A DNA stretch of 41,033 nt from Chiloscyllium plagiosum (lineage: Eukaryota): NCBI RefSeq assembly GCF_004010195.1, contig NC_057718.1:96053609-96094641 (forward strand). The letters are read 5' to 3'. The notes beneath the pieces are model-generated. The model ran no database searches, had not been told where the DNA came from, and was given only the letters and a program-made list of their open reading frames with translations. The translations under genes were made by a program, and so were the position numbers. Shown in pieces: positions 1-41,033 of this stretch. The stretch's first letter is position 1. Each line of letters begins with the position of its first letter.

Positions 1-280
1 AGAATTAGAGGGGGTAAATTCAGAACAGAAATGCGGAGACATTTCTTCAGCCAGAGAGTGGTGGGCCTGTGGAATTCATTGCCGCAGAGTGCAGTGGAGG
101 CTGGGACGCTAAATGTCTTCAAGGCAGAGATTGATGAATTCTTGATTGTCACGAGGAATTAAGGGCTATGGGGAGAATGCGGGTAAGTGGAGTTGAAACG
201 CCCATCAGCCATGATTGAATGGCGGAGTGGACTCGATGGGCCGAATGGCCTTACTTCCACTCCTCTGTCTTATGGTCTTA
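1..280 (+). mobile_element. CR1-clade LINE 3' end (ORF2 C-terminus, 3' UTR, TCTTATGG-type tail), cut by window start
   Basis: Frame 1 reads RIRGGKFRTEMRRHFFSQRVVGLWNSLPQSAVEAGTLNVFKAEIDEFL, the typical CR1 ORF2 end; followed by gatgggccgaatggcct and tail tcttatggtctta. Confidence 0.9.
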
Positions 281-344
281 AAACTGCTTTGAAGATGGTG
301 CCTTGTTTTGGTGACATTGTTACACTGTAACTAATCTTGTTAAC

Positions 345-462
345 TGAAGGAACTGTACCTGGGAACGTTTACACACAAGATGGCACTCTAAGTGGCAACT
401 TATAAACTTTGCATTTGAATACATGTGACAATAAAACTAATTCAGTTCAATTCAATTCAACT
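345..462 (+). mobile_element. LINE-type 3' end with (ATTCA)n tail (Rex1/Babar-like; family uncertain)
   Basis: tacatgtgacaataaaactaattcagttcaattcaattcaa; related tgacaataaa-type termini occur on the minus strand at ~3835-3860 and 8547-8580. Confidence 0.55.
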
Positions 463-499
463 CAAGTCAATTCTTCATCACCTTTGTTTTGTGCTGAAC

Positions 500-750
500 A
501 GATTTAACTTCTCTCTGCAACTGGAAAAAGGTTCCCTTTCTTCAACACATCAAAATCCTTCTATGGCTTTGAACATTTCCATCAAAAGTCTTCTTCTTAA
601 CTTCCTCAGCTTCTCCAATCTCTCCACATTAACTTAAGTCCAGGTATAACTTTCCCAATAGCATTCCAGTAAATCTCTTCGGAACCATCCCTCAGGCTTT
701 GACATGCATCTTGAGGTACGGTGCCTGGATTTGAACCACATACCCTGGCT
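500..750 (-). mobile_element. Old, degraded CR1 ORF2 fragment
   Basis: Degenerate similarity to the CR1 C-terminal region (agtaaatctcttcggaacc..., ggtgcctggatttgaaccacatac) seen in better copies at 16850-16940. Confidence 0.45.
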
Positions 751-1240
751 AATTGAGGCATTTAAATATTCAGCAGCAGCACGCAGGTATTGGGAATCAG
801 AAAGAAAATCAGTAACATGCTGAGAATGGATAGTGGGTTAATCTGGACTGGAAAAGAACGATGGATAACTCTGTCTGCATACAACCCATTATCGGGCTCA
901 GAATGGAAGCCTATTGCTAAACCTGATGTTGGGTGAGAAATTAAAATCTTGTTCTAAGTTATGCACTTGGCTCAGATTTTCATTTGTTGTGCAAATAGTC
1001 GCTTAAATGAAGTACAGACAGGAAAATGGGACCCTATCTTGAGGGATTGAGGGTGATTTAGCAGCTCGGATTAGAAACTGGCTTTCTGAAAGAAGGCAGC
1101 GAGTGGTAGTTGATGGAAAATATTCAGCCTGGAGTCCGGTTATTAAATGACTTAGACGCAGGCATAGGTGATGGATTAGTAAATTTGCAGATGACACTAA
1201 AGTCGGTGGAGTAGTGGACAGTTTGTAAGAATGTTACAGG

Positions 1241-1828
1241 TTGGAAGGGGACTTGGATCAACTGCAGAATTGGGCTAAGAATTGGCAAATGGAGTTCAAT
1301 GCAGATAAATGTGAGGTGATGCACTTTGGGAAGAATAACAGGAAGGCAGAGTACTGGGTCAATGGAAAGATTCTTGGTAGTGTGGATGTGCAGAGGGACC
1401 TTGGAGTCCATGTACATAGATCCCTGAAAGTTGCCACCCAGGTTGATAGTGCTGTTAAGAAGGCATACGGTGTGTTAGGTTTTATTGGTAGAGGGATTGA
1501 GTTCCGGAGCCATAATGTCATGCTGCAACTTTACAAAATGTTAGTGCGGCTGCACTTGGAATACTGTGTACAGTTCTGGTCGTCATATTTCGGGAAGGAT
1601 GTGAAAGCATTGGAAAAGGTACAGAGAAGATTTACCAGGATGATGCCTGGTCTGGAGGGAAGGTCTTATGAGGAAAGGCTGAGAGACTTGAACCTGTTCT
1701 CATTGGAAAGAAGAAGGCTAAGAGGAGATTTGATAGAGACATACAAGATGATCAGAGGATTAGATAGGGTAGACAGTGAAAGTCTTTTTTCTAGGATGAT
1801 GATGTCAGCTTGTACGAAGGCGACATAA
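1241..1828 (+). pseudogene. CR1 ORF2 remnant (region C-terminal to the RT catalytic motif), 195 aa
   Basis: WQMEFNADKCEVMHFG, RDLGV, LYKMLVRLHLEYCVQFWS and FSLERRRLRGDLIETYK are CR1 ORF2 hallmarks; upstream frame has a stop, a frameshift and a deletion of the QGSVLGP motif. Confidence 0.9.
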
Positions 1829-1856
1829 CTACAAATTGAGGGGTGATATATTTAAC

Positions 1857-2144
1857 ATTAGATTACTTACAGTGTGGAAGCAGGCCCGTTGGCCCAACAA
1901 CTCCACACTGACCCTCCGAAGAGCAACCCACCCAGACCCATTCCCCTACACCTAACATTACCGGCAATTTAGCAAGCCAATTCACCTAACCTGCACATTT
2001 TTTTTGGACTATGGGAGGAAACTGGAGCAAACTCACGCAGACACAGGGAGAATGTACAAACTCCACACAGGCAGTTGCCTGAGGCTGGAATTGAACCCAG
2101 GCCTTTGGCGCTGTGAAGCAGCAGTGCTAACCACTGTGCCACCC
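1857..2144 (-). mobile_element. HE1-type tRNA-derived SINE nested in CR1
   Basis: Reverse strand: ggtggcacagtggttagcactgctgc (A box)...gggttcaattcc (B box)...ctgtgtggagtttg core...cactgtaagtaatctaat tail. Confidence 0.92.
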
Positions 2145-3719
2145 ACAAGACAGATGTCAGAGGCAGGTTCTTTACTCAGAGAAGGGCGTGGAATGCCCTA
2201 CCTGCCAACGTAGTTAACCTAGCCACATTAGGGAGATTTAAACAATCCTTGGATAAGCACAGATTTAAAAGAACATTATTAGTAATTTTTACGTGTTTAG
2301 AATTTAAGTTTAAAAGTGTAGAATAGTGATAAGAAATGTTCTGCTGTAGGGATCTCACAAGGAGTCGCACAGTGTTGGTGCCATGTTGGATCTCAGTCAG
2401 CATTTTGTATTTTGATACTGGCCTGACTGAGTAGGGGAACTGGATGGATTGATTCTCACCGTTTCATGTGCAACCCTTGTTTAGTCCCACTCTTAAGTTA
2501 ACAAAATGTGCTGCTTACAAAGAGCTCCTGACTAGTTTACTCAGCAATGAGGGGATGCTTATTGTGATCAGTCACTTTAAGAATCACAAAACTGGCCAAG
2601 TGACACCATAGGCTGAAGGCCAGCTCTACTCAAAGGTTTTAAACTTTGCTGGCTGAATATAGATGGATTGATCGATGGAGAGATTTACTTCATGTGGGAG
2701 AGTATATATCACACACTCAGGAAGGACACAGCTTTATAGCCCATGAACACCATTGCGTGCATGAGAATTTCCGTATTTAGATGAAATGTACTTCTTTAGT
2801 AATCACATATCATCCTGTTGTATCCCTCTGTATATTAATGTCCAGAGAATTGTGTAGTTGCAAACACTCTGTCGTTCATCATTCTGATTAAAAATCCTCT
2901 CTTTCCTATTCTTGGTAGGTGGGAGGGAAAATGATTTCTTCTTTTTCTGAAAGAAAAGAGCTTGAAATTTGCTGTGGAACTTACAGTGCACTCATTTGCA
3001 CACCACGCACACATATTTTCTGCTCTCTGACAGGGGGATGTCTTTGACAAAAGTGAGCAGAATCCAAGGAGCGAATGTTTATCAGCTTCCATAAACAGAT
3101 CAGCTTAATCCTCCGATTGTAGACTCCGTCCAATTCTCAAACCCAAAATGTTTGCTGTGTCCCATCCCTGCCTGCAGCTGCTTACTTTTTGACTCCACTC
3201 GGAGCAAATAATTTTGCAGCCTAAAATTGTTCAGCCATCCTTTTATACCTAATACAAAACCACTCATCAGCGAGATTAAATGGTAGACTAATTACCAGTG
3301 TTTAGGGAGCAGCAAACTATTTCTGCCCACAAAGTTAAAAGGGCCTGCAGTGTATCAGCAGCACTAATAGAGCAGCTAATATCAGGGTGGTAACTGCAGT
3401 GGACCACATGAAGCCGATAGGAATCCACACTGGACAGTAAAAGTGCAGCAAATTCACAGAACTGTCTGGACATGGCGTGTTAAAAAAAAGTAACATGCAC
3501 ATCACTTTACTGAAATAACCTGTTTGTCACAGCAGAGGGTGGGAGAGTGTCCAGACAGAAAATGTTGCTCCGAGGTTAGAGGACAGAATTTGCCACTCAG
3601 TCCTTTTCCTTGAACAAACAATGTGTTAAAATGCAATGTGGTTCTATCCCTCTCCCAGTGGACACTTGGGCTCCAAGGTATAAAACACAAAACTTGAGGG
3701 GTGGAACCACAACAAAAAT

Positions 3720-4247
3720 CAGTCAATGTAGATTTAAAGTGGCATGCCAAGGGGGCGATGTGGTGAGAAAATTCCTTTACACACAAGTCATTAGGATACA
3801 GAATGCGCTGTCTGGATGTGTGGTTCAAGCAGGTTAATTTGATTTGATTTACTACTGTCAAATCATTGTGTTATGGAGATGTACAGCACAGAAACAGACC
3901 TTTCGGTCTAACTTGTCATACGTGTACTGAGGTACAGTGAAACGCCTGTAAATCTGCTTTACAGACCGATCGTACTATACAAGTGCATCAGGGTAACAGA
4001 ACAGAGTGCAGGATACAGTGTTACAGCACCTGAGAAGGTGCAGATAGAGATCAACATTAACATTAAAGAGGTCCATTCAAAAGTCTGATAATAGATAATT
4101 GAGACATTCAAGAGGACACAGGATGGTGGTTTGGATAGAAATGATGGGCAGGGATATGGGGAAAGCCAGGAGATTGGCACGCATATAACTGGTGCACACA
4201 TGATGGGCTGAATGGCCTATTTCTCTGTAACAATTCTGTCATTCTGA
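3720..4247. mobile_element. Three-level nest: old CR1 3' end (+, ~3720-3835 and ~4095-4247) split by a LINE 3' end (-, ~3835-4095) that carries a short CR1 tail (-, ~3862-3920)
   Basis: Outer CR1 reads ...aatgcgctgtctggatgtgtggttcaagcagg | ataattgagacattcaagagg...tgatgggctgaatggcct; inner gatgtacagcacagaaacagacc matches the CR1 tails at 8593 and 12661. Confidence 0.65.
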
Positions 4248-4304
4248 GCATAGATGTGACACTTTAACTCCATAAGATGTTCAAAGCTCTTTACTGAATC
4301 AATA

Positions 4305-4572
4305 ACAAACAAAGTTTGATACTGGACCACAGAAGGAGATATTAGGACAATGGACGGGGTCAATGATGTGGGTTTTAAGGAGTGTCCTAAGAGGGATGAG
4401 TAATGAGAGAGGCAGATAGACTCAGAGGTTCACAGATGGAGCTCTGGGGCTAAGTGTAAAGGCAGCTGAGACTCGGCCACGGATGGAAGTGCAATTAAAG
4501 TAATCAGAATTAGAGGAGCCCAGGTATTTCCAATGGTTGTCAGGGTGGAGGAGATTACAGAGCTCAGGAGAT
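4305..4572 (-). mobile_element. L2-like LINE 3' fragment
   Basis: gatattaggaca...ggttttaaggagtgtcct...aggcagctgag...gggtggaggagattacagag resembles vertebrate L2 3' regions (from memory). Confidence 0.5.
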
Positions 4573-4704
4573 ACTTTCACCCTGGAAAAGATCAGTTTGC
4601 TTAGCATCATGCATTTGATCCAGAAAGCCTTCAAAGGTATTTCATAGAGTAAAGAGAGATAGTGGTAGGAGAACAGTGGAAGTTTACCAAGACACATGAT
4701 CATT

Positions 4705-5110
4705 AGAGTCAAAAGAAGGAGTAGATCCCTCTGCCTTTCAAGCCTGTTTTGTCATTCAGTAAGATCACAGCTGATCCATTTTCTCCACGTTTCTGCTTGC
4801 CTCTGATAACCAGTCACCTCCTCGCTTTTCAGGAATCTATCTACCTCTGTTTTAGAGATATTCAAAGACACTGCTTCCACAGTCTTTTGAGGAAGAGAAT
4901 CCAAAGATTTACAACTTGCTGTGAGGAATTATTTGTTCCTCATCCCTGTCTTAAATGGTGACCTCTTACTTTTAAACTTTGACTTCCTGGTTCTGGACTT
5001 CTGCGCAAGAGGAAACATCCTTGCCAAGTCCATCCTGTCCAGCAGCTTCAGCATCTTATGTTTGTCAATCAAGTCATCGCTTCCTCTTCTAAGCTCCAAC
5101 AGGTATAAAC
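4705..5110 (-). mobile_element. CR1 3' fragment
   Basis: ORF 4929-5165(-) contains LELRRGSDDLIDKHKML...DRMDLARMFPL...SRTR...FKTGMRNK, a degenerate CR1 ORF2 end. Confidence 0.8.
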
Positions 5111-5423
5111 TTAGTTTTGCTTCACCTTTGCATGTGGGATAAAAGTCACATTTCAGGTATGACACAAATACACAAGAGTTTCAGGGCCATGGTAAGGTGT
5201 GAAAGGTCTGGAGTTGGGGGAGGGCTTGGTTACTGAGGTAAGACTAGGCTCCAGTTATTCAAGGGGCACCACCACAGCCAGTCCAGGTGCTGGGTTATAT
5301 CTAGTCCAAGGGGTTGGTCATGGTCAGTCGGGCAGTTCATCCAATGCAAGACTGAGAAATGATTCCATTTCAGTCTGGAATTTCGGCCACAGTCATTCCT
5401 GACAGTCAGGTGAAAGCAGGCTG

Positions 5424-5552
5424 GGAGAAAGTGAGGACTGCAGATGCTGGGGATCAGAGCTTAAAAATGTGTTGCTGGAAAAGCGCAGCAGGTCAGGCAG
5501 CATCCAAGGAGCAGGAGAATCGACGTTTCGGGAATGCGCCCTTCTTCAGGAA
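5424..5552 (-). mobile_element. Penelope-like terminal fragment with hammerhead motif; flanked by direct repeat gaaagcaggctggg
   Basis: Near-identical to the PLE terminus at 30959-31082; direct repeat at 5412-5425 and 5556-5569. Confidence 0.85.
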
Positions 5553-5553
5553 C
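5518..5553 (-). ncRNA. Minimal type I hammerhead ribozyme motif
   Basis: Reverse strand ttc-CTGAAGA-agggcgcattccc-GAAA-c-GTC-gatt: CUGANGA core, stem II, GAAA, palindromic ACGU in place of stem III, GUC cleavage triplet. Confidence 0.65.
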
Positions 5554-6113
5554 CAGAAAGCAGGCTGGGGCCTGCTGGGTAATGAGTAAGGGGGTCATCC
5601 TTCAAATTCAGTCGGGACACAGTCAGTCAGGACTCAGATGCTCTGTAATCCAAGGACTTATTTAGCGTCAGTCTGTGGCATTGGCAAGGCTGTGGGGAGC
5701 TCGGGTCTGAGGATTGATTTGTCACAGGAGTGGGTGAAATCAGGGTAAATACAAGGAAGGGGTGGGCCTTTGCCAGGACCATAGGAACCTGTGACCAAGC
5801 AGAAGGTAACCTTTGATTTGGTAAGAGGGGCAACATATGAACTTTGACTTCATTTCCAATTTAGCTTGAAGTCAGCCATGTATCATTAACACAATGGAAT
5901 GGACCCCAGTGGAATTTTAGTCAGTAACCCACGAAAATTGCCTGATGATTGTGGAGGTATTGATCAATCTTTTGTGGTAGACGCATCCTTGTTGGCACAG
6001 TTTAGGGTTTGGCTGCAGTAGAGTGGTTGGATATGTTGCAAACTCACACTAATTCTCTCTTACAACACTGGTTGCACAGTAAAAGGGGTGAAGTCCTAAA
6101 TAAGCTGCAACAA

Positions 6114-6409
6114 GGGCAGCATGGTGGCTCAGTGGTTAGCACTGCTGCCTCACAGCACCAGGGCCCCACGTTTGATTCCAGCCTCGGGCACATTCTCCCC
6201 GTGTCTGCGTGGGTTGCCTCCAGGTGCTCTGGTTTCCTCCCACAGTCCGAAGATGTGCAGGTTGGGGTGGATTGGCCAGGCTAAATTGTCCATAGTGTGT
6301 TAGGTGCATTAGTCAGTGGGTCTGGGTGGGTTACTCTTTGGAGGGTCAGGGTGGACTTGTTGGGCCGAAGGACCTGTTTCCACCCTGTAGGGAACCTAAT
6401 CTACTCTAA
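6114..6409 (+). mobile_element. HE1-type SINE
   Basis: ggtggctcagtggttagcactgctgcctcacagc head; gtggacttgttgggccgaagg...ctaatctactctaa tail. Confidence 0.92.
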
Positions 6410-6618
6410 ACAAAAAGTTCTTGGAATACAACTAATGGTCCTCAGGGAATGCAGCAGTACAGCTGTGCAAGGGGACATTACTGTAAAATGTCCACAGGTT
6501 GATGAAATAATAACTAATACCTGCGTCGCTATTTACAACCAAAGACCAAATGCAAGATCATGCAAACTGGTTAAGTGGACTCAATAACAAGGCCACAGAG
6601 TTATTAAATAGCCTTGTG

Positions 6619-7235
6619 GGAGGCACGGTGGCTCAGTGGTTAGCATTGTTGCCTCACAGCGGGTTCATGTCGGACAACTGTCTGTGTGGAGTTTGCACGT
6701 TCTCCTTGTGTATGCATGGGTTTTCTCCAGCTTCCCCCCCACAATACAAACCTGTGCAGGCCAGGTGAATTGGCCATGTTAAATTGCCCATAGTGTTCAG
6801 TGCATTCGTCAGGGTTAAATATAGGGTGGGGGAATGGGACTCTTCAGAGGGTCAGTGTGGACTTTTTAGTTTAGATTAGATTCTCCACAGTGTGGAAACA
6901 GGCCCTTTGGCCCAACAAGTCCACACCGACCCTCCGGGGAACAACCCATCCCCCTCTGATTAATGCACCTAACAGTATGGGCAATTTAGCATGGCCAATT
7001 CACCTGAACTGCACATTTTTGGACTGTGGGAGGAAACCAGAGCACCCGGAGGAAACCTACACAGACACAGGGAGAATGTGCAAACTCCACACAGGCAGTC
7101 GCCCGAGGCTGGGATTGAACCTGGGACTCTGGTGCTGTGAGGCAGCAGTACTAACCACTGAGCCACCGTGCTGCCCTAAACTTGTTGGGCTGAAGGGCCT
7201 GTTCCATACTGTAGGGAATCTAAGGATCTAATCCA
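6619..7235 (+). mobile_element. HE1-type SINE (host) split by an antisense HE1 copy
   Basis: Head at 6619; ...gtcagtgtggactt breaks at 6864 and resumes acttgttgggctgaagggcctg at 7180. Confidence 0.88.
6865..7176 (-). mobile_element. HE1-type SINE nested in HE1
   Basis: Full head-core-tail on the minus strand; actt duplicated at 6861-6864 and 7180-7183. Confidence 0.92.
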
Positions 7236-8294
7236 AGGTTTGTGGTAGTAAAAAACATTACGTTGACATTTTTGTGTCTTGCACTCATCAGGACATTTCA
7301 CAAGAATGCCAAGCCAAAGTTTTGAAAATGCCCTGATGAGTGTGAAACGTAAAGCTTCCACAAAATATGTCCCTTTTCAGCAACTGGCATTTTAGTGGAC
7401 AGAGGGCCACTGAAAACAACTGGCAGGGACTATGTCTTTCTAAGTAATGATGAGAATCAGCACTTTTCAGAAGACTGATCTCCATGCTGTATGCCAAATA
7501 GAGAAAAGGTCGAAAGAAATTGGCTGGCATGCTGAGTGGAAGCTGGTTCTGCTGCAAACTGTATGACGCAGAAAAAGGCCTGTACTTTGGTACAGGGAGG
7601 CTGATAAATAGCCGAAGTATACCAATTTCAGATCTCAATCAGAAATGTTCTCGTGAGCGCATTCAGCATGTAACTAAAAGGCCTAAATTAAAGGGAACAC
7701 CCTCCACATTGAGTACATGCAGAGACGAATGAACAGGGGAAAAGACTTCCAATTAGGATTGACATGTATGATAGCAGCTGGCAGTTCCTAGCTGAGCATA
7801 ACACAATATTTGGTACAACAAATACAATTCCTTATGACATGATAGTGGTGACCTTCAGCAATTAGAAAACGGGATTAAAATAGTTAGGTGATTGTCCATG
7901 ACCTGTGCAAACTTGATGGGTCAAAGGACCTTACTCTGTTCTGGCTCTATAATTAGAATGAACGTGGTAACACAACACTGATCATAATTGGTGCAAGTTT
8001 ATAAACAACTTCATTCTAATTAAACTTAAGAAATGAAAGCAAGATATTTTAGAGACAGAGGTGATTGATGATCAGATATTGGTTAAACCTGCAGAATCTG
8101 AGACATTACTTTGTAGAATGCAAGGAAAAGCTGGAGAGCCTAAGGGGTAGTATTGGTAGGGGAATTGAGGGGCCACATGGCGTGATTTATCCTAGGAAAG
8201 GGAAGGTCCCATACAGTGTGGCCTGTCCTGGAGAAGAGGAGGCTCCGACACAGAGTGATTTCTCCTGCAACTTGGTTGGGATGGCCCTGATTAG

Positions 8295-8472
8295 TTGAGA
8301 GTGTGTTGCTGGAAAAGCACAGCAGGTCAAGCAGCATCCGAGGAGCAGGAAAATCAAATGAAGCCTGAAACATCGATTTTCCTGTTCCTCGGATGCTGCC
8401 TGACCTGCTGTGCTTTTCCAGCAACACACTCTCAACTCTGATCTCCAACATCTGCAGACCTCACTGTCTCCA
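8295..8472. mobile_element. Palindromic Penelope-derived mini-element
   Basis: ttgagagtgtgttgctggaaaagcacagcaggtca... is inverted against ...tgacctgctgtgcttttccagcaacacactctcaa; 9-bp TSD cctgattag at 8286-8294 and 8477-8485. Confidence 0.85.
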
Positions 8473-8546
8473 TGATCCTGATTAGCCTGACTATATTTAG
8501 TGGCTGAGGAATGGTCACACTGAAAGGGACAATTGCAGACCATAAG

Positions 8547-9677
8547 ATTTAGAATTTAGAATTTGAAATTTATTGTCATATAGAGTCATAGAGATGTACA
8601 GCACAGAAACTGACCCTTCGGTCCAACTTGTCCATGCTGACAAAATATCCCAACCTAATCTAGTCCCATTTACCAGCACTTGGCCCATATCCCTCCAAAC
8701 CCTTCCTATTCATATACCAATCCAGATGCCTTTTAAATGTTGCAATTGTACCAGCCTCCACCACTTCCTCTGGCAGCTCATTCCATACATACACCACCCT
8801 TTGTATGAAAACGTTGTCCCTCAAGTCACTTTTATATCTTTCCCCTCTCACCCTAAACCTATGCCCTCCAGTTCTGGACTCCTCTACTGCAGGGAAAAAA
8901 AACCTTGTCTATTTATCCTATCCATGCCCCTCATGATTTTGTAAACTTCTATAAGGTCATCCTTCAGCTCCAGGAAAAACAGCCCCAGCCTATTCAACCT
9001 CTCCCTATAGCTCAAACTCTCCAACCCTGGCAACATCCTTGTACTTTTATAATAAAAATACAATGAAAAGTGCTATAAATCGCCCCACTATGGCGCCTAT
9101 ATTAATGACAGAAGTCATAAGTAAACCATAAGATACAAAAAAATTTAAATTTAAGACAAAGTTAATCAAAGTCCATTTAAAGTCTCAAAGATTAAGAGAC
9201 CCAACCGGCATGAGAACATCATTCATGAAATGAATGAAACACCAGAAAAACAGGGCCGAAAGCCTCCGAAGCAAACCGCCGCCAAGGACACCACTTCAAA
9301 CGTCGGATTATCAGGCTGGGGCAGGACCACCAGCCATGGAAGAAAACGACATGCTGGGACATCGGAACACCAGGTTGGACGTGCACGTCGAATCACCATC
9401 GACACCTCATACCGGGACAAACCGCTCCGCCAGAGACCGTTCCACAAGGCCGAGGCCTCTACGTCGGGAATGTCGGAAGCAATCCATCGCACAGGTGAAA
9501 CTCTCGGCTGAAGCAGTTAAATGAAAGTGGTGTGAATTCTGATATTAACTTTATTATCTATACTAATTGGAAACCTTAAAAAAAAGAGAAAGGAAAAGAA
9601 GAATAGTAAGGGCGAATGGAATAGATGAGCAACGAGGGCTCCTGGGTTGAGGAGTGTGTGCACTGTGCTGCCATCTT
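8547..9677 (-). mobile_element. Probable non-autonomous retroelement (aagatggc 5' end, CpG-rich middle, tgacaataaa plus (TTCTAAA)n tail), interrupted by CR1
   Basis: Tail tttagaatttagaatttgaaatttattgtca at 8550-8578 resumes cttttataataaaaatacaatgaaaagtg at 9044; putative 5' end gctgccatctt at 9667-9677. Confidence 0.5.
8578..9043 (-). mobile_element. 5'-truncated CR1 copy with (CTCTATGA)-type tail
   Basis: ORF 8660-8851(-) RGERYKSDLRDNVFIQRVVYVWNELPEEVVEAGTIATFKRHLD. Confidence 0.92.
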
Positions 9678-9843
9678 ATCAGCAAGATGAGAACCCAGTC
9701 AGTTATTGGACGGAGTGGAGAACAGGGCTAGTAAAAAGAATGTCAGAAGTGGTTTCCTTTCTCTTTTCCATGAGCCTTAAGAAAACATAAGCCCTCTTCC
9801 AGAAGGCTGTCTATCTGGAAGCAGTTGCTAACTCTTCTGCTAT

Positions 9844-9942
9844 AGATCACTCGTCAAGTTCTTCCAATATCTCTATTCTCTGTCTCTTGCCACTTAATTA
9901 TTTTTCTAACTGGGGCAACAATTTGTCTTAGGCGAAAGTGAG
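9844..9942 (-). repeat. 99-bp inverted duplicate of 10712-10810
   Basis: Direct base-by-base comparison: 97/99 identical in reverse complement. Confidence 0.95.
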
Positions 9943-10516
9943 GTGTTACCATTGACTATGTCTCATAACACTCAGGATGGGACCTCAAACAAGGCCCTAC
10001 CAACACTAACATAGCATAAGAACAATAATGTTTAGTAATGCACCAAAGAATGACAAAACCCCAGAACCTGTTACTATCATCTCTGGTATTCTCAAGGGTG
10101 TGAAATAGGAATGTTGCAGATGTTAATTGCCACCTTTCAAAGTTTTCTCAATTTACAAGCAATTCCTTTAGTTTGTAATATTGTAAATCTCAATTTTCTA
10201 TTCAGGAGATGTAAGAGTGAAACATGATTGAATCACAACTCACTTAATCTATAGCAGGAAGTTGTTAGGGGCTATAATTAAGTGTGAAGTAAGGGAACAT
10301 CTTGAAGGTTCGCAGAGAGAGCCAGTATGGATTTGATTAAAGGCAGGACATACTTGACAAAAAGTTGAACTTTTGAAGCACTGGTAAAAAGTAGTGGGAG
10401 ATGGGAATAACCCATGAGTATCATTTATCACGGTTTTCAAAAAGCATGAGAGAAAGTCCCAAGTAAAACTCTATTAACTATAGTTCAAACTGATGGCATT
10501 GAAGACCATTTGTTGC

Positions 10517-10726
10517 CAAGAGTGTGGTGCTGGAAAAACACAGCCAGTCAGACAGCGTCCGAGGAGCAGGAAAATCGACGTTTAGGGCAAAAAGCCCTTT
10601 GATGAAGGGCTTTTACCCGAAACATCGATTCTCCTGCTCCTCAGATGCTACCTGACAGGCTGTGCTTTTCCAGCACCACATTCTTGGCTCTAATCTCCAG
10701 GATCTGCAGTACTCACTTTCGCCTAA
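10517..10726. mobile_element. Palindromic Penelope-derived mini-element with fold-back centre in the hammerhead
   Basis: Arms caagagtgtggtgctggaaaa... / ...ttttccagcaccacattcttg; centre gacgtttagggcaaaaagcccttt|gatgaagggcttttacccgaaacatc; imperfect TSD aagaccatttgttgcc / aagacaaattgttgcc. Confidence 0.85.
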
Positions 10727-10940
10727 GACAAATTGTTGCCCCAGTTAGAAAAATAATTAAGTGGCAAGAGACAGAGAATAGAGATATTAGAAGAACTTGA
10801 CTAGTGATCTCCCACTCCTGAAGCCTCAACAGCTCACTAGACTTATCAGTGAGCTAGATGACGGGACTGAGAGCAACATGCCCACATTTGCTATTGATAA
10901 AATGATGGACAATGTTGATGGAAGGGTAAAATGATAAAGA

Positions 10941-11257
10941 AGATTAGACTACTTACAGTGTGGAAACAGGCCCTTTGGCCCAACAAGTCCACACCGACCC
11001 TCCGAAAGCGTAACCCACCCAGACCCATTCTCCTACATTTACCCCTTCACCTTACACTACGGGCAATTTAGCATGGCCAATTCACCTGACCTGCACATTT
11101 TTGGACTGTGGGAGGAAACCGGAGCACCCAGAGGAAACCCACGCAAACACGGGGAGTATGTGCAAACTCCACACAGAGAGTTGCCTGAGGTAGGAATTGA
11201 ACCGGGTCTCTGGCGCTGTGAGGCAGCAGTGCTAACCACAGTGCCATCGTGCCGCCC
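10941..11257 (-). mobile_element. HE1-type SINE, full length
   Basis: Same head, core and tail as the other HE1 copies. Confidence 0.93.
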
Positions 11258-12154
11258 ACAAAGTAGCAAACAAATGGGCCAAACTGAAAAATTCATTTCA
11301 ATATAAAAAAGAATGAATGAGGTCATCTACTTTGGGACGGAAAAGATAGGTTAGGGCATTTTCTTAATGGGTAAGGCTAGAAACAATGGAAGTCTAAAGA
11401 GATTTATAAGTCTATTAAGATCATTCAAATCTCATGATCAGCTACAGAAATGATGAAAAGGATTAGTCAAAAAGTGGCCTCTTTCTGTAGAGGATTATAA
11501 TACAAGGGGCGGGAACAGAGGTTATGACGAAACTACTCAAAGTCCTGGTTAGGTAATACTTAAAGTAATGTGTTCACTTCTGAGTACCATACCTTTGAAA
11601 GAAGGTAATAGCTTTAGAATGAGCATAGAAGAATGAGATATAAATTCTTAAGAGCTAAATCATGAGAAGAGATTACACAATCTAGGGTGGTGTTTCTTCG
11701 AGTTTAGAAGGTGAATTCAATCAAAGTGTTCAGGGTTCATGGGAATCCGATAGTGTGGGCAGAGAGAAACTGCTTCCTCTTGCTGGGATGTCCCACTAAG
11801 GAGCAGAGTCTAAAGGATTCAGCCAAAACTAGGCAGGGGGGTTAGGAAATAATTCTACATACAGAATATGGCTGAAGTTTTGAGCTCTCTCTTCTGGATA
11901 TGGTAGTTTATATTAGAGGAATTGTTAGTTTTAATTCAAATAGATTTTTATTAGCCAACAGTTTTAAAGATAGAGAGCAAACACAGGTGTAGTTGGGTCA
12001 CATTGTTGTCATTGGACAGTAGAGCAGGGGGCTGAAAGCTCTGGTTCCTGTAGTTTGAAAGATAGAGGAGAGATGCTTCACAAAAATAAACATGAAAAAA
12101 TATAAAACTTTCACGTGTTATTGTCAACCAACCCTTGAATTTCAATCAAACTGC

Positions 12155-12540
12155 ACAGGCATGTTATTACATACCTGCAGAGCAGATAGGACTTAAACCC
12201 AGCACTCCTGGCCTAGAGGAAGGAAGCTATCATAAGACATAGACCATAAGACCATAAGAAACAGGAGTGGAAGTAAGGCCATTTGACCCATCAAGTCCAC
12301 TCTGCCATTCAATCATGGCTGACTGGCATTTCAACGCCACTGACCTGCACTCTCCCCGTATTCCTTAATTCCTTGCGAGATTAAGATTTATCCCTACCAT
12401 TGCACCTCAAGAGCCATCATTGTGCTTTTCCAAATCAACCTGCTCCGAGATGTTATTACATATCTCCAGAGTTAGTGAGACTTGAGTGTGGGTCTCCTGG
12501 CTAAGAAGTAGGGACACTATCACTGTACCACTGGCCCTAC
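12155..12540 (-). mobile_element. Two tandem short tRNA-derived SINE-like units; first split by a CR1 tail
   Basis: Both have atgttattacata...ggactt(a/g)a...ctcctggc...ctacca(t/c)tg; B-box-like gggtttaagtcc on the minus strand. Confidence 0.55.
12231..12390 (-). mobile_element. Short CR1 3' end (TCTTATGG tail family)
   Basis: cataagaccataagaaacaggagtggaagtaaggccatt... is the reverse complement of the element at 130-280. Confidence 0.88.
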
Positions 12541-12646
12541 ATTATATATTTTCTAACATAGATCTGCATTACAATTAACTGAAGTCAATAATGTGCCAGC
12601 TCTCACTATTTGCATTCCGTATGCAAGCTGGCCACCTGAATGAGAT

Positions 12647-13122
12647 CATAGAGTCATAGAGATGTACAGCACAGAAACAAAACCTTCGGTCCAACTCGTA
12701 CACACCAACCAGATATCCCAACCTATTCTAGTCCCATTTGCCAGCATTTGGCCCATACCTCTCTAAACCCTTCATCTACATGTACTCATCTAGATGCCTT
12801 TTAAATGTTGTAATTGTACCAGCCTGCACCACTTCCTCTAGCAGCTCATTCCATACATGCACCACCCTCCACTTTAAAAAGTTACCCCTTTGGTCCTTTT
12901 TTAAATCTTTCTCCTCTCACCCTAAACCTATGCTCTCTAGTTCTGGACACCTCTACTGCAGGGAAAAAAAAACCTTGTCTATTCACCCTATCCACACCCC
13001 TCATGACTTTATAAACCTCTGCAAGGTCACCCCTCAGCCTCCGACACTCCAGGGAAAACAGCCCCAGCCTATTCAGCCTCACCCAATAACTCAACCCCTC
13101 CAACCCTGGCAAGATCCTTGTA
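12647..13122 (-). mobile_element. 5'-truncated CR1 copy
   Basis: ORF 12882-13112(-) PGLEGLSYWVRLNRLGLFSLECRRLRGDLAEVYKVMRG; same family as 8578-9043. Confidence 0.92.
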
Positions 13123-14174
13123 TATCAGAATAATTTAGCCTCCATGCCAAAGGAAGAGCTTATTTCAGAAGAAGAGTGGAAGCGAGAAGAAACATCTGGA
13201 ATAAAAAAAACAATAAAATGTATGTCATTCAACTGCATAATATGGTATATATTGCACATCTGCTGAGTGCATAAGGTTCCCATTACTTGTGGGACCAGTT
13301 CCATATTCAACAGCTGAACCTCAAGAAACATTGTGTGTAGCAAAAGGACAGGAGTAAATGATTTGATAAATAAGGCCATAAGTAACAGAAAAAAACTCAT
13401 TTGCATAGATTGATTCGAAATGTAAAGAATCAAGGTTACTTTCCAGCACTAAAAACTGAAGGGAAAGACATTATGAGCCAAATGGTTGCCTCCTGTGCTG
13501 TAAACTTCGATGATAGCATGTGTTCAGACACATAACAGATACACAAGGGTAGAAATTACTACATGCAGTGTTATTGCATGAATGCTTGGCATACTTATAC
13601 CAAATTCCTTTCTCCCTTATTTTAATGTTGGCCTCAACCCATCTATTATAGTAAATTGGGTACATATGGCATTGGAAAACCCATAAGTATCTGTTAGTCA
13701 TATAGGTTGTGCTGCGATAGATATTTTCAATTTGAAAGGCATCACAATGTGTGACACACAATAGCTTTCGAGTTTATAACCCTATCATTATGCAATCTGC
13801 CCACTGAGTTCCTACAAATCGCTCAAAGCATTTTCTGAAATGGTTTCAGGAGCCATTTTTTCTTCTCGGCAACAGAAATTCAAAAGACACTCTGCAACAA
13901 GCTTCAATGTCTGCACTGATGTGTCTATTGCATTTCCATACCTTTCATAAAGAGCCTCCTCGAAGGCCTCACCTTCTCTCAAAAGCTCGGGTTTGTATTT
14001 GATGCTTTTGCCCAGAGCGATGGCCAGCTGAATTGAATTTGGATAATGCAGTTGCAATAGCTCCAATTTTCAAGATTGACCTATCAATTCTGTTGATGAG
14101 ATTAATTTTACTTAGAATTATTTATCCCTGTAGTTTGTTTTGTTTATTTGACGAAGAGTTAATTGAAGAAGCAG

Positions 14175-14495
14175 GTTGCTGTTTTCCTTAAGAAGAGCAA
14201 AAGATGATTTGATGGACGTGTTCAAAATTGTGTGGGGTCTGGAGTGGGAGGAAAATGTTCCTGTTGGTGAAAGGATTGAGAACTAGAAGACCCCAGTTTA
14301 AGGTGGTTGGCAACGTGAGGAAAATCTGGTTTACGCTTGGGTGCGGTTAAAATCTGGAACGCACTGCCTGAGAGAGAGATGGAGGCAGATTCAATTCAGC
14401 CCTTCAAAACAGAAACAGGTAACTATCTGAAAAGAAACAAAAGATGGGAAGGCAGTGGTTCTTGCACAACCCCAAACTGACACAATGGACCACAT
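14175..14495 (+). mobile_element. Old CR1 3' fragment
   Basis: gattttgatggacgtgttcaaaatt...tctggaacgcactgcctgagag...ggaggcagattcaat (DLIEVFKI...WNALPE..VEA-like). Confidence 0.75.
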
Positions 14496-14504
14496 GCAAC
14501 CTAG

Positions 14505-14790
14505 CTAGACCAGCATTTGCTCCACATCCCTAATTGCCTTTGATCTGAGATGCTTGTTGGGAGACTTCAGAGAGCAGTTAAGAGTCAACCACACTGCTGT
14601 GCTATCTTGAGACATGTAGGTCTGACCAGACAAGGACAGCAGATTTCCTTCCTGAAGAGGCATTGGTGAACCAGGTGGGCTTTTCTAACAATTTCTGTCA
14701 GCTTTATGTTCACCATTAATATTACTAACTTTCAATTCCAAAACTTTATGAACTGAGTTCAAAGCCCACACGGGGAAGGAGATGTGACTG
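14505..14790 (-). mobile_element. tRNA-derived SINE with LINE-derived tail (shark family, name uncertain)
   Basis: ccagcattt...ccctaattgcc...agagtcaaccacac...cagatttccttcc...gtgaaccagg; same family at 22245, 25210, 26341 and 36735. Confidence 0.7.
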
Positions 14791-14889
14791 TGAAAATGAA
14801 TAACCCAACTCCAGGACGGAGATAGAAAGCAATGAAGATGATGAACGGAAAGGTTAGAATGGAAATCCTGTTTGAGAGAACAGCAAAAC

Positions 14890-14985
14890 ACATCTGAATA
14901 AGAGTTAAACTCAACCCTCAACATTTTACCTCTGTTTTCCTCTCCACAAATGCTGCCAGACCTGCTGAGCGTCTCCAGCAATAAT
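14890..14985 (+). mobile_element. Decayed Penelope-type terminal fragment (second family)
   Basis: ctctgttttcctctccacaaatgctgccagacctgctgagc matches 38709-38750. Confidence 0.6.
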
Positions 14986-16139
14986 GTGTCATTTTCCAGT
15001 TTTACTGTATTTTCTCACTTGGAGGCAGGAAAACAAAACCAGGATTTTTTCCGACACTGTACTCCCTTCATTGTGATCTATATTTTATATATGATCTCTC
15101 CTTATAAGTGCAGTGGTCCCTTAATGAAAATCCGTTTGGGGTATATATTCTTTGACTCCATCTTGTTCTAACAGAAACAATACGACTCAAATCATACAAG
15201 TGACCATCTCAATTCAGAATCGGACATGACGAGTACATCTGGTCCTGGTTCCGAAGAATCATTGATTGCAGTAATAATTGGCAAGACACCAGATCTTAAA
15301 GATCATACAAATATTACTTCATGATCCCAATCGTAGGCACAGTGCAATATGGCCAAAATTGACCCTCCATTAAATTAGCTTTTGAGAACTAAAGTACACA
15401 GCTCTGATTCCATGTCCCCCTACTCCACCCAACATACCCTTCAGGTGTTGCAAATTTCTTGGGTTGCAATTCATTTTCACAAGTGGGGATGTGCCAGCAT
15501 CATATTAAAACGTGGCCATGCCTTATTCCCAATGGAGAGCAAATGGTGTCTGATGAAATTCAGCACATGCTGATCAAATTGTTGATATGCAAAAAAATCA
15601 GCTTCCTTGTGCCGTTGCTGTCGGCCTGAAATCTTTAATTAACCTCCAGTTGCATGTTGCATGTCTTAGAGAGCTCACAGATTAGAAATCATTCTGTTTC
15701 CCTGCATTAAATCACTGCAGGGTTTATCCCACCATGGTCTTAACCCCTCAGGAACTCTACGAGTTTTGGGTCCTGGTCCAATTAGGTGAGTTGACCCTGG
15801 AGGTCAACAATTTACTAAGTGAAAAGCTTACAAGCCCAGCACAACGTTGCACATTTTCCAACCCAGGAAACTTTTTAACCTTCATCTGAAACCCTTTAAA
15901 CTAAATGGATTAATAAAAAATTGCAGGGAAAGATTGTTAAACACAAACCAAAACAGTCGGCTTGCAATTAAAGTCAGTTAATTAACTCAAAGGCAAAGGT
16001 AAAACAAAATCTCTCCCAGGCCTCATGGATTTGACATGTACGCTCGCACACTCTGTGATTTTCTCTATCTTTGTGATCTTTCTCCAGGAGGGAAAAGACA
16101 GTAAAACATAAAATGAATGTGTTGGAACTCCAATTGCAA

Positions 16140-17030
16140 ACAATTACAGAACTTTAAGGGCATACGATACAAAAAAGACTCTTTGGCCTATTGAATCTGT
16201 AGCACCCAGAAATCCATGACACTACTACAAGTCCCATGTTCCAACACTAGGCCCATAGCCATGATTGTTATAATACTTCAAGTGTTTATCCAAGTTTAAA
16301 GGTTGTGAGGTTTCCCTCCTGAACTACCCTCCCAGGCAGTGCATTTCAGACCCCCACCACCCTCTGGGTGAAAAACCTTTCTCCCTCAAACTGTGTGGAG
16401 TTTGCACATTCTCCCCGTGTCTGCGTGGGTTTCCTCCGGGTGCTCCGGTTTCCTCCCACAGTCCAAAGATGTGCAGGTTAGGTGAATAGGCCATGCTAAA
16501 TTGTCCGTAGTGTTAGGTAAGGGGTAAATGTAGGGGTATGGGTGGGTTGCGTTTCGGCGGGTCGATGTGGACTTGTTGGGCCGAAGGGCCTGTTTCCACA
16601 CTGTAATGCAATGTAATGTAATCTAATCTAATCAAATCCTCTCTAAGCCTGCTGCCTTTCACTTTAAAATGATGTCTCCCTTGTTCTTAACCCTTTGACA
16701 AAAGGGAAAGCTGCTTTTTACCAACCCTTGTCCATGCCCCTCATAATCTTACATATCTCAATCAGGTCTCTCTTTGACTTTCTCTGCTCCAAAGAAAATA
16801 ACTTGAGCTTATCCAGGCTCTCTTCAGAGCTGAAATGCTCTATTCCAGGCAACATCCTGGTGAATCTCCTCTGCACCCTCTCCAGTGCAATCACATCCTT
16901 CCTATAGTGTGGTGACCAGAAATGCACACAGTACTCCAGCGGTGATCATACAAAATTCTGTACAGCTCTTGAATAACTTCCCTGCTCTTATAATCTAGGC
17001 CCTGCCTGATAAAAGCAAGAATTTTGTGTG
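16140..17030 (-). mobile_element. CR1 3' fragment interrupted by HE1
   Basis: ORF 16718-16927(-) FWSPHYRKDVIALERVQRRFTRMLPG...FSLEQRKSKRDLIEICKIMRG. Confidence 0.88.
16391..16633 (+). mobile_element. 5'-truncated HE1-type SINE
   Basis: Starts at ctgtgtggagtttgcacattctcccc; tail gtaatgtaatctaatctaatc; tcaaa on both sides. Confidence 0.9.
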
Positions 17031-17485
17031 TTTTCTTAACTACTACCTTGAAGGACACAAGATAAATCAGGCCAATATGCGTCATTTACAAGTTTTCGTG
17101 TTTGTTTACTTCCTTTGCTCCTCTGAATTTCTCTTCCTACACTCTGATTCTTTTTCTGTCTCTGTTTCTCTCTGTCTGCCCTCAGGTTTTCTCCTCCATG
17201 GACCTTGTGACCCTTTGATTTAAGATGGCAGCAGTAGCGCTGAAATCTGCAGCAATACACCATGCTCAGGGACAACATCTCCATCTATAGGAAGGTGTGC
17301 GGATGTTTCATAAATGCTGGAATTACTCTTCCCAGGGAAAACATAACACTAGTCTCACTGAGGAGCCTGAGTGCTATCAAAGGTGACAAGGTACAACTAC
17401 TTTTCATTTTAAATTGCATCCTCCTTCCATAGCAGATAATCCATATTTCTGATTTCTCTTAGTCTAACCACCTTTGAAAGTCCGC

Positions 17486-18130
17486 TATGTGTTTGTTTGT
17501 GTGCATGTGTGCTTGTTCATGTGTGTGTATGTGTGCATGCGTATATATGTCTTTTTATATGTGTGTGCATTTGTTTGTGTGTGTATGTGTACATGCATGT
17601 ATATACGCCTGTTTGGGCGTGAGTGTGTTTTTGCACATATGTGTTTGTATCTGTGTTTGTTCATGTATGTGTACACACACGTATGTGTGTCTGTTTGGGG
17701 ATGAGTGTGTGTGTTTGTACATGTTTGTTTGTGTGTGTTTGTTTGTGCATCTGTACACACATGTATGTGTGTCTGCTTGTGGTGTGTGTTTATTTATTTG
17801 TGTGTATGTTGGCACATGTGCATAAATGCTATTTGTGTGTGTTTGTAGATGTGTATGTGTGCACACGAGTATATATGTCATTTTGTACATGTGCATTGTT
17901 TGCTCATGCATGTATATGTGTATGTATGTGTGTGTTTGTCTGTGTATGTGTATATGTGCATGCATGTATGTGTGTCTGTTTGGGGATGAGTGTGTGCGTT
18001 TGTACGTGTGTGTATGTGCATGTATGTATGTGTGTCTGTTTGTACCTGTGTGTGTGTTTGTTCATGTGCGTGTTTGTTCGTGTACGTATATGTGTGTCTG
18101 TTTGTATATGTGCATGTTTGTTTGTGTGTC
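17486..18130. repeat. Degenerate (TG)n/(TGTA)n low-complexity tract, ~650 bp
   Basis: Largely alternating purine-pyrimidine sequence; source of the spurious C/V/M/Y-rich and H/T-rich ORFs. Confidence 0.97.
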
Positions 18131-18904
18131 AGCCCTGGGAACCAGGTTGATGCTTACTTATGATAAGAACCTGCCCATGGAGAGCCTTTTAACATGAGGA
18201 GGCTGCAGATACCCCATGGCTGATCGGGAAACTGGTCCACTCCGAACACCTACATTTTTGCATTTCAGAAGGATTTACATCTTGATATAATCAATCTGTC
18301 ATGACACATCTTCTGTGGCCATCAAGTCTTGAGGTAACTTTGACCCAGAGGTCCCACTGCACACAATTTCTGGTTGTTTTTTTCTTCTGTGACTGTAAAG
18401 GCTTCAAGTAATCATTATTATTTTTCTGTCCAGCTACATTTGTAATAGACTTCACCCATCACCTCTTAATGACAGGGTTGAGGGAGGAGGCTATCTCTCG
18501 AGAGATTGCAAGGCTCATCAATGACATCATCGAGAAGATTTAAGATCTAAATTGCTTTTTAATAAAGCCCAAATTAAACAATATCAATTATGAGTCTAAA
18601 TTTGTGGTGGTGTGTCAGTGTGTTTTTCTTGCATTTGTTTTCCACTTCAAACTGTAAACTTCAAATAAAATTTATTCTCAGGGCACTTTGTCTGAACAAA
18701 TGTAAAAGTATATGACCTGAACTTCTGGTTCAAAATGACCTTCATTAATTCACAGCAATTTTCATTCACATTGTTTTGTTTCAAAAACGAACTATGGTGC
18801 TTTCATATACATGATGCTGACACCTGCAAATGATGCAGTAACTGGATGAACATAAAGCCAACGAGTGAATTCAATTTCCTCTCTCATAAATTCATTTTAT
18901 TATT

Positions 18905-19640
18905 TCTTCCCAGAATACAGATGATGCTGACAATGCCTCCCATTCCTAGATGGTCTTGAGGAAATGGCAGTGCAGTCACTACGCTACAATAGTGATAGGG
19001 AGGGATTTTCAGAACTCTGACTCAATGTCACTGAAGAAAAGTTTCCAAGAGAAGATGACATCTGCCTTGGAGGGGAATTTGCACCTGGCTGGTTTTCCCA
19101 TGTATCTGTTGCCCATCTATTTCGTGAGGGCTGCGGGTTGGAAGGTGTTGTTGGAGGAGCCTTGGTGAGTTGCTGCAATGTAATTTGTAGACGGATGTAC
19201 ACTGAGAATGAGCAGTAGCAGGAATAAATGCTCAAGATGGTGGATGTGGTGCCAATGAAGCAGGCCGCTTTGTGTTGAATGGTGTCAAGCTTCTTGAGTG
19301 TTGTTGGAGCTGCACTCATACAGCCAAGTGAGGAATATTCCATTGCACTCCTGACTTTTGCGTTGTGGATGGTGGATGGTGGACAGGCTGTGGGGAGTCA
19401 GGAGTTGAGCCACTCAAGAGTTCCCAGCTTTTGATCTGCCCTTGCAGCTAGTCATCTTGTATTGCAAATTCCTTTTGGGAGAATGGCCTGCTCCAATTCA
19501 TTTCCTGCTCAATTCAATGATAATTCCCAGGATGTTGATAATGGTAGACTCAGCAATGGTAATGCAATTGAATTTGGCAAGGGAGAATGATTGGATTCAT
19601 TCTTGCTGGAGATGGTCACTGCATGGAACTTGTATGTCGC
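18905..19640 (-). mobile_element. CR1/L2-group LINE fragment distinct from HER1
   Basis: ORF 18984-19343(-) MEYSSLGCMSAAPTTLKKLDTIQHKAACFIG resembles the conserved post-RT segment (..EY....W.......LD.IQ..A.R.I) of CR1/L2-group ORF2. Confidence 0.75.
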
Positions 19641-22244
19641 AATAAAATTGTTAATCAATAAGTATCAGTTAATTGCTATCTAGCTGTAGGTTCACATTTT
19701 ATCCTGCTTGACCGAATCACTTCATCTGGCCCTTCCTATGGGATCCATTACATTGAGTGATATCAATGGCTCAAATGGTCCTAGTGGGGGGTACTAACTG
19801 GAATGGACTTCATTTCCCCATTGTGAACTGACTGAGCTGGTAGAAGGTTCAACAAGAACTATCTACTTCCTTTAAAGTCTTTACTTCCCTCTTGCCTTTC
19901 TTGGTTTGATTCTTTTAAATCTCAACTCTAACCAAGCTGTTGGTAATCCTGATAATTGCGCCTTCTTTAATGGACTGTCCATTTTTGCCCCCTTATGCTT
20001 TTGCAAAGTGTCTTCAAAGTATTTGATATGCCAAAGCCACCATTTTGTTGCAAGTCCTCATTGAGCAGGACATGTCACATGGTATAGATAAATTTGTGGA
20101 GATACTCAATTGTACGATTGTGTTAAGAATTCGGAGAAAGGAGGTTTCAACTTAATTTGGAGAACTTGGGGCAGAGGGACAAAAATTTGCCAATGCCATT
20201 TAATATATACATAACCGTGCAGTTATACACCCAGATATAAATCTGGACTGCAACTTAAGTAAGTAAAATGTTGCTATTATTCACAAGACCTGAAAGAAAA
20301 TTCTAATGCAAGTCAACTTTGACTGAAGCAAAGAGGACTTTTTGTCAAATAATTCACTACAAATTGAGGATCCCCATGAAAATCCGGTTTACAAGTTTTA
20401 CATAAGGTTCGGCAATAAATGGAAACATCATTTGTTACACATCAAGAAAAGCAATGCAACAAAAGTAATAAGAATATCTTCACTCTAATTGCACTGAAGA
20501 TAGAATTTGTGCCATTCATTCACCAATCAGCCATTGACTTGGAAGGTATATGATTGCACATTATTATGGATGTTGGATCAGTAACATTCTGTGATGAGGC
20601 TCTGTAGAAATAGGACCCAACAATTTTAAGTGTGAAGGGAGGGAGGTTGGATATTCAGTTATTTTGGTTTCTTAGAGGGGACAGTGAATGACTTCTATTT
20701 CAGATGGGAGTGGGATTTTATTCTTTGCAATCTTTCAGAAAGGTGTTGGATGCATTCTTGAAAAATGAAGTTATCACACACAGAGGCAGGGAGACTATTC
20801 TACCTAACAACTAATCGTTTTAGGATCCATTCACTTTTGCTAGATCATCTTTCAAGAATGGAAGAAGGAATTTTTAACAGAGAATTGTTGAATTGGCTTT
20901 ATGTGTCTTTTCTTTCATTAGAAGATAGAAAGGACAGGGAAATGTAGGTAAGAGAGACAAGTCAAATGAGGCAAATGTGTATTGGCCTGCTGAGGTTATC
21001 ACTCTATGTACCCAAACCTCTGTGATCAATGATGAAGATCTGTGTACTTTCAGGAGTTCAAAAGACTTATTAACTGGAAAGGAGAGAAATGTAAAAGCCC
21101 TGTTTTTCTTTCAGTTGTCTGGTGAGGGTGTGTTAACCTGATCACTCTGGTGATGTAACAGGGTACATGGAACATATTTGTCTTGGGTTTCTATGCAACG
21201 TATTTATTTATTGTGTGCAGCAGAGATGTGCAATTTATGTAATCCCGATCATGGACATAATCACTCTGGGACCTTGCACCTCCCTGCTAGCTCAGTGGGA
21301 ATCTTAGAATCGGAAGACATTTGTGATTCAGTAAACTCTGTGATAAACAGGATGTCCATACTCGAGTTCCCAAGTGGATTGCCAGGAACTGTGTATTTGG
21401 CATTCTTGGTATCTTAGTGAGATTTACCTCACAAATTTGTTTCTATCTCATCATTATTTTGTTTTGGGAGTGGCGTCCAACACATTCTCCTGCTGCCCAC
21501 TCCCCATCCAAAATTACGTTATTGGAAAATTTAACAAAGCATAAACCAAATATCATTATGTAATCAGAACTTAGTTTGCTTTGATCTTGAATAAAAGTTG
21601 AAATTACATTTTTTCGACTTGGCTCCTGAGCATTTGTGCATGATAGTTGCATCACTTAAGTCACACAGATTTTTATCTGTGAATGCATTTTTATAAAACA
21701 AGACTCTTTCAACTCATGAATCTAGCAGATCAGAAATGGTTACGTTGAGAAGAACAAGTGCTCTTGAAGTGAATTACAGGCTTGTAAGATGTTTGAGATG
21801 TTTCTGAAGTCAGACTCTCTGAACTGGGTAAACACCACATTGAATTACAGGTGACAGCAACACATTTCCATCCACAGCCATTCGAACAGTGTGGTTAAAT
21901 TTAAGTCTTTTAGATCTTATTTAAGGTTACATATTTCAGTGTGTCAGCCATATTCAGGCGACTGGTCTTTTCCTTTCCATTTCACAGTGATTTTCTTAAT
22001 TTAGTCAAAAGCAATTGCAGATCAAGCACTTTATTTTTGCCTGTTTTTCTCTGTCAGTTCCCACTCACATTGAAATATGGATCCTTGGCTATAAGCAATG
22101 CATTCAAATAATGACTGGTCAGACTGTTCTATGAAAATGCATTCACGGGGAAAAAAGAAACAAATCCAGTGTGATTTAATGATGTAATTACCATACTTAA
22201 ATGCTCAGGAGTCCATTCTAAATGTAATTTCAACCTTGTTCACA

Positions 22245-22635
22245 GGTTTAAGGCATTGTTAGCAGGGTCAGCATTTATGGCCCATTGCTAAATCCCCTTG
22301 AGAAGATACCATTGAGGAGCGTTCTTACAGCTGAGTGATGTGCTAGACTTGTTCAGAGAACAATCAAGAGGCAAGCACATTGACCAGACGAGTGAAATGT
22401 AGGACAGACCAGCCCAGAATGGCAGATTTCCTTCCCTGTAGGCTATTATGATTTGACACTGCAGTAATTACATTACCATCCATTACTGGGACTAGGTATC
22501 CAGGATATTATAGGATATTAGGTTTCCACTGTGCCAGCGTTCTTTAGTTAACTGCATTTCAACTCCTAACTGCAACTGTAGAACTTAAACTTTTGATTCT
22601 GAATCATTAGTCCAGTAACACAACCACTGTCTAGC
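22245..22635 (-). mobile_element. Decayed tRNA-SINE, same family as 14505-14790
   Basis: cagcatttatggcccattgctaaatccccttgag...ggcagatttccttccctg...attagtccagtaacacaaccact. Confidence 0.65.
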
Positions 22636-23039
22636 GTTCCCAATGATTTGGTGTGTTTATTTGACCACTGCCGGTACAAAATAAACTGAGGTCCATTCCT
22701 GAGCTCACTGTCCATGAACCAGGATTGCAAACTGGTTCTATCAGTTGCTAACTGAGAGAAACTATTTAGTGTGGTGCTCCAATTGCTGTCCTGTCAGAGA
22801 CACACCAGCTCTTCAAAGGCCAGAGACAACTTTTGAGAAACAAAATCAAGGCAATTAAGACTAAGGTATACACAAATGCCCGATCCACTTTCTGACAATG
22901 GCTAACTCTGACCCCTGCACTCTCTCTCTCTATTTTTCCCCATCTTTGTCATCTTGAGCCTGCTACTGTACAGGTTCGAGTTTTATTTTGTAACCGTGCA
23001 AAATTAATTTGTCCTAAATTTGACCTTTGTCGATCTGCT

Positions 23040-23150
23040 GACTCCAAAAGGACTTCAGCAGTTCAAGAAGGCAACTCATCACCTTTCCAAGGGCAGCTAG
23101 GAACAGGGAATAAATGCTGGTCAAATCAATGACAGTCACAATCCCTTACA
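23040..23150 (+). mobile_element. LINE 3' tail fragment
   Basis: ggacttcagcagttcaagaaggcaactcatcacc...aataaatgctgg, also at 37207-37280. Confidence 0.7.
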
Positions 23151-23192
23151 TTAATTTTTTAAAAAAGCATTTGTTTTGTGTTTCATCTAAGC

Positions 23193-23370
23193 TTCAGGTG
23201 CTCCGGTTTCTTCCCACAGTCCAGAGATGGGCAGGCTAGGTGGATTAATGCTTGAGAAATGCAAGGATAGGGTGGTGTGGTGGGGGTAGGTCTGGGTGAG
23301 ATACTCTTTGGCGGGTCAGTGTGAACTCGATGGGCCGAATGGCCTGTTTCTACACTGTGGGGATTCTATA
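23193..23370 (+). mobile_element. HE1-related SINE 3' half
   Basis: ggtgctccggtttcttcccacagtcc...gatgggccgaatggcctgtttctacactgtggggattctata. Confidence 0.82.
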
Positions 23371-23841
23371 GCCAATTTTGCAAACAATCGTTATCTGTAC
23401 AATGGGCCAAAACACTGGGCACATTTTGATTTTCACAAGGTGCCGCCGACATTTTCAAGCAGGGATCCAATTGACAGTGCAATGTGTGACAAGAAGTGGA
23501 CTGGGGGCAACCTGGATAAGATCATATTGTTGTCTAGAACTGCAAGGAAAATGTTGGGTGTATTTGGTCATCAATTAGCATGCAAACCAAGACCAGTCTT
23601 GACCAGCAAGGCCTGTCTTCCATGTGATCACTGACAGTAAATTGGTATTCGAGAGTTGCACTTCACAGCTTGGCCCCGAATCTGTCTCAGCCAAGCCAAT
23701 CAGAATCAGTAATCGCCAAAGTGTGCAACTTCACCATAATTTGCTGCAAAAATAACTTTCTTACAATTAATTTGTATTTTAAAAAAAACTTGCGGTTTCC
23801 CCAAATCATTTTAACTTGGATTGTCAGTGGTCATATGTCAA

Positions 23842-24250
23842 TTGTAGCTCAGTGTACCATGTCTCTGAGTCAGAAGGTTTTGGGGTTTAAGTCCATTGCT
23901 AGAGATTGAGTGTGCAATTCTCAGCTGATCCTTAAATGTCTTACATGGGGAGTATTGTGCTGTTGGAGGTGCTTTGTGTCAAATGAGATGTTAAACTGAG
24001 ACCCTATTTCCCATTCCAAATGGGCATAAAACATTTTGTGGTGTTGTTCTGAAGGTGGAGCTTTCCTTGGTGTCTTGACTAATATTTAGCCCTCAAACAA
24101 CAGATTATCAGGTCGTTGTCACATTGCTGTTTTGCGAGCTTGCTGTATTTCCTAAATTACTGGAGTGATCACACTTTGAAAGTACTTCATTGTCTGTACA
24201 ACCCTTCGGTAGTCATCAAAGGTGCTGTACAAATGCAAGTTTTTCTTTTC
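23842..24250 (+). mobile_element. DeuSINE (SacSINE1/AmnSINE1-like), near full length
   Basis: tRNA-like head, then atgagatgttaaactgag...ggtgtcttgactaatattta...cagattatcaggtc...acattgctgttt...gagcttgctgt (Deu domain) and L2-type tail aagtacttcattg...aaggtgctgtacaaatgcaagt. Confidence 0.75.
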
Positions 24251-24361
24251 ATGATAGCAAACAGAGTTTCATCAGTTTGACTTTGCACAATGCAATAATG
24301 GCTTGCTTGAGGGGTGTTGACAATGAGAATGCCTGTTTTATTTGTAGCGCTTGTGTACTGA

Positions 24362-24585
24362 TCGCAACAAAGTCAGCCAGGTGGACCTCTCACAATCTAG
24401 GATCCCTGATTGGGGCTGTTAACCTGGTGCAACAAGGGAACCCTGGCTGACAGAGATAAACGGAATTGTCAGAGGTTCTGTTCACTCTGAGAGCTGGCTC
24501 TGAGGGAGCCAGACCAGAGTCAAGTGCATGTGTAAATAAAGGATGACTCAGTGACAGGATACTGGCCTCTGTGAAGTTATTTTAG
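24362..24585 (+). mobile_element. Solo LTR-like repeat (~220 bp), empty copy
   Basis: Homologous to 39539-39823 (gtcagccaggtggacctc...gttcactctgagagctggctctgagggagc); CCAAT/ATTGG boxes, TATA-like gataaa, AATAAA at ~24535. Confidence 0.65.
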
Positions 24586-24880
24586 TTTGCTAGCCCCAAT
24601 GATCTGATAATATTTACTGACTGCTCGTGTATATATGTATACCCATGTCTGAATTATGCATTCTGCACAGATACATGCACCTTATAAAAGCCCATTTTTA
24701 GAGATTGCACAGAACAATCTGTGAAATCTGCTTAACCCTTTTTTAACCAATCTATAATTTTATTCAATTCTTTTCACCTTTAGGTTTTTGTTAGCTACTT
24801 ATGACTTTTTTCAAATGTATTTGAGATCTACCACTGCTGGAGCTTATGCTCCTGGATGTCAGCAGATGAAGCCTAATTTT

Positions 24881-25192
24881 GATTAGATTACCAACAGTGT
24901 GGAAACAGGCCCTTCGGCCCAACAAGTCCACACTGACCCTCCAAAGAGCAACCCACCCAGACCCATTTCCCTAACTAACGTACCTAACACTGTGGACAAT
25001 TTAGCTTGGCCAGTTCACCTAACCTGCACAACTATGTGATTGTGGGAGGAAACCAGAGCACCCAGAGAAAACCCACGCAGACACCGGGAGAATGTGCAAA
25101 CTCCACACAGACAGTTGCCCGAGGCTAGAATTGAACCCAGGTCTCTGGCACTGTGAGGCAGCAGTGCTGACCACCGAGCCACTGCGCCACCC
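24881..25192 (-). mobile_element. HE1-type SINE, full length
   Basis: Same head, core and tail as the other HE1 copies. Confidence 0.92.
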
Positions 25193-25209
25193 CATTAATC
25201 ACTTACTGG

Positions 25210-25535
25210 ATAGGATGTGGATATCGTCCCATTTGTTGCCATTCCTACATGCCCTTGAATTGACTAGCTCGGCCATTTCAGAGGGCAGTTATGAGTCAAC
25301 CACACCGCTGTCTGTCTGAAGTCATATGTAGGTCAGACCGAGTTAGAATGGCAGATTTCCCTCCCAAAGGGTGGACCAGTTGGGTTTTTGACAAACAAAA
25401 AAGCCATGGTTACCATAACTCAGACGAGCTTTACAATTCCAAATGTAATTATTTAAATTCACAGTGGGTTTTGAATCTGTTTCATTACAGCATTAGCCTG
25501 GGATTCACATGTCTGGTGTCACTGCCACCACACCA
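25210..25535 (-). mobile_element. tRNA-SINE, same family as 14505-14790
   Basis: ggccatttcagagggcagttatgagtcaaccacac...ggcagatttccctccc. Confidence 0.7.
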
Positions 25536-26340
25536 ATATCTCCCCTATTTGGTTTTATTTGACGACTGGATATCAAAAGCAATTTTAGTTTGTGTTGTTT
25601 TGGAAGTGACTGAACCCGTCCTCTCTAATACATGCTTGCTTGAGTGTGTATGAATGCTTGTATACATCCAGTGAGAAAATAAATCTGAGTTTATGCAATT
25701 GGAGTGGGATCTTTCCAAGGGGTGGAGACTAAAGAGCAGTGAGTCAAATAAAACATATACTAGCTGAGGAATGAGGCAGACAGCAAAATTATACCTCTTA
25801 CTGCACACAAGTGCATTAAGATTGAATTAAACTATATATAACCAAACTCGACACATATTTAGCCACCTTCAAGCATTACTGTAAATAACTGAGCTGGAAA
25901 AAACAGAAAGACAAACCAATATCTTACGTCTAAGTCTTGATGCAACAAGAGGGTCTGTAGTAGATGTTTGACAATGATAAACACAGGAAATGTCAAAATT
26001 GTCATAAATAATTACAAAATTGATGATAGTTACATGTGGTTTGAAAAACCTAAGGAGAAAATTGAACAGAGATATCATATGATAGTATGGTTACTGTTGC
26101 TGATTACTCTGACTGCAGCCAAAGCAAAAATGTAAAAGAGAAAACAAACAGCATAAGCCCCTGCAGACAGCTACGGTATTAAATACCCACAAGTTTTGAA
26201 AAATGAATGTTGATAGGTAAAAGTTGACATTGACTTACTTTGTTTGTTCAGGTATATTGGAGATCTATGATTTTATTTTTGGAAAGAGCATGACGGCTTT
26301 CCTCTCTCCCATTCCAAGGCATCATTCTTCATTGGCGCAT

Positions 26341-27430
26341 AGGGGAGGCAACAGCCTGGTGGTATTTTCACTGAACTTTTCATCCAGAAACCCAGTTATT
26401 GTCTGGGGAACTGGGTTCGAATCCTGCCATGGCAGTTGGTGGAATTGGAATTCAATCAATATCTAAAATTAAGAGTCTCATGATGACTATTGTTGATTGT
26501 TGGGAAATACTCATCTGGATCACTAATGTCTTTCAGAGAAGGAAACTGCCATCTTTACCTGGTCTGGCCTACATGTGACTCCAGACCCACAGCGATGTGG
26601 TTAACTGTGACTAGGAGAAAGTGAGGATTGCAGATGCTGGAGATCAGAGTCCACTCCACCAGATGAAGTGTAAAATATGTGCCCATACCTCCCCCTCACC
26701 TCCATCCAAGGCCCCAAAGGATCCTTCCACATCTGGCAGAGAATTTTTTGCACATCCAAACACCTCATCTACTGTGTAAGTTGCTCTCGATGTGGTTTCC
26801 TCTACATTGGGGAGACTGAACGCACTTGCAGAGCGTTTCAGGGAACATCTCTGGGACACATACACCAAACAACCCCACCCCCCTGGCCAACCACTTCAAC
26901 TCTCCCTCCCACTCCACCAAGGACGTGCAAGTCCTGGGCCCCCTCCTCCGCCAAATCCTAGCCACCTGATGGCTAGAAGAAGAAGACCTCATCTTCCCCC
27001 TTTGGACCCGCCACATGGAATCAACGTCAATTTCAGCAGTTTCCTCATCTCCCCTCCCATCCCCAACCCACCAACTTGGCACTGCCCTCTTGAACTGTCC
27101 TACCTGTCCATCTTCCTTCCCACCTATCCATTCCACCCTCCGCTCCAACCGATCATCATTAACTCCCACCTGCATCCACCTATTGCCTTCCTAGCTACCT
27201 TCCCCCCAGCACTGGCCCTCTCATTTATCTCTCAGCCACCTTCCCCAATACCCACACCACCCCCACATTCCTGATGAAGGGCTTATGGTCAAAACGTTGA
27301 CTCTACTGCTTCTCAAGTACTGCCTGATCTGCTGTGCTTTGCTAGCACCACCCTTTGCAACTTTTAACTGTGGGCAATTAAGGATGGGCAATAGATGCCG
27401 GCCTAGCCAGTGATACCCCCATCCCATGAA
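26341..27430 (+). mobile_element. tRNA-SINE (26341-26610 and 27364-27430) split by a Penelope insertion
   Basis: Head ggaggcaacagcctggtggtatt...gggttcgaatcc (B box); tail gggcaattaaggatgggcaatagatgccggcctagccagtga resumes after the PLE. Confidence 0.78.
26612..27360 (+). mobile_element. 5'-truncated Penelope-like element: GIY-YIG endonuclease remnant, 3' UTR, degenerate hammerhead, inverted terminal piece at 5' end
   Basis: HLIYCVSCSRCGFLYIGET (GIY-YIG) in ORF 26677-26961; ctgatgaagggcttatggtcaaaacgtt at 27271; 26612-26651 is the inverted terminus; ttaactgtg on both sides (26601, 27364). Confidence 0.9.
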
Positions 27431-27554
27431 CAGATTTTTATACCTTACATCTGCTCCACCATCTGTATATCCCTTGATAATTTTCAGATTGATTTCTCTT
27501 GCATCCACAGCTTTGCAATGGAGAGAATCAGAAATATTCACCACTCTTCCAATG

Positions 27555-27890
27555 GCCATAAGATATGGAAGTAGAATTAGCCATTCAATCATGGCTGATA
27601 TGTTTCTCAACCTCATTCTCCAGCCTTCTCCCTGTAATTCTTGATCCCCTTACTAATCAAGAACATATCCATCTCTGTCTCAATGACTTGGCCTCCAGGC
27701 AATGGGTTCTACAAATTGACCACCCTCTGGCTCAAGAAATTCTTCCCCATCTTAGCCCTAAATGGCCCATTTCTTATCTTGAGACTGTGTTCTGTGTGCC
27801 TCAGCCAAGAGAAACAACATTTCTGCACTCACCTTGTCATGCTCTTTAAGTTTTACATGATCAATGGAACATCTTTCATTCTTCTAATCT
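27555..27890 (-). mobile_element. CR1 3' fragment
   Basis: ccataagatatggaagtagaattagccattcaatcatggctgat...caccctctggctcaagaaattctt. Confidence 0.78.
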
Positions 27891-27924
27891 GTACACAGGT
27901 AAAACTGTCATCGCACCAAAGGAT

Positions 27925-28112
27925 TGTTCTCTACTTAGAAAGCAGTGACTGGTGGTGTTTTAATGTAAGGATCACAACACCTTAAGAAAGGGGCAAGGTT
28001 GGGAAGGCAAGACCATTGTGGTAACCTCAGCTGCTACAGGAATTGAACCCATGTTATTGGCATAATTCTGCATTTCACACCAGATGTCCAGGAAACTGAG
28101 CTAATCAACCCC
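27925..28112 (-). mobile_element. tRNA-derived SINE with MER131/MetaSINE-like core
   Basis: Minus strand: gattagctcagttt (A box)...gggttcaattcc (B box)...caaccttgcccctttcttaaggtgttgtgatccttacattaaaacaccaccag. Confidence 0.5.
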
Positions 28113-29477
28113 TTTATATACAGCAGTCTAGGTGCGGCATCCTTGTAGTTGTGTACAATTGAAGCAAGCCTTCACTCCTGTACTTAAAATCTTTTGTGGT
28201 TAAGGTCAACATATCACTTACCTTCCTAACTGCTTGCTGCACCTACCTGTTAGATTGCAATTGTTAATGTACGAGATCACACAGGTCTCTTTGATGTCAA
28301 CTCTTTCCAATCACTTACCATTTAAGAAATGTTTTGTGCATTTCTGTTTCTCAACAAAAGACAGATAACTTCAGATTTTTCATACTGTATTCCATCTGAT
28401 ATGTAGCTGCCAATTCACTTAATTCCATTGAAACCTTTTAGCATCCTCCTCACAACTCACATTCTCACTTAGTTTTGCATCATTGGCAAGCTTGGAAAGA
28501 TTACATTTCATCTTTAAATCCAAGTCATTGATAGAGCTTGTAAGAGATTGGTGTGGTAATCCTTGCAGCACCCCACTATCCACAGTTTACCAACCTGACA
28601 ATAATGCGTTTATTCTGTTTATTTAACGTCATTTAACTGATTTTTCAATCAGTAAATTACTCCTAAATGCTGTGTGCTCAAGTATGGTTCATTGACGTCT
28701 TGCATGGGACTTTATCAAAAGCCTTCTGAAAGTGCCAATACACCATATCCACTCATTCCCCCTTATAGAGTAATGGTCAGACAACTTATCTCACTATTTT
28801 CTAGCTAAACACTCAAGAAAATTCTTTCAGGTTTATCAAACATTATTTTTTTCACAAGTTCACATTGATGCTGTCCAATCATACTATTATTTCCTTAGTA
28901 TACAGTTATCATATCGAATCTAACATTTTCTGAACTACTGATGTCAGGCTAACTGGTTTCGAGTTCCTACAGCTTTCTGACTTTCTTTCTGAAGTAGTAA
29001 GTTTACATTCACCACCTTCCAATCTGCAGGAACCATTCTAGAATCCAAAACGTTTGGAAGATGACCGCCAATGCATCCATTATTTTTAGGTCACCTTTAT
29101 CAACATTCTGAGATATAAATTACCAGGTACATGGAATTACCTGACCTTCAGACCAATTAAGTTCTCTATTACTACTTTTTTTGCCAATGCTATTTTATGT
29201 CACACCTCATTCTCTTTAGTCCCTTAGTTTCCTAATAGTTCTGGGAATTTTTGTTTGTACTGTCTTCCATGAAGTGAAACATAGCCTTTTGTTTAATTTC
29301 TATGTCATTTTCTTAAAATTTCCTATCCCTGCCCGTAAAGGATTCATATTTAACTTTGATATTTTTGTTTCCTTATTGCATATCTACAAGATAACATAAC
29401 TGTTCAATGTTTCTTTATAGCTGAAAATGTGTTGCTGGAAAAGCGCAGCAGGTCAGGCAGCATCCAAGGAGCAGGAG

Positions 29478-29692
29478 AAACGACGTTTCAGGCATGAGCC
29501 CTTCTTCAGGAATGAGGAGAGTGTGCCAAGCAGGCTAAGATAAAAGGTAGAGCTGAAAATGTGTTGCTGGAAAAGCGCAGCAGATCAGGCAACATCCAGG
29601 GAACAGGAGAATCGACGTTTCGGGCATAAGCCTTCTTCAGGAATCCAGGGAGGAGAATCGACGTTTTGGGCATAAGCCCTTCTTCAGGAATC
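29478..29692 (-). ncRNA. Cluster of three minimal hammerhead motifs (cores 29482-29509, 29614-29640, 29660-29687)
   Basis: Minus strand CTGAAGA-a(g)ggct(c/t)atgcc(c/t)-GAAA-c-GTC; the copy at 29660-29687 has GAAA changed to AAAA. Confidence 0.7.
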
Positions 29693-29824
29693 CAGGGAGG
29701 AGGGACTTGGGGGAGGGGTGTTGGAAATGCGATAGGTGGAAGGAGGTTAAGGTGAGGGTGATAGGCTGGAGTGGGGGTGGGGGCGGAGAGGTCAGGAAGA
29801 AGATTGCAGGTTAGGAAGGCGGTG

Positions 29825-29986
29825 NNNNNNNNNNNNNNNNNNNNNNNNNNNNNNNNNNNNNNNNNNNNNNNNNNNNNNNNNNNNNNNNNNNNNNNNNNNN
29901 NNNNNNNNNNNNNNNNNNNNNNNNNNNNNNNNNNNNNNNNNNNNNNNNNNNNNNNNNNNNNNNNNNNNNNNNNNNNNNNNNNNNNN
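29825..29986. other. Assembly gap (162 N) inside the Penelope element
   Basis: Run of N. Confidence 1.
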
Positions 29987-29989
29987 ATT

Positions 29990-30958
29990 TCTTGTGGTTG
30001 CAGGGGAAGGTGCCGGGAGTGGAGGTTGGGTTGGTGGGGGGTGTGGACCTGACAAGGGAATCATGGAGGGAGTGGTCTTATCAGAGCACTGATAGGGGAG
30101 GGGAGGGAAATATATCCCTGGTGGTGGGGTCCGTTTGGAGGTGGCGGAAATGACGACGGATAACATGATGTATATAGAGGTTGGTGAGGTGGTAGGTGAG
30201 GACCAGTGGGGTTCTGTCCTGGTTGTGATTGGAGGGGCAGGGCTCAAGGGTGGAGGAGCGGGAAGTGGAGGAGATGCGGTGGAGAGCATCGTCGATCACG
30301 TCTGAGGGGAAATTGCGGTCTTTGAAGAAGGAGGCCATCTGGATTGTTCGGTATTAGAACTGGTCCTCTTGGGAGCAGATGCGGCGGAGACGAAGGAATT
30401 CGGAATATGGGATGGCGTTTTTACAGGGGGCAGGGTGGGAGGAGGTGTAGTCTAGGTAGCTGTGGGAGTCGGTCGGTTTATAGTAAGTGTCCGTGTTGAT
30501 TCAGTCATCTGAGATAGAAATGGAGAGGTCTAGGAAGGGGAGGGAGGAGTCTGAGACGGTCCAGGTAAATTTGAGGTTGGGGTGGAAGGTGTTGGTAAAG
30601 TGGATGAACTGTTCAACTTCCTCATGGGAGCGCGAGGTAGCGCCGATACAGTCATCGATGTAGCTGAGGAAAAGGTTGGGGCGTGGTGCCAGTGTAGCTG
30701 CGGAAGATGGACTGTTCCACATATCCTACGAAGAGGCAGGCATAGCTGGGGCCCATGCGGGTGCCCATGGCTACTCCTTTAGTTTGGAGGAAGCGAGAGG
30801 ATTGGAAAGAGAAGTTGTTCAGAGTGAGGACCAGTTCAGTCAGTCGAAGGAGGGTGTCAGTGGAAGGGTACTATTGGTACGGCGGGAAAGGAAGAAGCGG
30901 AGGGCTTTGAGTCCTTCGTGATGGGGGATGGAGTTGTACAGGGACTGGATGTCCATGG
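29990..30958 (-). pseudogene. Penelope-type reverse transcriptase and linker remnant
   Basis: YIDD at 30651-30662; in-frame stop at 30501-30503 and several frameshifts split it into ORFs 30840-31037, 30501-30722 and 30081-30338. Confidence 0.9.
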
Positions 30959-32942
30959 TGAAGGGCTCATGCCCGAAACGTCGATTCTCCTGCTCCTTGG
31001 ATGCTGCCTGACCTGCTGCGCTTTTCCAGCAACACATTTTCAGCTCTGATCTCCAGCATCTGCAGTCCTCACTTTCTCCTAGAATGTTTCTTTATAGTTT
31101 ACTTTCATTTTCTACTTTCCTTTGTTTATATCAGTTTCTTGGTCCTCCTTTGCTGAATTCTAAAATGCTTCCAGTCCTCAGGGTAGTTACTATTTTGGCA
31201 ACTTTATAAGGCTCTTCCTTTGACCAATGGAATCTTTAACTCCCCAGTGGTTAACCACAGCTGGATCACTTTTCTGGCTGAGCTTTTGTTCATGCAAACC
31301 TTGAAAGTTACACAGTTAAGTCTAGAGGTATTCAACAAGTCTCCACAGATAATGATCAGTTATGGTATTCAACTAACCTTTGTCAGCCTCCCTCTGACCT
31401 CTTTAGTGGGATGCCAATTATAGCGTCAATACTGACACTATTGACGATCAACTCAGTTCAAGCCAATGGCAAAACATAGAACCTTCATTCCTCACATTGC
31501 TCAACTCCATAATGAGTGGCACATCAGTGACTGAGACAGCAGATTGCATTTTTCAGTGCTTACTTCCACTCCTGCAACTTTACTGGCACAGAATGCAATG
31601 GGTACTGTTCATTTCCAAGAAGCAGAAATTGCAACAAACACTGGGACACTACAGCAGAACCAGTTCCTGTTCTCACTTGGTAAGGAGAGGCTCACTGGAT
31701 ACCACTTGGATGTGGGACTTCTGATGTTATCCTTTCTCGGGTAAAGCCAACAATAACACTCCTACCACTATCCATATTGTGGCGAATTAAATCACCAAGG
31801 ACTGCCTCATTATAACATGATTCATGTAAAATGCTGACTGGGGGAGAGATGAGGAATCGAGTCTCTTTACCCTAACAAAGGACGGTTTAGCTTCAGCTGG
31901 AGTTAAAGAAAAAGGCCAGGAAAACATTTCTCAAAGCATTTGGCTGGCCTGTATTTTTTTTTACATTGAGCATGCATTTTATAACAGCTGCCTTGTATTG
32001 GTCCTGCGCATTGAATTTGCAACATGCGTGTACACAGCAAGAAAGTCAACGGTTTTTTTGTCTGCCTTGACACTTCTTACAAACATCAGGATTGATGGCT
32101 GCCCTTAGCTGACGGAAGCTGACAGAAAAATGCACAGTGTAGAGAGTTTTTGTTCATTTGTATACTTAAGCATGTTTAAATTTCGAGCTTTGAGGTCACC
32201 AACTTTTCTCATGCAATTTCTCCACGATGTCTCTCCTTCAACAAACAAACAAATCTGAACCAAAGCAAATCCCCAAAGTTTAAAGAGATGTCCACAATCT
32301 TTCGGGTGACTTGTATACTATGTTATCTCTCCAATACACTTAGGCCACTGCGTTTCCTTCCTGTTAGCAGGAGGATGCTGTTTTCTTTTCGTAGGCCATT
32401 TTTATTAATGGAGCAGTGTCCAAAACAGAACCAGACAGCTCAATAAATCCATCGTGGAGATCCTGTATCCACCCAGACCACAGAACCAATTCAAATCCAT
32501 GCATCCTAAGCAGTTTGAATATGTGGTGGCCAGCTGTTGTTTGTTTTTCCAACGGCTACTGTAAATCATATCCATTTTTGTTGGCTTTAGCTGAATAATC
32601 AAAAGGCACTCCTCTTAATATATTGCAGCCACCTTATTGGGCAATATTTGTCTTCTATCTGAGAGGTTCCCTTCCTTTGTGTTATTCTTCCATTTCCTGT
32701 CCAACTGTTTCTCCCAAATTGTTCCCCCTGATTTGTACCATCTCTGCAGTAGAGTAGAGGAGATTGTGTAACAGTACCACCCTTTGGTTCTCCATTCAGA
32801 CTTGTATGTGGCAATGTGGCATTGTAACTAGCCTTTCTCAGTCTCTCTCAAGGTAACTATATGTCATGTTGTGTTAAAAGAGAAAATACTGCAACATAAT
32901 TAAGCTTTGTAGACCAAATTTGGTCTAAATCAGTCCTAGTTA

Positions 32943-33550
32943 TTATGGATCAGACCAGACCCCCTCAAAACATTTTAAGGAGACATCCTAGACCCTGACT
33001 TTTTCTCATTTTTGAAGGTAGATGTGAAGTATCTGTTTCAGATGCAATGTGAGTGATCAAATTACTTGACGTTAAACAAAATACAGTTTTTTTTAACACA
33101 GTAGTTAAAAATACAACTAAAGAAAGAGGAATTTAGAATAACGTAACTCTATTGGAAAACTTAACAAAATAATAGATTCAGTACCTAGTATGAATTAACT
33201 GTTCCAATAGAATAACATCCCTTACACACACACCTTGGCAAAAAGATAAATTCAAACTCAGATTCTCAAAATGCAGTTCTCCAAACCAGGAGGAAAAAAA
33301 GAATCAAGGGAAAATTCAGAGAAAGTACCAGCCAGATGACATTCACCAAAGTTTCTAACTCTGTTAAGACCCCAATTGCTTCTGGTGCTATTGAAGAAAC
33401 CAAAACCCAGAAATCTGGAACTTTAAGAGCTGGCCGATAAAAAGAACTGCAAGACATCCCAAGCTGTTTATATTAACCCAGACTGCTCGACACCTCTGCT
33501 TTCCAGCCTCTCTCCAAAACAAAAGGACAAAATTGCCTTTATAAGCACAT
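32943..33550. mobile_element. Probable solo LTR or interspersed repeat
   Basis: Sharp start ttatggatcagaccagacccc and A-rich body resemble a shark LTR recalled from memory; no second copy here to confirm. Confidence 0.4.
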
Positions 33551-34404
33551 GGTGCATGGCAGACCACCTGCCGGAGTACCTGAGGATAATATAGTTCCAG
33601 ACAGGTGGAATGCTTATAAACATTCTAGAAGTTGCCTTTAATGACTTACTGGATAGTGTTGCATGATGAATGGCTCAGAACTATGCAGTGATAACACCAG
33701 TTTTTGTACATGTTTGACCTTCATTTACAGTACTTCATACAATGTTTTAATATATCTAATCCATGCTTTACCTCTGGTTTCCAGTTCTTTTGACAACTTT
33801 GGTTACTTTTCTGCATCAACATTCAGGCTTAACCAATCAAGCATGGTGAGCATCAATAATAAATGGACTTACATAATCAGAAACAGAACAATTGAACAGT
33901 TGAATACTGCGTGCGTCACTCCCCTTCCTAAAGGTAACCAGAGGAAGGCTAGTCAGAAACATTTTGTTTGCTAAGGTATGAAGACTGCAGCTATTACACC
34001 TTTCGGCTTGGAATTTCAGCTTTGAGAAATAGCCAAGGGTTAGGAGTGGTGTCAAAATGGGGAACAAATGCCACTTTCCCAGCAATGTCTATATCCCACA
34101 AGAGAATTAAGATTTAAAAATTGCTGTTGAATGTCTGTTCTGGGGATTGGCAAGCACAGTGAGATTGCAACTCTGCTCCTATATTTTTGTATTAGTTCTC
34201 AGCTCTGCATTTCTGGCCAACAGTTTCGAACCGAGCGTGTTCAGTGATGAAAGGTACCTGAAATCTAACAGTTCTCTCATGATGCAGGATAATCAGGGAA
34301 AGTCAAAGCATGCTATCTTTGCCAGAGCTGTACAGTTGCTTCTTTACACATCCAGCTGCACAGCCATCGCCTGCACAAGAGTCAGCACGTAAGGTAAATG
34401 TGGG

Positions 34405-34806
34405 ACGATGGTTGTGGTTGGTTAAGGGGCTAGGTTGCCTGGTGGGTAGGATGCCAGGCTGGTAGGTAAGGTGTCAGGGTACCAGGTGAAGGAAGGGATG
34501 GTATGCAGAGTGCCAGGCTATCAGGTGAGTTGGGGCCAGATGGGCAGAGTGCAAGGTGCATTGGGTGACATCATGCCAAGCACATAGGATGTTGGGGTAT
34601 CAGGTGAGTTGGGTGTCAGGTGGTTAGGGTGGCAGGGTGCCAAGTAAATGGGGTGCCAGGTGAGTTGGCTGGGTGAGTTGGGTGGTAGGGTTTCAGATAC
34701 TGATGGGATGCTTAGACGAAGTCAGGGTTGTGGCCTAGCCTGGCGAAGGGTGTGTCAGGTCAAGAGGGCAGTGGGGGTTGTTAGGTCAAGATGTTTAGGA
34801 GGCATG
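34405..34806. repeat. G-rich degenerate minisatellite-like tract (gggtgccaggtgagttgg-like units) abutting a gap
   Basis: Recurrent caggtgagttgg and gtgccagg motifs with strong G skew. Confidence 0.7.
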
Positions 34807-35306
34807 NNNNNNNNNNNNNNNNNNNNNNNNNNNNNNNNNNNNNNNNNNNNNNNNNNNNNNNNNNNNNNNNNNNNNNNNNNNNNNNNNNNNNNNNNNNNNN
34901 NNNNNNNNNNNNNNNNNNNNNNNNNNNNNNNNNNNNNNNNNNNNNNNNNNNNNNNNNNNNNNNNNNNNNNNNNNNNNNNNNNNNNNNNNNNNNNNNNNNN
35001 NNNNNNNNNNNNNNNNNNNNNNNNNNNNNNNNNNNNNNNNNNNNNNNNNNNNNNNNNNNNNNNNNNNNNNNNNNNNNNNNNNNNNNNNNNNNNNNNNNNN
35101 NNNNNNNNNNNNNNNNNNNNNNNNNNNNNNNNNNNNNNNNNNNNNNNNNNNNNNNNNNNNNNNNNNNNNNNNNNNNNNNNNNNNNNNNNNNNNNNNNNNN
35201 NNNNNNNNNNNNNNNNNNNNNNNNNNNNNNNNNNNNNNNNNNNNNNNNNNNNNNNNNNNNNNNNNNNNNNNNNNNNNNNNNNNNNNNNNNNNNNNNNNNN
35301 NNNNNN
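34807..35306. other. Assembly gap (500 N)
   Basis: Run of exactly 500 N. Confidence 1.
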
Positions 35307-36734
35307 GCATGTTCTTTTCTACAAATTAAAGTAAATGTTCACGTGCTCCTGTGTTTAAACTGGCTTTTCAATGGAGCAGAAACAAGTTTAAAAATTAAAT
35401 ACATAACGAGAGCAGGTTTTAGACCTCTGAATGACCTCTGCTTTTGAAAAGTCAGGGATAACGCTGCCTTTGATAACTGCTGAACGTATGGTTCCGTTCT
35501 TGGGATTTACCTGGCTCCGTGTCACGTTTGAAATGGAGTTTGCTTGATCCCCGAGACAAATTTTGAAACATTTAAAAAAAAAAGCCAACGGTGTGAATTG
35601 GCTGTGTTTTCATTTGCGGGACCTGCATCATTAGCAATGAATAAAGTCAACTATGTGCCAAGACAAATCCTCAATGCATACACGCGCTTTGCCCCTTTCG
35701 TTATCGTTTCTTCGTGCCTGTGCGTAAATGTGGCACAATCCCAGTATTGAGCCGCACAGTTCCCGACTAATTGTTAGTTGGCATGGTTTTACTGCATGGA
35801 AGGCAGTGGTGAGAGGTTGCCCTCTTAATGAACAGTGTGCTTTTGTCAATTAGTTATGGATTGCCTCACTTCTACCCCTCTTGGCATCGCCTTAAAAGTA
35901 GAAAGTGAGAGCACGTCTGCCAAAGTAGTTGTTTGATATCCCATCACTTTTCTTTGTTGATATAGAAACATGAAAGAAGACTTGGGCTAATCTTTATAGG
36001 CAATGGATTCTTTGTCAATAAGCTGAGAATGCAGCCACTTCAAAAAAAAGAAATCTTTTAACGCAGCTGCATAATAAATTTAATGAAGCAATCCTCCCAC
36101 AGAAACATTTGCAGCAAAAAACACACAGTTCCTAATCCTGGCCCAACGTTTTCTTGAAGAGAATCTCGGCGACAGTCTTAACAAACAAGGTCAATCAGGT
36201 CAAACTGGGAGCAATGCAGAAACCGTATACATTTGGGACTTCTTTCTCCCTTGAGACTGGAACACTTGGTTTTGTTCACTTTGGGGAGTATGCAGCACTC
36301 AGTTGCACGACATTTTTTTTAAGAATTCTATCTCAGGTAAAAATAAAAGGGACAATGTTCCGACTGCAACGTTTCCCTTTAAAGGGTTAGCTGTTTGATG
36401 TGGGTACTTTGATGTGTTTTTGGTACTACGTTTCTCTTGCCACTGACTCAGAGGTAGGTTGGTTCAGCTTTATTTTAATCAGATTTTTTGGGGTTTTTTT
36501 AATTGCTTCAATGATATGATGGCTTACATAATCGCTGCAGCTCCTGGCTTGGAAATTCGGAAATGAAAATAAAAGATCAAAGCTACCGCACTAAAGGACT
36601 CAGCGTTTGACTTTTGGACTATCCATTCACTACCCTGTGCCATTTACTGTTCATGCAATGGCAGCAGATCTCTCCTTTTCCCAGCTCAGCCACTTGCTTT
36701 TAATGAGCCATGTGTGTCACCGACAACCCACCAT

Positions 36735-36850
36735 TTGCTGCCTGACCCTAATTTCCTTTGAACTGAGTAGCTTGCTGGGCCATTTCGGAGAGAGTCAACA
36801 ACATTCATGTGGGTCTGGAGTCACATATAGACCAGGTCAGGTAAGTGTGA
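36735..36850 (-). mobile_element. SINE fragment, family of 14505-14790
   Basis: ccctaatttcctttgaactgagtagcttgctgggccatttc...gggtctggagtcacatatagaccagg. Confidence 0.7.
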
Positions 36851-37159
36851 CGATACTACGATTTTCAGAGGCATACTTGGTCCTGGATTTTTTTTATGAT
36901 GAAAGTTTGGGACAGAGGTGTCAAGCAGTCTGCTCCAAAGCTAGCAATGTAAACAGCTTGCGAGGCCTTGGGTTTTCTTTTTAACTTGGAACAATAGAAG
37001 CAGCCTGAATGGATGGGGTCAAGCTCCCACAGAACCAGGACGTTTATCTTAGTTTTGGCTGTCTGCAGTTATTGAGATCTTGAAGGTGGCTGTGGAAGCT
37101 TTTATTCCTCTCTCTATTATGGCTAAAAGCACGGGTTCTCTCCCTGCTGCATCAGAATT

Positions 37160-37315
37160 CTGGAAGTCCCTCCTGAAGGGCATTGTGGGTCAACCCACAG
37201 CATATGGACTGCAGCAGTCCAAGAAGGCAGCTCACCCACCTTGTCAAGGGCAACTAGGGATGGGCAATAAATGCTGGTCCAGCCAGTGATGCCCAAATTC
37301 CATAAATGAATAAAT
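37160..37315 (+). mobile_element. LINE 3' end sharing its tail with that SINE family
   Basis: ctggaagtccctcc (WNSLP-like)...ggactgcagcagtccaagaaggcagctcacc...gggcaataaatgctggtccagccagtgatgccc. Confidence 0.75.
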
Positions 37316-37329
37316 CAATTTTTTTTTTT

Positions 37330-37452
37330 CCGAACCCTCTCCAGTTTAGTAATATCCTTCCTGTAACAGGGCAACCAGAACTGCACACAGTACTCCTGAA
37401 GTGGCCCCACCATTGTTTTATTCAACCTCAACATGACATCCCAACTCCTATA
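37330..37452 (-). mobile_element. CR1 internal fragment hosting a Penelope insertion (resumes 38117-38135)
   Basis: EYCVQFWLPCYRKDITKLERV in ORF 37315-37545(-). Confidence 0.85.
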
Positions 37453-38116
37453 GTTGAAAAATGTGGTGCTGGAAAAGCACAGCAGGCCAGGCAGCATCCT
37501 TGGAGGGTTCCTAGGCGGAAGATGAGGCGCTCTTCCTCCAGGCATCGTGTGGCCAGGGTCTGGAGATGGAGGAGTCCAAGGACCTGCACGTCCTTGGTGG
37601 AGTGGGAGGGTGAGTTAAAGTGTTCAGCCACGGGGCGTGGAGTGGGAGGGTGAGTTAAAGTGTCCAGCCACAGGGCGGTTGGGTTGGTTGGTGCGGGTGT
37701 CCCAGAGGTGTTTCCTGAAACATTCCGCAAGTAGGCAGCCTGTCTCCCCAATATAGAGGAGACCACATCGGATGCAACGGATGCAGTAAATGATGTGGGT
37801 GGAGGTGCAGGTGAATTTGCCCTCCCCCCACTTTATCTCAGTCCCAACCCTCGGATTCAGCACCGCCCTCTGGCCTATCACCCGACCTCTCCGCCCCCAC
37901 CCGCTCTCTGGCCTATCACCCTCACCTCCTTCCACCTAATGTATTCCCAGCGCCCCTCCCCCAAATTCCCTCCCTCCTACCTTTTATCTCAGCCCGCTTN
38001 GCCCGAAACTTCGATTCTCCTGCTCCTCGGATGCTGCCTGGCCTGCTGTGTTTTTCCAGCACCACATTTTTTTCAATTCTGGTACTCCAGCATCTGCAGT
38101 CCTCACTTTCTCCTAG
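37453..38116. mobile_element. Rearranged Penelope-like element with GIY-YIG remnant (-) and 3' terminus (+), 14-bp TSD
   Basis: HIIYCIRCIRCGLLYIGETG in ORF 37624-37935(-); TSD tcccaactcctata at 37439-37452 and 38117-38130; 40-bp tandem duplication at 37598-37677. Confidence 0.92.
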
Positions 38117-38610
38117 TCCCAACTCCTATACTCAAGCAGTTTCTACCAAATTATTCCCAATGGTTTGAGATCAGTTTGCACAGTGAATTGCTGACGAAAC
38201 AGTGAATGAATGGAATCTTGCAATACTCAATACTTGAGCAAATGTCTCACCCATTATGTTGGAAGAATTGGATTGTGCTTGTGGCAGACTTTCGGATCCA
38301 AATGTAATGAGTTTTCTATCTCACATAAGGCACGTTTCTAACCTTCTCTGAGTCACATCAACATCCAGAATTGTCTTCTTCCTTCTAACTTGCTTCTGCT
38401 GGACCCTGCAGGATAGTTGGTCAGGTGGTTTCACCCAGTCCTTGGCTCATTCGCACATCTGGCTCTTAAATCGATAATACTACAACACCATCTCATCGCT
38501 GTGTCGGCCTTGCCCCCTTTTTCCCCTTACCGGTTACAGACAGGGGTTGCTGTGTGCGTTTATGGCTGATTCATCTAATCCGAGGTGTCATGTGCAAAGT
38601 TAAATATTGG

Positions 38611-38812
38611 CAGAAGTGAAAATCTCAACAGGTCTGGCAGCATCAGTGAAGAGGAATCAGAGCTAACGTTTTGGGTCTAGTGACCCTTCCTCAGACCCGA
38701 AATGATAACTCTGATTTCTCTTCCCAGATGCTGCCAGACCTACTGAGCTTTTCCAGCAACTTCTGTTTTTGTTTCTGATTTAAAGCATCTGCAGTTCCTT
38801 CGGTTTTTATTT
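38611..38812. mobile_element. Palindromic mini-element of a second Penelope-type family with hammerhead-like centre
   Basis: aggtctggcagcatc...aatcagag inverted against ctctgatt...gatgctgccagacct; minus strand CTGAGGA-agggtcactagaccc-aAAA-c-GTT. Confidence 0.75.
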
Positions 38813-39538
38813 AATGTTGGCAAGTTGTTTCTTGGGGAATCATGGTTAGCTGTATGATCGGACTGCTAAAGACTTATCTGATCCCTCTGTGGGATTATTA
38901 AGCAGGACAGTCTAAACCCTGGGGATGAAAGCACTGGCTGAGGACAGGAAACAGCAGATGTTCAGTTACAGCAGTTGTGTCAGGAATGGGAGCAAGCATT
39001 AAGTCAGATTTATAGGCTTCAGAATGATGTTAACTACTGTTTCAAATCGATAATGCAATAGATTCCAAAGTGGCCAACATTTGCTGATAGTTGCAACTTG
39101 CACAGAGCATCAACATTGGAAAAGACAGCTCAGAAATTACTTTGGACTTGGGACAATCGCAGAAAACAGCAAAGCTGCATCAGATGAAGTTTGATACAGA
39201 AGAGTGTGGCATGTAGGAAGTGAAGACAGCTGACAGACAATGCATTAAAATAGATGTCAAGAAGTGGCCAGTCCTGGCAGATTCATATTAAACATAAGTT
39301 AAAGGCATTCAAGGGTTTACAGGGTGAAGGACAAAACATAAGGGTGTAGATCCAAGCAGAATGGCTCTTACAAATTGCCAGCACATGCAAAATGGAACGA
39401 ATGGCCTCTCCAATTCAATAATTTTAAAAGCATTCAACCAACGCAGAGCAGTGGTCTACAAAGCCAATGAGATTTTGAACGACACAACTAAGAGCAGAAT
39501 ATAAGCGAGGCAATGACAAAGCTTTATAACATAGTGAG

Positions 39539-39823
39539 TGTAATGAGGTCAGTCAAGTGGACCTCATAGGAGCTAACTGATTGGACCAGGTTAACAGCCC
39601 CAATCAGGGAGCCCTGGCTGACAAAGATAAACAGGACTGTTCACACCTGCGCACACACACAACATGGGTGCTGGGGAAAAAAAATAAGCATAACTGCAGT
39701 TAGGCGGTAGTGTGGGGGTAATAAAGAAAAACTGAAAAACAATAAACAGGAGTGTCAGACATCTTGTTCACTCTGAGAGCTGGCTCTGAGGGAGCTGGAT
39801 CAGTGTGCGTGCAGGGACTCTCC
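39539..39823 (+). mobile_element. Second LTR-like copy, carrying a ~100-bp insert and cut off by a Tx1 element
   Basis: Starts tgtaatgaggtcagtcaagtggacctc; aligns to 24362-24525 but lacks the 3' part with AATAAA. Confidence 0.75.
39641..39741 (+). mobile_element. Short LINE 3' tail (stem-loop, AATAAA, A-rich end) with TSD ataaacagga
   Basis: ataaacagga at 39627-39636 and 39742-39751; AATAAA at 39720; imperfect hairpin cataactgc-agttag-gcggtagtg; absent from the copy at 24362. Confidence 0.7.
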
Positions 39824-40059
39824 TCCTTGAAGATGTCAGAGGGGAAGGGGACTGTCCCTGAACCAGCTGCCCCACATCGAGAGAGCTCTAGGAAGGGAAG
39901 AAGAAGGAGGAAGAAGAAGAGGAAGCGGCAGAAGCAGAAGGAGGTGAGAGCTTTGAGTCCTGGGCCTACTTTTGGAGTTGCAGCCTGGGCCTCACTCAGG
40001 TAAAGGGAGTGTTGCTGCTGACCTGGGGCCCACTCCCACTGCTGGTCTCTGGGACCCCA

Positions 40060-40545
40060 CCCGGACCTGCCTCAGCTGTTACTGCTTGGGGCCTGCCTCA
40101 CTGCTGCTGCCTGGGACTCTCCTTGGGGCCCCTCCCAGGACCTCCACCACTGCCGCTGCTGTCAGAGGCCCACCTCCATCGCTGCTGCCTGGAACTCAAT
40201 TTTGGGGCTGCCTGGGACTTGCCTTGGGGACCCTCCCTAACAGGTCTGCCCCACTGCTGCGACCAAGGGCCTGCCTAGGACTTGCCTGAATCCTGCCTCC
40301 AACGCTGAGGCCTGCCTCCACCACCGCTGCCTGGGACTCACCTTAGGCCCCTCCCCACAACCTCCACCACTGCTGCGACCTGAGGCCCACCTCCACCGCT
40401 GCTGCCTGGGACTTGCCTTGGGGACCCCCCCCCAACAAACAGGCCTGCCCCCACCGCTGTGACCAAGGCCTACCTGGGACTCACTCTGGTGCTGCCTGGG
40501 ACTTACCTGATGCCTGCCTCCACTGCTGCTGCTGCCTGGGGACCC
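40060..40545 (+). repeat. Tandem repeats in the Tx1 5' UTR (short ctgcctgggact units arranged in two ~200-220-bp blocks)
   Basis: 40107-40326 and 40327-40520 share ctgcctgggactc..cctt..gcccctccc..acctccaccactg..gaggcccacctcca..gggacttgccttggggaccc..aacagg.ctgcccc..gaccaagg. Confidence 0.85.
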
Positions 40546-40583
40546 GATTGGACTCTTGTCAAGCCTGTGGAAGACAGCAAAGC

Positions 40584-41033
40584 ATGGCGAGCCCAAAGGT
40601 TGCGGGGCCCAGCCGCACCTACACCGGGGTAGCCGCTGCCTTAGGCTCGGCTGCTCCAAACCCGGCTGCAACCACGAACCCCTTCAGGCACCTAACTAAA
40701 TGCCTGGGGGTAAAGTCCTATCCCCACCCCAACATGACCATCGAGGCCTGCAGCAAGGCCATGGCTAGTGTGGTCGGCCCACTGGCCATCGTCGCTGCGG
40801 CCCGGATGTACGGGAAGGCCGTCTTCTTCCTGAAGACCGAGCAGGCGGTCCACCTGGCCGTGGAGAGGGGGCTCGCTGTGGGCGGGACACATTTGCCCGT
40901 CGACTCTCTGGAGGTTACGGCCCAGAGGGTCGTGATCTCCAATGTCCCGCCCTTCATTGCCAGCGAGCTCCTTCTCCCCCACCTCAACACCCTGGGGGAG
41001 ATCCGGTCGGGTGTCCAACCGCTCCTGCTCGGT
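40584..41033 (+). CDS. Tx1-type ORF1 protein, N-terminal 150 aa (incomplete at window end)
   Basis: My translation has no stops: MASPKVAGPSRTYTGVAAA...PFRHLTKCLGVKSYPHPNMTIEACSKAMASVVGPLAIVAAARMYGKAVFFLKTEQAVHLAVERGLAVGGTHLPVDSLEVTAQRVVISNVPPFIASELLLPHLNTLGEIRSGVQPLLLG; the A.RM...V.FL and V.ISNVPPFI motifs match Tx1 ORF1 as I recall it. Confidence 0.88.
   Translation, partial: MASPKVAGPSRTYTGVAAALGSAAPNPAATTNPFRHLTKCLGVKSYPHPNMTIEACSKAMASVVGPLAIVAAARMYGKAVFFLKTEQAVHLAVERGLAVGGTHLPVDSLEVTAQRVVISNVPPFIASELLLPHLNTLGEIRSGVQPLLLG

Follow-up and report, generated by a model that had tools for sequence, protein, structure and literature searches.

A Tx1-type LINE and a truncated retroposon tail in one LTR-like repeat of Chiloscyllium plagiosum: a candidate target at an LTR TATA box and a possible LTR-derived LINE head

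In a stretch of Chiloscyllium plagiosum DNA of 41,033 nucleotides (the window), a single copy of an LTR-like repeat contains both a short polyadenylated retroposon tail and the 5' end of a Tx1-type LINE, which raises the question of whether one LINE family targets this repeat and whether its full-length copies carry part of the repeat with them. The available text of Kojima (2015, PMC4494074), where a Tx1 family is considered target-specific when over 20% of its flanks are of one kind, describes two crocodilian families of the Tx1-Mar group, Tx1-8_Crp and Tx1-4_AMi, that prefer LTR retrotransposons. These two families, which resemble the window LINE in their association with LTRs and are its closest precedent, were missing from the sequence-specific elements listed in the earlier note on this DNA. 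In the literature covered, which extends to neither Repbase nor most subscription papers, no shark family of Tx1 elements residing in an LTR came to light.

The repeat and the insertion that interrupts its second copy consist of the following features:

24362..24585, + strand: first copy of the LTR-like repeat (empty site), about 220 bp, uninterrupted and diverged, ends approximate
39539..39626, + strand: U3-like 5' part of the second LTR-like copy, starting with TGTAA, CCAAT at 39600
39577..39607, strand not assigned: inverted arms 39577-39584 and 39600-39607 enclosing a 15-base loop, in the orientation opposite to that of the first copy
39627..39636, + strand: target-site duplication, first copy, ATAAACAGGA, overlapping the TATA-like box
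39637..39741, + strand: 5'-truncated retroposon tail with a possible stem-loop at 39689-39712, AATAAA at 39720 and an A-rich end
39742..39751, + strand: target-site duplication, second copy, ATAAACAGGA (TATA-like site)

The second copy of the repeat spans 39539-39823, including an insert of 105 bp, and is recognizable as such by the region following the insert, in which 54 out of 65 bases are identical between 24456-24520 and 39742-39806 (blastn E 4e-14). The local alignment of the two copies scores 75, whereas none of 20 shuffled queries exceeded 28, and a chance repeat was rejected on this basis. The copy at 24362-24585, previously described as intact, is indeed uninterrupted but clearly diverged, and carries its CCAAT-bearing arms and loop at 24406-24436. 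The 5' parts of the two copies show just 69% identity as written because the 15-base loop between the arms has been flipped, 39581-39613 agreeing at 31 of 33 bases with 24400-24432 when one of them is reverse-complemented. Hundreds of contigs from related organisms carry the loop in the orientation of the first copy, with loose ends at 39577, 39600 and 39610, and such a hairpin-bound micro-inversion could mark lineages of the LTR. When folded as DNA, both inverted-arm regions and the tail showed no gain over shuffled sequences (z -0.7 to -1.7).

Several signals expected of an LTR are present in the repeat, namely the TG start at 39539, the CCAAT box, the TATA-like site, an initiator-like motif and, in the first copy, AATAAA at 24535. 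The motif TCACTCT occurs in both copies, with its A located 28 bases after the start of the duplication (39770 in the second copy), and by consensus a TATA box at about -29 combined with an initiator at 39770 would be the layout of an LTR promoter. Inspection of the first copy for LTR termini revealed no clear CA end and no flanking host duplication, no gag-pol interior was found within the 41,033-nt window, and neither the LTR core nor the tail had any exact-pattern match (0) in viral_contigs, metagenome_contigs and genome_contigs.

Positions 39000-41033 were also compared with the contig runs of three related organisms (X1, X9 and X12) and with one run of raw RNA reads, four of 24 runs listed. 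The RNA run gave 0 reads from a share of about 6 in 100, too small a sample to bear on transcription; for the contig runs, the depths given below are summed depths of the best-supported rows and are not copy numbers. The flank at 39000-39538, which is single-copy, has a depth of 5 in X1 and 11.4 in X9, X12 being without flank. The flank contigs of both X1 and X9 stop at 39568, 30 bases into the repeat, so that both organisms must have the repeat here. Relative to the flank, depth in X1 and X9 respectively is about 11,900 and 6,700 for the LTR 5' part, 20,700 and 9,700 for the R part, 12,700 and 19,700 for the tail, 1,250 and 1,590 for ORF1, and 150 and 118 for the start of the UTR. Repeat and tail are thus both very abundant in related organisms, and the tail exceeds ORF1 in depth by a factor of 10-12 and the 5' end by a factor of 85-167, a steep fall that is expected from 5' truncation. 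In X9 the tail is two to three times as deep as the LTR, an excess that requires either stacking of tails or many off-target copies.

The LINE begins where the repeat is cut off, and comprises the following features:

39752..39823, + strand: LTR spacer, initiator-like TCACTCT and R-like part to 39806, followed by 39807-39823; candidate LINE head
39824..40583, + strand: 5' UTR of the Tx1-type LINE, 760 bases, 63% GC, with a purine-rich tract at 39892-39940 and, in 40087-40532, degenerate repeats spaced by about 220 bases
40584..41033, + strand: Tx1-type ORF1, first 150 codons (tandem RRM-like part), from the ATG at 40584 to the end of the window

This arrangement agrees with what had been read from the sequence before, that the repeat runs some 70 bp after the insert into the 5' UTR and ORF1 of a Tx1 element, since the LTR ends at 39823 and the frame is open over 150 codons. 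An initial search with ORF1 returned 5 matches, comprising sturgeon and turtle proteins (51-58% identity, against 45-56% in the wider comparison) and a EukProt gene model (78%). An exhaustive search gave 404 matches at E up to 0.001, and a profile built from 34 of these sequences matched 155 proteins; among the 120 of them listed, at least eight bear the name 'Transposon TX1 uncharacterized 82 kDa protein' and a further protein that of 'YTX1'. Seven of these eight were compared with ORF1 and all match it, with E from 3e-11 to 1e-17, as anticipated from its proposed Tx1 type; the 31-38% identity is to fish proteins named after Tx1L and not to Tx1L itself. Four unnamed JGI proteins are closer, at 61-64% identity. 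A CCHC knuckle (zf-CCHC) is found in 26 of the 34 aligned members, and its counterpart in the window element would lie past 41033; the predicted structure of the homolog P0006, 62% identical to the window ORF1, matches tandem-RRM structures. ORF1 proteins with RRM and CCHC domains from non-mammalian animals have been linked to the Tx1 clade, according to the portion of PMC5203782 available.

Other searches were less informative. Pfam gave nothing above cut-off for the 150 amino acids of ORF1, Rfam gave 0 matches, the top matches of the ORF1 profile among solved structures were zinc knuckles only, and the nearest clusters in the ESM Atlas are unnamed. Scanning with the ORF1 alignment gave 600 pattern matches in viral_contigs and 55 in genome_contigs, none of which was confirmed as a locus, and an antisense frame across the junction had 7 candidates, none of which scored. 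Membership of the window ORF in the Tx1 ORF1 family is supported at the level of sequence, and it is through ORF1 that the LINE can be provisionally placed in the Tx1 clade, its ORF2 lying beyond the window. Among the ORF1 relatives, P0006, P0243, P0249, P0250, P0251 and P0253 (60-64% identity) come from JGI contigs of 1.4-3.9 kb. The EukProt model P0005 has a reverse transcriptase fragment followed by UTR-like and ORF1 sequence 78% identical to that of the window, an order that may reflect head-to-tail copies in what is a gene model only.

The way in which the LINE is joined to the repeat is central to the interpretation of the locus. LTR-like sequence stops at 39823, 72 bases past the second copy of the duplication, after being interrupted by five extra bases (39807-39811); the 12 bases that follow these (39812-39823) match the normal LTR continuation at 11 positions, the sole such match in the window. 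Ordinary LTR contigs exit the window earlier, at 39806 (737, 703 and 626 contigs in the three runs). Summed depths at 39814 and 39833 are 760 and 751 in X1, 1380 and 1346 in X9, and 3692 and 15017 in X12, giving ratios of 1.01, 1.02 and 0.25, which are a proxy over 12 LTR bases obtained from contigs rather than from assembled copies. The letter of the normal LTR continuation is carried by 97-99% of the depth at 39814. No 5-base gap at 39806 was found among the best 12 of 34 indels, and hence the junction contigs are unlikely to be gapped LTR contigs. X12, with its low ratio, argues against a shared junction, and the junction contig listed for it begins at 39809 and has 19 further leading letters unaligned. 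Since depth at 39814 equals that at 39833 in X1 and X9, the LTR bases must be carried or adjoined family-wide in these two organisms. The LTR/Tx1 5' junction is thus common across the family and not private to this locus, as observed over 12 LTR bases in two organisms, and the whole R part together with the promoter in front of the LINE is visible in the window copy alone. We consider it likely that full-length copies throughout the family start with an LTR head.

A junction shared at 39823 would fit equally well if the Tx1 family had a second fixed landing site, about 54 bases into R, and no LTR head of its own. This site would immediately precede the poly(A) signal, whose sequence is similar to the TATA site. 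The tail would then represent the same or another family inserted at the TATA site, and the LINE might still use the LTR promoter. There is a precedent in the crocodilian Tx1-Mar families, which use two sites in one transposon, as reported in the accessible text of PMC4494074. However, duplication of the second site would place its A-rich bases 5' of the LINE, where they are absent, the LTR ending before them, and the extra bases 39807-39811 are not explained. Two separate sites therefore seem to us improbable, and the point at 39823, located 70 bases downstream, is more probably the end of an LTR-derived head than a second landing site.

With respect to the tail, an A-tailed insert flanked by ATAAACAGGA had already been noticed in the second repeat copy, and it is delimited here to 105 bp, 39637-39741. 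Both an A-rich 3' end, consisting of AATAAA and an A-rich run with A at 16 of the last 22 positions, and a target-site duplication are present. The duplication falls exactly on the break in the alignment with the first copy, and when extended by four bases (first copy to 39640) it is identical at 13 of 14 positions; taken alone, a 10-base direct repeat at such spacing is not rare, since the window has 36, of which 19 do not fall in the TG-rich tract. A third ATAAACAGGA lies at 21343-21352, without an LTR around it and with no insertion seen. Among the best 15 of 604 joints in the three related runs, 10 omit the insert, and therefore empty sites exist. In X1, 23 contigs extend the tail upstream of 39641 with different sequence, from which it follows that the 105-bp insert is a truncated copy, as the earlier note had supposed, and the end of a longer and abundant element. 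The tail had been thought to begin at 39641, but the insert starts at 39637, and 39641 is where the longer copies of relatives stop matching. The last five bases of the upstream sequence in the longer X1 tails are identical to those that come after the duplication in the target, and microhomology of that kind is typical of truncation junctions.

At 39691-39692, 98-99% of the depth in relatives has other letters than the window, and these letters complete, by inspection, a stem of 9 pairs with a 6-base loop before AATAAA; the stem-loop at 39689-39712 may serve as a signal for recognition of the RNA. Contigs that join the A-tract directly to the target number 4-6 per run (row 39740). Loose ends before 39765 amount to about 200 per run and were summarized by majority letter, the majority at the two T positions of the TATA box being T at both in X1, T followed by A in X9, and A at both in X12. 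These observations suggest that many A-tails recur at the TATA site across relatives, although the A-rich majority could instead reflect LTR variants, because the two window copies themselves differ at the TATA box. The proposal that a Tx1 family targets the repeat thus gains its firmer ground from the LTR junction, which is family-wide in two of three runs, the recurrence of A-tails at the TATA box being suggestive only. We find it quite probable that a Tx1-clade LINE family homes to the TATA site of this abundant LTR-like repeat, and likely that the 105-bp tail derives from the same family as the LINE.

The tail could also belong to an unrelated and abundant LINE or SINE with a loose liking for A-rich nicks, for which the TATA box would be a hot spot and not a dedicated target, the LTR junction of the Tx1 element being a separate and older event. 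In agreement with this, tail depth is at least equal to LTR depth and yet just about 160-300 flank-equivalents pass over 39740, none of the contigs listed spans from tail to ORF or joins the tail to ORF2, and a 3' stem-loop is typical of L2/CR1-type tails. On the other hand, low depth at 39740 is expected given the variable length of A-runs and the diverged run found here, and the same orientation, the A-tail and a duplication of 10-15 bases suit an enzyme of the L1/Tx1 kind, so that we regard an unrelated tail as unlikely. More doubtful still is that the junctions reflect common descent, a single old composite of LTR and Tx1 having been amplified either through duplication or by the LTR element itself. 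A single junction common to about 120-150 flank-equivalents is what the copying of one composite would give, and the same control was raised by Kojima for SINEU-3 (PMC4494074, in the text available). Against this, both the duplication and the truncation point of the tail are particular to it, longer copies being present elsewhere, and because its flank is single-copy in X1 and X9, a segmental duplication of the locus was rejected. An assembly artefact was rejected in view of the duplication, the open ORF and the occurrence of the junction bases in other organisms.

As a whole, the best explanation for the locus is one target at the TATA box, two insertion events and an LTR-derived head on the LINE, a combination to which we assign roughly even chances. 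According to this explanation, the endonuclease would nick the TATA box of the LTR and target-primed reverse transcription would copy the A-tailed RNA, leaving a duplication of 10-15 bases that restores the target site; the nick and the priming mechanism are inferred from the clade, whereas duplication and tail are observed. Most insertions would be 5'-truncated, like the 105-bp insert. Full-length copies would start with part of the LTR R region, of which the shared junction at 39812-39824 is observed and the full extent is presumed. Transcription of the LINE from the LTR promoter, as we predict it, has about even odds; the LINE RNA would then start at the LTR initiator (39770), so that its first 54 or so bases would be LTR sequence. 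On integration, the cDNA of this head could pair with the identical target bases in the way suggested for R2, so that CCAAT, TATA and initiator would again stand in front of the new full-length copy. Under full-length insertion by head pairing, some 80 bases should be duplicated. The window locus would accordingly be the product of two insertions at one site, the first giving a full-length copy and the other a truncated copy at the TATA site before it, and as the truncated insert would have shifted the CCAAT box 115 bases away, the promoter of the window copy is probably weakened.

The stretch from 39770 to ORF1 contains two ATGs where 4.4 would be expected, and in 2000 dinucleotide shuffles 154 had two or fewer and 3 had none, a deficit that falls short of significance when the window copy is taken by itself. 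The contigs of relatives mostly have another letter at both of these ATGs, at 39833 in 99-100% and at 40511 in 100%, 99% and 54%. This scarcity of ATGs fits a leader of about 814 bases, and leaves its start unlocated.

Taken further, the family would be a parasite of promoters, with a full cycle of TATA-box cutting, transcription from the LTR initiator and head-guided joining by homology downstream of the nick. We put this prediction forward tentatively, as somewhat less probable than its failure. In such a cycle full-length insertions would rebuild promoter and landing site, while truncated copies would disable LTR promoters by thousands. By analogy, and with the same reserve, this would amount to an R2-like life cycle in an APE LINE on the Pol II promoter of a rival transposon.

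Known systems resemble parts of this picture. For the closest precedents, Tx1-8_Crp and Tx1-4_AMi, the main text of PMC4494074 names neither the LTR site nor a TATA box, which its supplementary figures may do, and the head of Tx1-4_AMi is described there as derived from U1, whereas the candidate head of the window LINE is derived from the LTR. In the same available text, SINEU-2B_Crp has a target-like extension of about 42 bases (Mariner-N4_AMi) at its 5' end, and transcription from the flanking target was proposed for it; it differs in being a non-coding SINE, in a DNA-transposon target, in antisense and with no promoter recognized in that text, whereas the window LINE encodes ORF1 and lies in sense behind a TATA/initiator pair. 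Tx1L of Xenopus laevis, the type element of the clade, has an APE endonuclease specific for one site in Tx1D, according to the portion of PMC1950540 available, its target being a DNA transposon and not an LTR. R2Bm, which inserts in 28S rDNA, is co-transcribed from its target, and its RNA is believed to bear target sequence at the 5' end, the cDNA of which can anneal to the target's top strand (PMC6895275, as far as its accessible text goes). R2Bm differs in its RLE endonuclease, in using a host gene transcribed by Pol I and in a head that matches sequence upstream of the nick, whereas the head of the window LINE would match sequence downstream of it; the likeness is one of working only, not of membership.

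Homing of Tx1 elements to other transposons, LTRs included, was known already, and what is added here is the family-wide LTR junction at the 5' end, which makes promoter borrowing a concrete and testable claim. Homing alone, if true, would add to the list of Tx1 targets an example of cartilaginous-fish type with a precise site, the TATA box, and a short and defined target is of interest for the enzymology of site-specific LINEs. If the reading of head and promoter is also true, it would answer for one family the question posed by Kojima on how Tx1-type elements that choose targets are transcribed, provide an APE LINE in which homology-guided 5' joining could be tested, and present one transposon that both exploits and disables the promoters of another.

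Elsewhere in the window, an open frame of 199 codons at 1229-1828 matches RVT_1 weakly (E 0.007, which is below cut-off) and is presumably a fragment of a CR1-type LINE. Three diverged coding-like fragments (26765-27274, 29792-30950 and 37428-37832) are mutually related and may be Penelope-like. Several families of dispersed short repeats, which are probably SINEs or LINE ends, occur in both orientations, at 5458-5553, 8292-8473, 10513-10725, 29418-29691 (near-tandem copies), 30951-31081 and 37452-38070, and at 1857-2142, 6875-7166, 10943-11248 and 24882-25182. Assembly gaps are found at 29825-29986 (162 N) and 34807-35306 (500 N), none of them within 4 kb of the LTR/Tx1 locus, and about 650 bases at 17486-18132 consist of a degenerate simple repeat rich in TG/TA.
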